A DNA stretch of 63,848 bases, filler included, from Globobulimina sp. (taxonomy: Eukaryota): NCBI GenBank assembly GCA_003354225.1. It is 28 parts of 28 records of this genome, joined end to end, with 100 filler letters (N's around TTAATTAATTAA, not from the genome) between each part and the next. Parts side by side here need not be neighbours in the genome. Positions count along the whole stretch, not along the records: positions 1 to 2,186 come from PIVH01008342.1; 27 more parts are not named here. One strand, given 5' to 3'. This document shows positions 1-63,848 of this stretch, one piece after another. How positions within the stretch are numbered: the stretch's first letter is position 1; the number at the start of each line of letters is the position of its first letter. The notes beneath the pieces are model-generated. The model saw nothing but the letters and a program-made list of their open reading frames with translations, made no database searches and was not told where the DNA came from. The translations under genes were made by a program, and so were the position numbers.

Positions 1-21
1 AATTATTAGCTAGATGTATCT

Positions 22-961
22 TCATCGCCCGCTTCCAATCACTCGATACAAAATCTTTCTTTCCCCTGGTAAAAAACCGCGTTTCATTTGGTCAGACTGT
101 AAAGATTGCTATATTTTAATTAACACAAGTAATAAATAGTTATTTTACCTGAGGAACACCGATACTGCTGTCAACCCAAAGATAGAAATAATTACAACCC
201 TCTCGTCGACTGTCTTCTTGAGCCATGTCATATGCATTTTTCACTAAATTATGTTTAGATCGAGTAGCTCCAAACAACTCGCTATTAAGAGTTTTCAAGT
301 AGTATTGATCACGCGATAATGAGAATAAGAAGAGCTGGCTGCAGTTTCGACGTATTGTTATCTAAACAATAAATACCCAACTGTTATAATGCACTGTAAT
401 TTCATATTACATACCCATACTCTCGATCTTGAAGACGTCATATTTTGGGTTAGGATAAACAAAACTATTCTTTGATGGTGACATCGTGCAATGGCACACT
501 CAAGTATCAATTCATTATCTACATAATTACCGACATTTGCGTCATCCAGCTGAAAATGAAAACTGAAGTATAAACGAGCGAGACACAATATATGTAAGCA
601 AATACCAGTATGACACAAACACCATCTTTTGAGTCGCCAATCATAGCCGGGGATAGCATTTCATTGGTTAACTCTTTTGATAGAATACATAATTCATCTC
701 CGTACTGCTTCTTTAATTGAACATGGACCTCTTGTAATGTATTATATATAATAATAATTTTGCGCAGTGGGTCATTTGGATAAATGTCGCTCCACTGTCG
801 AAGTAACTGTAAAAGTGGACTTTAATTCGTGTCTGACAAGTAATAAAACATTATACCGAGAAGGCGAAATGGGTTTTGCCACTTTGGCTTATTCCTGCCA
901 AGATGCTGGCATAACAAAGAGGTGGATACCAATTAATTTCTTCAAACTTTTCTATTGACAT
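22..961 (-). CDS. FtsK/A32-like genome-packaging ATPase (Polinton type), 5 exons, about 242-246 aa
   Basis: Manual splice: exons 961-857, 806-606, 549-415, 361-149, 96(or 108)-22. GT-AG introns 856-807, 605-550, 414-362, 148-97(or 109). Yields Walker A ILAGISQSGKT, Walker B VCVIL|LDD, then CHHQRIVLFILTQN, TIRRNCSQLFLFSLSRD, YLWVD and GFLPGERKILY, the Polinton ATPase motif series, with no internal stops. Confidence 0.88.
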
Positions 962-963
962 TA

Positions 964-1524
964 TTACTGTATACCATCACAATATAATAAGCGATCACTA
1001 CGAAGAAACTTAAAGTGTTTTTTAATATAATGAAACACTTTATAATCGTTACCAAACTTGTCATCTGTATTAAACTCAGAAGTTATTTCAGTCAGTGTTC
1101 TATTTTGACATAGTAACAGAGCGACAATAATCGAATATCCTCCACATACACACGAATTTGAGTTCTGGTAGACCAAATAATTACTTTCGACTGAAGTTGT
1201 GGATGTTAATCGAAAGACGGACTTCAATATTTGATTATCTTTTGTGCTGAAAAATTGAAATCCCAGAGAATCAAATACAGTACAACGAAAGTTATTGTTT
1301 TCTCTCTTTTTCCAAAATAGCAATATGAAATGACCAACGATAGGTTTACCAACTGGTTTATCACCTGATTCTGTCAAAAGTACCACAGTAATATTTATAA
1401 GTTTATTTTTATCGAATTTGTATTTTACAAAATCAAGTAAATCAGATATTTCAACACATCCAAGAAAATATTGATTTGTACAAGAATTTTTAGTTAGAAT
1501 AAAATCAATTTCGCTGAAATCCAT
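964..1524 (-). CDS. Adenain-like (clan CE) cysteine maturation protease
   Basis: 186-aa uninterrupted ORF with GHFIL (His), VFDSLG (Asp) and YQNSNSCVCGGY (Gln oxyanion, catalytic Cys), as in Polinton PRO. Confidence 0.9.
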   Translation of the reverse strand: MDFSEIDFILTKNSCTNQYFLGCVEISDLLDFVKYKFDKNKLINITVVLLTESGDKPVGKPIVGHFILLFWKKRENNNFRCTVFDSLGFQFFSTKDNQILKSVFRLTSTTSVESNYLVYQNSNSCVCGGYSIIVALLLCQNRTLTEITSEFNTDDKFGNDYKVFHYIKKHFKFLRSDRLLYCDGIQ

Positions 1525-1527
1525 TTC

Positions 1528-2186
1528 CTATCCATTGACCGAATAATCCAACTCGGGAGTGAAGTTACTGTTGAAGTAGACAGTCGAATTATATTTCTAA
1601 AGAGAACACAGATAAGTATAATTTCGCAACATTATGAAATATGTCTGACATCATTCTCTGCAACTTACAAATATCCAAATGAATGTTGTTGGCAAAGCAA
1701 GGGCTTGCTTCAATTGAACATGAGCTCGCAAGCTACCACTCATGGGTGCTGAATGTACTTGCTTTGGTTGATTAACATAGACACGATGCAGTGAGAATGC
1801 AATGATACCATAACCATGGAACAAATCGTCCATTGAAATACCATTGGACCTATCTGAATTCCACATACCACAAGCTTTTTGAAGCTCAAAAAATTCTTGA
1901 TATGCCTTTCGAGCTGTAGCATCTGGATTAAGCCCAAGTTCTGATGGAAATGCCCTTCCCTCGGTCAGTAGTTTAGCATTTCCAACCATACTTAGATCGA
2001 ATCTGAAATTATTAAATTGTAATCAACAAACTATAGTTACTCACAATTAAAAATTGCATACTCGAATGGAGACAATGCCAAATTTCCATTATAGCGATCA
2101 GTCGATACGATCATCAAATATACCGCATGCGGTAATACGGTTTGTATAGGTAATAAATTCAGATCGACCACTTGAGTCCCTGGTAG
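1528..2186 (-). CDS. Polinton-type double jelly-roll major capsid protein, C-terminal part, 2 introns (5' truncated)
   Basis: Exons 2186-2041 (VLPHAVYLMIVSTDRYNGNLALSPFEYAIFN), 2002-1669 (NGISMDDLFHGYGIIAFSL...GSLRAHVQLKQAL) and 1596-1528 (KYNSTVYFNSNFTPELDYSVNG*). Introns 2040-2003 (GTAACT..TTTCAG, less certain) and 1668-1597 (GTAAGT..TTTAG, contains an in-frame TGA). Confidence 0.8.
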
Positions 2187-2286
2187 NNNNNNNNNNNNNN
2201 NNNNNNNNNNNNNNNNNNNNNNNNNNNNNNTTAATTAATTAANNNNNNNNNNNNNNNNNNNNNNNNNNNNNNNNNNNNNNNNNNNN
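2187..2286. other. Artificial contig linker N44-TTAATTAATTAA-N44 (first of 27, recurring about every 2.28 kb up to 61567-61666)
   Basis: Identical 100-bp spacer giving stop codons in all six frames; flanking contigs decrease monotonically in length. Confidence 0.99.
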
Positions 2287-2902
2287 ACAAATTATATGAT
2301 TATAAAATCAATTCTGGACACAGAATAATTATAAGGCCATACAGTCAATGTTTGAACCACGTGGTTTGAACAAAAGATGAAAGAAAAGAAAAATAATATT
2401 TCATAATAACAAGAATAGAAACAATAAGAAAAGAAATGTAAATAATAATATTTTGCCTGCATTACTAGTACTTTTATGATATTATTAAATCAATTACTTA
2501 GTACTGATTTGGATATCGATAATTGTGGTGATTGTCAGGACCTAATAAATCCAGCACAAAATCAAGGAGATAGACTTATGGTTGGTCGCCATGCTCACGA
2601 ACTATTAATTTACAGATAAATTACAAAAGTTTTTTTTTCTTTAATTATCAAAGCGTTCATTGAGGAAATGAACTAAAAGCAAAAACTCTATTATATATTT
2701 TGAGAATTAGAATGCAAATAAATTCAATACGCGTATTGATCAAACAACGATGGAGATCAAGAAACGATATGTTGTTGGATGTCGTCACATATTTAATGGT
2801 TATCTCTGTTTTACTCTCAGCATTGGTGACTTTATTAGATTGGTTCGTTAAAACAGCCGCTGGCTCTTTCTTATATCCAAAACTGAATACAATACATTCT
2901 CT

Positions 2903-4296
2903 ATGTACTTTATTATAATGTTTATCATCTGCGATTTCGTATTTGTATTCTTGTTCGATGACACCGACATTAACATAATTAATAACAATCAACACCAGCT
3001 AGAAAATGACAATGATGATTCAGATACTCGCTCATCAATGGATCGACGGTCCAAAATGTCAAGTGTCCAATCAATGAAATATTCAATCTCGCATCCAAAG
3101 GAAACATTGCAATCAATGACCAAGGAAGAGCTTACTTTGATATTTCTTATATTTGTGTCCTATGTAATGCGCTGCAGCCAATATAGCAATAATACCAATG
3201 CATACACAATCATTCACGACATTGGTTATGGAATTGTTCGCTTTTTGACATTTCTTCATATCAATGACTATTATGGGATACGTCCGTATTTATTATCTCT
3301 TTCATTCTTACTATTTCTGCTTCGTGATATTGTGGGATTTTTATATGTTATCACCATTGATGCTCAATTACATTCTATAAACGAAGCATCATTGTTGGTC
3401 ATATTAGTTAATTTTACTACGGATTTCTATTTATTCCACAAAATATTGGCACGGCTAATTTATCCACAGGTGAACGTGTATCATAATGCAATATTAAAAT
3501 TTGAACACAATCATAAAAACATTGATGTGTTTTCTCGTTTTGGAGCTATTGTCGACCGGCCAGTAATTCCATGCTGTTTTGATATCCGATTTGAAAAAAT
3601 AATGGATGTGATTAATTTAATTATTTCTGCATTAAATGTAGTAATTTCGCTATGTTTGATATATTTTACGTTTGATAAAAGATATAGGAAATCATTTTAT
3701 TATTATTCAATGTTAAATTATTTTGCTGTTTCATTCATTGTGCAAAGCTTTCTGATGAAATTCATAAAAACAGGTCAAAATAAAACATTTTCGGCATTTA
3801 AAATCTGGAATATATTGTTTTATTTGAGCGTTTTTCGCTTTTTTAGTTTATCAAAAGATGTTTGGTTTATTTGGGTGAATATTTTGAATAGTTTGTTGTT
3901 TGTAGATTTGGTGATCTTTATTGGAGAACTCAATCATTATAAAAATGATTGGATCAGTAAATTGAGGATATTTGGATGGTTTGATATTACTATGAGGGTT
4001 TAAGTGGACTGCAAGACACTTTGTATGGATCGCAAGCAAATGGATGGAGTGTAATGCTATGGAATTTCGGATTGTTTTTTGAGCAAAATACATATTTTAC
4101 AGTTATCAAATTAGTGATTTTTAAATATATTTGGTGGGATAAGGATCAATTTAGGTTTAAGGATATTATTACATATCAAAAGGAGAAACGCGATAAAACA
4201 AATAATTATGGTGTTAGTGTTGAAGTTGTATGGGAAAAAAAAGCTACACAAAGCGACAATGATGATGATGGACAACATAATGTTAACAACAGCTAA
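2903..4296 (+). CDS. Uncharacterised multi-pass membrane protein, probably frameshifted near 3985-4003
   Basis: Several hydrophobic segments in 2903-4003. Reading continues in another frame (YEGLSGLQDTLYGSQANGW..) into ORF 4021-4296. Confidence 0.45.
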
Positions 4297-4608
4297 TACA
4301 TAACGTACGTTATAAATCATTGTGAGTGTAACCGAAAAATTGCTTTTTTTTCTTGAGCATCAAAGCATGTCTGATTATTATCCACGAGAACAGCATGAAT
4401 ATTTAGATAATAAAACATTTTGTATAGTAAATGGTTTTATTCGCGAAGCACAGTATTCCATAATACATCGCNNNNNNNNNNNNNNNNNNNNNNNNNNNNN
4501 NNNNNNNNNNNNNNNTTAATTAATTAANNNNNNNNNNNNNNNNNNNNNNNNNNNNNNNNNNNNNNNNNNNNGCACGAAAACTTTATTAAAACGGAAACAA
4601 AACCAACA

Positions 4609-6753
4609 GTGAGAATGGATGAGTTATATGATGGATTCGACGACATGAATGATGAAAACACAATAAATACAATGAATACAACAATCAGCACATCATTTAC
4701 TATGAACGATTCAATTCGTCCAATGACATCAAATAAATCTGCTGGATATTCATCACAAACAAAAAAAAAATCAAATTTGAATATTTATCAACAAGACAAA
4801 AAAACACATAATGTCGCATTGAATAATAATAATAAAAACAGTTTATCTGAAAAGGCTGAAACAATGGAAAAAAATGTAAATAAATTCTTGCGAGAAAGTA
4901 TATCTTATTCATCCTGCGGCGATTATAACAATGCATTGGATTTGGCATTAAAATGTCGGAAAAAAGAGCATGAAATAATTATATTTCTCGAGAAGCACAA
5001 TTTAGAGGATAATATAAATCAAGATTTGCGATTTTCTGTATTATTTAATTTGGGATATATTTATGAATTAAAACAAATGTATTCGGAATCGTTAAATATT
5101 TATAACGAGATAGTTTGCAGCAATCTCAACAAGACCAAAATAAGAATTAATATGGGAAATATTTATTATCAACAAAACAAATATGATTTGGCCATAAAAA
5201 TGTATCGAATGAGTTTGGATGAAATTGGCGATTTAAATTATAAATTAAAAATAAATATTCTGCGAAATATCGGCAATTCGTTTGTTAAATTAGGTCAATT
5301 TGTGGAAGCAATCCAATCTTTTGAAAATATCATCGATATTAATATGGATGCGGGCGGCGTTGGTGATATTGACGCTATTTTTAATTTGATTATATCTTAT
5401 TACATATTAGGTGACATAGAGAAAATAAAAAAGGGATTTCTTCAATTATTAAATTGTTATGATAATGTACAAAATAATAATAATAATAATATAGATGATG
5501 AATATGCAATATATATTGTAAAAAAACAATGTGTTTTAAACAATTATATAAAACAAAGTGCCCAATTAATTGCTAAAGCGATCGAGAATAATAATGATGA
5601 ATACAGTGGTTATGATTGGTTGCTCCATCAAATAAAAGACAAAAACATTAATATAAATATCAAGAATATTATCTTACAGTTAAAGAGTATCGCATATTTT
5701 AAAGATAATAAGTTTTCTTTAGGAATTAATAATTGTATTAACAATAATAATAATAATAATTTATCGTTTATTAAATTTTTATGTAATGACTTTGCGGAAT
5801 CTGATAAATTTGCATCGTCAGCAATAATAAGTGATCGATATAATGCATTGTCGTTAGTGAATCGCGCAAATTGTTTGTATGTATTTGGCGAATATGAATC
5901 AGCAAAAGAAATGTATTTAGAAGCAATTGGCGTGGAGGCGGATTGCATGGAAGCAATCTATAATTTAGGTTTAATTTGTAAGAAAATTGGTAATTATAAT
6001 GATGCATTACAAGCGTTTAAGAAATTAAATAAAAGTTTGTATCATAACCCACAAATCTTGTATCAAATAAGTAATTTGTACGAGTTATTGAATGAGTATG
6101 AAACAGCTATTAAATGGTACAAAATATTACATTCTGTAATACCAAATGACTCGAATGTGTTAATAAAATTAGCAAATTTATATAAAATACATTTAAAAGA
6201 TGAGAATATTGTCTTTCATAATTATTTAGATTCCTATAAATTATATAAATGTAATATAAATATTATATCATGGCTAGGCATTTGGTATATTAATAATTCC
6301 TTATTTGAAAATGCGATAAATATATTTGACAATGCATTTGTAATACAACCAAAACAAATAAAATGGAAATTTATGATTGCTTCTTGTTATCGCAGAATGA
6401 GAAATTTCCAAAAATCAATCCAAATCTATCAATCCATACTGAATGATAATGATTCTGATCATAACACCGACATAAATATTACACAAAAATGTTTGCAATA
6501 TTTATGTACAATCATGAAACAAATAAATCATCCGCAATTAAATAAATATCAAATCAAATTGCAGCAAATACAAGAGATACAACATCAAGACATGGAACAG
6601 CAAGCGGTGGAACAAGGGGCGGAACAACCAATGCAACACCAACAAGAACGAGAACAAGAACAACCAATCGGAAATCAACCTGATAATGATGACGACATTG
6701 ACAATAACAATTGGAATGATATTCATATTGACGATGAGTTACTACCATCTTAA
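4609..6753 (+). CDS. IFT88: Intraflagellar transport protein 88 (TPR protein), probably 5' partial
   Basis: TPR arrays with IFT88 signatures INMGNIY..AIKMYRMSLD, DRYNALSLVNRANC, EAIGVEADCMEAIYNLGL and KWKFMIASCYRR. Confidence 0.92.
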   Translation: MRMDELYDGFDDMNDENTINTMNTTISTSFTMNDSIRPMTSNKSAGYSSQTKKKSNLNIYQQDKKTHNVALNNNNKNSLSEKAETMEKNVNKFLRESISYSSCGDYNNALDLALKCRKKEHEIIIFLEKHNLEDNINQDLRFSVLFNLGYIYELKQMYSESLNIYNEIVCSNLNKTKIRINMGNIYYQQNKYDLAIKMYRMSLDEIGDLNYKLKINILRNIGNSFVKLGQFVEAIQSFENIIDINMDAGGVGDIDAIFNLIISYYILGDIEKIKKGFLQLLNCYDNVQNNNNNNIDDEYAIYIVKKQCVLNNYIKQSAQLIAKAIENNNDEYSGYDWLLHQIKDKNININIKNIILQLKSIAYFKDNKFSLGINNCINNNNNNNLSFIKFLCNDFAESDKFASSAIISDRYNALSLVNRANCLYVFGEYESAKEMYLEAIGVEADCMEAIYNLGLICKKIGNYNDALQAFKKLNKSLYHNPQILYQISNLYELLNEYETAIKWYKILHSVIPNDSNVLIKLANLYKIHLKDENIVFHNYLDSYKLYKCNINIISWLGIWYINNSLFENAINIFDNAFVIQPKQIKWKFMIASCYRRMRNFQKSIQIYQSILNDNDSDHNTDINITQKCLQYLCTIMKQINHPQLNKYQIKLQQIQEIQHQDMEQQAVEQGAEQPMQHQQEREQEQPIGNQPDNDDDIDNNNWNDIHIDDELLPS

Positions 6754-6856
6754 ATGNNNNNNNNNNNNNNNNNNNNNNNNNNNNNNNNNNNNNNNNNNNN
6801 TTAATTAATTAANNNNNNNNNNNNNNNNNNNNNNNNNNNNNNNNNNNNNNNNNNNN

Positions 6857-7655
6857 TGATGAATGGATTGTAAAACAATTAATCCCTAAATTTAAGTTAT
6901 TGAAGTCATGTAATAGAGATCGCAGTTTTATGATAATTGGAGCAGGACCAGCGCCCAGTGTTAATTTAATGGTTGATTACTTTGATGAATTGACATTAAT
7001 AGAACCAAATCAATTATTTATTGATAAATGGAAATCAAGTTTGTGGTGGGATAAATGTACTAAATTGCATAAAAAAATCATTATAATCAATGCATGCTTT
7101 GAAGACTTATGGTTTTCACCGCATAAATATGCATCAATATTACAGTTTAATTGTATGGATGTTATACTATCAACACACGCGGCTTATTATTTTCCACTTA
7201 AATATATGTCTAATATTTTATCATTTATGTTATCATTATTAAAACAGGAAAATGGTGTTTTATCCATTGGTTTAGCTGACGATGAATTGGATCTTTCCGT
7301 GCAAATGTTGAAACAAATACGGCCACATCATTCATGCTCAAAAGTAATTGAAAATGTTCTTGATCATAAATTGAATATAAAATATGTCAAATTAGTCGAA
7401 TTTGCAGAGCTTGAAATGAGTTTACATGATGTAATTGCCACACTTACGTTCTTTGTTTCAGAAGGGGCTTTTAATGAAAATTGGTTCCCGGCTGATACTT
7501 TTGATGAAGATAATGATAAAAAAAAAATTGATAATATCATTTCAAGCTATGTCAGTAGGAAATTAAAGAAAAGAGAAAGTGGATTGTATACTTATTCAAA
7601 TTGCACAGCACATTATTTGATTCAAACAAAGAACAATTTGGCATCTAAATTGTAA
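6857..7655 (+). CDS. Class I SAM-dependent methyltransferase-like protein with C-terminal SKL (PTS1), 5' partial
   Basis: IIGAG motif I, LIEPN, DVILSTHAAYY and LLKQENGVL; ends in ASKL*. Confidence 0.6.
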
Positions 7656-7885
7656 ACAACATAATTATTAATAATACCCGATACATATACATATACAGTG
7701 GTTCATATATCTTATTGTCCACATTCTGAATATATACACATACAAATGTACAGTTAACAATAATAGCCATTTAGAACAATTTTGTATATATTTAAAATGT
7801 GGCCAATAAGAGATGAACCATTGACGTACTGTTGTTCAAATCAAAAAAACATTTTTAAGCAAAGCACATTAGCAAAGCAAAAACA

Positions 7886-9041
7886 ATGACAGTGGATGAG
7901 TACAAACAAACAGAAGAGGGCGCAAATGCAATTACCGCATTAATAATCTTCATCTTATTATTAACATTAACCATCGTACATGGATGTAAAATGTACTCTG
8001 ATTTTTTTACAGTCGAACGCAAAGTATTAGATTATCGAAGATCAAAACCAAAAACAACCCGAGAATATAAACGAATGTCTTATTTAACGTTCGTAGCGGT
8101 TTTATTTTTTTTATTAATAGTAATCCCAGAAGTGATTCAATATAATTTTACGACCGGTAATTGTAAAGCAATGCTTGTAGCTCAATTACTTGATAAAATT
8201 GGCTATTTTGGTTCTAAATGTACATTATATTTAATTTTTATTCTTCGATTACATGACGTTTATGGTAAATCTGCGTATGGCTACAATGCAAAACGCTTAA
8301 AATGTATTGCTGTCACCATAATAATAGTTTGCATTGCTTTGTTATGCTTAACGCAAGCGTCTGTCTTTAGTTTCCCCGCTTATACGGACGGTACCGATGG
8401 TTCGTGGCCCTATTTTTGCCAAATATTGCCGCAAGAACCATATATTTTTTATGTAGCAGCGCCCAGCGCATTATTTGATTTTATTTTATGTATTGGCGCA
8501 ATGATTGCATTTGTTATCCCATTAAACAAAGTGGTGAAAGCAGCTGAAGCATACAACGATGAATCGCCAGAACGAGGGAGGAAAGTAACAAATAAACGAT
8601 TTCAAAAGATGATATATACGGGTTATAAATATAAAGTTCTTGTAATGGTCTCTGCCTTCAGCACCTTACTTTGGTTGGTATTATTAATGGGTGGCTTAAA
8701 TGGCATCGCTACGGTTCTTGCCATTATTGATTTCTTTGTCAATCCATTATGTTTAGTCTTAATGACACCGTATTATCCCTCGGACAGATATTATGAACGA
8801 TTGTGCATTGTTTGTATTTGTTGTTGCGATCCGCGAAAAAATTCATATTACAGTCATGCCACGGATAAACACCAAGAACTACAGGAACAAGATATTGATT
8901 CGACGGTTGCTAAAACCGAACAAGAAACAACAACACAAACTGGCACAAATTATGGCGTGTCAGTTGATACCGACATGGCACTTAAAACTAAGTTACCTTC
9001 AGATTATAATAATTATGACAAGAATGTCGAAAATAACTTAG
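7886..9041 (+). CDS. 7TM/GPCR-like membrane protein (3' truncated)
   Basis: About seven hydrophobic helices, LRL motif after TM3, Cys cluster (CIVCICCCD) after TM7. Confidence 0.6.
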
Positions 9042-9467
9042 NNNNNNNNNNNNNNNNNNNNNNNNNNNNNNNNNNNNNNNNNNNNTTAATTAATTAANNN
9101 NNNNNNNNNNNNNNNNNNNNNNNNNNNNNNNNNNNNNNNNNATTACAATTTAATATAATTTCTTGTAAGTAATACGAAATTAACGTAACTGTTCAAATAA
9201 TGTTGAAATGGCTGAAGGTTAGAGTTTTTTTCCTACACTTCAGTTTTCGTCATCTTTCAAACATGTGTACGAAAGATTTAAGCATTGTACACCCAGATAA
9301 AGCCCGTAAACTGAATATTGGTCATCATAGCAGTCCCATTTTTGGTTTAACGCCCGGATACGGCAAAGGAAAAACACCATTATGGAACACGTTTGAGAGG
9401 TTTGTATACGCGTCTTTTCATCCATATTAATATACATGTAACTAATGCAGTAATTACCTAACTTAGC

Positions 9468-11117
9468 ATGGAAATAGATTTTGACATTGGTGATTTATCA
9501 GACGATGAAGACGAATTTTTCGTGATTACAAAACCACCGCACTTCGATGTAATGGATGATGAAGACGACGATTTTAAAATACTTCAAGATTACAACAACT
9601 ATGCAGTGGATGAAGCTGATTTTCATACCATTGACGATGACAAAAAACAGCCACAATTAAAGCAAAAAAAACAAACCATGGGCAGGTCATCAGTACCACC
9701 ATCGGCAATGTTAAGTATTGGAGCGAGCAGCGATGAAAAAGCCGTCATAGAAACACCAAAAATGAAGTGTTCAGCCTCCGAATTAGCACCGACGAAAAGC
9801 ACATCCGTATCATCGCGTACATCATTAACCAGATGCAATTCTGTACCAATACGCAAGATGAAATATTACGAAATCAATGGTCTGACCATTTGGAGCAATC
9901 ATAAACGCGATTTAGAAGAATTATATCTGAAAGAAGCCATTTCAAAACAACATAAAAACGCTAAACGAAAATCCAAAAAGCAAATTAAATTTAAAGACAT
10001 GGATATGGAAGAAAGTGATCTTAAATGCACAGCAAATTCCGACGAAAAGGATGATAATTTACGGAGATATTTAATTGGCGAAATTATAGAAACGGAGGAA
10101 ACCTATGTCCGCGGACTAAATACATTGTTGAATGAATTCATCATTCCTCTGTTCGATAAGAAATTAATTAAACACAAATATAAAGACATTCTCACGTGCA
10201 ATATCCCGGAAATTATCAAATTCCATACTTCTTTTTTACAGCATTTAATCAATACCAGTTCACAGCGATCGTTTGAGACTGTTTTTTATGAGTGATGTAC
10301 TAACGAATTTGTGGAAATGTACACAAAATATATTCTGCAATATGACAATATGTTGGATATTTATGCCAAATACAACAAATCAAAAAAGTTGCAGAAATTT
10401 TTTAAAAACAAACGCAAAGAAAAGAAGCCGTTGACCAATCATTTAATTTTACCCATTCAGAGAGTGACTCGCTATTTGATATTATTGGAGGAGCTGAAAA
10501 AGAAAACGGTGGAAACGCATCGGAGCTATACGGAGTTGGAGAGCGTGTTGGAGAAAATTGAAGTGACCGTCAATATGATCAATGAGAGACAGCGCGAAAT
10601 TGAAAATATGTCCCAATGCTTGCAAGTGCAAGAAACTATGAATGGATTGAACCGGAACATTGTGGAGCGACATAGGAAGTTATTGGCACAGTTTGTGTTT
10701 AGAAAGAAGGAGAATCAGAGAGGGAGACAGTTCTTTTTGTTTAATGATTTGTTGATTATTACCAATTTGAAATTAAAAGTAAAGAGTGTGATTGAAATAC
10801 GCACGATTGAGATAAAAAAAATAAAAGAGAGGAATGCGTTTCATTTATTTTCGATTAATCATGAAGCCATTTATGAGACGGATGATGGGAAAAGCGAGGA
10901 TCTACGAGATTTGATTCGGTTGCTTGAGGATAATCGGCAGAGAATACATAAGGAATCCTTGAAGTCTGTGGGTCTGTGTCCAGCCGATATCGCGGCTTTG
11001 TTGACTGGAAAATATTCGTTCTCGCAGGGGAACTTAGCTCGGAAACAGATTGATGTCCAAAAAAAAAGAGCATCATTGCCGTTAAAGGTTTCGTCGAGTA
11101 ATAATGATATTGTTTAA
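9468..11117 (+). CDS. Dbl-family RhoGEF (DH-PH) with one in-frame TGA at 10293-10295
   Basis: RRYLIGEIIETEETYV, LILPIQRVTRYLILLEEL and PH-type RQFFLFNDLLI. The two listed ORFs share one frame: FYE*CTNEFVEMY. Confidence 0.85.
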
Positions 11118-11579
11118 TAATTTGTACTTTTGCTGAAGCGATTGTTTGTTTGCTTTTTTAAAGTTGTTATGTAGAGTGTGTGACGGATTTGAACATGTAA
11201 CGTTGTTAAATTACATCTGAATTTCGATGACCATAATCCAAACAAAAAATCCATTCAAAGTTTAGAATATATTTCACAAGCTGAGGCTCAGCAGAGTGTC
11301 AGATTTGATTATGAAGGTGATGTTCTNNNNNNNNNNNNNNNNNNNNNNNNNNNNNNNNNNNNNNNNNNNNTTAATTAATTAANNNNNNNNNNNNNNNNNN
11401 NNNNNNNNNNNNNNNNNNNNNNNNNNCTCTTATCGGGAACACTACTGTAACACAAGTTTTGTTTTGGACACAGTTTTTACGCCGCAGAAAATAAACTGAC
11501 ACTAAATCCTCAATTCTGTCAACAGCAAATAGCTAAAAAAACGCAATAATTGTAATACAACTTATAAACTCCTTGAAAG

Positions 11580-13541
11580 ATGTCAGATACGAAACAGACA
11601 GAGATTGAGCAAGAGATAAAGACAATACCGCCACACCCACAGCATGATGAGGAGGAAGAGCATGATGAGGAGGAAGAGCATGGTGAGGAGAATGATGTGT
11701 CACTGTCACAGGAGATTGCAACACTAAAAGGCACACAAGACACAGAAGAAAATGGTGTTGGTACAATGATTGAAGAGGTACACGTACAAGAAGTAAAGGA
11801 AGAAATTAAACAAGAAATCAAAGAAAAAGAAGAGAAAAAAGAAGAGAGTGACAGTGTTAGATTGTTTGTGTCGGGATTGAGTCCATTTATATCCGCATTG
11901 GAAGAATTTGATGCAAATATTGACAAATCAGATGAGAAAATGAATAATAATGACAAGAAAAATAAAAATAGAAATAGCGACGAAGAAATATTAATGAGAC
12001 CAATTCGTGAATTAATATATAAATCATTTCATGAGCCATCCGAAGGTGAAGAAGGTATAATTTATGTGATGGGGCAATTAAATAATATCTCATTAATAAA
12101 TAATGACAATTTGAATAGAGATTTGGTGATCCGGTCGATCGGACATTTTTTATCCTTATCATTGCCGCCTTCATGGATCGATTCAATGTGCGGCTGGATG
12201 TTAGATCGAATGCAATTAATTTTATTAAAATTTTTTACGTTTAAACATTATTGTTCGTGCTATTTTAATTCAAACATCAGTGCTTCCCGCATTTTTGTGT
12301 TGCAATGCGCGTTGCATCGCAGATTTCCATTATTAATCTCCGAAGGCTGTGCATCGTTGGCTCGCTGTCCCGTATTTTATGGCACAAAGCAATGTTCGCT
12401 CTTTCATGACAATAATTACATTCGATGTTCATGGCAATTATTGCAAACTGGCGCCTCCTTTAAAATTATACCACTGCATCGATCTACACATCATACTCAG
12501 AAACATAAAACTAATCATCATAACAAAACTAGTCATAATAAGAGCAATCATAATCATAATCATAATCATAATAAGAGTGGCATTGGCAACAATATTATCA
12601 GTCCAATCACAATGGATTTGCGGACCTTGGAGCAAGAGATTGAAAGGGATCAAAGTAAGGGGAGATTGCCGTGTGTTGTGATTGCAACAAATAACGACAA
12701 TTTACAAAAGATGCGCTCCATTTGCGATCGGCATGGTTTATGGTTACATATCGAATCTTCATCCTCGTTGTTGTTATTGGCTGCGGCTACCACTTTGCCC
12801 AAAAATACACGCATTATGATGCAATGTGCGGATTCTATCTCGTGTCAACCATTCGAATGGTTCACAAACAATAAAAAGAGCAATCGGGGAAAGAAAAAAA
12901 AGAGATTGAAGAAGATGCAGAGTCAGAGTCAGAGCCATCGATGGAGAGATAAACCGGGCTGTACCTCGACGTTGACATTTATCAAAGAAGATTTACGCGA
13001 TACGCCACCTCCAAGTATTCAATACAGCGATTGTGATTTTGTAATGATGTTTCCTTTGTGGCATTTATTGGTGACTCGATCCATAAAAAGAATCAAAAAT
13101 CGTGTTGATCATTCAATTAATTTATGCCAATATTTAAGTAATGAGTTATTAGAAAGAAAGAATATATTTACGAGCAGCTTATTATGCAAAGCCTGTTGCA
13201 TTATTTTCCAAATCACGCCGAATATCAATATTATTGACTTGTCACTGTTTAAATTGGATATCAACACCTTTCACGAATTACTAATTCATCGCTGTTGCAA
13301 AGAGATCAATGATTTACATATTGAATGGAAATTATATGAAGATGAAAATGATTATTTTAGTAATGATTATGATGAATATAATGATGAATATGATGACCGA
13401 TTTGTATATTATGGCTCTGACAATGACAATCATCATAATCATAATAACACGAATATGAATATGAATATTTCCGATGACCCTAACAATAATAATATAACTC
13501 CATATTTTCTTTTTGAGCCGCTATCATACTGCGAGCCGTAA
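11580..13541 (+). CDS. PDXDC1-like group II PLP-decarboxylase-fold protein
   Basis: MDLRTLEQEIERD..GRLPCVVIA, DNLQKMRSICDRHGLWLHIE and ADSISCQPFEW. Acidic N-terminus and low-complexity His/Asn inserts. The 3' end may be spliced or truncated. Confidence 0.7.
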   Translation: MSDTKQTEIEQEIKTIPPHPQHDEEEEHDEEEEHGEENDVSLSQEIATLKGTQDTEENGVGTMIEEVHVQEVKEEIKQEIKEKEEKKEESDSVRLFVSGLSPFISALEEFDANIDKSDEKMNNNDKKNKNRNSDEEILMRPIRELIYKSFHEPSEGEEGIIYVMGQLNNISLINNDNLNRDLVIRSIGHFLSLSLPPSWIDSMCGWMLDRMQLILLKFFTFKHYCSCYFNSNISASRIFVLQCALHRRFPLLISEGCASLARCPVFYGTKQCSLFHDNNYIRCSWQLLQTGASFKIIPLHRSTHHTQKHKTNHHNKTSHNKSNHNHNHNHNKSGIGNNIISPITMDLRTLEQEIERDQSKGRLPCVVIATNNDNLQKMRSICDRHGLWLHIESSSSLLLLAAATTLPKNTRIMMQCADSISCQPFEWFTNNKKSNRGKKKKRLKKMQSQSQSHRWRDKPGCTSTLTFIKEDLRDTPPPSIQYSDCDFVMMFPLWHLLVTRSIKRIKNRVDHSINLCQYLSNELLERKNIFTSSLLCKACCIIFQITPNINIIDLSLFKLDINTFHELLIHRCCKEINDLHIEWKLYEDENDYFSNDYDEYNDEYDDRFVYYGSDNDNHHNHNNTNMNMNISDDPNNNNITPYFLFEPLSYCEP

Positions 13542-13711
13542 TTAATTCGACGAGAATATATCTCTCAGTTTATACAAAAGATTGTTGTCGAAATCAATAT
13601 TTTGCGAAAATNNNNNNNNNNNNNNNNNNNNNNNNNNNNNNNNNNNNNNNNNNNNTTAATTAATTAANNNNNNNNNNNNNNNNNNNNNNNNNNNNNNNNN
13701 NNNNNNNNNNN

Positions 13712-15896
13712 ATTATTTACTAAAATTAAGGAAATAAAGCAAATAAATTTAAGAGCGGAAATGGCAAGAATTGAAAAGGCTCATAACAAATGGATAAACA
13801 ATCCAAGAAGAAAATTTCACCAACTATATGATACCATGAAAAATCTTAAACGAGGAGTTAGAGAAAATGTGACAATTATAAATGATCAAAAACAACCTAT
13901 AATAGGAAATATGGAAATAAAAAAACATTTGGCCGAATTTTGGGAAAGTATATTTACACTGGGAATATGGCCTGAAGCTAATGACCAGATGAAAAGAGTA
14001 GGACTAACTGATATCATCAATGGACCAGACAAATTAGATCTAAATAACGATATAACAAACATAGAAATGATAGCAGCTATGAAAAAATTGAAAAATAATA
14101 CGTCAGCAGGTACAACTAATATTCCACCAGAATTTATAAAAAACTGGCCCCAAAGTATGATCGATACCGTGAGAACATTATTTAATAAATGGTATAATAC
14201 AGGATATTTCCCGGATATAGGGAAAACCCAAGAAGTCACATTATTACATAAAAAGGGCTCAAAAAGTAACATAAAAAATTATAGAACTTTATGCCTAGGA
14301 TGTAATTTATGTAAACTATACCTTCTTATATTAACAAAAAGAATAGAAACAATAACTGAAAAGAAAAATATATTAGGATATATACAACATGGATTTAGAG
14401 CAAATAAAAGGATAGAAGACTGTATTCTAACAATAAATCATACCATAATGAAAGCCAGGAAAGGCCGCCGATCTAAAGCTACAGTGGCACTTTTAGATAT
14501 ACAAAAAGCATATGACCGAGTATGGAGAGCTGGTTTATGGAAAAAACTACGAGACCTTGGATTCCCAGAAAAATTAATCGAAGCCATAAAAAGTAGCTAC
14601 CAGAATCCTGGAGCCACTATTACCTTCCAAAACTTAACAACAGATAAACTTGATATGCCAGTAGGATTAAGACAAGGATGCACAATGTCCCCCATATTAT
14701 GGGCATTATATATATCAGATTTGGGGAGAGAAATCGAACAATGCAACTTAGGTATAGAAATTGGAACCGATGATAACAAGAAAATTATATCAGGACTATT
14801 TTTTGCAGATGATATGTTGCTATTTGCCAAAAATGAACAAAATATGGAGAGACTACTAACAATAGTAGGTAACTACGCTCAAAGATGGAAAATCGAATTT
14901 TCAGGATCAAAAAGCTTAATTATACCATTAAAAAGAAACATAGATCCGGATAAAAAATGGGCATTAGGATATAAATATGTAAAAGAAAAAGAAAAATCGA
15001 CAATATATATCAAGGAGGAATCGGAATCTAAATACCTGGGAATAACGCTAAGCAAACACAAGTTAGACTTAACAACCCAACACAGAGTTAGATTAACAGA
15101 AGCGACAAAAAAGGAAACATATCGATGCTATAAACCAGCAATGGCAACAGCACGATCAATACTATATGGTAGTAAAATATGGACAACATATGTTGTACCA
15201 AAAATACTACATGGCATTGCTGCATTAATATTTTCAGCTAATACATTTAAAGGAATAGAAGTTCAACAAAGAGAATATATCAGAAATATATCACGATTAC
15301 CACGCCATACTAATAATATGGTTCTATATGGAGAAACCAATATTATACCAATGATGAAAGAAGCTGAAAAACGAACAATAAATTACTTGTCACATATAAG
15401 CAAATTGAACAATGACAACATTGTAAAATTAGCTTTATTAGAACAAATGGAAATATATAGAAATAATAATACAACTAAAACGTGGCTGAAACATGCCTAC
15501 AGTATATGTGATAAATACAACATTGATCACAGAAATATCCCAAAACCTGATATCATCAAAACTATTATTCACAATCACTGGATTGCTGAATATAAAAATA
15601 ATCTAGCACAAGCTGGATCTTTGATATTATATCAAGAAAAAACAATTCCAAAAATAAACTATAAATTAAATTTACAAACAGGAGGAGACTATTGGCTAAA
15701 GGCAAAGGCCGGAAGCTTATTAATAAATGGAAGATCGAATAGACCATGTTCTAGATGCGATCTGAATACACTTGAAACTATAAATCATTTAATATGGGAA
15801 TGTCCAGAAAATATTTTTATCGATAATTATGAAGATAATATCAAAATTATATGGAATCATCTACCAGAGAATATTAATGGACATAATAAACCTAAT
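13712..15896 (+). mobile_element. Non-LTR retrotransposon (LINE) ORF2 fragment: reverse transcriptase plus C-terminal CCHC zinc finger
   Basis: NYRTLCL, QHGFR, LDIQKAYDRV, GLRQGCTMSP, FFADD, KYLG, and CSRC..ETINHLIWEC. Frame is open across the contig; strongly A-rich sense strand. Confidence 0.95.
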
Positions 15897-16105
15897 NNNN
15901 NNNNNNNNNNNNNNNNNNNNNNNNNNNNNNNNNNNNNNNNTTAATTAATTAANNNNNNNNNNNNNNNNNNNNNNNNNNNNNNNNNNNNNNNNNNNNCTTT
16001 CGTACTCTCGAATGTATAGAAAACAGTCTTGTTTTTGACGAAACATTTATATTTTATAAACCAAAGATAAAACGCCTTCGCTGCCATTAATCTAAATCAT
16101 TAAGA

Positions 16106-17709
16106 ATGTTAATTAGTGCTTCTTTACATAATTCATTGGTAATATTGTCATTGGTAATATTTGTTGTATTCTTAGTGTTTGTTGGATTAAAACAATTGCG
16201 TGGGGTCTGGCAGCATATAAACATAATATATACTCCATCACCAACAAACGTCTTATTATTGCAATCTTGTGAATTATCCGAATTAAGAAATGTATTATCA
16301 TCTGTTGATGATGAAATTGATATTCATCCGCGTCAAATCCGTCGTATTTTAAGACAAGCTCTCGATTCAAACGTTGTTAAAGATGTAGCAATATCAAAAC
16401 CTGATTTCTTTATAAAACATAGCATATTTCATAAAAATAACAATGAGTACATTTTTAAATTTAAACATTATATCAAAGAGCAAGAAGGAACAATGTGTCT
16501 TGATTTTTATTTTGGAGTTCCAAAATGTTATTATTTTCAAATCAAATCATTGACAAAATTACATGAAAAACCTAAGAAACACAAGCCATTATCTCCAAAA
16601 ATAAGGAACCAAAATAATATTAACATTGCATCCCCATTAAAATCAGTAATCGGTTTGGCATCGCAACCACAAATACAACGAATAAGTTCAAAATCATTTC
16701 AATCAAAAACATCACCGAATGAGGGGTATATATTATAATATATTAATATGATTATCCTATCCTTGCACAAATATAAAATTGTTTTTATATATTGTATAGA
16801 ATTCAGATGACAGAAATGACCGAAATGGCAGGAATAAAACAGCACAGTGCATCCTCAATGATAACGCTACAGAAATTAATACCAAATGACTATGTTTATC
16901 GTGATTTTGTTGAATCAAAAAGCGGCGAAGATATAAGTTTTGAAGAAAATGATTTAGAAACAACAATAAATTCAATTATTGGCAAAACACAAACACAATT
17001 AATCCAGAAACAAGGTCCAAGCACAAAATATAAAACAGCTGTGGATGATGATAATGATCTAAATGGAGAGGGATTTTATTTTTGTGTTTTATTGAGTTAT
17101 ATTCGGTATACAGTGGCTGATAAAAAGGAGAGTGAATCTGAACAATCTGATGAATCTGATGACGAATTACAAAAAGAAGAAGAGAAAGAAGAGATAAATG
17201 CAGACGATATCGATTATGAATTGGTAAATAATTATGAATTAATATGCGAGAATGGCATAAATTATAAGATAGAGACATTAGAGATATCAATATTTGAGCC
17301 GCCGTCTGCATTTTCAGCAAAAAACCAACATAAAAAAAAAGATAAAAAAGGAATAAAAGCAGCAGATAAAAATGAGAATGAGAATGAGAATGTGGTAAAT
17401 GTAGTAAATGCATTGGAACCGCAATTATGTATTAAATTATTATGCGATTTTAATTTCCAGCGATTAGTTGAATATTATGATATTTTTGGTATATCCTCAG
17501 ACATTGATAATAATGAAATTAAGTTAGACTGTAAAATATGTTTTAGTTTTGCAGCAAATATTATATTATTACCATGTAGACATTGTTGTTGCTGTCTAAA
17601 TTGTTACAAACATATCGAGACATGTCCTATGTGCAGAAAGCCAATCAGACAGACTTTAAGATGGAAAAATGAACCACAAACATCAATTGTTACAAGATCT
17701 TCCTTGTAA
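16106..17709 (+). CDS. Membrane-anchored RING E3 ligase (MGRN1/LOG2-like C3HC5 RING), 2 exons
   Basis: N-terminal TM segment; intron 16726-16799 joins the two ORFs in frame; YDIFGI and CKIC..LLPCRHCCCCLNC..CPMCR. Confidence 0.75.
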
Positions 17710-18283
17710 ACTGTAATACTTTTAACTAAAGTTTGTTAGTAAGTATTCAATTTTTTTGCAAAAATACAATTCGCTTGCAATTGTAGACATTTGTAGTCTA
17801 ATTAACCTTTTTGGACTTTTCGTAATTAAATCGTTGTCATTCGTTGTCTATACATGTAGAAGAAACATTAAACAAAACCCCTTTACAAAGTTTACACTCG
17901 AAATAAATGCCAAAGATCTAATTCCGATTGGTTTCTGTTTCGATATACATCTCTGAGGTAACTAGTATCAACAAACGATGTATTATCTATCTGTTGAACA
18001 TTGCTAGGAAATGCAAAGAATGTGCATCATGATCCAGTTGAGGTATCCAATTTTTTTGCACGATCCAATTGAGCCAATGCTGACAAACTTGATGTCTCAA
18101 CAGAAATGCGTTAGGCACTGAACTGAGTTCGGAAAAGATTATGTGATGAATTCTAGTAAATTGAGTAATATTTGATTCATTNNNNNNNNNNNNNNNNNNN
18201 NNNNNNNNNNNNNNNNNNNNNNNNNTTAATTAATTAANNNNNNNNNNNNNNNNNNNNNNNNNNNNNNNNNNNNNNNNNNNNCA

Positions 18284-18445
18284 GACCGGTGTGTTTATGG
18301 CAGCAATTTTCCGATTGAAAAAATATGGACCTCTTACCCGAATATTATTCATGGATTTAAGGCAAATCTAGAGGCTTTACCCCAGGAAAGCCAAGAATTG
18401 ATATTGTACGAAAATGCCCGGAAACTGTATAAGCTAAAAGTATAA
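18284..18445 (+). CDS. Bacterial-type amidohydrolase family protein, C-terminal fragment
   Basis: DRCVYGSNFPIEKIW...ILYENARKLYKL* (manual translation; below ORF-track size). Confidence 0.7.
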   Translation, partial: DRCVYGSNFPIEKIWTSYPNIIHGFKANLEALPQESQELILYENARKLYKLKV

Positions 18446-18493
18446 AATGCCATTAATGGTATAACAGTTGAGGTTTTTGGGGTAAAAGTCGGT

Positions 18494-18727
18494 ATGTCAG
18501 TTTATCTGAACTACGGCGTTGCTGAGTTGAGTCAACAATACAATCCGCGCAACTTTTCGCTAGATCATGAGCTTTCGACATTTAAGTCGAGACATAAAAG
18601 TTATGCCATTCGTGATAAATATAAAGTAATTAATGACCTAGCATACGGAAAACGTGTTGAAGAAAAATTGGATGTTATCACTAACAACACGGTGAACGCG
18701 GCGTCCTCTGTGCCGGTTTATGTGTTC
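18494..18727 (+). CDS. Bacterial-type alpha/beta hydrolase (arylformamidase-like), N-terminal fragment broken at a junction
   Basis: ELSQQYNPR..DLAYGKRVEEKLDV..VPVYVF. The expected HGG motif is replaced by antisense eukaryotic sequence. Confidence 0.6.
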
Positions 18728-20330
18728 TTGTACCATGCCAAAATCCGCCCACTTTATAATCTGTCCACCGCTTCGATTTCTTCACTTTATTACAATACGC
18801 ATAATACGCTCGCCATACTTTCGCATTTTGAATCCTTTCAATGCGTTCAATTTTGCGTTTGCTCGGGTCGCGAATATGTAATATTATTTTATTCCATTCC
18901 TCACTGTTTAACGCCACATCATACGAACGGATCATTGACGACGATTTAATATCCGTTATATTCACCCAATTATTGATAAACTCTTCATTCCCAATATGAT
19001 AATTGCCATTGTCCACGTTCCTATGCTTATTATTGTTATATATCGCTGGCCTCACTGCGTTAATTAATTTTGGTGGCGGCGGTACATAGCACTGTTCATT
19101 CCCATTGTGTATCTTCTTACATTTTATACAATTCCTTTTCTGGCAGGACGGACAGCGAAATTCCTTCATATATTTATCTTCGATGATGATGCAACCGTTG
19201 CAATTTGGGTCGAAACACTGATGCAAATCTTTCTGCTTTGCCATCATTTCTTTGATATGTATATCCGACACAATATCCGCAGTATGCGCATTGACATGGA
19301 TTTTGATGTCAGTCTCATGGATCACAGAGCCGCATTTCAAGCAAGTCGGCAACATTTTCATTGCGATATGCGACGATATCAACGCAGGGAAGCATTTATA
19401 GCATATTTTATGCGTACGATTACGTAATTCAACGCCACCAAATTCCTGTGCTTTACTGCAACGAATACACGAACATACTTCCAATGTGTGTCCGTCAGCT
19501 AATCGTTGCGCTATTTCCGCCGCTAAAAACTCGTCATTTTCCGCGTTCATCTTGTTGTTATAAGCCTCATTTTCTTTCTTTTCCGCGGCTTGTAACTGCT
19601 GCGCTAATTGCAACGACTCGCGATTGTTTTTCATCTCTTCGATGATCCGCAGTGCGCGCGACCGAGATTGGGCAGAATAAACGCCTAAGAACTCCATCCT
19701 CCGCATGAATTCGTCCAAAGATCCGAACAAATCCGAGGATAATTCGTCGGAAACGTCGCGGATATACTCTTTCAACACAAAATCAGAAACGTTTTCCCAC
19801 TCATCGGAGGTTACTAATTTATTCGAGTTCTCCTTTGTGTCGTAATCAAGCTCCATTTTCTTTTCTTCCTCGACGGCCGCTGCTTTATTTTGCCATTCGT
19901 TCGAGGCAAAGCGGACATATTTTATATCCACGCCGATCATGAAGTGGTTTTCTGCGTTTTTTTTAATGATTTCTATCAAACATTTGTGTTTATGGTCACT
20001 GTAACCTAAGAAAATGGCGTCGACCCAAATATCGACGCTTGGGTTCACGCAGACTTCGACGATGTCATTGCCACAGAAATCTATCTCTTTCTTGTCTGTT
20101 TTGTCAATAATTATCGCCTTTTCCTCCTTAAATTCGTCCACTTCCATCTTTTGATCGGTTTTCATCTCATTTTTGTTGTTTGATGCGCTTTCATTCTGGA
20201 ATATATTATTTGTTTTGAAAAAAATATCCTTGCACATACAGGCAATTACATACGTATTGATGTGATAACGTTGATATATTATCAATTTTATATTGAATAT
20301 ACTGCAAATATGATAATGGTAATCGTGCAA
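18714..20330 (-). CDS. RING/IBR zinc-finger protein fused to a PARP-type ADP-ribosyltransferase domain (3' truncated; 5' end probably spliced)
   Basis: Degenerate RING (CIRC..HKICYKC..CLKC), IBR (CFDPNC..CPSC..CIKC..H..C), then EEWNKI..IERIERIQNAKVWRAY..FWHGT. Confidence 0.7.
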
Positions 20331-20566
20331 TGCCAGTGCCGATGTTATGAAATATCACTTGTGCAAACTGGGGGTTATCATCATCACTATTTATTCGTTG
20401 ATAAAATGATTTGAAATGGTGTTTTAAATCGTTTTTATTTGGCGAGGGGATGATTAAATTATGTCCNNNNNNNNNNNNNNNNNNNNNNNNNNNNNNNNNN
20501 NNNNNNNNNNTTAATTAATTAANNNNNNNNNNNNNNNNNNNNNNNNNNNNNNNNNNNNNNNNNNNN

Positions 20567-21365
20567 ATAATTTGCTAAAGCCCAAAATGCCATTCAGTGG
20601 GGTGCGAATTTCATGACTCATGTTAGCCAAAAATTCAGATTTAATATTACTGGATTCAAGGGCCGAGCGACGGGCTAAATTCAGTTCAATATTTTGTACT
20701 TCCATTTCTTCCAAGGTTTCTTTTAAGTCTTCGGTGGCCTGTTCTATATTGTCCTGTAGCTCCTGCTGGGCAGCGTGCAAACTGGTGGCCATTGAGTTAA
20801 TGCCGTTGGCCAGCTCTTTAAATTCAGTTTGTTCGGGCAATTGAATGCGGGCCTCTAAATTCCCTGATTCTAATTGTTCAAGGGCAGTTGCCACATGTTG
20901 CAAGGGCGTAGTAATTCGAATGCTGGCCCTATACGCTAAATAAAACCCAAACATTATTAAAATAAGCGTAAACAGCAAGGTATTGAGCAGTGCTTGATAT
21001 TGAGCTACCTGAGTGGCAGAGGAATCAAACTCCAATTCAATCCACCCCAATAAATTTGTTTGAACAATGTCGTTAACGGCATAAATGGGGGCTCGTACTC
21101 GAATGCTATTTGAAGTATTAAATTTGTGTATAGGCCCTTCAATAAAACGTGTCGATTGAGTGGGTAGCATGGTCGGGCCCATTTGTAATATTGGGCTTTG
21201 TTCTTTATTCAGTAACGCCAGAGCTCGAAGCTTTGGCAGATCTAAATAAGCTTGCAGTGAGGACTGTATAGAAGGCTTAGGCTCATGGATAAAATGGGCG
21301 GTATGCAAAGCCAGTTGACGGCTTAGAATAATCGCTTGGTCGGTGTCTTGTTTTAAAAGCTGAGC
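20567..21365 (-). CDS. barA: BarA/GacS-family sensor histidine kinase fragment (periplasmic-TM-HAMP-HisKA), gammaproteobacterial type
   Basis: [54 protein letters not shown] and [22 protein letters not shown]. Upstream boundary is approximate. Confidence 0.85.
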
Positions 21366-21450
21366 ATTTGGTGTGAGCTGGATTTGTTAGATCGAAATAT
21401 ATAATACTGAAATACAATGATAAAATGAAATAAAAAAAAAGAACAAAAAC

Positions 21451-21560
21451 CCAGAGTTTTCAAATGTTGGTTGGTGATGAGATGATAAGGTCATGATAAG
21501 GGGGAAAAAGTCATGATACAGCTTTATCATAACTGAACCAACCACATTTTAAAACTCTGG
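21451..21560. mobile_element. Putative 110-bp MITE with about 23-bp TIRs and a 6-bp direct repeat (AAAAAC)
   Basis: CCAGAGTTTTCAAATGTTGGTTGG ... CCAACCACATTTTAAAACTCTGG. AAAAAC at 21445-21450 and 21561-21566. Confidence 0.65.
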
Positions 21561-21618
21561 AAAAACAACATAAACAAATAAATCCAATACCACTCCTATT
21601 TTCATTTTAATTTGTCAG

Positions 21619-22698
21619 CTATAAAAACCTAACATTTTTATCAATACATTTCCCAATACATAATAGACACAATTTGTTCGGACATAAACATTTAAACATT
21701 CTGATTGAAAAAGGAAAGTGAAGAAATAAGCACAAAGTATTAATAAAACAATCCAAAGATATTACAAATTTCAAGAAAAATGCACTGTTTGCTATACAAA
21801 AGATAATTAGTACCAACCACGAGGTCATCACTGATACAAATACCAACATTGAATGCTGCGTCATCGTATTCACAAATTCAAGTTTTACATTCTCCACTAC
21901 TTTGCGTAATTTTCTTTCTTTTTTTGTTTCTGATGCTATAGCTACAAAGATCCTTTTCTGATGATCCGGTGTCGCTGCTTCTGACCGCGCACATTCAGAG
22001 GAAACACTTTTTATTCGTATTCCGCGGCCGCATACATTGGCCGTGGATACATCGGATACATTGGACACATTTGAATGAGTTACAACGTTAACGGGGTCGG
22101 CGAGAGGACTAAGTCGCATGTCACTAAGTGTTAATTCCACGCTTTCTTTTCTTCTCATATTTGTCTCAGCGCTCTGAATGGATTTAATATAAGATTTAAT
22201 AACTTGTAATAGTTTACATTGAAATATTAGCAGCAAACTCATTGAAAATATAAAATCGCACAATTGCAACATTGCCAATGGTAACATAACGAAAACAATT
22301 CCAACTCTTCTTTCGTTGTGATCAATGGCCAGAATGTTAACATACAGAGTGCATATTGGCAATGAGCATAGTAAGCAATACAACGCCCGGAATACACATT
22401 TATTCGATTGGAATATGGTATCTTTGAACGAATGCTTTAAACGAAATATAAATACAATATTCATTAAGGTTCTGCCCCAATACCAAAAGGTTGTTGCTAA
22501 TGGATTCCTGGATTTGTGGCTATATTTGTTGGTGGCACACAATAATATCCGTCCATCGATGGCACAAAACATATCAATGACACTGAGAATGTGAGAAATA
22601 AAATAGATGATCATGCTGCATATTGTCAAATGTCGGATAGAGAGAGGGAGGGAAATGGTTAATTTATATCTTTTGATTTTATTGTCTTCATTTGACAT
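21619..22698 (-). CDS. GPCR-like multi-pass membrane protein
   Basis: Hydrophobic helices, FIFRLKHSF, SLDCFINTLCLFL and Cys-rich tail; same general family type as 7886-9041. Confidence 0.6.
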   Translation of the reverse strand: MSNEDNKIKRYKLTISLPLSIRHLTICSMIIYFISHILSVIDMFCAIDGRILLCATNKYSHKSRNPLATTFWYWGRTLMNIVFIFRLKHSFKDTIFQSNKCVFRALYCLLCSLPICTLYVNILAIDHNERRVGIVFVMLPLAMLQLCDFIFSMSLLLIFQCKLLQVIKSYIKSIQSAETNMRRKESVELTLSDMRLSPLADPVNVVTHSNVSNVSDVSTANVCGRGIRIKSVSSECARSEAATPDHQKRIFVAIASETKKERKLRKVVENVKLEFVNTMTQHSMLVFVSVMTSWLVLIIFCIANSAFFLKFVISLDCFINTLCLFLHFPFSIRMFKCLCPNKLCLLCIGKCIDKNVRFL

Positions 22699-22851
22699 AA
22701 AAACATTTTTTTCACCAGATTGGATGGAGTGACTGCATAACAGAAACTTGANNNNNNNNNNNNNNNNNNNNNNNNNNNNNNNNNNNNNNNNNNNNTTAAT
22801 TAATTAANNNNNNNNNNNNNNNNNNNNNNNNNNNNNNNNNNNNNNNNNNNN

Positions 22852-25035
22852 CGAAAGTGATTATCGATCAGGACAGCGGTACCATGGAAGTGATTGTCGC
22901 GGAATACACCGTTGCCGGCTTCATTCCGGTTATTCTTGCCGCCAACATATACTTTGTTCAGATCGACTGACTTTATTGTCTGGAATTGCAAGCAAGATTA
23001 TGTACTGTTTAGATGGAATTGTGGCGGCGTGAAACGGCCGCATGACTTTAGCTTATTGCATTATGATGAAAAGGAAGCTGATATCGATACGGATGGAGGT
23101 CCGCCTGCATTGAGTCCCTGTCGAGGATGGATATTCGCGTACACAAACACTAATATTTCCAATGCGATTGCTTTGTTCCACCTCGATCTGCCATTGTCAA
23201 TACCGGTATGTTTGCTGTTTGTGTATTGTGTATGTCATTATATGTTTGTACATTGTTGGTAAAGTTGGGTAGTTTGCGCCGACCATATCATTCGAGTGAA
23301 ATTCATGCATTGCATTGGTTGTTATCACCCAACGAACTGTATGAAATATGTAAAAGTAAAACAGATGATACATTTGTTGACATTGAAGATTTTGTGTCAG
23401 AGTCAGAGACTGACAGAAAAATGGATGAGTGTAACAAACCGTTGTCAGCGTATTTTAGTAAATTAATGCTAGCTTCGTCGGGAGAGGATGGATTAATTCA
23501 AATTGTATCCATTTTAAATGGCAACACACGGATACAATCAATGTCCACTACGACTGCCGCATCCAATGTGTCATTACCGCACAGCCGCAGAAGCAGTGTG
23601 GCGAGCCGTCGAAACAGTGAATGGAGTGACAAAAGTGGCAATGTTGAGCTACGCGCCAAATTGTCCTCTCTTTCTATGGACAATGACTGGAAATATGCAA
23701 ATGCATTCGACGAAGAAATGTATCCCGAATGGATATTAAAATTTGCCCCCGAACGCTATGAACCTTTGAATGTTATAAATTTGGTTCGCGAGAACATAAT
23801 GGAACAGAATGCCGGGAGTAGATTTCCATTGAAATGTTGCGATATGGTACGCAAATCGAGCGGCGATGCGTACTTATTTTTTGCCGGCGGAGCAAAGCAA
23901 TATTTACAAGGCTATGAAGTGACTTATAATGAGAATAAACCAGAGGCAGTGGAATGGAAATCATTATGTTGTACCGGCGGGGACACATTGCGCGAGAAAC
24001 AACGCGGTAAACGGTGGAAGAAACCTGGTCAAATGATGCAGGATCGCATAAATAACATGGATTTGCGTATCAAATCTTGCGTTGTCATTCCTTCGCCAAA
24101 GTATTATGGGAAATGGTTAATTGTCACAGGAAACTCTCGCGGCACTATCCGTTGCTATACATTTGACGAAGAAAAACCGTCAGAATTCCAATTCGAAGGC
24201 GAAGATTCTGTGTTACATAAAGACCACAATGCCTCCTCACCAATTTTATCATTGTCCTCTACGTATTCATCGGAAACATGTTACCATTTCCCCAGCGTTG
24301 AAACGATGTTATTTTCACCGTTTAACCACACTCCAACAGCACCAGCACACAGTGATAAAACTGTATTGTCGCCGTTAGCATTGAATAAAGGTAACATATC
24401 ACCTTCGCCCTCGCCAAATTTTTCAGCAACGTCGCAAAACTCGCAATCGCATACATCCGTGACGCAGTCACAGAGTCGAGTCATTAGTGGCTATTTTGAG
24501 TTGCCACCACATTTAATATTCAGTGGTGCAACGGATGGATGGATCCGGATTTGGTTTTGGGACATTGACAGCCATTCCATCCAATTAGTGGGGCGACTAA
24601 TGAATCATCAGAACGGTGTGAATGCCATCTCAGCGACATGGTTAGATGTCAAATTTTTAAATAAAAAAACTGTGAAAACTTCGAGTCCAAATCCGAATGA
24701 AAGTGCGCCTGTCACTGTAAGTACGGGGGTTGACAATGGATTGCTGACGCGGAGGTTGGCGATATTGACTGGCGGCGATGATCAATCTCTGACGTTAATT
24801 ATTGCTGATTTTGAGAGTACAATGTCATTGTCGCGGGCTTCACGCAAACGAGCAAAATCGAGGACAAATGTGAGCCAATCAGCTCAACAACAAAGACAGA
24901 TACGAGCGACTGGGTGGAAATTTAAGGTGATTCGGGAAATAGCTATAAATACTGCGCATATTGCAAGTATACGGTCTGTAGCGATTACACCCATTATTAC
25001 GCCGGGCGTGGTGCAGTGTTTTGGTAGGGATAGGG
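22852..25035 (+). CDS. WDR6/Trm734-like WD40 protein (partial at both ends)
   Basis: WNCGGVKRP, YHSSEIH, SSGEDG, HQNGVNA, TGGDDQSL and AHIASI. Intron 23206-23264 joins the frames. Confidence 0.7.
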
Positions 25036-25135
25036 NNNNNNNNNNNNNNNNNNNNNNNNNNNNNNNNNNNNNNNNNNNNTTAATTAATTAANNNNNNNNN
25101 NNNNNNNNNNNNNNNNNNNNNNNNNNNNNNNNNNN

Positions 25136-25721
25136 ATGTGATCCATATTACAGTTTATTAGTAAAGTTAATAAATTATAAATTATCCTCATCCAAATCAA
25201 TTGAAACCAATACATCCTCGCTTCCACCATATATTATACATATTTTTAATCATATCTTAAAATCAGTTACTTTCATAAATATTAATGTTGGATTATTTAA
25301 AAAAGAGTTAGTTTATACAAATAATGTTCTTGGTCCCCGATATGGATATTTTAAGTTATTTTCATTATTTATGCATTCAAATAATTGGATTCGTTGCAAG
25401 GTTTTCCATAAATTGGTTCCTCAAATAAGTAAAATAGTAATTAGGTGTATTGAATATGCATCAAATAATAATTATAAATTTTCCCCATCAATATTGATAA
25501 CAGATGAAATTTTATTGGATATTTATAAGGTTTTATCATATTGGCCATTGAAAAGAGGTATTTATATTGATTCACCATTAAATAGTTTATCATCATTAAG
25601 ATTATTAATAAATAAATACAATGATACATTTTTAAAATGTGGATATAAATTACAAATTGGAAAAGAGAATCATGTTCAATATGGAAGTTATGATACATTT
25701 GAGATAGTGAAAAAAGAATGA
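25136..25721 (+). CDS. Hypothetical protein, C-terminal fragment
   Basis: AT-rich ORF 25371-25721 that probably extends upstream toward the contig edge; no recognised motif. Confidence 0.3.
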
Positions 25722-25798
25722 TTTTTGTTATTTATGCATTCTAAAGATATGAAAGTGCATTATCCCTCGATATAGCGTTCAATCTGTTTTTTTTTGTG

Positions 25799-25876
25799 TT
25801 GGCTATGTTTTCTGTTCGTTTACTTATTTAAAATATTAGCGATGTTGGCTATGTTTTCTGTTGGCTATGTTTTTTG
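25799..25876. repeat. Three copies of TTGGCTATGTTTT(CTGTT) in intergenic DNA
   Basis: Direct repeats starting near 25799, 25844 and 25861. Confidence 0.55.
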
Positions 25877-25964
25877 TATAAAAGCGATGGTAAACATATT
25901 TGACGTTATAATTAAAATATTAATAGTACCTAGTGTAGTGTTTTTGAGTACCTAGTACTAGAGA

Positions 25965-26834
25965 ATGAGCATTTGTTTGACAAAACTAGATGATTTAATT
26001 GCGATCGTTAGTGAATATAAAGGGTCTGATGGCATTAATTGGGACAATCATGAAATATATTTGTTTAAACAGGAGTCAGTGGAATATACAAAAGTATTTA
26101 ATAAAATGGCAACATTCTTTGTGCCTGTCTTTGAGTTTGAGTACATTACAAATGAGTTATCATCGATAATCAACAATATTTCAGCAATATCCTCGTTTTC
26201 AGGTCTGGTGATAACAAGTCCGCGGAGTGTGTATGCACTCAATAAAGTATTAACAAATAAATTAGCAATCCCAATCTATACATTTGGCAACAAAACACCC
26301 AAACTCATTCATACATTATTGCCACACTCTGAATGTATTGTATTTGCTGCGAATGACTCTCATTCAATGGCATTATTATTGATTCCTTATTTGAATGACA
26401 AATATGAAAAGAAGCAATTGCAAATTCCGCCATTATTAATATTATTTGGTGAGAGACATCGAAGTGAATTGACAAAGCAATTGGAAAAACACAAAATAAA
26501 ATACCAAGAAAGCATTGTGTATAAAACTGTGAATTTGCAGCAACTCTCTCATCTCAATGACATGGATTATATCAAGAAAAGATGTTTCTGGGTATTTTTC
26601 AGCCCGAATGGGGTGGACGTTGTGATGCAATATTTGAGAAATAAGCAATTTAATATCAATGAAATCAAAGAATACATAAAATGTGGTTGTTTGGGCAAGA
26701 CCACAGCCAATAAATTGCGACAAATGGAATGGAATGCATCATTCATTGCAAATAAACCAAATGCGCAGTCTCTGTATAATGTATGGTACAATCAAATCGT
26801 GCGCGCGCCAGAAATAAACAATATTTTGCTCTGA
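25965..26834 (+). CDS. UROS: Uroporphyrinogen-III synthase
   Basis: GLVITSPRSV, VYKT, WVFFSPNGV, CLGKTTA and KPNAQSL (HemD/UROS motifs). Confidence 0.85.
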   Translation: MSICLTKLDDLIAIVSEYKGSDGINWDNHEIYLFKQESVEYTKVFNKMATFFVPVFEFEYITNELSSIINNISAISSFSGLVITSPRSVYALNKVLTNKLAIPIYTFGNKTPKLIHTLLPHSECIVFAANDSHSMALLLIPYLNDKYEKKQLQIPPLLILFGERHRSELTKQLEKHKIKYQESIVYKTVNLQQLSHLNDMDYIKKRCFWVFFSPNGVDVVMQYLRNKQFNINEIKEYIKCGCLGKTTANKLRQMEWNASFIANKPNAQSLYNVWYNQIVRAPEINNILL

Positions 26835-27419
26835 TTTTGAATACGTTTAAAAACTAAAAATTAAATAAATGCAGGACCAGTTCAAATAAATGACATTATG
26901 ATTGTGTCTTTGTTGTTGTTGTGAATATTTGTGGCGTTGCTAGGATTAAAAATAGCATTTGTACTTGTCTGAATATATAATATCGGACAGATGGTTAGCA
27001 CATAGTACAAATATTTCTGGAAACTATCGCTTGGGGCAAACATTTTTCGAATTATTCAGTTCTAATACGACTGACTTACTGTATCAATTTTATTCCATAA
27101 AAAGAAATTTTCTGGTTTCTAAAAACAGTTTTTTAAGCTTAGTTCAACTTTGCAGAAAACCTTTGAAAATCAAACAGCATCCTCCCTTGACCAACAAAAA
27201 AAGTATTCATTAAATTTGTGTGAAATGGGTAATACGAACAGTAAAAACGCGGATAGTAATTTAAAGTGGTTGAAAGCATACGATTTTTTTTTATCGACTG
27301 GCTATGAAATATCATTTGANNNNNNNNNNNNNNNNNNNNNNNNNNNNNNNNNNNNNNNNNNNNTTAATTAATTAANNNNNNNNNNNNNNNNNNNNNNNNN
27401 NNNNNNNNNNNNNNNNNNN

Positions 27420-27818
27420 AAGAAAATTAAATTAAAACGTTTATCCAAACCATCATCAGTATTATCAAAAAATGAAAAAACAAATATTGAATTTTTAACA
27501 TCACAATCAAAGGATTATAAATTGGAAAAAATGGAAACAGAAATATTCAACAAACATAACACAAAACAGATTGAAAGACAGCAACAAGAAAAAGACAGAT
27601 TGGAACTGGCAAAGCAAAGCATTGCCGAAAAGGAACAACAAAACAAAATTAGAACTAAATTGAGTGCATTGTCATCTTCAGTCAAGAATCGAGATCATAA
27701 GAATCCAAACAGGAAAACTGTGAAAGAAAAAGAAAAAGCTAAAAGAAAGAAAGGACAGTCATCTCATCATTCGTGGAAATCGGAAACATTTATGTTGTTA
27801 CGACAACAGTTTGATTGA
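27420..27818 (+). CDS. Basic coiled-coil protein, C-terminal fragment
   Basis: Open frame ending KEKAKRKKGQSSHHSWKSETFMLLRQQFD*. Confidence 0.45.
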   Translation, partial: KKIKLKRLSKPSSVLSKNEKTNIEFLTSQSKDYKLEKMETEIFNKHNTKQIERQQQEKDRLELAKQSIAEKEQQNKIRTKLSALSSSVKNRDHKNPNRKTVKEKEKAKRKKGQSSHHSWKSETFMLLRQQFD

Positions 27819-27923
27819 AAAATGTAAGCTTGTAACTTGTGTTTAATTTAGTTATCAATAATCATGTTGACTTTGGCAACTTTGTTGATTATGCAGATAC
27901 TATACAGTTAAGATGAGTCGTAA

Positions 27924-28910
27924 TTGCACATTCCACAGATTTATATTGACTGTAAACAACATATTTCAGTTCCTGGTGATTCAGTATGCCATTATGTTGA
28001 GAATGATATATGTTCTGATCCCTGTGAGGATGTACATAATTCATTGAATATATCATTGCAACAAAGAACATATTACACAATCACAAATGAAACAAATTAT
28101 ACATACACATTATCGACAAAGCGTTGCCTTAATATGTTATCCTCCATGTTTTGGATTGATATATGGCTCTCCGATTGTTGTAGGGACCATGGATGGCAAT
28201 ACGCGATCAATACAGACCGATTTACAATTAATGTAAAAGGCGACATATCCGCAATTGCAAGCGGTTCATATCGGATATATAATGGTACAAATTGCATCTA
28301 TAAATCGCAAGTATTGACTGTGCCAAACCTATGTCTAATAACTGAGCAATCTGAATTGAAATGTGGATCATTGTTGGAAATGGTAACCAATTCTGGACAG
28401 AATATGAAATATTTCATGATAAGTATTGCTTCCATATTTGTTACATTTATGATATTGATAATTATCATCATTTATAAACACCGCAAAGTAAAGAAATTAC
28501 AGCAACAGATTGAAAGTTATTATTCTGAGTTTCGAACACAAAAAAATTCTTCAATGAGATCTGAACATTGCCCGTCTGCGGCGGTAGGCGGCAGTGAGTA
28601 TAATGGCACACAGCCACACAATAATGGCTATAATCGATATTCTTTGACCGCGAATCGAATAAACAGTGTCAAATCTGCTGTGCGTGCTTATAGTTGTAAT
28701 AAGCAACAAAATGATGAATGCACTGTGTCACATTCTGGAGAGAAACAGCCTGAAATGCAATTTTTAAAAGAAAATAATAACTTGGAAACGGAATCAAATT
28801 CAACTGAATTGGCAAGAATAAATAATGAGAAAAATTACAGACTAAATACTAATGTCACATCATTTGTAGATGGAAATAATAAAATGTATCGGCATCGCGC
28901 ATTTTTGTAA
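27924..28910 (+). CDS. Single-pass membrane protein with Cys-rich ectodomain (start uncertain)
   Basis: Cys-rich N-terminal half, TM segment YFMISIASIFVTFMILIIIIIY, then KHRK stop-transfer. Confidence 0.5.
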   Translation: MHIPQIYIDCKQHISVPGDSVCHYVENDICSDPCEDVHNSLNISLQQRTYYTITNETNYTYTLSTKRCLNMLSSMFWIDIWLSDCCRDHGWQYAINTDRFTINVKGDISAIASGSYRIYNGTNCIYKSQVLTVPNLCLITEQSELKCGSLLEMVTNSGQNMKYFMISIASIFVTFMILIIIIIYKHRKVKKLQQQIESYYSEFRTQKNSSMRSEHCPSAAVGGSEYNGTQPHNNGYNRYSLTANRINSVKSAVRAYSCNKQQNDECTVSHSGEKQPEMQFLKENNNLETESNSTELARINNEKNYRLNTNVTSFVDGNNKMYRHRAFL

Positions 28911-29331
28911 TTTTTGTAAATCATATTTTTTCTTTTAATTTCTTTTATTTAATGATCTTTCACAAATAGATTTCTGCAAAACTATGCTTTAGCATATTTT
29001 CACGATTTCCCGTTACTATTAATAAGTATTTGCTACAATGGGCAATGCTTTGCAAACTGTCCAACGGTATGATAAATCACCATCGTCATGCAGGCATATC
29101 GTCAATTGTTATGTTCAGGATTTAAAACAATCGCTGCTCAATGAACATGAAGAGCCATTTCAAGTATTTACAAACATATCCATCTCAATCTATGATATTA
29201 TTATTGGATATGTCATACACAATGATCTATTTAAATGGAAAAATCATCCAATACTCACATTCAATCACAACAGAACGTCAATAGCCAATAATAGCTACAA
29301 CAACAAGCATTTGGTTCATATATAGTTCATT

Positions 29332-29603
29332 GTGACGATAAAGAGAACATTGGTAAAACTTTTAAAAAATCAAACCGGAGTTGTAATAAAAAATGACGGA
29401 CATATAAAATTAATGGAATTGATGGACCACAGCAATATGGATATACAGCATACCTGCATTGAGGCGCTAGGTAACATCGCCGGCGATTGCCTGGAATACA
29501 GAGACAAATTATTATCCTGCAACATTCTGCAATATTTATTGCCCCGCTGTTCGCCACTCGAAAATATAAAAATATTACGCTCCACGACATGGACTCTCTG
29601 TGG
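29332..29603 (+). CDS. Importin-alpha-like armadillo repeat fragment
   Basis: ALGNIAGDCLEYRD and ILRSTTWTL. Relationship to upstream ORF 29038-29325 is unclear. Confidence 0.65.
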
Positions 29604-30162
29604 NNNNNNNNNNNNNNNNNNNNNNNNNNNNNNNNNNNNNNNNNNNNTTAATTAATTAANNNNNNNNNNNNNNNNNNNNNNNNNNNNNNNNNNNNNNNNN
29701 NNNGAAAAATCAAGATCTCAATTGCAGTTACAAGCATTATCAGATGATTTAAAAAAAGTTGAAGCTGATGTTGCAAGTCTCATTTCAAATACCGTTGTCT
29801 TGAAAAATGAATTGGAACAAATTGCGTTACGGCCAGAATTAAGCACTATTGGCGATTATATTGATCAGTTAATTGAAAATGAGCTATATTCACGAAATAA
29901 AGATCAAAAAAAAATTAAAATGCTTAAAAAATTGAAACTTCAAGAACAAATTGTTTCAAAATTGCCAAAAACTAATGTTAATCCCACATTATCTGCCATT
30001 AATATTTTAAACCATTAATTGTTCTCAATTATAATCTGATTTATTTGCCTCTACATATATGGTTGGATAGCATACTAATGTTTATTCGATCTGCTTTTGA
30101 TGAAACGATCTGATGATTTTACAAAACCATTCTTTGAAAACTCTTGCTTCTTTAAATCTTGA

Positions 30163-31887
30163 ATGATGTTTGTATTATTGTTATTCTGTTCAATTCCCAT
30201 CCAAATTATTTCTGGGTTTCATCATGTAAACGCAGACTCTGTTGAGCAATGGGACAGATTTGAGATTTCGTCAACAGGCCCATCAGATGGAAATCCTTTC
30301 GTTGATAATGAATTTCAAGCAACTTTTACATTCAATGGAAATGGTGACAATGACCCATTTGTTGTCAATGGCTTTTATGATGGCAATGGTGTTTATAAAG
30401 TCCGATTCATGCCAAATCAAATTGGTTCCTGGTCATATACCACCAAAAGTAACGTCCAATCAATGGATGGAAAAACCGGAACATTTTCAGCAATAACTCC
30501 GTCATCGAATAACCATGGTCCTGCTTTTGTAAATTCTAAAACCAATCGATCATTTATATTTGCATCTGGTGAGCCATACTTCCAATCAGGCACAACAACC
30601 TATGCCTGGATGCACCAATACCTTAACATTGTCAATAATACTATACAAACATTTAAATATGTCGCAGAGAATAATATATTCAATAAAGTCCGCATGACAG
30701 TATTCCCAAAATGGTATTCTTATTCGCATCAAGAACCAATATTTTATCCATATGTTGGCACTCCACCAAACCGATGGGGTAATTTTGATTATTTTAACGT
30801 CTCATTCTGGCAACATTTAGATTATTGTTTAGACTCTGTGTTAGATATTGAGCGGTCAACAGGGAAACAGTTAGTTGCTGATTTAATTATTTTTCATCCA
30901 TACGGTATGCTATATTTATGTAACATATATACTTTGTACCGTGTTATACTTTGCACGTTGCGCATATATCATAGATGGTGGTCATTGGGGATTTGACTGT
31001 CTAGGTTTGTATTTCTATCATTTGTTAGATGATTCTGACTAAAACTGTTTAGGATGTCCATATCCAACATATGGAGCCTGTTCTCAACAACCAAATGCCT
31101 ATAATACGAGTAATGATGTATTGTATTTAAAATATTTGGTTGCTCGCGTGGCATCGTACAGGAATGTGTGGTGGAGCATGGCCAATGAATTCGATGGCGT
31201 CAAATGTAAAAGCAAAGATATACCAAATGCATTCCCAGTATGGGACACATTCTTTGAAGCGGTGGTGCAATATGACCCATATAGGAACCCTCAGAAAGAA
31301 AAATCTATTCATAATGAAAGGGTGATGTATAACTACTCACAGCCATGGACAACGCATTTCAGTGTGCAAGGTTATTGGCAAAATACTTACGAATATTTTA
31401 ACGATGAATACCAAGTATCAAAGCCTGTGATATTGGATGAAGTTCACTATGAAGGCAATATCAGTGCTGGGTGGTGTCAATTAGATGGAGCTGCACAAAC
31501 TGACAGATTTTGGCAAGCACAAACCGACGGTATTTATTGCGGTCATTCTGAATGTATTTTGCCGGATAAAAATGACAATAAAAATGGTACGGTTGTGTTG
31601 TGGTGGAATTTTGGTAATGTATTAAGAGGTGAATCATATAAAAGAATTGGATGGTTTAATAACTATATGACAAATACCAGTGCGCATCCACGGTTTGATG
31701 AGTTGAAAGATAAGTGTTTGGTGACCACATCGCCGGGTGTTACATGTGAAGTATCTCAATTGTATGCGAGTCAAATATATTATTTAGTACATTGGACACA
31801 ATTGCAATCCGGATATAATATGGATGTTTCAATTGATGTGGGAAATGAGGATAGCTATGCATTGAGTATTGTTGATTATTATAATCA
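30163..31887 (+). CDS. Secreted DUF5060/DUF4038 (apiosidase-like TIM barrel) putative glycoside hydrolase, 2 introns, 3' truncated
   Basis: Signal peptide; GFYDGNGVYKVRFMP, GTTTYAW, FNKVRM, IFHPY|DGGHWGFD, WWSMANEFD and DEVHYEGN. Introns 30905-30974 and 31005-31052 restore the frame around a 30-nt exon. Confidence 0.85.
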
Positions 31888-32034
31888 NNNNNNNNNNNNN
31901 NNNNNNNNNNNNNNNNNNNNNNNNNNNNNNNTTAATTAATTAANNNNNNNNNNNNNNNNNNNNNNNNNNNNNNNNNNNNNNNNNNNNAAGAACCATTCAT
32001 CCGACGTAGTTAAAGTAAGTTTTTGAGCACGCAT

Positions 32035-32096
32035 AATGTTTACCTTATTTGTTGATGCTGAATCTATTATAATACGCTTATGCAACTAATGTACAA
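32035..32096 (-). promoter_or_regulatory. Possible sigma70-like promoter and Shine-Dalgarno for a truncated gene starting at 32034
   Basis: Minus strand TTGTAC-N19-TATAAT (spacer longer than ideal), then TAAGGT shortly before ATG CGT GCT CAA. Confidence 0.4.
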
Positions 32097-32137
32097 CATT
32101 TAATGAATATTAATTATGTTTTTATGTAATTAATAAA

Positions 32138-32158
32138 ATAAAAGGCCCGAAGGCCGAT
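32138..32158 (-). terminator. Putative intrinsic terminator after the primase gene
   Basis: Minus strand GGCC-TTCG-GGCC hairpin followed by TTTTATTTT, just downstream of the stop at 32164. Confidence 0.65.
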
Positions 32159-32163
32159 TAAAT

Positions 32164-34171
32164 TTACAAATCATCTTCATCCAAATCATCGTCAAAGTCG
32201 TCAAGACCGATATTCTTTCTGAGTATCATCTTACGAACTATCCGTTGATGACCACCGCCTTCAGTCACTGTATAACCTAACGCAAGTATGTTGTTTTTAA
32301 AGGTACCTTTGCTAGGAGTGTTACTGGCAAGACCTTGGTCATTGTGCCATAAGTCAAATGCATTATATAAGTCTTTAAAGGTTATATAAACATTCTCTGC
32401 TGTACTGACATCGCAACAGTCTCTTATGAATCCTGTAACTGAGTTAGCCTCATCTAACCATAACTTCTCAGCTGTAGTACAGTCTACTGGTTTGTCAAAG
32501 CAGGCTCTAACTCTAAGACGCCGCAAGGCATCAAGCGCTTTGTTCAATACACCGGGTAAGTCGTGTTTCATTATACGCGGTGCAAGTGAACGGTCAACTT
32601 CATGAACTTCAAATTGTCTATCAAATGGAATGACATTTGCACGTCGTCTTGTACCGTTTGAAATGTCCTTTGCTTTAGGGAAGTAATTGGTCAATAAAAC
32701 AGGACTTGCACAGGACACAAAGTTGAAGGCTTTTTTACCTTTGGGATTAGCTTGAAGTAACTTTCGTTCTGATACCTTTTTTAATAATGAGTCAGGAAGC
32801 ACTGTGTGTGTATCTAAATCATCGTCTAGTATCATTAGTTTACCAGGTAATTCTGCAATAGCGTGATTGTTTCGCTTGGTATCTAAATCATGGATACCTG
32901 TTGCAAGAACAGATTGAGGTCCCATTAAGCCTGACATTACCTCAAGTAACATCGATTTACCGTTTGAACCAAAGCCTTTCATCATCCACCAAGAAGCAAT
33001 GTTTTTATTAGGTTGAATAGTATAACCCATAAATTCTTCAAAGTGTCTGACCATACCTAAAGTGTCTTCTGCATTTTCAAATATCTGCTCAATTGCATCA
33101 TCCCATAGAGGACACTCTGCAAACTCATCATATTCAACTTCAAGGCAGTAGGTGCAGTAAGACTTGTATGTGTGAGGGCGTAGTTTGAATCTTCCGTCAT
33201 TACTTAATACGATTTCCGTATTTTGACAGTTGATAATGGCTTTAGGTGGTTTACTAAATCCAAATACATCGTCATGAACCGCACGAGTGTGTTTCAATAT
33301 TTGTAAACACTGGTTGACAACAACTGTTGTGGTTATCGCAATGCCTATCTTATCGCGTATTTTTTGCCACAATGTTATTATTATACCTCCTATCCATTCC
33401 TGTCTGGTAGGTTCCCAGAACTCGCCATTGTACATCCAGAAGTTATCATCTATATTATAAATGAGATATCGTCCTTTTTCAAACTTCTCATTCAATACAT
33501 AACCTGCTAATATCTCCCCTATGTCCTTCAGAGCACTGTCGTCTATATCCTTCATGATAACCTTAAGCTCGCTCTTAGTATAGCCAGTGGTCTTCTGAAT
33601 GATTTTAAGGCAACGCATTTTAACAATAGCGTCAGAACGCATGGCTGCGTAAAGAGCTTCGCGTAAATCGTCATCAAGTGGACGGTCACACAAGTCTTCT
33701 GCTAATGAAACTGCATCAACAACAGACAGCAAACTTGCAAGCTGAGCAGCTGCTGCCTCTGAGTCAAGAATGATTTGTTCATCTTCATTGTCGAAGTCAC
33801 CGAAGTCCAATTTGGCTTCATATGACTTAACATTAACGCCACATTGTTTTGCGTGGTGAAGTAATGTTCTATGGGTTGCTAAACCTGAGTTTTCAGTATT
33901 AAGACTTTCCCAACGATAACGAATCTCAGGACCGTCATTGACGTATGCAATATCAGATGTAGACCAATCAAGAAATTCTTCAATTCCTTTACCGTCTGTC
34001 GCATAATGAACTGAAGTTAATACTTCAAACCATTTGTCATTGTTATCAAAGTTTGTTATAGGCATTTGTGCAAGTATTTCTTCAATTTCTGCACAGCTCA
34101 TTAAACCTGATGAAACATCTGTAGACGCAGCAGGCCTCTCAATAATCCTTAATAAGGACATAGGACAATGA
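32164..34171 (-). CDS. Phage/plasmid P4/D5-family primase-helicase (PriCT-2 + D5_N + SF3 helicase), 5' truncated
   Basis: WFEVLTSVH..FLDWS..RWESL (PriCT-2), INCQN, CPLWD, Walker A GFGSNGKS, ILDDD and RRRANVIPF. Intronless, with prokaryotic signals nearby. Confidence 0.9.
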
Positions 34172-34456
34172 NNNNNNNNNNNNNNNNNNNNNNNNNNNNN
34201 NNNNNNNNNNNNNNNTTAATTAATTAANNNNNNNNNNNNNNNNNNNNNNNNNNNNNNNNNNNNNNNNNNNNAAAGCAAAATTTATAATTTTTTCAGAATA
34301 TGTTTGATACCTTAATAATTTTGGATTGTTTACAATTGTAGTAAATAATGTACTTGGTCTTATATATGATTCTGGTTTTGGTTCAATTACAGTATAAACA
34401 GGTACTCTAAAGAAATATTCAGTTGAAAAATTCAAATTAATTCTCGGTTTAATATA

Positions 34457-34555
34457 TTGAAAACCAATTACAAAACATTGGTTCTGAAAGCAGATGGTAA
34501 TGTACCGCATCAATTTATCGTAACAATACTTGATATTGCTAAACAAGCAAAGTTA
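34457..34555 (+). CDS. ExbD/TolR-like bacterial fragment
   Basis: TLVLKADGNVPHQFIVTILDIAKQAKL resembles the ExbD C-terminal motif. Confidence 0.5.
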
Positions 34556-34639
34556 GCATCAGATGATGTGATAAGATTTGTGAAATGTGTGACAGAATTA
34601 AGGGATGGGAAATATTTGCAAGAGACATATGTGTCTGTG

Positions 34640-35479
34640 TCATATGCAAACCGTATTATATTTATAACGGATGCAATACCGAACGCAAGTAATAGTAAAG
34701 AGTCATTGTTAGGAATGGTTTCTGCGAATGCGTCGACTCAACAAAATAAAGCGTGTCAGCTACATACGACATTTATCGGTGTCGGGATTGATTTTAATAC
34801 GGAATTAGTTGAGGATATTATTAAAGTCGAAGGAGGAAATTATTATTCTGTTCATTCGAATGAAGAGTTTTTAAAAACTATGAATGAGGAATTTAAATTT
34901 ATGGTCACGCCGTTAGTATTTAATTTTATTTTAACTTTAATGGCAGAGGGCAACCAATGTTGCATTGATACAGTGTTTGGTTCGGGCGATGACGAAAAGG
35001 CAATTTTGGAGAATGGTGAGGTGATGAATGTGAAATCAATGTTTCCCTCGCAACACGACGCAAATAATCAAGTGAAGGGCGGTGTGGTTGTTTTGAAATT
35101 AAAAAATTATGTAAATGGTAAACAAAATGCAAGTTATAATATGGAAATAAAATCAAAATATAAAGATGTTGACGGAAAAGATTATGTTTTGGAGAATAAT
35201 ATATTGTTTGGAGGTGGTGAAGAAAATTTAAATATAAAAAAAAATGAGCAATATTTTGATAATTCTGGAATACGAAAATCGATATTATTAATTAGATATG
35301 TTCAAATATTAAAATTGTGGATGAATTATCAAAATAGGCAAGCAAATAAAAATCAAGTGACACAAGAATATAAAGATATATTCAAACAATTTATTCAATA
35401 TTTTCAAAGTGAAATGGAATTAATTGGTGATAATGCATTGAAAAAAGAATTAAAAATATTAAATCAAATAATTTTGTAA
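34640..35479 (+). CDS. von Willebrand factor A domain protein, C-terminal part
   Basis: NRIIFITDAIPN, TTFIGVGIDFN, GGNYYSV, FMVTPLVFN and GIRKSILL. The vWA N-terminal half (MIDAS) is absent. Confidence 0.7.
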   Translation, partial: SYANRIIFITDAIPNASNSKESLLGMVSANASTQQNKACQLHTTFIGVGIDFNTELVEDIIKVEGGNYYSVHSNEEFLKTMNEEFKFMVTPLVFNFILTLMAEGNQCCIDTVFGSGDDEKAILENGEVMNVKSMFPSQHDANNQVKGGVVVLKLKNYVNGKQNASYNMEIKSKYKDVDGKDYVLENNILFGGGEENLNIKKNEQYFDNSGIRKSILLIRYVQILKLWMNYQNRQANKNQVTQEYKDIFKQFIQYFQSEMELIGDNALKKELKILNQIIL

Positions 35480-35566
35480 ACTATTACTTTTATTTCTTAC
35501 TACTAAAAAGTTTTTTTACGTAACTTTATATATTAACAGTCATTATTAACACTGGACACTTGCAAT

Positions 35567-36455
35567 ATGACAGAAATAGAAACTCCATCAATCAACAAAG
35601 TAGAAGAAATGTTGAATGAAATTGACGAAAACGAGAAACATTCACAACAAATACATGAATTAGATGAATTTGATTACATAGCATACTTAGATGAGATGGA
35701 TAATATGAACACATGGTTCAGTTCCGAGAAATATGAGTATAAAACATCCATACAGAAATCTGCCGCATCATATAACATTGTTTTGCCAGATGCCATCGCA
35801 GAAATGATTGTATTATCAGCAATATTGTTACCTGGATGTTACACACTAACTGGCTTAACATTTTTTGATCGAAATGAATATGATTTATATGCAGAATATG
35901 CACATACAGAAACTGGATACATTACAAATAAAACAGAAAATGGACTCGCATATAAAAGAAGATTACCAAATTTCAATAAGAGACAAATTGCAAATACAAC
36001 AGCATCATTGTGGTTGGATGAAAATGGATCAATTTGTGGGTTTCGCTGTATTTGGGTTCAGAACATAAAGGGGAAACTAACAGTGGATCAAAGATTTTCT
36101 GTTTTAGGTATGATCCATTTCAAAATGTACCGATTTCAATTAATTCACGCTAAGCTGTCCAAAATATGTGACTAGTGTTAATATACATTTTGGTCCGTTT
36201 TTGGACAGCGTATTGAAAATCGACATGTATAAATAATTAACGCTTAGATGGATGTTGGTCATTGAACGGCGAAATAGTTATAACATTTGAATATTACAAT
36301 GATCTTAAAAACGAATTTGAAGGATATATAAGAGATCAATGTGAAGTTGATGGCATTTGGAGTAATGGAGATGGAATGCACGGAGATTTTAAATGGTTTG
36401 TTACGAATATAGATTCTTTTTTGTTTGATGCTAATTCCAATGGTAATGATTCTTT
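35567..36455 (+). CDS. Hypothetical protein, 2 exons
   Basis: Intron 36108-36247 (GTATGA..CTTAG) joins ORF 35567 to ORF 36262 in frame. Confidence 0.5.
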
Positions 36456-36688
36456 NNNNNNNNNNNNNNNNNNNNNNNNNNNNNNNNNNNNNNNNNNNNT
36501 TAATTAATTAANNNNNNNNNNNNNNNNNNNNNNNNNNNNNNNNNNNNNNNNNNNNAGGGATAAAAATGGGAAATGATAGTCACACAATCAATAATAAAAT
36601 ACATATGGAAAATCACGAAAGAAAGATAAAATGAAAAAAAATGTGAAATTTTATAAAGAATGTGGTGAAAACCAATCAATATATATTG

Positions 36689-37882
36689 TTACTTAACATC
36701 GAAAACAATTGTTTTTTTAAGCAGTTTATAATTGTCATACCAAGTTTTGTCACAAATATTACGATGTATTTTTTTCCAATGTTTTTTTTGACACTCTCTA
36801 TTACAATACATTGCTTTCATACATCCAGAACATGATCGTATTTTTGTTCCCTTTTTCCTTCCACAATTCCAACATTTAATCTTATTCAATTTCGTTATAA
36901 ATAACTTCTTTTTTTTGTCATAATTCTCAACAAATGATGGCATAATGCACGTTTCCATTTCATTACCGAGAAAACATAATTTATATGCACACTTTAAAAG
37001 TTTTAAACCAATTCCATATTCACGAAAACATTTATTACGACATATTATGCTCAAATATTGCAACGCTAACGACATCATAACAAATGAATTTGCATAGTCA
37101 ATGGCAGCCACGAATGCAGTCTTTGCACAAAAATAGCTTTTCTCCTCCAAAGCTCTTTGGCCAGACAGAAAATATAAATCTCCCAACCTGGGGTCATGAT
37201 CATTGCTGTTAAATCGATCCGATGCAAAACGTTTGCAAGCTTTGTCACAATGCTGTGCCCACTGGCAATATGTCATGGGTCCACTGCATGTTGTTATATT
37301 ATATTGGCGCAAGAATGCAGCCAACATATTTGCAATGCGTTTTTCCCCAAAAAATAACATGAATCCAATCATCACTTCTGTAGCAGCTCCATTTCTACGA
37401 TCATTAATATATTTATCCAAATGCGTATTAAGCATGAAATGTTCCATAAAAAATATAGAGTCATAATCTGGTGCTTTGTATGGATTGGATAGTTGAAATG
37501 GTAGATCTGTGATCAAATGATATTTTCCGAATGCTTTGCAACAGTGAATAAGTAATATCCTAATAACGTCAAGCAGTTTCTTTCTGTCTTTTATTCTCAA
37601 CTGAACCATGAAACGATGATTTCCATGGAATATTATGCATTTTAAAATTTGTTCTACATTATTTTCGTTTGTGATCCAGAAATGTTTTTGTTGAAAAAAT
37701 ATCTGGTTTATCATCCTGGAAGATACTGCACTAAAAGCAGGATAGCAGGAATCCATTTCAATTTTAATTAAAGCCATTTCAAGTTCACTCCATAACTTTG
37801 AATTCGAATCATCAACGGATTCTTTTAATTTTACGTGCAACTTCAAAGCTTTTGGGAGCCATGCCATAAATAATAAAATCAC
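36689..37882 (-). CDS. C-terminal MYND zinc-finger protein (start uncertain)
   Basis: CWNC..CSGC..YCNRECQKKHW..HRNIC. Confidence 0.8.
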   Translation of the reverse strand: MILLFMAWLPKALKLHVKLKESVDDSNSKLWSELEMALIKIEMDSCYPAFSAVSSRMINQIFFQQKHFWITNENNVEQILKCIIFHGNHRFMVQLRIKDRKKLLDVIRILLIHCCKAFGKYHLITDLPFQLSNPYKAPDYDSIFFMEHFMLNTHLDKYINDRRNGAATEVMIGFMLFFGEKRIANMLAAFLRQYNITTCSGPMTYCQWAQHCDKACKRFASDRFNSNDHDPRLGDLYFLSGQRALEEKSYFCAKTAFVAAIDYANSFVMMSLALQYLSIICRNKCFREYGIGLKLLKCAYKLCFLGNEMETCIMPSFVENYDKKKKLFITKLNKIKCWNCGRKKGTKIRSCSGCMKAMYCNRECQKKHWKKIHRNICDKTWYDNYKLLKKTIVFDVK

Positions 37883-37922
37883 ACAAAAACAATTTCACTG
37901 CACAAAAATCACACGTGTAATC

Positions 37923-38738
37923 ATGTCCGGAGTATCCTGTTTATCCCAATTCTTCATCCTCAGTCCCCGTGGCGATTCAATAATCCGTAAAGAATTCCGC
38001 GGCGACACTCCTAAAACCGTGACCGACACTTTCTTTCGAAATGTCAAATTCTGGGGCGGCAAACAGCAGGACGCGCCACCAGTGTTCCATTTGGATGGTA
38101 TCACGTATATGTACTTAAAAAACAACGGTTTATACTTTGTAGGCACCAGTCGTCATAACGTGTCGCCCTCTTTGATGATGGAATTATTATTACGTTTAAC
38201 CAAAGTCTTCAAAGATTATTGCGGGGTCTTATCCGAGGAGACCATCCGTAAAAATTTCATATTATTATATGAATTATTGGACGAAACCTTAGATTTTGGC
38301 TACGCGCAAGGAATATCCACCGAGATGTTGAAGGCATTCGTATTCAACGAGCCATCCAACTCTGACGGCTCACTCCGTAGTGGCGGCAAAGGCATCTTAG
38401 GCGGCTTTAAAAACAAAGTGCGTATCTCTGATAATGTCATGACACGTAATGCCAAAACCAAATCTTCGGACGCTGTAAACCGCCCCGTCAGCTATTCTCG
38501 CGACCGTAAGGCGCAAAAAAAGCAACGTAATGAGATCTTTGTGGACATATTTGAACGAATCAGCGTCACTTTTAACAGCAATGGCTACGCCTTGTCGTCC
38601 TCCATCGACGGCACTATTCAAATGAAATCATATTTGAGTGGCAATCCAGAGTTAAAATTAGCGTTAAACGAAGATTTAGTGATCAAAAACACGAAAAATA
38701 ACACGCAAGCGAGCAGTAACAGCAGTAGTATCATTTTG
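37923..38738 (+). CDS. AP4M1: AP-4 adaptor complex mu subunit, 3' truncated
   Basis: SQFFILSPRGD, KDYCGVLSEETIRKNFILLYELLDE and IDGTIQMKSYLSGNPELKLALNEDL. Confidence 0.85.
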
Positions 38739-38838
38739 NNNNNNNNNNNNNNNNNNNNNNNNNNNNNNNNNNNNNNNNNNNNTTAATTAATTAANNNNNN
38801 NNNNNNNNNNNNNNNNNNNNNNNNNNNNNNNNNNNNNN

Positions 38839-39325
38839 GAGAGCAAACAAATCAAATAAAATCAGTGTGTATGTCGAAGATCAAACTGATTTGGAATTAA
38901 ATGAAATGCATATTGGCACAACCAAAGGCCATGTTGATGCTGATAATGAGAGGAATATTGATATTGCGCCATCTGCACCGCCTGCTTATGAGGAGGATGA
39001 TGTTATTGATGTGCCGCCACCCTATGATGCGGAGCCAGGAGCAAATGGTAATTGCAATCTATTGAATAATACGACTGCAAACAGTGATGGCGAGAATGAA
39101 GGAATGGATGACTTGAATGATGAACAAAGAGCCATTAAACAATGGTTTGAAAACCAAGTCAGTTTTGATAATCAATTAAATGAGACATATTTCGATTTGT
39201 TCATTCAAAGTGGGTTTGATAAACGGAGCACAATTAAACATATTACTGATTCTGAATTGAAAGAGATCGGAATTGATAAATTGGGACATCGTAAAACTAT
39301 ATTATTGGCAATACAACATTTATAG
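38839..39325 (+). CDS. SAM-domain protein C-terminal fragment with PPxY motifs
   Basis: APPAY, PPPY and YFDLFIQSGFD..LKEIGIDKLGHRKTIL. Confidence 0.75.
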
Positions 39326-39616
39326 AGTGCGTCTTGTATATAATTTTATCATTCCTTATAACGAACTAATCGATGCTGTATCTCCCATAAACCCATCACA
39401 AATAATCAAATGAACAATAGTCTGAGTTACAGCATATAAGTTAGTTCTAATGTATTGATTTACTTACATAGATTGGATTGAACTGTACGCTTAACATATC
39501 CCATCACTGCAGTCACAACTATTGAGCTAATTTTCATTGTGGTGATCGGACTTCAACTTTTGGAGACTTGGAAACACTTTTGTATACGAAATAAATTATC
39601 TACAATCATATACAAT

Positions 39617-41021
39617 TTAATACAATAATCGTATAGTATATTCAGACGGTGTTGATGTATTTGAGACCGCGGGGATTATTACTTTCTTAATATTTGTAAA
39701 TATTGCTCCTAAATTCAACTCATTATGTTGAACCTGAACACTTTTCTTTTTGAAATTCACTTTAAATACAAATTTATCACCAACTACAACAGCCTTACTC
39801 GTATACATTGTGGTTGCGCCAACCATGCGATTCTTATCATCTCTTTTGCCATTTTGTACAGTCATCGTTGTATTTGATAAATATACCCCAAACGCTTGAT
39901 GATGTCCTTGCGATCCAACATTATAATTAACATTCACATTCATATGATTTATATTGTCAATATTTATAAACCCAATCCACGACGGATTCGATATTTGATG
40001 CAATTCAATATCCCAACTCAGTTTCTTTCCATTCTGCTTCATTGAAAATGCTTTGGTAGTTATGGCCAATGCATTTGCCGATTTATCAAACATGACTCGA
40101 TTTACTTTGGTAAATGTCGGCACTGCTTTATATTTTGCACATTTATTCCATTTCAGCGCCAAATCTTTTGTAATAACTTTTAGCATCTCACAATATTCAC
40201 TCTTGCCATTATCTTTACTATTTACACACATTCGAATATAATATAAACAGTTTGCTTCCAAATCCTCCAATTTATATTCCCATTCATTTAAATTCAAATA
40301 TTTTTGCTGTTCAATATTTGTTCATATACAAAGCATGGAAATATGGTGAAAATACCTTAATTTTTATCTTTTGTTTGATCCATTCACTTTTCTTTGCTTC
40401 CTCCTTTTCATTCTTTGCATCATCAAACAAACTCGAAACGCCTTTCTTTAACATTGAGAAAAACCCGCCATCATCTTTATGATCATCGTTTTTTTTATCA
40501 TTCTCCAGTCCCTTCAACGTGGATACATCGCCAATTTGTTTATATTCCAAAAGAAATGAATCCAATGCTTTCTCCAAGTCCGCCGCTACTAAGCACCACC
40601 GCAACCGCACTGATTCTGTTTTAATTTTCTTAATCGACACAATTGGTCGATGCGCTCCATCAAAACAATCCAATTTGATACCATGCAAATAAGTTAATGT
40701 GCTTTTTTTATCATGAAAATCTATTTTAATGTCCGGCTGAGTTATAAATGACAATATATCGCAATCTTTGCTTTTATTTTTATGTCCCAATAAGGCACTG
40801 TTTATTATATTTATTACCTTTGTTTCTCTGTCATTTTTATTTTTTGCGCTCGCGTCATCGTTTAATAAATGTTGAAATTTGGCCTTTTGTTGATCAAGCT
40901 GTATTTTATAGGCATTGATTGATTGTAATTGAACTTGTAACTTGCTTATTTTTTGTGTTTTGACATCATTAATTTGTTTGGATAATATTTGTTGATTTTG
41001 TTTTAATTTTGTTACAATGTG
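39617..41021 (-). CDS. Coiled-coil + FN3 + SPRY-like protein (TRIM-like C-terminus), 5' truncated
   Basis: FN3 (VRLRW..LEYK..LEANCLYYIRM) and a beta-rich C-terminus (SWIGF, IIPAVS). Intron 40355-40307 joins the ORFs in frame. Confidence 0.6.
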
Positions 41022-41186
41022 NNNNNNNNNNNNNNNNNNNNNNNNNNNNNNNNNNNNNNNNNNNNTTAATTAATTAANNNNNNNNNNNNNNNNNNNNNNN
41101 NNNNNNNNNNNNNNNNNNNNNGGTTGGCACTGCTGACGAACCTCTTTCTTTTATCGTAACTAACTGGAATAACATTACCTTTACTA

Positions 41187-43304
41187 CTAAAGAAGACTTT
41201 CTAAATAATTGCCAGTCAATAAGGTGCAGGCATACGGCAAGAAAAACGACAAATTGGCAGCTAAACGCGACTCGATGTTAACATCATGCAAAGCATCACA
41301 GCGTATCAGCCACACACAGCATAATATCATCATAATATCCGTATTCAGAGTGACCGGCGAATCGTCGCCAATGGTGAATATTAAGGCGGATATAATGCGT
41401 TCTTGTATGCCATTGAAATTATCCTCAAACAATTTGAAAAAAGACCAAAACATTTCTAACGAAATGGATCCTTTTTTAAGGTTAGCTCCATTGGCATCCT
41501 TAGCCTGTCCAAACAAGTAAACCAACCATGGTCGATGTTGCAATGTAGTTCGTAACAAGCGACGGGCTGCAATCTGTACCCTTGCAATTCTGCACTTTAA
41601 TAAAGTCAATGCGATCCAAAACGAGACCAACATCATGCGAAATAAGGTCCGATTCCAGTCATCCGTACGTACGATGGACACTAATGCTTCAATGCCGCTG
41701 ATCGCCATCGATAAATGTATATCTTCCGCATCATACATACTCTTCTCTTCCTCCTCGTTTTCATTCGCTTTATTGTTCCAAAACTCTTGCGAGGCGCGCA
41801 AGCCATTAATGATTGATTTCAATATCAACGTCACCGAACGCAACGTTTTCGGTTGCGATATGATAGAAAATAGTCGCAAAGCGCGCGCGGACATAATGCG
41901 TGCAAAATAAACGGTGGTTTCTTCCTCTTTGTCCACGTCCACAGTCGCCCATTGCAAGGCGCGTAAGCCCCAAATGGAAGAGCCTTTGTCCCCATAACGA
42001 TGGCGATAGCAATTGAATAATATCCGTACTAAGTCGTCGATATAGACCGTATTTTGTCGTGCAAAAAATCTGCGCAAATCAAAAGGTTTATTGATCTCCA
42101 TATCGTCATCAAACGCGTCGCCTAACTCACCATATATCATACGAGATTTCTCCGGTTCTACATTGTTAACCAATTCCTGGCTCCATTTGAATTTATACGT
42201 CCTGCTGTCGCTTAGCCACAATGCAATCTGAATCACTTCATCGTCGATGCCCAATTTGGGCGGCAATAACGACACAAATAAATGAGAGATGAATTCCGCG
42301 CAAACATTGCTCATATCCTCGAAGGTCCGCGTTAGAAACAAGGTGCAATGCACTAACAATACGGGCAATATCTGTTGGATTTTATTAAAGGATTTGGTCG
42401 CTAAGGAAGTGAACCATCGAATGGCAATTTCAGTCACCAATAAGCTATACTTTGGTCCACCTAATTCGTACGAGGCGTCCACATAGATTTGCTGCGCATT
42501 TTTGATCTGAATATGGTCATCGTTGGCCAATACATGTCCGCCCAAACCGCAGCCTACGCTGATTAGCTGCAATAAGCTGGACAATACACACTCGGCATGC
42601 GTATTAAAGATGTGTTTGATGATCGACTCACATAAAGAGATAAACTGCTCCGGTTTCAGGGTCTCTTTACGAAATTCGTTCAATTCGTCCAATGTCGGAC
42701 CTAGATATTCCGCGCCGATGTTCTCACGTTTCTGTTTCTTGAGCAGTTTCTTGATACTCTTCTTCTTCCGCTTCTTCTTTGCGATGAGTCCATCCTTAAT
42801 CTTCTCCTGTTGTCGAATCGCATCCTGCTCCATTTTCTCGATCTTTTGCATATCGTCAGAATAGCCTTGGTAGCGCCCACAAACTGTCATCACTAGAAAG
42901 CGAATCATATAATGGATGTTATTTGCTTCTGGCGAGGACATCACCGTATCATTGCTGGTCACCAATACATGCCAGATGCTATAAAAAGCGTTGTCAATCT
43001 CTGGTTTCTGGAAATGCTTAAACCGCAATGTCAGCGACAAAATCTTATCCAGAAACTCTTCCTTCTTCTCCTCCTTCCGCTGATGCAACGGTGCAGACGC
43101 AAACCAGGGCAGCGATACCTGCAAGAAATTGCTAATCAACGTGATCTGGTCGTGGATAGCCGACGCATTGATTAATTGGCCGCGTTCCTCCAACGACTCA
43201 ATACGCTCCGCATAGCTCTCCAAAGTGGACAATATCTCATCCGTGATCAATATGGATAGATCCACAGGACACACATTGGCAAACACCCACGCAATCGCCG
43301 ACGC
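41187..43304 (-). CDS. Furry/Tao3 (MOR2-PAG1) family cell-morphogenesis protein, internal fragment
   Basis: Helical solenoid with WGLRALQWA..SARALRLF and FWIALTLL, resembling MOR2-PAG1_C. Confidence 0.6.
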   Translation of the reverse strand, partial: ASAIAWVFANVCPVDLSILITDEILSTLESYAERIESLEERGQLINASAIHDQITLISNFLQVSLPWFASAPLHQRKEEKKEEFLDKILSLTLRFKHFQKPEIDNAFYSIWHVLVTSNDTVMSSPEANNIHYMIRFLVMTVCGRYQGYSDDMQKIEKMEQDAIRQQEKIKDGLIAKKKRKKKSIKKLLKKQKRENIGAEYLGPTLDELNEFRKETLKPEQFISLCESIIKHIFNTHAECVLSSLLQLISVGCGLGGHVLANDDHIQIKNAQQIYVDASYELGGPKYSLLVTEIAIRWFTSLATKSFNKIQQILPVLLVHCTLFLTRTFEDMSNVCAEFISHLFVSLLPPKLGIDDEVIQIALWLSDSRTYKFKWSQELVNNVEPEKSRMIYGELGDAFDDDMEINKPFDLRRFFARQNTVYIDDLVRILFNCYRHRYGDKGSSIWGLRALQWATVDVDKEEETTVYFARIMSARALRLFSIISQPKTLRSVTLILKSIINGLRASQEFWNNKANENEEEEKSMYDAEDIHLSMAISGIEALVSIVRTDDWNRTLFRMMLVSFWIALTLLKCRIARVQIAARRLLRTTLQHRPWLVYLFGQAKDANGANLKKGSISLEMFWSFFKLFEDNFNGIQERIISALIFTIGDDSPVTLNTDIMMILCCVWLIRCDALHDVNIESRLAANLSFFLPYACTLLTGNYLESLL

Positions 43305-43417
43305 NNNNNNNNNNNNNNNNNNNNNNNNNNNNNNNNNNNNNNNNNNNNTTAATTAATTAANNNNNNNNNNNNNNNNNNNNNNNNNNNNNNNNNNNNNNNN
43401 NNNNTAATTAGATATAT

Positions 43418-45587
43418 TCAGTGTTGCATATATTGTTTATATACGGCGGGAGTTCGTGCATCGAATGCAATATCAAGCGGGTCCGATGGATGTGTGCCAT
43501 ATATAATATTAAAGGGTGAAAACGACGTCATTCGGTTGACTGTCGTATTATATTTGTACTGGATCATTGGGATAAAGACATCCCAGTCATGTTCGGCAAT
43601 AAAATCTAAGCTTAAATCATATGCTATTAAGCTAAGTCTCTCTTTTATCCATCTATGTAATCTTTCTATCTGTCCATTAGCCTCCGGGTGATAATCTGTT
43701 GTATATTTAACTTTTATTTTGTGTGTTTTTAGGAAGTGTTTGTATATGGCACTGATAAATTGTGGGCCATTATCACTTAATATAGCTGCTGGTGGACCAA
43801 ATGTAAACATCCATTTATCCACACATTTGATTATATCGATGGCATTAATGGATTTTATGCATTGTAGCATACAATATCGGGAAAATTTGTCTATTATGGT
43901 GACAATATATTTATTATCATTATCAGTTTGCGGCAAAGGTCCAACTATGTCAATGGAAATTTGTTGGAATGGACGCGTTGCTGAATATAAGTTAAGTGGT
44001 CCTTGCTTGCCTTTTTTTACTTTTTTGACAGCTTGGCAACCTTTACATAGTTTGCAGAATGATTTTATATGATTTCGTATTTTTGGCCACCAGTATCTAT
44101 CGGATATTATTTGAAACATTTTATTTTGGCCATTATGTGTAATATCATGGCTATTATGCAAAATGGAGCGGCGTAGGAATGGCGGGATAACTATTTTATG
44201 TTTATTATTATGGATAATATGTAACAGGTCGTTTTTTATTGAAAAGCGACCCAATAAAAAGTATCGCTTATAATCATCGGATAAACCTTTTAATAAATCT
44301 GTATTATTAGTTTCTAAATGGTTTATTATGGGATATAGGAATGTATCGGATCTCTGTTTATATTTAATTAATTTATGGGTAATGTCTTTATTATAATATC
44401 GATCCAATATAACTGAAGGAATTGGATCGATTGAATCAATATTAAAAAATGGATTGGATGGTTTATATGATAGGATCTCATTATTTAATTGCTTTGTATT
44501 TTGCAAAATGCGTTCATAATTTTGCCGTTGCTGAGGATTTAAGAAAGACGGAATTGATTGAAATGGTATCAATTTCGCTTTATTTATACTTGGTTGTAAA
44601 TTATGCGGTTGTTTGGCAATCAATCGCTTAGATCGCCGTCGTGTACTTTTAACTATTTTATTATAAGAATCTGCTTGTTTTTGTGATATTTTGTGTGTAT
44701 TTTTATCATTCTTATTCTTGTTATTTGTGTTTACGGCAAAAGTTTTTGTTTCTGATAATTTAACTTTACTAAACACACTTTTACTTTTCTGTCCTTCCGG
44801 ACCATGGGCTCGTCGCCCAACACAGTCTAAAGAGTATATTTCCACCTCCGTGAGGGGTAAGTCATCATTAGAGTCAACGTCAACATCCATAGTATGACAA
44901 TCAGTATCAATATGCAAATTAACAGCTGCCATCGGGCCATTTAAATGCATTGAATTATTACAATCATAATCGACGGATTTTGAACGATTATATGTAGGAT
45001 TGCGGCGATTTATAGTTTCGTGACGAATTTTAAATTCGTTATCTTGCAAATCACTCAAAGCGTTTTTATGTATTTGATGCCGTGAATTATGCATGAAATC
45101 TAAATCAATTTTATTCATTAATGTATGTTGTGGTCGATTCAAGCGATTTAATTCATTTTCAGTGGATCTCATGTTATTTTTATCAGTGCCTGCAATTATT
45201 TGCGAGCATAAATGATTTGTATACATTGCAAATAAATCAAAGGTGTTTATAGTATGTTCGTTATCAATTTTATGCGTCTTATTATCGTCGAACAAGCCAT
45301 TACGTGACAAGTAATCGGCCACAATATTGGCATAGCCGGGGATGTATTTCGCAGTGAAATCAAATTCCTGCAAACGAACGCTCCATCGGTATAACTTACC
45401 TGTTTTGAACCCGCGCGCCGCCTTAAACAGCTCCTGCAAATTCTTGTGATCGGTATGTAATGTAAAATGCGTTCCGATTAACAAATGACGCCATTTTTCT
45501 ATAAAATATATAGAAGCAAAGAGTTCCTGCTCAGAAACGTGCCATCGAGTCTGTGGTCCGGAAAATGTCTTTGATGAAAAGGCAATT
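43418..45587 (-). mobile_element. Ty3/Gypsy LTR retrotransposon pol fragment: RNase H, long linker, H2C2 zinc finger, integrase
   Basis: EQELFA..FTLHTDHKNL, ANIVADYLSR, H..H..YWWP..C..CQ, IDIVGPLP, SDNGPQF and HPEANGQIER; RH-then-IN domain order. Confidence 0.93.
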
Positions 45588-45940
45588 NNNNNNNNNNNNN
45601 NNNNNNNNNNNNNNNNNNNNNNNNNNNNNNNTTAATTAATTAANNNNNNNNNNNNNNNNNNNNNNNNNNNNNNNNNNNNNNNNNNNNTTCTTAAAAACAC
45701 TCTCACCGTTCTACAATAGAGCTTTTACTAACGCACTATTTCCTGTGTGCTCAACGTGGGTTTGAAATAACTTAGGTTTTTCCCAAAAAGAAAATAATTG
45801 TGTCGCAGATGTCAGTTCTTGCAAACCTAGTTACAAAACATAAGTTGAATTTATGATATATCATCAAATATTGATATTGAAAATTAAGCTGAAATATGAG
45901 ATATTAACAATGGTAGAGATATCAGATAAATGTTATATTG

Positions 45941-47059
45941 CTATTTAGATTTAGATTTGTTATATTGCTTCAACTGATGAATTTTTTTTATATATTGATC
46001 ACAAATCTTTTGTGAATATGTTGGATCAGAAAAATAATAACCAGCAAATATATTACATTCAATAATAATCCAATCACCATTTGATATTTTTGTTACATCC
46101 CATCCAATTCCAATTACACAGTTTAAATATTTATGATGAATGTCATTATTTATATAATGAATGAATTCATTCAACCCTTCAATTTCAATGGGAAATGTAT
46201 CCCAATCTTTATGTGATAACTCGAATAATGTAACATTGGCTCGGATATTTTTTGTGAATAATTTAGTTTCCATATTATAAGAATAAGTTTCATAATAATC
46301 CACATCTTTATTTGCTTCATAATTATCAACCAAACAATTTTCATTTGAAGCACATTTCAAATAAACAGAAGGTTTTAAATTGGAATCTTTTGTAAATGTA
46401 CAAACTCTGATTGTATTCAATGTTTTTGTATTTTTTGTAAAATTTATAATTGATTCATGATTTTTCAATCTTGGTTGAATTACAACATTTGGAATTTGTG
46501 ATAAATATTTTTGTGGCATCTTTGTTAAAAATATACCTCTGCCACATGCGAGATAAACGGGTTTAATTATAAACTCTGATTCTTTTGCATTTGTTTGCTG
46601 CTTCAACTCCTTCAATGTTTTGAAACATTTTACTGTCGAAATAGAATATTTTATGCAAAATTCATTGAATAAATCTTTATTACCAATACATAAATTTTCA
46701 TCTTTTAAAATGTTATAAATGTAATTTCTGTATGACATTGAGAGCATCTTCATCTCCATTAAATTATATTTGATGCAAAAATCAATGTCTTTATGAATAA
46801 AATAATAGGGATGTTGAATTAATTTAAAATATCTTTTATTTTTCAACAATCCAAACCATAAACAGGTGAACGGCAGCATGAGTTGCAAAATAATTACAAA
46901 TACACGATTCAATAATAATAATTTAATAATTTTGGTGAAAAAAGCTTGCGGGCCCATCACGACCGTTTCGTCCAAAATGTTATCTTTTACAGTATAACCA
47001 TTTTTTTGTATGGGTTTGTTCCAAAGATTGAAAACTTGAAACCATGTCCAATGAAACAA
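45941..47059 (-). CDS. ATP-grasp protein (sugar-transfer-associated/alpha-L-glutamate-ligase-like), start uncertain
   Basis: FIIKP..CGRGI, VIQPRLKNH, LNTIRVCT and GIGWDV..IIECN. Confidence 0.7.
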   Translation of the reverse strand: MFHWTWFQVFNLWNKPIQKNGYTVKDNILDETVVMGPQAFFTKIIKLLLLNRVFVIILQLMLPFTCLWFGLLKNKRYFKLIQHPYYFIHKDIDFCIKYNLMEMKMLSMSYRNYIYNILKDENLCIGNKDLFNEFCIKYSISTVKCFKTLKELKQQTNAKESEFIIKPVYLACGRGIFLTKMPQKYLSQIPNVVIQPRLKNHESIINFTKNTKTLNTIRVCTFTKDSNLKPSVYLKCASNENCLVDNYEANKDVDYYETYSYNMETKLFTKNIRANVTLFELSHKDWDTFPIEIEGLNEFIHYINNDIHHKYLNCVIGIGWDVTKISNGDWIIIECNIFAGYYFSDPTYSQKICDQYIKKIHQLKQYNKSKSK

Positions 47060-47970
47060 ATCGAGTTTATATTTTGTGGTGATTTATCCAACAAAACGAT
47101 TTTTATGAACGATTTGTAATATACGAAAAAATGAATTATTGATATCATTGTTTTGTATGTTTTTAGGGGGAGCTCGAGGGTTTTTATTTTTATTTTTTTT
47201 CTTTGAATTATGATAATTATAAAGCTAAATTTATCACAGTTGTATAAAGCTAAATTTATTTATATTTTTGCAGCTGATGTCTAAAATGTGCAATTTTGGG
47301 ATCTCTATCTCTAAAATATATATTTTGAGGCTCAGAGCTCATTGTTACAGGTCACTATCCACACAAATAAGGCTTTGATGCAGATTCTGCGGACATGTTC
47401 GGAATGAGAGCATAAAACCGATATTAATGTTTGGTAAATTAAAAATAAGCGATAACAATACGGTATCGACGATTTATTGCTTTTATTTGAACATAATTTC
47501 GCAAAATACACAAGATAGGAATGTGCACAAAGTCGCAATGATAAGTCTTGCTGATTAAACAAGGGAATTAATGATTGGATCAATTTACGATGATTTTTCT
47601 GTTGGTGATACTTCTTGATATTATCGGCCATTTTAATATTATCAAAGTTTTTTAGCTAGTCAATATTATCAAAGTGTTGATGACAAATAACTTCAAAAAA
47701 CAGTTTATTTCTCAACCGTAAAATCAGTAAAGAAGACGATGAAAATAGTAAAATGATACAACGCAACCATAAAAGACAGCGAACAAACACTGTTTTTGCA
47801 GTTTCTTTTTATTAATGAAACATAAGCATTAAGCAAACTAAAATATAAAATATGAATTAAATATATATATNNNNNNNNNNNNNNNNNNNNNNNNNNNNNN
47901 NNNNNNNNNNNNNNTTAATTAATTAANNNNNNNNNNNNNNNNNNNNNNNNNNNNNNNNNNNNNNNNNNNN

Positions 47971-50153
47971 GCTTCTATTTCTTTTTCAAATTTTGTTTCT
48001 TTTGCCTTTTGTATTAATTGTTCTTTTTCTATTTCTTTTGTGTTTTGTTGCAATAAACCACTATATTTTTTTTGTAATAAACTTAAATCAGATGTATCTT
48101 CCACTAATTTACAACATTCTTCTTCTTCAATATATTTCATAACCAACACACGATCAAAATATTTCAAAAATTGCAAGTGTGAATTCATTATGATAATCCT
48201 TGTAATGTTGCTACAAATTCCTAAGATTGAATGACTGAAAATTTGTTTAGCGACATCGTTATCGACCGCTGATAAACTGTCGTCAAATAATATTATATCC
48301 ACATCATTATTATGTTGCTGTTCATATAAAGCCCTCGCAATGCATATCCTAGCTCGCTGACCTCCGCTCAAATTAATGCCTTTCTCACCTATTTCTGTCT
48401 TATCTCCAGCTGGGAATAATTTTAAATCATAAACTAATGAGCATGCCTCGATCACTGCATTATAATCATCGATATCAAATGAATTTGACATTACTATGTT
48501 TTCACGGATTGTGCCTATCAATATTAACAACAAACGTTTTTCAGATTTTGCATAAAATTCATTAAAATTACATACCATTCATAATAAAATATGATTGATT
48601 GACCCACGAAAACTTTGTATTATTTTTATAAAACTTGCACGTACCATTTCCATCAAAATGTGTTTCATTTAATAAACTTTCCATCAATGTGCTCTTCCCA
48701 GATCCGACAGAACCAATCACTGCAATTAATTGACCGGAATAAATTTTCAGATTATCAATATATAATTTATTTAAGTTTGAGCCTGGTTCATGAAGAAAGT
48801 CAGCATTTTCAATTTTAATCAATAATTCATCATTTTCTTTTTCTTCCATTTTTGGCTTTGTCACATGTTGTGTTTTCCGCTGTGGTTTGTAATAATCATT
48901 GATATCAAAAAAATGCTGTATCCGTTTTATCGCAACAAAACCATCAATTAAATTATTAACATACTGCACCTTATTCAATGCAGAACGTATTGTATTTGTA
49001 AATTGTATGACAAGGTATACCTCCACAACGCTGATAGGTTTATTTAGATATACTTTTAACGATAAAATGGAAATAATCATCGCATAGTCAGTATTGGATA
49101 GTATTGTTGTTAAAAAGGAGCGAGCATTGTACACTTTTTTGAAACCATTTATTTCTTTGCTTCTCCAGCTTCCAATGGTTTGTTGTAGCGGTTTTTCCCA
49201 GCAATACATCTTAATCACACGTATCCCGTTCAATATTTCTGTCAGAAATTTAACTCTCTCATCAGAAAATTTCAATGCATCAAATTTCATGGAACCAATA
49301 TATTTTCCAAAAAATAGGTTAAACGGAATGAGCAATAAAGCGACGGCCAAAGCAGCCAATGATTCGACTCCGATTATCCAAATCATAAAAAATAAACAAA
49401 TAAATATAGCGATGCCACATCCAACAGAAACGACGCCATTCTTGAACATTACATTAATTCTTTCCGTATCATTGGACATAAGGTTGACAATTTGACCCGT
49501 ACTCAGCCCATCTTCTGCATCATTGATCAATGCATTTTGCGGAATTAACAAAGATTTGCGAAAAATTAAACTCATCAATAAATTCCTGACAGATATACCG
49601 GCCCTATCGCCTACAATCCATGCTCTGTGGTTGTCGTTTATATAAACAAAAGATTTAGAAACGTATCAAAATAATTATATGACAAACCTTGCAGTGAATA
49701 GATATGCAATTTCTTTTGAACATGCTATTAACAGCGCATATATTATGCCATAATACATTGGATCTGAAGAATATAAAAAATTAACAATCTCTCGAAATGC
49801 GAGCACTCCGCCAATCTCAGCTAATTGGCTGCAAATGATACAGAACAACATTTTAATAATGTACTGCTTATTCATATTGAATAATGTTCGTAATACATCA
49901 AATGTGAAAGTGCAATTTTCTTTTTTTTTAGGAAAAAAGCATTGCAGAAATTTAGGGTATAAATATTTTAATTGCATTATTTTTGGTGGTAATGATAGAT
50001 CCGAGAGTTCGATTGGATTTTTATATCCTTTTTTCCTGTTAAAATAAGCAGGTTTAAAAGTGTTCAATTCACAAAAATGATATGACATAAAATTTCGGAG
50101 TCATCCCGCAAACCTGAAATGTATGTAATTATGGACTGTATACCGTGCTGTAT
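47971..50153 (-). CDS. ABCC/MRP-family ABC transporter, TMD1-NBD1 part, multi-exon
   Basis: GQIVNLMSND, IRVIKMYCWE, GSVGSGKS, EIGEKGINLSGGQ and DDSLSAVD. Introns 49687-49625 and 48575-48515. Confidence 0.93.
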
Positions 50154-50263
50154 NNNNNNNNNNNNNNNNNNNNNNNNNNNNNNNNNNNNNNNNNNNNTTA
50201 ATTAATTAANNNNNNNNNNNNNNNNNNNNNNNNNNNNNNNNNNNNNNNNNNNNGAGTAACAGT

Positions 50264-52150
50264 ATGGAAACACAACAACAACCATCATATACAAAAATAA
50301 ATAATAAAAATAGTGCAAAAACACAACAACATAATGATAATACCGAGCGAAAACAATCACAAAATGCAATCCATCCACAACGAGATCTCCGCTTTAATAT
50401 TGATAATGCTCAACAAGAACCAAATCCATTTCGTGTGAGATTCCAGCAACAAATTGATGCCACACAAAAGATATTCCGGCGATATGGCAAACATTGCCTT
50501 AGCATTATTAATGGTGATCGAGAGCATGCTTTTTATCATTTGGCTTTGGATAAAGAGGACTTGGCTCATATCTCTCCCATTTGTAAAGGTTTTTTGTTCA
50601 TTCGTGGTCATAAACGTTCTTATGTGTGGCGTAAATATCAAAAGATTATGATTGAAAATGTGATATTAGATAATGACTGTATTGAAAAGATAAAATCTGA
50701 GAAATTAAATATGAATGATGCCCCTGTCATCATTGTGGATGATACACTCTATTCCTCGTCGTCTGATTGTGATGATCTGAAAATACAAGATTTGACAATT
50801 AATATCGATTCTGGAAATCAGAAACGCGCCAATAAGCCTGGTCGGAAACACGTTGCTGGCAAACCATCGAAATCCATTCCTGTTTCTGGTGATAATGAGT
50901 TGAATCAAAATGGTGAGGGAATCGTCAGTGATGCTATGAATCCGCGAATCATTGACTTTATGACGATCATTGATTACATTTTTAGCAATGGAGGTTTCTG
51001 CCATATTCGTAAATTGCTGAGTTTTGCTTATCGTGATGTTAATATTCATTCTAATCCGAATGACAAATCTGATAAATATTTGATTTTTAAACATTGGTGT
51101 TCTGAGACAATGTTTGAAGAGGAATTGCTTGATATTGTTCTTGCAATTTATTGTGTTAATCGTGAGATAATTTTGACGTTGAAAATGATAAATGACGGTG
51201 TAACGGATCCAGAATATGTCGATAATTATACTGAAGATTGTCCATTCGTCAATCCATGGAACCCCACTGCGATCCGACCAGTTATCAAAGCGTCGCCCAT
51301 GAAATGTTGGACAGGTATTTTGGCATTGGGTCCTCGTTTCCGGTTCAGAGTGATGTGGATTCCGTATGAAACACTTTTTATTCGTCATATTGCACCAAGT
51401 GTTGCTAAATCCGATGCGAATAAAGCCCGGATTGCATACTGTATATCATTAATAACTCAGAAAAAACATAAATTGAATGAATTCCAACTATTAACTGGTA
51501 ATTGGTTCAATAAACATGCCGCAATGTGTGATTATACAGCGGGTGACACAGTGATTCTTATTTATAAACATTTATATAATGCGCAGTTGGTGTCCTCTTG
51601 GAATGAGAGAGCTAATTTGTTTGCAGAAACGCGAGGAATTATCTTTGCCGTTGCACGATTCCGAGCTGTTTTGATTAATGGCAAAATACATAAATACATC
51701 CCTGACCGTGAGGCTCCAATGGGAGATGAAACCGGTTTGTTTGAACAAAATAATATCGTTTATGCGCGTGATAATAAATATACTTTTAATCGTATGAATA
51801 ATCCGCAATTTAATACTCATCTTCAGTCACAATTGCAAGCCGTGCCTCCTTCCCAAGATCGCTCAATGTATCACGTTGATGTACTTGAATTAAATTATTG
51901 TCTTGCTTCTAAATTTGACCCTGTATCAAGATCGGACTTTGTATTTAGCCGAAATGTCGTACGTCCGACACATATCAATGCAAAATGGCATCCAAATCTT
52001 ATTAAAATATTTAAAACAGAGATTGAAAGCAATGGTACCTTACTTTATAACATTGACGTTTGGAAGACCACTATTTTTATTTTGACCATTGGTAGACCGC
52101 CATTTGCCTACGAAATTGGATCAAATTCAAGGGTATATTTGCGGCGATAA
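50264..52150 (+). CDS. Hypothetical 628-aa protein, no recognised domain
   Basis: Long uninterrupted ORF; an overlapping ORF from 52089 runs to the contig end. Confidence 0.55.
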   Translation: METQQQPSYTKINNKNSAKTQQHNDNTERKQSQNAIHPQRDLRFNIDNAQQEPNPFRVRFQQQIDATQKIFRRYGKHCLSIINGDREHAFYHLALDKEDLAHISPICKGFLFIRGHKRSYVWRKYQKIMIENVILDNDCIEKIKSEKLNMNDAPVIIVDDTLYSSSSDCDDLKIQDLTINIDSGNQKRANKPGRKHVAGKPSKSIPVSGDNELNQNGEGIVSDAMNPRIIDFMTIIDYIFSNGGFCHIRKLLSFAYRDVNIHSNPNDKSDKYLIFKHWCSETMFEEELLDIVLAIYCVNREIILTLKMINDGVTDPEYVDNYTEDCPFVNPWNPTAIRPVIKASPMKCWTGILALGPRFRFRVMWIPYETLFIRHIAPSVAKSDANKARIAYCISLITQKKHKLNEFQLLTGNWFNKHAAMCDYTAGDTVILIYKHLYNAQLVSSWNERANLFAETRGIIFAVARFRAVLINGKIHKYIPDREAPMGDETGLFEQNNIVYARDNKYTFNRMNNPQFNTHLQSQLQAVPPSQDRSMYHVDVLELNYCLASKFDPVSRSDFVFSRNVVRPTHINAKWHPNLIKIFKTEIESNGTLLYNIDVWKTTIFILTIGRPPFAYEIGSNSRVYLRR

Positions 52151-52785
52151 TCGCTATATACAATCATTTGATAATAAAAACACTAAATATCTTGCACAGA
52201 TCGCGGGTTTGGTTGATGGTGATAACCATAATAATACTTATCCGAACATTGCATTAGATGAACAATTAAGTAATCCCGCAGTTTTACGGAATTTGCCACG
52301 CCGTCGACAGAGAAATGACCGTCGTCGTAAACCTCCGAGCAAACAATTCATTGCCTCCAAATTACATGATATTCATCGGAATTTGACCCATCATAATGAT
52401 GCTGATATCGCTCATTCTTTCCAATCGCTTCAATCTNNNNNNNNNNNNNNNNNNNNNNNNNNNNNNNNNNNNNNNNNNNNTTAATTAATTAANNNNNNNN
52501 NNNNNNNNNNNNNNNNNNNNNNNNNNNNNNNNNNNNTAATATAGAAAAAAAACGAACGAAAAAAAAAAGACAAAACGAGCAGGTAAAAAGCAAAAAGCAA
52601 ATTTAAAACAAAATACGAATACAACAAAAAATAAACATTAAAATAAAAATTAATGTACAAGCACACACAATAAAAAAAAAAGAAAAATCATCTAACAATT
52701 TGAATTTATTTGTGTTACGTGTTGAACAATGTGTGGAATGTGGAATTACTGCAATCTCATCAACCTTACTAACAATATCCAAATA

Positions 52786-54719
52786 TTATCCAAATTTGGT
52801 GTTAAATGCTTGTTCCAGTGCTTGAAATACATAGTTACAAATCACGCGATCCTCCACAGAGTCGCCGCGCCCCGTCGACTTATCCGGATGTACCACTCTC
52901 ACTGCTTTATAATAACCCTTTTTTAACTGCGAATCATTCAGCAATTTGGTCATCGGAATGGGTTTCCAATTCAAAGTACTCGGCAACACTTCGGGTAACT
53001 TCCCAATCAAAGTCCGAATATTTCTCCGCACCGTATTCTCATACTCCCACCGATTCAACTTCTCGTCGTGTTTGTCCTTCCAATACACTTTCTCCCTCAA
53101 CGCGTCCGCCACTTTCTCCTCATCCTTCTTCCGGTCATCCATCGCATCCTCATACGCTTTCAGCGCATTCTCCTGTCCCCGACGCGATAGCTTCATGTGG
53201 ACCAGTTTTTTTTTATCGTCTGCGGACAGGTCGGTTTCAGCCCCATTCCGAGGCGCTTTGCTCGTGTGACTGGAGGCGATGGGCGCGGCGTTTGTGTTGA
53301 TGTGGCTGTTATGTCCATTATACGACGGCGCGTTGAATGTGGTCCTCATCTGCTCCTCCATGCTCCCTTTGCCTTTGCCTGCATCCGCTGCACTGGCTAT
53401 CTCCTCTTCTTTTGCCGGCTCATGGCTGCCTAATATCCAATCCGTTGTACTATCCTGCGAGCCATGAACATGTGCCTTCAGATTGGGTTTGCTGCCAAAG
53501 AAATCACCAAATATATCCATATTCCCACTCGAACTCTTCTGCTCGGAGCTATTGCCATTGCTAACATTCATATTCAACATATCATTGCCGAGCGGGTTGA
53601 CTAAGTTAAATAAATCGTGCGGATCGTGGCCATTATCACCGTCACTCCGCACGCGCGCACCGCCACCGCCTCCGCCACCCGTATCCGCACCAAACATCCC
53701 CGTCAAAAACGAGTCCTGTTTCAGAGGCAGTTGCGGCTTTGGAATGGGGTGTTGTGGCGGCGACATTGGGCCATGCAAATTCAAGATATCATGCGTAGAG
53801 CCCCCTTGCTTGTACGCTGTCTGCTGCGCTTGCAACTGTCCATTATTGGCATGCTTGTGCATATTGCCGTTGCTTAGTGATTTGTTGGCCACTTTTGTTG
53901 GTTTGATCGGCGGTGAATTGGCGCTCTGGCTCTTCCTCACTATTTTCGGTGGCTTAGTGGCCGGCAATTTGGGCTTAACTTTGGCTTTAACTTTGACGGC
54001 GTCGCTCTCCGTCGGGGCACGAGGCGACAGCGACCCAGTGCTGCTCGGCGAGGCTAAGAAGCCGCGAGTTTCGTCCTGGCCGTGCAAGTCATGCATTCCA
54101 TTGTCGTTATTCTTGTGAAACTCATCCGTTTTCGGATATTGTTTGCGATAATAATCAATATCGCGTTGGAACCGCTTGCTCACTGTGGCGGCGTGTTGGA
54201 AAAACTCAGCTTGGCACTCTAACATTTGCACATAAATGCGATCGAAATAACGATATCTTTTCTCCATTAATTGCTTGACTTGTTGGGCGATGGAATTGCG
54301 TTGAGATTTGTACTCCAAACTCAATGATTTCTGCGCCTCAGACGACTCTGAGAGGCGTTGTTGCAAATCGTCAATGTCAGATTCGCGGTTGCCGCTGAAA
54401 AGGGTCTTTTTGCTCGATTTCTTGTCTTTTAACTCGGTCTGTAGCGATAGTAAACGGTTTTGTGTGTCGTAGGCGGTGATGCGTGTACTTTCGGCGGCGG
54501 TTATTTTCTCGTGGACGTCGGCGATGGTTTGGATCCATTCGGACAGCTCAGAGATTAAGCCGTTCTCTACGGTGATATGGAAGGTTTTGACTGCGCTGTT
54601 TGCGATGTCTTCCTGCACTTTTTTATACATGCTTAGCACGTGTTTTTTTGTGCGCAAAATCGCAAATTTGTTTTTTTTTATATATGTTTGGGTGTGCAAG
54701 GATGCGTAGGAGTGCATGA
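52786..54719 (-). CDS. Auxilin-like J-domain protein with an upstream BAR-like helical domain (5' truncated)
   Basis: NIRTLIGKL..WKPIPMTKLL..KKGYYKAVRVVHPDK..FQALEQAF; upstream helical region RITAYD..RYRYFD..LECQAEFF. Confidence 0.78.
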
Positions 54720-54819
54720 NNNNNNNNNNNNNNNNNNNNNNNNNNNNNNNNNNNNNNNNNNNNTTAATTAATTAANNNNNNNNNNNNNNNNNNNNNNNNN
54801 NNNNNNNNNNNNNNNNNNN

Positions 54820-56514
54820 GCTGTCGCGGTGGCTGCTGTGGATGCGGTATTTGCTGTACATGGCGCTGTTGACTCTGTATTGGTGGCTGTCCCAACCCCA
54901 AATCTATGGACAGCACACTAGTACTAACTGGCGAGGCCGGTATCTCTGGATCGCACACTACGCCATGCATACTATGCATACTCCCATTCATATTGCCATT
55001 GCCAAATTTGCCATTGCCCATCGGTAACGATTTAGGCGACGTAGGCGATGATATTAAGCCTATTTTGATCGGCGAGGTGTCGTCATCCAATGGCGGCGGA
55101 TAAACCTCGGTATCTGCATCCGCATGAAATGAGGATATCGTATTGCTGTTCTCCCGCGTCTGTATAAATAATGTGTATATACAATTAGAAGTAGATATAT
55201 TTGCGATTTTGCGCGTGTAAAAAATATATCACATACCATTGCATCCGGAGTGCCCTTCGGAGTGCCGTGAGTACGCTGGCTATTATACGACCGTTGTTTC
55301 TGGAATTTCTGTTTGAAAAAACTGCCAATCGAATTGGGCGTGGACTGCTGTCGTTTTTGGCGCAGAGAGAGTTCCTGAATGACGTCGTTGTGCCCGCTCA
55401 ACGAGTACGACGCCGAATGTTTGCGATGCGAATTGCCAGTAAACGACGGTCCAAACGAGGACAATGACAGCGAGTTATTGGAGCGATTGCGTTGATGGTA
55501 CGAGGTGTGATAATGCGACGACTGACTGGCTCGGTTTTTCTTTGGATTGGTGTTGACTTTGGAGTCGTGGTTCTTTTCCACCGACGTCTTGTTCAAATTA
55601 TGCAAGGCATTCTGGTGCGATTTGCCATAATGTAAAGCGTGATGGGGTGGCGTCACCCCGTTCGGACCTAATTTAGACGGGTTTTGCGCCAGTGACAATT
55701 TGATAAATATTTGCAAGTCGGTGTCGACATCGATAATACTCATCGATTGCGCCAAATTCTTGACATCGTAGTTGCGATTGGCACACAAATTAGTGATGAA
55801 AACCGCCCATTTGTTGAGCGAATCTTTGGTGGTTTTCATGCGGTTGTATTCATTGGATTGCATGCCCTGTAAAATAGAGGTCATCTCGTCGTCGAATTTG
55901 ATTTGTTGCCGGTTCCAAATCAACTGTTGTTGGTCGTACTTTTCCTTCCAAGTTTGCTGCGTTTTCAGTGTGCTGTTCACTTTTGTACCTAATTTGAGGA
56001 TCTGTGAGGAGGAGATCTTGTGCTCCAACTTTGCATTCAGCAGAGCGGTGCGGGCCTGGCTGGCCTCTTTGCACACCTTCTCGTATTTGGACTTGATTTT
56101 GTAAAACTGATTCTGATGCTGGCGCAGGGACTTGATGTTATGTTTGGTGTCGTTGGCGAACAAACGGTTCTTTTCTGCGTACAATTCGCGCATAGAGACG
56201 CAGGGCTGATACACGTCTTCGTTTAACGAGTTTAGGAATTCTATGCGCTGCGTGTATTCGTTGCGCATGTCGGCGTGGATGGCGTCGATGCCATCTTTGC
56301 GTAGGGATTCGGTGGGGGAGAGGTAGGAAATTAACTTCTCGTTGGCGATGATTTTTTGTAATGAGGCTGCGAATTGAGCTTCGGCCTCGATGCGTAAACG
56401 TAGCATTTCGATCACACCGTCTAATGAACGAATACCGCATTCTAAACGACTGGATAAAGGCGCAAATGCGTGCCGTAAATGTCGATCAAATGATAAGATT
56501 TCGGTTGCTGCCAT
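54820..56514 (-). CDS. F-BAR (FCH) domain protein, 3' truncated
   Basis: LRLRIEAEAQFAASL, MQSNEYNRM and IDVDTDLQIF. Intron 55236-55160 joins ORF 54764-55090 in frame. Confidence 0.8.
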
Positions 56515-56761
56515 GATATAAACAGAAGTAAGGTTTTTCACATTACTGTTTTTTTACTTAGTGGAAATTCAATCCCACGGTGGGATGCAACCGATTGTAG
56601 TTGGTGTGTCGTTGTGCACCAAAGCAATCAATCTTGAAACCTGAGTTGTTTTAAAGGATATACAAAAATATCTGAAATTTCACAGATTTACTAAGTTTTC
56701 TATCCTAGCACCAGTTAAAAAGTAACGCACACAAAACTAGATATTGTGTGAATGATTATTG

Positions 56762-57002
56762 TCATTCCCAACACACACATTGTGCGGGATATGTAGGAGG
56801 TTGTGGTTGAGGTACTGTTGCATTATACCACTGTCTCAACAATTGCTCCGTTGGTTTATAACTGGGAGTCATGCAACTATTTGTATCATAATATCCATTA
56901 AAAGCAGCATCAGTTGGCCAATTCCACCAAAAAAATCCTAAAAAAAAATCATATTTTGTCATTGCAAGAAAAGCAGCTTGATATTGATTATATTGTGCAT
57001 AA
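56762..57002 (-). CDS. Glycoside hydrolase (GH113-like TIM barrel) C-terminal fragment
   Basis: FLGFFWWNW..MTPSYKPTEQLLRQWY. Confidence 0.55.
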
Positions 57003-57174
57003 NNNNNNNNNNNNNNNNNNNNNNNNNNNNNNNNNNNNNNNNNNNNTTAATTAATTAANNNNNNNNNNNNNNNNNNNNNNNNNNNNNNNNNNNNNNNNNN
57101 NNCCGTACTTTCTAAATTGTTCCGTTTTATTGATCCAATGATTTCAATATCGCTGATTGCGATTCCTTCGCATT

Positions 57175-57738
57175 TTACCTCATTTTCTTCAATTGATCTC
57201 TTCGTTTTGATACTATAATTTGTTTTGTCGTCTGTACGTTGGTTAATCCAATCCGGCCAGTACTTCTCCTCGATATATGTTGAGAGGACGTTGGTATTTG
57301 GTGATCGGATAAACTTCGACCATAAATTTGCTTGGCGATAAGCAATATAATCTTCAAAATTATGCCATTTGATTTACATGACATGGACATAGGATGACAT
57401 ATTGGGACAATTAAAGGAATAAAGCAATTTGATTGTGGACTATTACTTTTGCCTACAGAATATGTGGGATATCCTTGCATTTGATCACTTGGAATGTTAT
57501 CCAGTTGAATGGGTAATGGTGTTACATCAACGCCATCTCTGTAGATTATTGGATCGCCATTTTCTCTGACTGCAGAATATCTGCTCGACCCCTTTTTCCG
57601 ATATCCGCTTTTTCCATATTTACCACCGACCATACTGCTCTTCATTCGCGACATAAAACGGGATTCCATCACTTTCGATCCCGAGACCTTTAAATTGCCG
57701 CTTACTCCACCTTTACGCTTTAACTTTGATTGATTCAT
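57175..57738 (-). CDS. Hypothetical protein; N-terminus reminiscent of dynein intermediate chain WDR78 (DGVDVTP)
   Basis: Only one short motif; probably spliced or chimeric. Confidence 0.3.
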   Translation of the reverse strand: MNQSKLKRKGGVSGNLKVSGSKVMESRFMSRMKSSMVGGKYGKSGYRKKGSSRYSAVRENGDPIIYRDGVDVTPLPIQLDNIPSDQMQGYPTYSVGKSNSPQSNCFIPLIVPICHPMSMSCKSNGIILKIILLIAKQIYGRSLSDHQIPTSSQHISRRSTGRIGLTNVQTTKQIIVSKRRDQLKKMR

Positions 57739-57967
57739 TAGTTTGCTGCCACCTTCGGTTTATTTTCAAAACTCATGTTGTTGATATTATGTATTCTCCA
57801 CAAATGCAAGCATACGTGGAATAATCTTTGATGCAGTGGGAATTCTGCTTATTTTAGATTGCTTTGATGATGACATAGTCTTAGAAAATGCAATCGGAAA
57901 ACCCAAAGACTTAATTTCACTCACAAGGAATCAACAGATTTAGCTAATAAATATCACTCACAAAGAA

Positions 57968-59128
57968 TCACTTGAACAATGAAGTGATCTCATCTGCATT
58001 TTCCATATATTTTTGTGCCAATGGTCTGCGTATGTCACCAACAACATTTACCAAATTTAAATCCAGTAAATTTCCATATAAACCTATCTTTTCTAAATGT
58101 TTTGTCATTTGATGGTTGTCAATGAAATGGGTCGAAACACAGGAATACGCAAAAGCTAATTGTTTTAATTTTGTAAACGATGTGACAATGATATCATAAT
58201 GTTCTTCCATAATACTCCACCACCAAAAATATAGTACTTGTATATTCGGTAAATGTATGGCTAAATCCTGAAAGAATTCCAATGGTGGATCAAACCGCGG
58301 ATATTCTAATTGCAAACCAATCAAATTTGGAAATAATGATAAAACTTGAACAGTTTTAGAAATTGTCAACCATTCATGTTCTAGCATGAAAATAGATAAA
58401 TATTTAATATTTTTGCAATGTGAGAAATCAATAAAATCCTCCTCAGCCAATCCAGCATAATTTAGTGACAAATGAGTAATATTTGGAAACATAAACGAGA
58501 ATAAATTGCGTGTAATTGCGTTGTTTGTATCGATATCTTTGTAGAAACGATTGACTCTATCAAATATTAAATGTGTCATGTTTTCAAAAACTAAGATATT
58601 TGGCAAACATGACATTGTTAATCCGTGGCCAAATTCTAATCGTAAATGTTGCAGAGTTTTGTAGTTTCGTACTAATAAACGTTTGATTGATTGTAATAAT
58701 TGTTTGATAATTTCAGAGCCATCAAAGCCAAACATATGAATGGATAAAGACGCAATATTTTTACATTGGCATTGTGTTTCTAATTTATTCAAAACATTAA
58801 ATGCTTGCAATGGATCAACATCTAAACCTATATAAATGTTCAAATTTTGAATGTTTTTCCATCTGTTTAGTGCTGAATTGTGTTTGTTTATATTGCTAAT
58901 TAACTGAATGTTGATATTTAATGATTTCCATAATAATGAGTTGATGCTATATTTGTACCATTCTTTGCAAACCAAACTGATGTCTGTTATGTTATTATCT
59001 ATGTCAACAAATTGAAATATTATTACCACAAATTCCATTTCCCACCATTCTTTATGTTGGATATTTTTCTCTTCAAAAATTTTCATTTCTTTTAAATAAA
59101 TCTGTTGTCGGAATTGAGATGTTATCAT
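57968..59128 (-). CDS. F-box/LRR protein
   Basis: IIFQFV..ISLVCKEW..LWKSL followed by LRR-like repeats (FPNITHLSL, FPNLIGLQL, LPNIQVLYF). Confidence 0.78.
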   Translation of the reverse strand: MITSQFRQQIYLKEMKIFEEKNIQHKEWWEMEFVVIIFQFVDIDNNITDISLVCKEWYKYSINSLLWKSLNINIQLISNINKHNSALNRWKNIQNLNIYIGLDVDPLQAFNVLNKLETQCQCKNIASLSIHMFGFDGSEIIKQLLQSIKRLLVRNYKTLQHLRLEFGHGLTMSCLPNILVFENMTHLIFDRVNRFYKDIDTNNAITRNLFSFMFPNITHLSLNYAGLAEEDFIDFSHCKNIKYLSIFMLEHEWLTISKTVQVLSLFPNLIGLQLEYPRFDPPLEFFQDLAIHLPNIQVLYFWWWSIMEEHYDIIVTSFTKLKQLAFAYSCVSTHFIDNHQMTKHLEKIGLYGNLLDLNLVNVVGDIRRPLAQKYMENADEITSLFK

Positions 59129-59149
59129 AATAACAAATTATGAAACAAA

Positions 59150-59284
59150 TATATGAAACAAATATAAGACGGGACAACAGAGATTATCACAATTTATATG
59201 ATATTACAGCTTTCAATACCGATGGATTCGATGTTTCCGGCGAGAATGTCTGGATTCATGACGTTTCCATATGGAATGACGATG
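59150..59284 (+). CDS. GH28 polygalacturonase-like internal fragment
   Basis: AFNTDGFDV..VWIHD..IWNDD (NTD and DD catalytic motifs). Confidence 0.7.
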
Positions 59285-59384
59285 NNNNNNNNNNNNNNNN
59301 NNNNNNNNNNNNNNNNNNNNNNNNNNNNTTAATTAATTAANNNNNNNNNNNNNNNNNNNNNNNNNNNNNNNNNNNNNNNNNNNN

Positions 59385-60845
59385 CGCCGCATGACAGCGC
59401 TTCCAGAACAATGTAAGTAATAAAATCATGCATTGCATCATTACCTTTATTCCTCTGTAGTCTGTATTATTAACGTCCTTATAATGACCAAAAAGCGCAG
59501 AAATGGAATCCATTGCAAAAGCAGACCATTCTAAGCGAATCCAACCAAACTCGCCAATTATTATCGAAAGAGGACTTCCATCATTTCACTCAAAGACAAT
59601 GCCTTATCACTCTGAAAAAGACAAAGTACCGCTCATTAAAACTGAAAATCGATATTTTAGCAAACTATCCCTCGGCAAACAACTCGTTAATCATCGAACT
59701 GACATCCATCTATTTCTGCGCCCGTTTACTCAAACAACTTAACAAAGGAATACATAAAATCATGGCAGCCAATCAGAGCCAGCCACGCATTTTCCTCATT
59801 GTCAAATCACTGCACGACATCATCCAAAATAATATGTTGACCTATGCCTTCAGCGAAGTTTACAAAATCCGGAAAATGCTGAAAAACAACAAAACAGTTT
59901 AGTTCATAGCATACAGTCCGCGCAAACAAAGCATTTCTTTCCATCCTACATTGCAACAAACAGATTGCCTTAAAAGTGCACGAAAGCAAAGGCAGAATAG
60001 ATTTGAAATTGAAAAATAACGAATATTCGTCGCATTTTGTCTTAAATATACCCGAATTATACCCATTGAAAGCAGTCGAATTCAGAATAAAATCCTCTTC
60101 GTTTCCCGCCCGTTACCAACATATTTACGCCTCGCAAATCAAGAATATCTGCGATAAGCTGTCAAAAGGATTTGATGTCAGTTACATTTTGAGCGATAAT
60201 CGCAACATAAAGACCAAGGGAGACACATCGGACATTGATCAGTTGTCATTTGATGCGAGCACGGCATTGGATATCAGGCAGGATTTGAAGACCATGCATA
60301 AAATGTCGCTGTTCCATAATAATTTGATGGGGAACAAAAGAGTGCGGCGGAAGATCCGCACAATGAACAAAGCGGTGAAGGAGGAAGAAAAAAAGGAGAG
60401 TGACTTCAAGAAAGAGGTGGAACGAAAGTGCATTGATCCGAACCTGCAACAAAAGGAACCATTGCGCTCTTTGTTAGTGTGTCTGCAATATTTAGTGCAG
60501 CAATTCGGCGATTTGGCATTGAGTCTCTGTCCGTATTGCAAACAAAGAGTGTTTCCGCCGCGTTGTGAGGTGCTGCGAGAGTATGAGCAGAATGACCAGA
60601 AATATGTGAATAAAGGCAAGTATCCGCAGCGATGTAATTGTGGCTGTTGGTATCACCACGAATGTTTAGATGCGTATTTATCGGAGCCACCGTTCGGGAA
60701 AGAATGTGTGAAATGCAATGTGCCTTTGAAACAGCCATTGTTTGAGACTGATGTCAAAGTGTTGGAAAGGCGGTGGTCTGTCAAACAAGCAAAGAAAAGG
60801 GAGTTTGATGATGTTGACGAGTTTATTAATGATATGTTTGATTGA
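59385..60845 (+). CDS. RWD-like + C-terminal RING-like zinc-finger protein, multi-exon, 5' truncated
   Basis: LNIPELYP and CPYC..CNCGCWYHHECL..CVKC. Introns about 59413-59500 and 59897-59963. Confidence 0.55.
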
Positions 60846-61666
60846 TTTGATGAATGTATTGAGTGTGCTCCTTCTTTCAATGCTCTTCTTGCTATTAATT
60901 AAACACCACTATGTAGATTTTGCTCCTTCTAAATCACTGTTATCACCAGAAATATTTTTCTAGATCACATAATATCAAAACGATGACGAAACTGGCAAGA
61001 AAACTAAAAAATTGTCGTTTGGGGGCGAGTGTGAGGTGATAACAGTAGGCATTTTTGCTTTATTGTAAAATCTATTTTGTAAGAGAAGAAACTGATTTTT
61101 TCTGTTTAAATAATATTAAAAAGAATATTAAAAAGTTATTAATTGGAACACACAACCAATCAATTATAGTTATGGTAAAATAAACTAAAATATGAATAAA
61201 GCCACATGAGTGGCAAGAACAAACAGCTCAAAAACCTGAACAAGACACAAACTCAAAATGATATAGAGATGAAAATGAGTGCACTTGGTATATGTTTATA
61301 TATTTTAATATTCATATTCATATTCAGATTCAGTATCTTTATTTTCATCATATTCATTCCAACATTTAAGACAATAAAACAATCCATCATCATAAACTTT
61401 ACCTTTTATTATACGCGAACAATCTGTGCATTTATTCACATGATTAATTCTGTGTTTTTCTGTCCAATGCATAGGTTTCTTTCCAGAAATACGCATTTCC
61501 GACATACTGTTTTGAATTTGACTAATTTCATCATCCACAGCACCATCTTTATTTTCATATTTCTGCNNNNNNNNNNNNNNNNNNNNNNNNNNNNNNNNNN
61601 NNNNNNNNNNTTAATTAATTAANNNNNNNNNNNNNNNNNNNNNNNNNNNNNNNNNNNNNNNNNNNN

Positions 61667-62240
61667 AACGTGGGATCTTCTGTGTTTTATTGAGTATTTG
61701 AAACGCATTAAATATGATGAAAAAACGTTTGATGAATATTACTCATCGCACAGTATTTGTAGAGATAAAATAGAAAATTATATGAAAGCGAATTGTAATG
61801 AAATGAAGGAAAATGAAATAAATAACGGAATATATTTTAAAGGAACAGATTTATTGATGTTTAATACAGCATTTATTAATGGGATTGGTATTACAGCAGA
61901 TAGTGATATAAATGCTGTTTATTCATCCATTCAAGAATTAATACAAACAGTTGATAGTAATGTTACTTTGAGTGAGATGAAGGAAGAAGTTAAAGAGAAA
62001 GAAGGTGGTGATAGAAAAATGACAGTCAAGAATTGGTTGACTGACGTTGTTAAATTACCTCAATATGTTGCTGTATTCATTGAGAATGACATAACTTTAC
62101 AAATATTGCCTGATGTGACAAGGGAATTGTTGAAAGAAATGGGTATTAAATCGATTGGTCATCAAATTGCTATTTTGCAAAAAGCAAAACAATTAAGGCA
62201 AAATAATGAAGGAACAAATGCTTCAACAACTTATTTGTAA
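61667..62240 (+). CDS. SAM-domain protein C-terminal fragment
   Basis: VKNWL..VKLPQYVAVFIENDI..LKEMGIKSIGHQIAIL. Confidence 0.8.
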
Positions 62241-62340
62241 GACTGTGAACTGCATCACGTTGAACAATTATAAACAATTTCGTAGTTACAGTTTTGTTGT
62301 CATCGAAAACTTACTTTGTTGTCATCGATCAAAGACTGAA

Positions 62341-63848
62341 CATGCAACCGTTGCAAAATGCAAACTTCATTGACGATAACCAACTGTACTATGCTACAAA
62401 GATTAAACTGGAACAGGCACAAAATCTGCATGATTTATTGCCATTTATTTCATGTTTATTGAGTATCCATGATCTTAAATTGCTGCTACACAAAGCATTA
62501 GATACCATAAAAGATTTATATATTGACGCAAAAAAAGAAAATAAAACAAATAGGGAAACCACAGAGATAGATAAACATAAAAAAACCAAATCAAACAATA
62601 ATATTCGTACCGTTTTTATGTCAATCGGGAGCATTGATAAATTATATCCAAACATATATAATAACTATAATACATAAATTGTGGATGACCCAATCTCTGC
62701 CATCGCCTCAAAACGGAAGAAAACCAATATTCAATTCAATATCGACCACAACGAATGTGAGATATGGATTGGTAACAAATATGCACAGAACCAAGTGTAT
62801 GGCGGCGGATCGGAGACCGATTACATACCCTTCCCTCACGAAGATATATTTTCATGTACTTTTCCATGGCATACCATCAAGAAATGGTGTATTAAATGCA
62901 AACTACGCAGCTGGTTACCATCAAACAATCATATTGGTGGAAACAATAAAATCATTCAAATATTAAAGAAATGTTCGCCATTTGTGCGTTGTTTAAGTTT
63001 TATAAATCCAGCACATAGTCGCCGCATAAATGAATATCCCATTTTTGGGAAAGTGTGGTCTGTGCAGTTGAATGGAGAAATAATTGATTCTTTTAATTGG
63101 TTGAATTCTGTCGATAAGTTTCCATTGCTGAGATGTTTAGGTATTACTTTATTGCCTCATGTTCGCATATAATGACTATAATAATTCTGCTGAATTATTA
63201 TAGTCATAAAATTCCACAACGATTGTTTCAAATATATGCGAACGCCGAACATGAGCAGTATATTAATTGTGGCTTGCTCTTCTTGTAAGAAATTGGTCCA
63301 TTGACATTAAATTATTATCGTACGCAAAGTAAAAACAATCGCAGAGAGAAATATAGTTTGATTAAGCAAATAATTGATAAATGCCCGAAATTAACCGCTA
63401 TCAGCATAGTTCAGGAAGATTGGCCCAAACAGGATATATTTACAATTAATGAGAATGAGGCGGATGGCGATGACGAAGATAAATATATTGAATGGATCAT
63501 GCCATCGACTTTGGAATTTCTGCAGATCCACAGAGTTATTTGTAATATAAATATTTCATATTGTTCACATATTATTGGCTTTTCAGTTGAAAATATTAAA
63601 AAAAAGCAAATTAAGTTTAGTGACCATGGCCATGAAGCCAGTATTGATTGTTTTCTATGTTATGATGATAGACAATTTAGAAGGGGCAGAGGGAAAGGCT
63701 TTGATGAAAATAATTCATTGTTACCGATACAATTTGTTGGATATAAAAATGATGCGAGGAACAATGCATCGAAGCCATCATTTTCGCCATTAATAAATGA
63801 ATATTTTGATGATGATGAGAAGAATCATAAAATAAAAAATATGAAAAA
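62341..63848 (+). pseudogene. Degenerate LRR/F-box-like gene
   Basis: In-frame TAA at 62675-62677 between same-frame ORFs; further stops and frameshifts after 63170; LRR-like remnants (FPLLRCL, CKKLVH*, CPKL). Confidence 0.5.

Follow-up and report, generated by a model that had tools for sequence, protein, structure and literature searches.

The first 2186 nt of the window (the whole stretch of DNA analysed, 63,848 nt) are one complete small contig. With a probability of roughly 0.8, it carries part of a virion-morphogenesis module from a Maverick/Polinton-type element (Preplasmiviricota), with six predicted short GT-AG introns interrupting the genes for capsid and ATPase. Gene identities, an exon-intron structure at the level of the DNA, colinearity with intronless homologues and the pattern of constraint are all observed. 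Three co-oriented genes, as the initial annotation had proposed, run head to tail along the minus strand: a fragment of the major capsid protein (MCP) gene, a protease gene and a packaging ATPase gene. The count of six introns with GT-AG ends in that annotation holds; coordinates were corrected, and the intron sizes that it gave as 38-72 nt are in fact 50-72 nt. The corrected features, in the direction of the genes, are as follows.

2062-2186, minus strand: MCP exon a, starting at the contig end; matches positions 280-312 of capsid profile A2 (E = 1.1e-6)
2003-2061, minus strand: predicted MCP intron 1, 59 nt, GTATGC...TTTCAG, phase 2
1669-2002, minus strand: MCP exon b, second jelly-roll region; aligns to profile A2 positions 303-415 (54.7 bits, E = 4.6e-17)
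1597-1668, minus strand: predicted MCP intron 2, 72 nt, GTAAGT...CTTTAG, phase 0; contains a stop codon in frame
1528-1596, minus strand: MCP exon c, the last 22 codons and a TAG stop (1530-1528); aligns with the C terminus of P0007
964-1524, minus strand: putative adenain-like cysteine protease, 186 aa and a stop (966-964), without an intron, 3 nt past the MCP stop
857-961, minus strand: ATPase exon 1, 35 codons with Walker A (G-x4-GKT); its ATG lies 2 nt past the protease stop
807-856, minus strand: predicted ATPase intron 1, 50 nt, GTATAA...TTACAG, phase 0; profile alignment gap-free over the junction
606-806, minus strand: ATPase exon 2, 67 codons, placed by profile alignment
550-605, minus strand: predicted ATPase intron 2, 56 nt, GTATTT...TTTCAG, phase 0, placed by profile alignment
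415-549, minus strand: ATPase exon 3, 45 codons, placed by profile alignment
362-414, minus strand: predicted ATPase intron 3, 53 nt, GTATGT...GTTTAG, phase 0; absent from P0027
149-361, minus strand: ATPase exon 4, 71 codons; relatives P0026 (76% identical) and P0027 (69% identical)
97-148, minus strand: predicted ATPase intron 4, 52 nt, GTAAAA...TTACAG, phase 0; profile alignment goes on into exon 5
22-96, minus strand: ATPase exon 5, 24 codons and a TGA stop (24-22); alignment with the C-terminal motif in the profile of Maverick ATPases

Both ends of the contig fall within genes or right beside them, and the element is partial: pPolB, integrase, penton, TIR, TSD and host flank were all absent from the 2186 nt, and a penton (minor capsid) gene would be expected past the contig end. 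The remaining 27 contigs of the window are unrelated and merely linked by N/TTAATTAATTAA spacers, and they therefore provide no genomic context for this one. No Maverick genes were found in these 27 contigs; the sole rve domain in the window is part of an LTR-retroelement ORF on another contig. The GC content of the contig is 0.35, and that of the 28 contigs spans 0.27 to 0.46. No Rfam RNA families were found in the window. Stop-codon reassignment, prompted by an in-frame TGA in a RhoGEF gene, was considered and rejected as a general feature.

The capsid gene is a predicted double-jelly-roll MCP, an assignment supported by the profile match to the family of P0007 and by the modelled fold of that protein. 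The contig carries only the C-terminal 175 codons, in three exons, of some 435 residues, with the N-terminal ~260-280 codons missing past the contig end; the class assignment applies to the C-terminal ~175 residues. Only two ORFs of the contig scored below E 0.1 against the capsid profile, and these were the ORFs of exons b and a (4.6e-17 and 1.1e-6). The joined fragment is colinear with residues 265-431 of the 432-residue P0007, and the last capsid beta-strand region would exist only after the predicted splicing. A phmmer search with exon b returned 11 relatives. The structure model of P0007 (pLDDT 67, pTM 0.69) had 121 double-jelly-roll matches in BFVD at E<=0.001, the best of them to a bracovirus-borne protein (E = 3.9e-19), and 253 matches in the PDB, including PBCV-1 Vp54 (4.8e-15), Sputnik and the mavirus MCP (8.3e-12). 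The Pfam domain PF21738 (DJR-like_dom) was matched by 2/9 capsid family members. Members of the family also occur in real Mavericks, as in locus L037, which encodes pPolB, an ATPase, an rve-chromo integrase and the MCP, followed directly by a C5-like protease.

The ATPase gene is complete, with five exons encoding 242 aa, and its identification from sequence as an A32/IVa2-type (FtsK-HerA) packaging ATPase, as expected of a Maverick/Polinton, is supported. Residues 17-235 of the predicted spliced product align colinearly (E = 2.1e-11) with a profile derived from 35 distinct Maverick ATPase ORFs, covering 17-209 of its 212 positions. The score of 31.8 bits compares with a maximum of 8.9 bits among 1000 shuffles, and no single exon reached E<0.1. 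The spliced protein also scored 39.3 bits against profile A4, a family in which 12/13 members match Adeno_IVa2 and 11/13 match Pox_A32. Walker B (a hydrophobic run followed by DD) is formed only across the junction of intron 2. Both predicted spliced products, MCP fragment and ATPase, are alignable over their whole length with families from genuine Mavericks.

The middle gene is probably an adenain/Ulp1-like (clan CE) cysteine protease, with moderate support; this assignment is weaker than those of the capsid and ATPase and draws on the order of motifs, on look-alikes from a language model and on one profile match of 12 bits. In that match, the Maverick protease profile aligned to residues 116-167 (E = 5.3e-6). 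Two relatives, each of 186 aa, are 77% and 76% identical, and H65, D85, Q120 and C127 are invariant in 3/3 sequences, giving the His-Asp-Gln-Cys order with adenain spacing, including the Gln-to-Cys distance of adenain. Look-alikes in a language-model atlas (score 0.96) belong to Preplasmiviricota, with Peptidase_C5/C48 on 14-57% of members. Searches of Pfam and PHROGs with the protease gave no match, and an AlphaFold model from the three-sequence alignment reached a pLDDT of only 35, too low for use. With this weaker middle member, the profile matches bear out the capsid-protease-ATPase module that had been proposed.

All six predicted introns begin with GTA and end with YAG, and they are AT-rich, with a GC content of 0.27 versus 0.36 in exons. 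The length is divisible by 3 in only one of the six, and this one (72 nt) carries the in-frame stop. Removal leaves no stop over 175 (MCP), 186 (protease) and 242 (ATPase) codons, whereas the ATPase span contains 14 stops if left unspliced; the frames are as clean as initially described, although that description had not recognized the capsid as a C-terminal fragment. GT-AG ends and a restored open frame, the hallmarks of spliceosomal (U2-type) introns, were found in 6/6. The size class and signals resemble those of candidate introns in neighbouring cellular contigs, in line with the overlap in size that had been noted before. Single exon or ORF pieces (8 in Pfam and 7 in PHROGs) gave nothing at or above curated cut-offs (best E 0.043).

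Individual junctions were compared with relatives. Colinearity with intronless homologues was found for MCP introns 1 and 2 (P0007) and for ATPase intron 3 (P0027), and colinearity by profile only for ATPase introns 1, 2 and 4. At MCP intron 1, the spacing across the junction equals that of five relatives without this intron (P0007, P0006, P0008, P0010 and P0013), and the relative P0022 reads in frame through the corresponding stretch with unrelated residues. The boundary of MCP intron 2 is reached by 10/13 aligned relatives, and all 10 have Val (GTN) there. This Val is no proof of a donor, because intronless P0007 has it too; it is the tails that carry the argument. Past the boundary, 9 of the 10 continue into unrelated residues and P0007 goes on with a homologue of exon c, so that the boundary recurs in nine relatives at 27-79% identity, their introns being read from the ends of their ORFs. 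P0027 lacks ATPase intron 3 and is colinear without gaps across the predicted junction. The donor of ATPase intron 4 recurs in 2/2 relatives, with the homology of P0026 and P0027 ending there, followed by Val and unrelated residues.

Variant copies were compared across sequencing runs. Run X1 contains 60 contig pieces of this stretch, 21 at >=99%, 20 at 95-99% and 17 at 90-95% identity. Contigs of two other studies, one from a run labelled marine metagenome, include pieces 95-100% identical: a 232-nt piece in X2 with 0 differences and a 268-nt piece in X3 with 6. No joints were seen in the run contigs placed on this stretch, a result that carries no information on expression. For X1, the 40 best-supported of 99 differences were analysed; among these 40, 15 substitutions fell in introns (342 nt in total) and 25 in coding sequence (1809 nt; Fisher P = 7e-4), and 16 of the 25 coding changes were synonymous, versus 21% expected (P = 5e-6). 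All indels listed among the X1 variants (7/7) lie within introns: MCP intron 1 has a 1-nt insertion and 6 substitutions among the variants listed, and ATPase intron 2 of one variant contig has six 1-nt deletions and 7 substitutions among the differences listed. Intronless relatives, conserved positions and variation among copies together support the view that the interruptions are spliceosomal-type introns, as predicted from sequence.

Relatives are rare. The MCP-protease adjacency is also present in P0024, at ~32% identity; the protein collections contain relatives only as unnamed pieces of exon size that match nothing in Pfam. Three IMG/VR scans, queried with the protease, with P0007 and with MCP exon b, yielded no relatives, and in sequence searches of the PDB the protease, P0007, A2 and A4 had matches at chance level only.

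Several observations would suit a Maverick/adintovirus-like virus that is free rather than integrated, belongs to the sequenced organism or an associate, has its genes spliced in the nucleus like those of adenoviruses, and is not endogenous. No host flank is present on the contig, two other studies, including the run labelled marine metagenome, contain pieces 95-100% identical, and gene spacing of 2-3 nt is virus-like. However, the many diverged variants among the 60 pieces in X1 are more typical of a multicopy genomic family, the introns resemble in size and signals the candidate introns of neighbouring cellular contigs, and none of the three IMG/VR scans found a relative; we consider such a virus unlikely, though deserving of attention. 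It is also improbable that the contig derives from an organism other than that of the rest of the assembly (prey, symbiont or contaminant), in which case the introns would reflect the splicing of that organism; the spread in GC from 0.27 to 0.46 would allow this, but the GC (0.35) and intron style of the contig lie within the range of the neighbouring AT-rich contigs. This source would be compatible with our main reading of a Maverick/Polinton-type module.

Introns and purifying selection are also what one expects of cellular genes, and the three genes could have been domesticated by a host from a Maverick, gaining introns after co-option. Against this, three different virion genes are still 2-3 nt apart in viral order, the adjacency of MCP and protease is kept in P0024, one run contains many diverged copies, and the relatives, rare and patchy, are unnamed fragments from metagenomes and do not form an orthologous family of genes. 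We judge domestication to be highly improbable. Least credible is a decaying pseudogene copy, with the six interruptions as random insertions or frameshifts. There is a precedent, as vertebrate Maverick loci are mostly degraded and gene-prediction tools report insertions in them as 'introns', according to passages of PMC8097293. Here, however, all six interruptions are GT-AG and within 50-72 nt, and the frames left by their removal line up gap-free with homologues over the junctions. Distant relatives share boundaries, most exon changes are synonymous, and none of the listed indels falls in an exon.

On the reading as a Maverick/Polinton-type module, the element is presumably integrated in a host genome, expressed in the nucleus and actually spliced. 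Host machinery would transcribe the module in the nucleus, and full-length capsid and ATPase could form only once the spliceosome had taken out the introns. The lineage appears diverse and still constrained, with intron positions that would be partly old, because one is common to relatives at ~30% protein identity, and partly variable, because another is missing in a 69%-identical relative. A broader proposal, which we put forward tentatively and at slightly less than even odds, is that of a long-lived and still active Maverick/Polinton lineage whose virion genes contain conserved spliceosomal introns and could not be expressed without the splicing machinery of the host. The age of one position would exceed ~70% protein divergence, while gain or loss between close relatives would account for others; the introns might even help, for example by giving host-like transcripts against defences on intronless foreign DNA, and the lineage would be invisible to ORF-based discovery.

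Current ideas about how eukaryotic dsDNA viruses arose give Mavericks/Polintons a central place. According to passages in PMC10120064 and PMC9356565, they are usually mined with prokaryote-style ORF callers and viral insertions are assumed to be intronless. Such surveys would overlook capsid and packaging genes whose exons have 22-111 codons, or recover them in fragments; the earlier expectation that the lineage would largely escape them fits both these statements and the unnamed, exon-sized relatives without Pfam hits. The element may serve as a system for how a virus-like element gains and keeps introns, for whether introns aid escape from host silencing, and for how spliced nuclear transcripts can serve three genes separated by 2-3 nt.

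We compared the contig with the Mavericks/Polintons of animals (vertebrates and nematodes; metagenome loci L001-L080, sought with the single protein P0018). Like the contig, these loci, L037 among them, combine a ~435-aa double-jelly-roll MCP and, directly after it, an adenain-like protease with an ATPase of the A32/IVa2 type, and their genes are very tightly spaced. The core genes of Mavericks are described as intronless in passages of PMC8097293 and bioRxiv 10.1101/2022.07.12.499685, as the initial annotation had stated. In the three loci that were mapped (L037 and L065 in full) the core genes are uninterrupted ORFs, and full-length tblastn matches show an uninterrupted MCP in 80/80 loci, whereas the contig has six introns in 2/3 genes. 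The ATPase lies downstream of the protease here and beside pPolB in animal Mavericks.

Adenoviruses have a homologous hexon-type capsid, the adenain protease and the IVa2 ATPase, and use the host spliceosome in the nucleus. Their splicing joins leaders to largely uninterrupted coding bodies, whereas the coding sequences of the contig are themselves split, into 3 and 5 exons. In green algae, endogenous giant viruses place viral genes with spliceosomal introns in the nuclear genome, a context in which a 2026 preprint on punuivirus reportedly also stands; these viruses belong to a different phylum and a different size class. Dinoflagellate Maverick-Polinton-like proviruses are described in passages of PMC11957031 as carrying introners, and resemble the best reading of the contig as an integrated Maverick-like element with spliceosomal-type introns, integration being presumed here. 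The provirus introns are copies of transposable introner families and mostly gains after integration (same passages). An introner origin was rejected for the six introns of the contig, which are mutually unrelated, with 14/15 pairs scoring within the range of 200 shuffles and one position kept to ~30% identity. The remaining pair, ATPase introns 1 and 4, scored just above the shuffle range, and 14-mers shared with other parts of the window numbered 0 for five introns and 2 for MCP intron 1.

Contig 1 (1-2186) carries capsid and ATPase genes whose coding sequences are interrupted. Its long open frames all lie on the minus strand, and exon boundaries were set from splice signals and homologues. 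The resulting exon model confirmed the arrangement described in the initial annotation, namely three co-oriented minus-strand genes whose frames become open when the introns are removed.

Gene and exon model of contig 1
2186-2062, 2002-1669 and 1596-1531, minus strand: exons a-c of the MCP fragment, 175 codons, stop at 1530-1528; the gene start lies beyond the contig end
1524-967, minus strand: protease, an uninterrupted 186-codon ORF with its ATG 3 nt past the capsid stop
961-857, 806-606, 549-415, 361-149 and 96-25, minus strand: exons 1-5 of the ATPase, 242 codons, ATG 2 nt past the protease stop

The six segments between these exons measure 59, 72, 50, 56, 53 and 52 nt, and all six start with GTA and end with YAG after a T-rich run. 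The annotated size range of 38-72 nt was too generous at its lower bound, as lengths run from 50 to 72 nt; the remaining description held. GC content is 0.27 in the introns versus 0.36 in the exons. Only the 72-nt segment has a length divisible by three, and it contains a stop in frame. Without splicing, the ATPase span has 14 stops; the joined frame has none.

Because Pfam and PHROGs gave no match for the single exons or the protease of contig 1, the genes were identified through relatives. Exhaustive phmmer searching matched 11 proteins to capsid exon b (E<=1e-3), only one of which, P0007 (432 aa), was full length. This protein has eight further relatives, and Pfam DJR-like_dom matches two of the nine family members. 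Its structure model (pLDDT 67, pTM 0.69) resembles double-jelly-roll capsids: BFVD gave 121 matches with E<=0.001, among them adomavirus LO7, capsids of virophages and giant viruses, and a bracovirus-borne protein (3.9e-19), and PDB gave 253, among them PBCV-1 Vp54, Sputnik and the mavirus MCP. Against the ORFs of contig 1, the P0007-family profile recovered exactly the two capsid exon ORFs (E 4.6e-17 and 1.1e-6; next best E 0.13). Look-alike clusters of the capsid family come mostly from Nematoda and Arthropoda, which is a lead only.

A scan of metagenome contigs with another relative, P0018, returned at least 505 relatives among at least 593 candidate stretches; 80 were kept. One locus, L037, encodes pPolB (DNA_pol_B_2, E 1.7e-18), an ATPase, an rve-chromo integrase and an MCP, with a weakly C5-like protease directly after the MCP. 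The capsid family is resident in real Mavericks. L037 and a second metagenome locus, L065, are near-complete intronless Mavericks, in the order pPolB, ATPase, two small ORFs, rve-chromo integrase, two ORFs, MCP, protease.

At the DNA level, the reading of the six interruptions as spliceosomal-type introns has four lines of support; intronless relatives, recurring boundaries and variation among copies all favored the intron reading originally proposed. The joined capsid fragment aligned to residues 265-431 of intronless P0007 with no gap at either junction. P0027, whose identity to ATPase exon 4 is 69%, passes directly from the last residues of exon 3 to exon 4 at exactly the predicted point and thus lacks ATPase intron 3. 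Among 13 relatives aligned to exon b, ten reach the exon end, and all ten have Val (GTN) there; nine of these (27-79% identical) continue with unrelated short tails, and P0007 continues with the exon c homologue. Homology to both relatives of ATPase exon 4 likewise ends at the intron-4 donor, where Val then follows. Five more distant relatives lack MCP intron 1, and in the relative P0022 the reading frame continues through the intron, encoding unrelated residues there. The recurring boundaries, together with the absence of MCP intron 1 in relatives, imply that intron positions are partly old and partly variable. Past the conserved exon end, the ORF of the exon b relative P0024 (about 32% identical) resembles the N-terminus of the window protease; from this protein, capsid-to-protease adjacency seems conserved in distant relatives that bear introns.

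Variant copies point the same way. In sequencing run X1 the contig 1 stretch is represented by 60 contig pieces at 90-100% identity. Of 99 substitutions, 40 were listed, and these were denser in introns (15 in 342 bases) than in coding sequence (25 in 1809 bases; Fisher P 7e-4). Synonymous changes made up 16 of the 25 coding substitutions, versus 21% expected (P 5e-6), and among the indels listed all seven lay within introns. Two other studies, one of them labelled marine metagenome, likewise have contigs with near-identical pieces. By eye, and as candidates only, gaps between cellular exons on neighbouring contigs contain GT-AG segments of similar size. An introner family was considered and rejected, 14 of 15 intron pairs being alike only to shuffle level.

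The capsid, protease and ATPase identities first proposed were also supported by profiles. Residues 17-235 of the spliced ATPase aligned across all four junctions (E 2.1e-11) to a Maverick ATPase profile built from 35 distinct ATPase ORFs of the P0018-scan loci, scoring 31.8 bits versus 8.9 for the best of 1000 shuffles; no single ATPase exon matched this profile at E<0.1. Among 13 Maverick ATPases, Adeno_IVa2 matched 12 and Pox_A32 matched 11. Walker A is encoded in ATPase exon 1, and Walker B arises only across the exon 2/3 junction. The protease has two relatives, each of 186 aa (77% and 76% identical), and His65, Asp85, Gln120 and Cys127 are invariant among the three in clan-CE order, with a spacing that we take to be like that of adenain. 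It matched a Maverick protease profile around the Gln...Cys-Gly motif (12 bits, E 5.3e-6), and its language-model look-alikes are Preplasmiviricota Peptidase_C5/C48 clusters (score 0.96). The protease is the weakest of the three assignments because its structure model was unusable.

At the level of sequence, contig 1 is therefore supported as a Maverick/Polinton morphogenesis module whose spliceosomal-type introns are conserved. Such a module would most likely be transcribed in the nucleus, where the spliceosome would remove the six introns; without splicing there would be no full capsid protein and no ATPase with a Walker B motif. In other Preplasmiviricota, proteins of these families assemble the capsid, mature it by proteolysis and package the genome at the expense of ATP, and by analogy the capsid, maturation protease and packaging ATPase would then act likewise.

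The starting premise of intronless Polinton ORFs matches published descriptions of the core genes in vertebrates and nematodes. According to PMC8097293, vertebrate Mavericks have 'eight conserved and intronless ORFs', and 'No introns were observed', which that paper notes agrees with Kapitonov and Jurka (2006). For nematode Mavericks, the wording is 'all of these intronless genes', with introns in cargo genes only (bioRxiv 10.1101/2022.07.12.499685), and PMC10120064 and PMC9356565 defend calling genes from ORFs alone on the ground that viral insertions lack introns. The closest precedent, introners within Maverick-Polinton-like proviruses of dinoflagellates, concerns a different kind of intron (PMC11957031). 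A full-text literature search, with founding papers and supplements outside its scope, returned no earlier account of Maverick/Polinton capsid, protease or ATPase genes bearing spliceosomal introns.

The window (63,848 bases) is not a single locus: its 28 contigs, each 2182-2186 nt long, are strung together with N/TTAATTAATTAA/N linkers, and because this chain is artificial, neighbouring stretches are not genomic neighbours. Individual contigs have GC contents of 0.27 to 0.46 (0.35 in contig 1). Searching the window found no Maverick genes on the other contigs, and the 2186 nt of contig 1 contain no host flank, TIR, polymerase, integrase or penton gene. Neighbouring contigs are AT-rich, with short introns, retroelements and a TTC21/IFT139-like TPR protein, content that suggests a ciliated or flagellated eukaryote as source. 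The TPR protein (4573-6750, plus strand) spans 726 codons; its ARM domain is of the TTC21 (IFT139) type, and it has long runs of Asn. On the contig at 31988-34171, an uninterrupted 668-codon ORF (32167-34170, minus strand) with PriCT_2, D5_N and DUF5906 domains is a D5-like primase-helicase of the type found in giant viruses, virophages and Polinton-like viruses; this contig, for which no connection to contig 1 emerged, may be a second virus-derived piece of the same assembly. A lone in-frame TGA at 10293-10295 cuts a RhoGEF domain, with Pfam positions 2-75 before it and 84-180 after. Stop-codon reassignment was rejected as a general feature of the window, and a pseudogene, variant or assembly error is likelier. 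Two further contigs are filled by retroelement ORFs (13713-15896, plus strand, and 43421-45586, minus strand), one with an RVT_1 reverse transcriptase and the other with an RNaseH-integrase (rve) pol fragment of an LTR retroelement.

Follow-up and report, generated by a model that had tools for sequence, protein, structure and literature searches.

Predicted spliceosomal introns in the capsid and packaging ATPase genes of a Polinton/Maverick-type virion module from a Globobulimina assembly

Mavericks of vertebrates and nematodes are integrated multi-copy elements with a core of capsid protein, adenovirus-like protease and FtsK/A32-type ATPase, and the available portions of the relevant reports describe these core genes as free of introns: the vertebrate elements are stated to carry ‘intronless ORFs’ (PMC8097293), while in nematode elements introns occur in captured cargo only (10.1101/2022.07.12.499685). 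The module described here appears to resemble these elements in its core genes, with a candidate capsid protein and a candidate protease beside the ATPase, and probably also in being integrated and multi-copy, but its ATPase and capsid genes are split by six predicted introns. The Maverick-Polinton-like elements of dinoflagellates, as presented in the accessible part of that study (PMC11957031), are similar to the module in possessing short spliceosomal-type introns and in having kept their morphogenesis genes, with introns that belong to young, repeated transposon families and were mostly inserted after integration. The introns of the present module, in contrast, are largely dissimilar to each other, old enough to be shared by divergent elements and variable from site to site.

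Mirusviruses represent another viral realm, with an HK97 capsid and a terminase. According to the available text (PMC12768974), they share with the present module GT-AG introns that are overrepresented in virion-assembly genes and vary between relatives, and these introns have been interpreted as a ratchet that binds the virus to the nucleus; mirusviruses differ in having large genomes and introns near 80 nt, many of which encode endonucleases, whereas the introns reported here are 50-72 nt long, non-coding and located in a small element with a candidate jelly-roll capsid. The punuivirus, an integrated and functional endogenous giant virus of Chlamydomonas, also has host-like spliceosomal introns, which in the accessible section of its description mark latency genes (10.64898/2026.10.09.758095), whereas the present introns lie in a virion module. 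The intron passages of further related papers mention group I introns at most. As set out in the excerpts at hand, both a survey of protist Polinton-like viruses (PMC10120064) and another large survey (10.1101/2025.04.19.649669) employed prokaryotic gene finders on the assumption that introns are absent, and lineages such as the present one are largely invisible to surveys of this kind. A literature search of main texts, in which subscription papers and Repbase reports were thinly represented, returned no paper on spliceosomal introns that are stably inherited in the capsid or ATPase genes of Polintons, the dinoflagellate introners being the only Polinton precedent. The present case is best described as a Polinton-type virion module whose predicted host-type introns differ from site to site within the lineage.

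The DNA analyzed here, referred to as the window, is a stretch of 63,848 nt from the Globobulimina sp. assembly GCA_003354225.1, in which 28 contigs of 2182-2186 nt are joined by identical artificial N spacers; the neighboring contigs are not linked to the element. The element contig is the first of the 28 (positions 1-2186, 35% G+C) and carries on its minus strand, in this order, the 3' part of a capsid gene, a protease gene (1524-964) and an ATPase gene (961-22). This contig is best read as a capsid-protease-ATPase module of the Polinton/Maverick type and would function like the morphogenesis module of such elements, while formal Polinton/Maverick membership hinges on a protein-primed DNA polymerase B, a retroviral-type integrase and element ends, none of which is present on these 2186 nt. 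A read-through search returned six relatives at E values up to 0.001, including the full-length and uninterrupted protein P0006. An ATPase of the P0006 type is also encoded by L001, a 4267-nt metagenome contig which has the same gene order as the module in the window and stops short of the polymerase and integrase genes. Directly upstream of its capsid gene, L001 contains a Lys/Arg-rich frame of 213 codons (294-935) without a Pfam match, possibly encoding a DNA-condensing core protein, and at the contig end (~4140-4267) its ATPase gene is followed by what by eye reads as another, degenerate copy of the 3' end of that gene, representing either a duplication or an assembly error.

Following intron removal, the ATPase gene yields a predicted protein of 242 aa. 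P0006 was grouped with Pox_A32-bearing viral clusters on the basis of both features (0.98) and structure (TM 0.86, from a confident P0006 model in the ESM Atlas), as was P0003, and through its orthologue P0006 the window gene is predicted to encode an A32/FtsK-type packaging ATPase. An AlphaFold model of the window ATPase (pLDDT 50.6) was too poor to add support, and a fold search from this model listed A32-type ATPases among many weak helicase-like matches. In Pfam scans of 9, 3 and 6 proteins, neither the ATPase nor the protease nor the capsid pieces matched a family at cut-off. PDB sequence searches with the protease among the queries gave no match, a homologue search with P0006 as query returned P0006 alone and hence neither a named relative nor a placement of the host, and two viral-contig scans plus a first metagenome scan produced no relative. 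The capsid gene is homologous to that of L001, and its 111-aa exon was placed at 0.95 with Capsid_NCLDV and DJR-like jelly-roll clusters in the ESM Atlas, at a recognition value of 1795, which is below the usual threshold of 2300, and its product is a candidate double jelly-roll major capsid protein. The protease gene is a single open frame (186 aa) without an intron, as the first-pass annotation of this DNA had stated. Two relatives of the protease are 76-77% identical to it, and its His64, Asp84, Gln119 and Cys126 are conserved without exception in four sequences that range down to 31% identity; on this pattern of residues, the protein is a candidate adenain-type cysteine protease.

Table 1. 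Exons and predicted introns of the ATPase and capsid genes on the element contig.
Feature	Positions	Strand	Details
ATPase exon 5	22..96	-	24 codons + stop; P0006 215-236
ATPase intron 4	97..148	-	52 nt, phase 0, acceptor 97; P0003, P0004, P0005 and P0007 (4/4, protein calls) depart from homology there, each with a Val codon
ATPase exon 4	149..361	-	71 codons, RRN motif; P0006 143-214
ATPase intron 3	362..414	-	53 nt, phase 0; absent in P0003, P0005 (protein calls) and P0006; probably present upstream of P0004
ATPase exon 3	415..549	-	45 codons, LDD and TQ motifs; P0006 98-142
ATPase intron 2	550..605	-	56 nt, phase 0, inside Walker B; absent in P0003 (protein call) and P0006, apparently present in P0005 (protein call)
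ATPase exon 2	606..806	-	67 codons, ends in Walker B strand; P0006 31-97, ungapped
ATPase intron 1	807..856	-	50 nt, phase 0, GT-AG; P0008 departs from homology there with Val-Ser
ATPase exon 1	857..961	-	35 codons, Walker A GxxxxGKT; P0006 1-30; P0008 identical at 24/35
Major capsid protein last exon	1528..1596	-	L001 last exon starts with the same five residues
Capsid intron	1597..1668	-	72 nt, phase 0, in-frame stop inside; site of the last capsid intron of L001
Major capsid protein exon	1669..2002	-	111 codons
Capsid intron	2003..2061	-	59 nt, phase 2; absent in L001
Major capsid protein exon	2062..2186	-	cut by contig end

The first-pass annotation had proposed that a packaging ATPase is hidden in this contig by four phase-0 introns, one of which interrupts the Walker B motif, and had suggested an alignment to an intronless relative as a check. 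This proposal was borne out: when exons 1-5 were aligned one by one to the uninterrupted, 236-aa P0006 (with 14, 25, 21, 31 and 11 identities, respectively), all four junctions were free of gap or overlap, and intron 2 indeed lies between the hydrophobic strand of Walker B and the LDD of this motif. P0003 was also tiled gap-free at junctions 2 and 3. The chance of encountering both GT and AG at four homologue-defined junctions is ~1e-6, with ten positions of slack allowed at each. All four ATPase introns lie between codons and none has a length divisible by three. The fourth intron had been given as either 52 or 40 nt, of which the former fits P0006; the 40-nt form (acceptor 109) was rejected, as it adds four residues that overlap this homologue. 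The RRN of exon 4 is presumably an arginine-finger-like motif.

Two introns in the capsid gene had been overlooked, and bring the total on the contig to six short GT-AG introns. For the upstream one, an initial reading as 2040-2003 was abandoned in favor of 2061-2003 upon comparison with L001. The same six bases occur at the exon end (2067-2062) and at the start of the next exon (2002-1997) around this intron; this repeat adds no residues relative to L001 and may be due to chance. Introns of the U2 type are recognized by GT-AG ends and by a gap-free match to a homologue upon their removal, a combination found at all four ATPase and both capsid junctions, and all six are therefore best described as putative U2-type introns.

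The first-pass annotation had pointed to the uniform phase of the ATPase introns, to which the wider comparison lends no special meaning. Four of four in phase 0 corresponds to p 0.05-0.11 at the usual phase-0 shares, and across the lineage seven of 12 distinct positions are in phase 0 (p 0.39 versus one half). In-frame exon skipping had also been raised as a possibility, and nothing suggests that it occurs; each inner exon appears to hold a part of the catalytic core, such that the loss of any one of them would cost the protein some of its Walker B motif, sensor strand or arginine finger.

Comparison of intron positions among relatives, another check proposed at the outset, revealed that these differ site by site. 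The intron states of P0003-P0008 were read from protein calls rather than DNA, some of which possibly stem from partly spliced RNA, while L001 represents unspliced DNA. In relatives at 65-75% identity, homology is interrupted at the very codons where the window introns lie, whereas the ATPase sites are empty in L001 and P0006: the ATPase gene has four introns in the window versus none in L001, where the protease gene is likewise uninterrupted. P0006, P0009 and P0010 form one cluster, i.e., a single intron-free ATPase lineage was found. The L001 capsid gene, in turn, has seven predicted GT-AG introns (six of 57-63 nt and one of 182 nt, in phases 0, 2, 1, 0, 2, 1 and 0). These predictions are based on reading frame and splice signals, and for the last four introns they were also checked against the window. 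The longest of these (2010-2191) encloses a tRNA-Val(AAC)-like gene at 2074-2147, i.e., a tRNA or tRNA-derived repeat within a viral intron. The capsid stretch common to both contains four introns in L001 versus two in the window; only the last occupies the same site, leaving one private intron in the window and three in L001. The ATPase exons of L001 and the window are only 37-47% identical, yet this one capsid intron is shared. Intron density amounts to 5.5 per kb of coding sequence in the window ATPase gene, 3.8 in the window capsid part and 5.2 in the L001 capsid gene. The best reading of these patterns is a slow, site-by-site turnover of introns along the lineage, consisting mostly of gain; for the ATPase introns, too, gain rather than loss is likely, because the core genes of described Mavericks are intron-free.

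We consider it probable that the contig derives from a multi-copy nuclear Polinton/Maverick-type element, whose ATPase and capsid introns are spliced by the host and turn over slowly, mostly through gain. Host RNA polymerase II would transcribe the element in the nucleus, and the host major spliceosome would remove the six introns to give the 242-aa A32-type ATPase and the capsid protein. Introns would be tolerated because of this nuclear transcription, and an insertion with usable splice signals would then be copied along with the element by DNA replication. As this copying would never pass through spliced RNA, there would be little means of intron loss, as in the ratchet proposed for mirusviruses (PMC12768974), and introns would therefore accumulate at one site after another and in one branch after another, to about 4-5.5 per kb of coding sequence. 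On this reading, the lineage would express its late genes in the nucleus.

A more far-reaching version, which we regard as unlikely, is that of a spreading Polinton whose whole virion-assembly module has become spliceosome-dependent, with introns gained gene by gene, partly by self-copying (introns 1 and 4), up to host density, and serving as a ‘self’ mark against silencing. In human cells, the HUSH complex silences intron-free DNA and introns shield against it, according to the available text of that study (PMC8770142); by analogy, and speculatively, introns of the element may aid its expression or shield it from silencing directed at intron-free DNA. If true, such a lineage would be missed by gene callers of the bacterial type. 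In any case, occupied sites in the module can be paired with vacant ones in relatives for four ATPase introns and several capsid introns, and intron gain in a small DNA element is therefore directly testable.

As regards the host, a small animal rich in introns, for example a nematode, has about an even chance; a less favored, though serious, candidate is the foraminifer-like organism to which most of the assembly seems to belong, and any other host is unlikely. The element introns resemble the nematode pattern in being short, in having a T at -5 and in lacking a clear branch site. A T at -5 was found in 12 of 13 element introns versus two of five hand-picked, unverified cellular candidates (p 0.044), constituting a weak lead.

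Unlikely, but the foremost among the competing explanations, is that the introns are old in the lineage and that the empty sites reflect loss through recombination with spliced cDNA. The capsid intron common to the window and the distant L001 is in line with this, as is the absence of two adjacent introns from P0003, a pattern which cDNA-mediated loss would give; furthermore, trees of 6 and 5 rows contain no starred (i.e., well-supported) branch that would speak against it. However, the intronless core genes of described Mavericks imply that gain happened somewhere, private capsid introns occur in the window as well as in L001, and L001 would have had to drop four ATPase introns yet retain seven capsid introns.

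Variant copies of the contig bear on a second alternative, in which the module would be a host locus that is fixed, domesticated or in decay, and would have acquired its introns once integrated, as is the case for other endogenous viral DNA. In run X1, where 0.70 of the words of the contig were recovered, 62 records (contigs rather than RNA) contain many variants, which fits several copies of the element and makes it likely that it is multi-copy. Over positions 1-1000, 30 substitutions are listed in X1, pooled from several contigs that are not independent copies: 11 fall in the 211 intron nt and 19 in exons, the latter comprising 11 synonymous changes at 150 sites versus eight non-synonymous changes at 564 (pN/pS 0.19, binomial p 0.0005), and the ATPase exons of the variant copies are under purifying selection. 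The first-pass annotation had called for both this ratio and a contrast between intron and exon divergence; the former showed constraint, while the substitution rates of introns and exons (5.2% vs 2.7%, p 0.077) do not differ significantly on their own, the intron rate being close to the synonymous rate. Every indel on the list falls within an intron, including six one-letter deletions of a variant copy which are all located in intron 2 and perhaps represent one event, and six substitutions plus one insertion of a variant copy are listed inside the capsid intron at 2003-2061.

The host-locus alternative accommodates the absence of polymerase, integrase and termini from the 2.2-kb contig, and post-integration insertion accounts for ~90% of the tested introner cases in dinoflagellate viral elements, according to the available part of that study (PMC11957031). 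In addition, the longest variant record, the sole one to span both features, has an unchanged intron 3 and an exon 3 with seven changes, five of which are non-synonymous. Against this stand the several variants within one run, the intron sites common to relatives at 65-75% identity, the open frames of all three genes in viral gene order and the pN/pS value, and we regard such a locus as very unlikely. A contig of another study (X2) carries the same variant as the longest X1 record, with parts of introns 2 and 3 present as DNA, and two low-depth contigs of X3, a run with a small word share, seem by eye to keep donor 1668 and acceptor 2003 within diverged flanks, which is a weak observation. X4 and X5, which have the same sample label as X1, gave no matching records, which is no proof of absence. 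All matching runs consist of contigs and contain no spliced joints, an outcome with no bearing on expression. One X1 contig matches the window solely at 115-150, around the donor of intron 4, with unrelated flanks, and probably represents another locus or a chance match.

It is highly improbable that the introns are remnants of an introner family or copies of one another within the element. Introners do occur in dinoflagellate Polinton-like elements, as far as the accessible text goes (PMC11957031), and introns 1 (50 nt) and 4 (52 nt) have a 12-nt word in common, a length reached in one of 500 shuffles (p 0.002 for the pair, ~0.03 over 15 pairs). These two introns agree at 16 of 19 bases (836-854 and 125-143), at a similar offset, and have the same last seven bases. 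Their global similarity (p 0.008 x 15), however, is not significant after correction, the other 14 of the 15 intron pairs in the window are unremarkable apart from one nominal p of 0.02, none of the 78 pairs that include L001 introns stands out (best p 0.013), and, of 38 inverted pairs, the 25 listed include no terminal inverted repeats of any intron. The window introns do not appear to be the many near-identical introns with transposon ends by which introners are known. The original statement that the introns share no obvious similarity thus holds for 14 of the 15 pairs and fails for introns 1 and 4, while its corollary stands, in that a single burst of introners in recent times is unlikely; introns 1 and 4, with a similarity that is borderline after correction, may share an old origin. 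That the inserts are unspliced, random insertions into an ATPase pseudogene is almost certainly wrong: they are known from DNA alone rather than from a spliced molecule, but all six begin with GT and end with AG exactly at homologue-defined junctions, relatives at 65-75% identity are interrupted at the same codons and the exons are constrained.

With respect to the remaining contigs of the window, a stop-free frame of at least 300 codons was detected in 22 of 27, indicating that they are intron-poor, and they possibly derive from other organisms. The notion that the ATPase gene has a higher intron density than the ‘cellular genes here’ is not supported, as those genes lie on 27 unlinked contigs and offer no host comparison. 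Among these contigs are a frame at 31988-34171 that we take to be phage or plasmid primase-like and one at 20567-21386 that is presumably bacterial sensor-kinase-like, and on these labels the assembly would be a mixture of organisms. A further frame, presumably RhoGEF-like, is interrupted at 10293-10295 by one in-frame TGA, which no intron surrounds.
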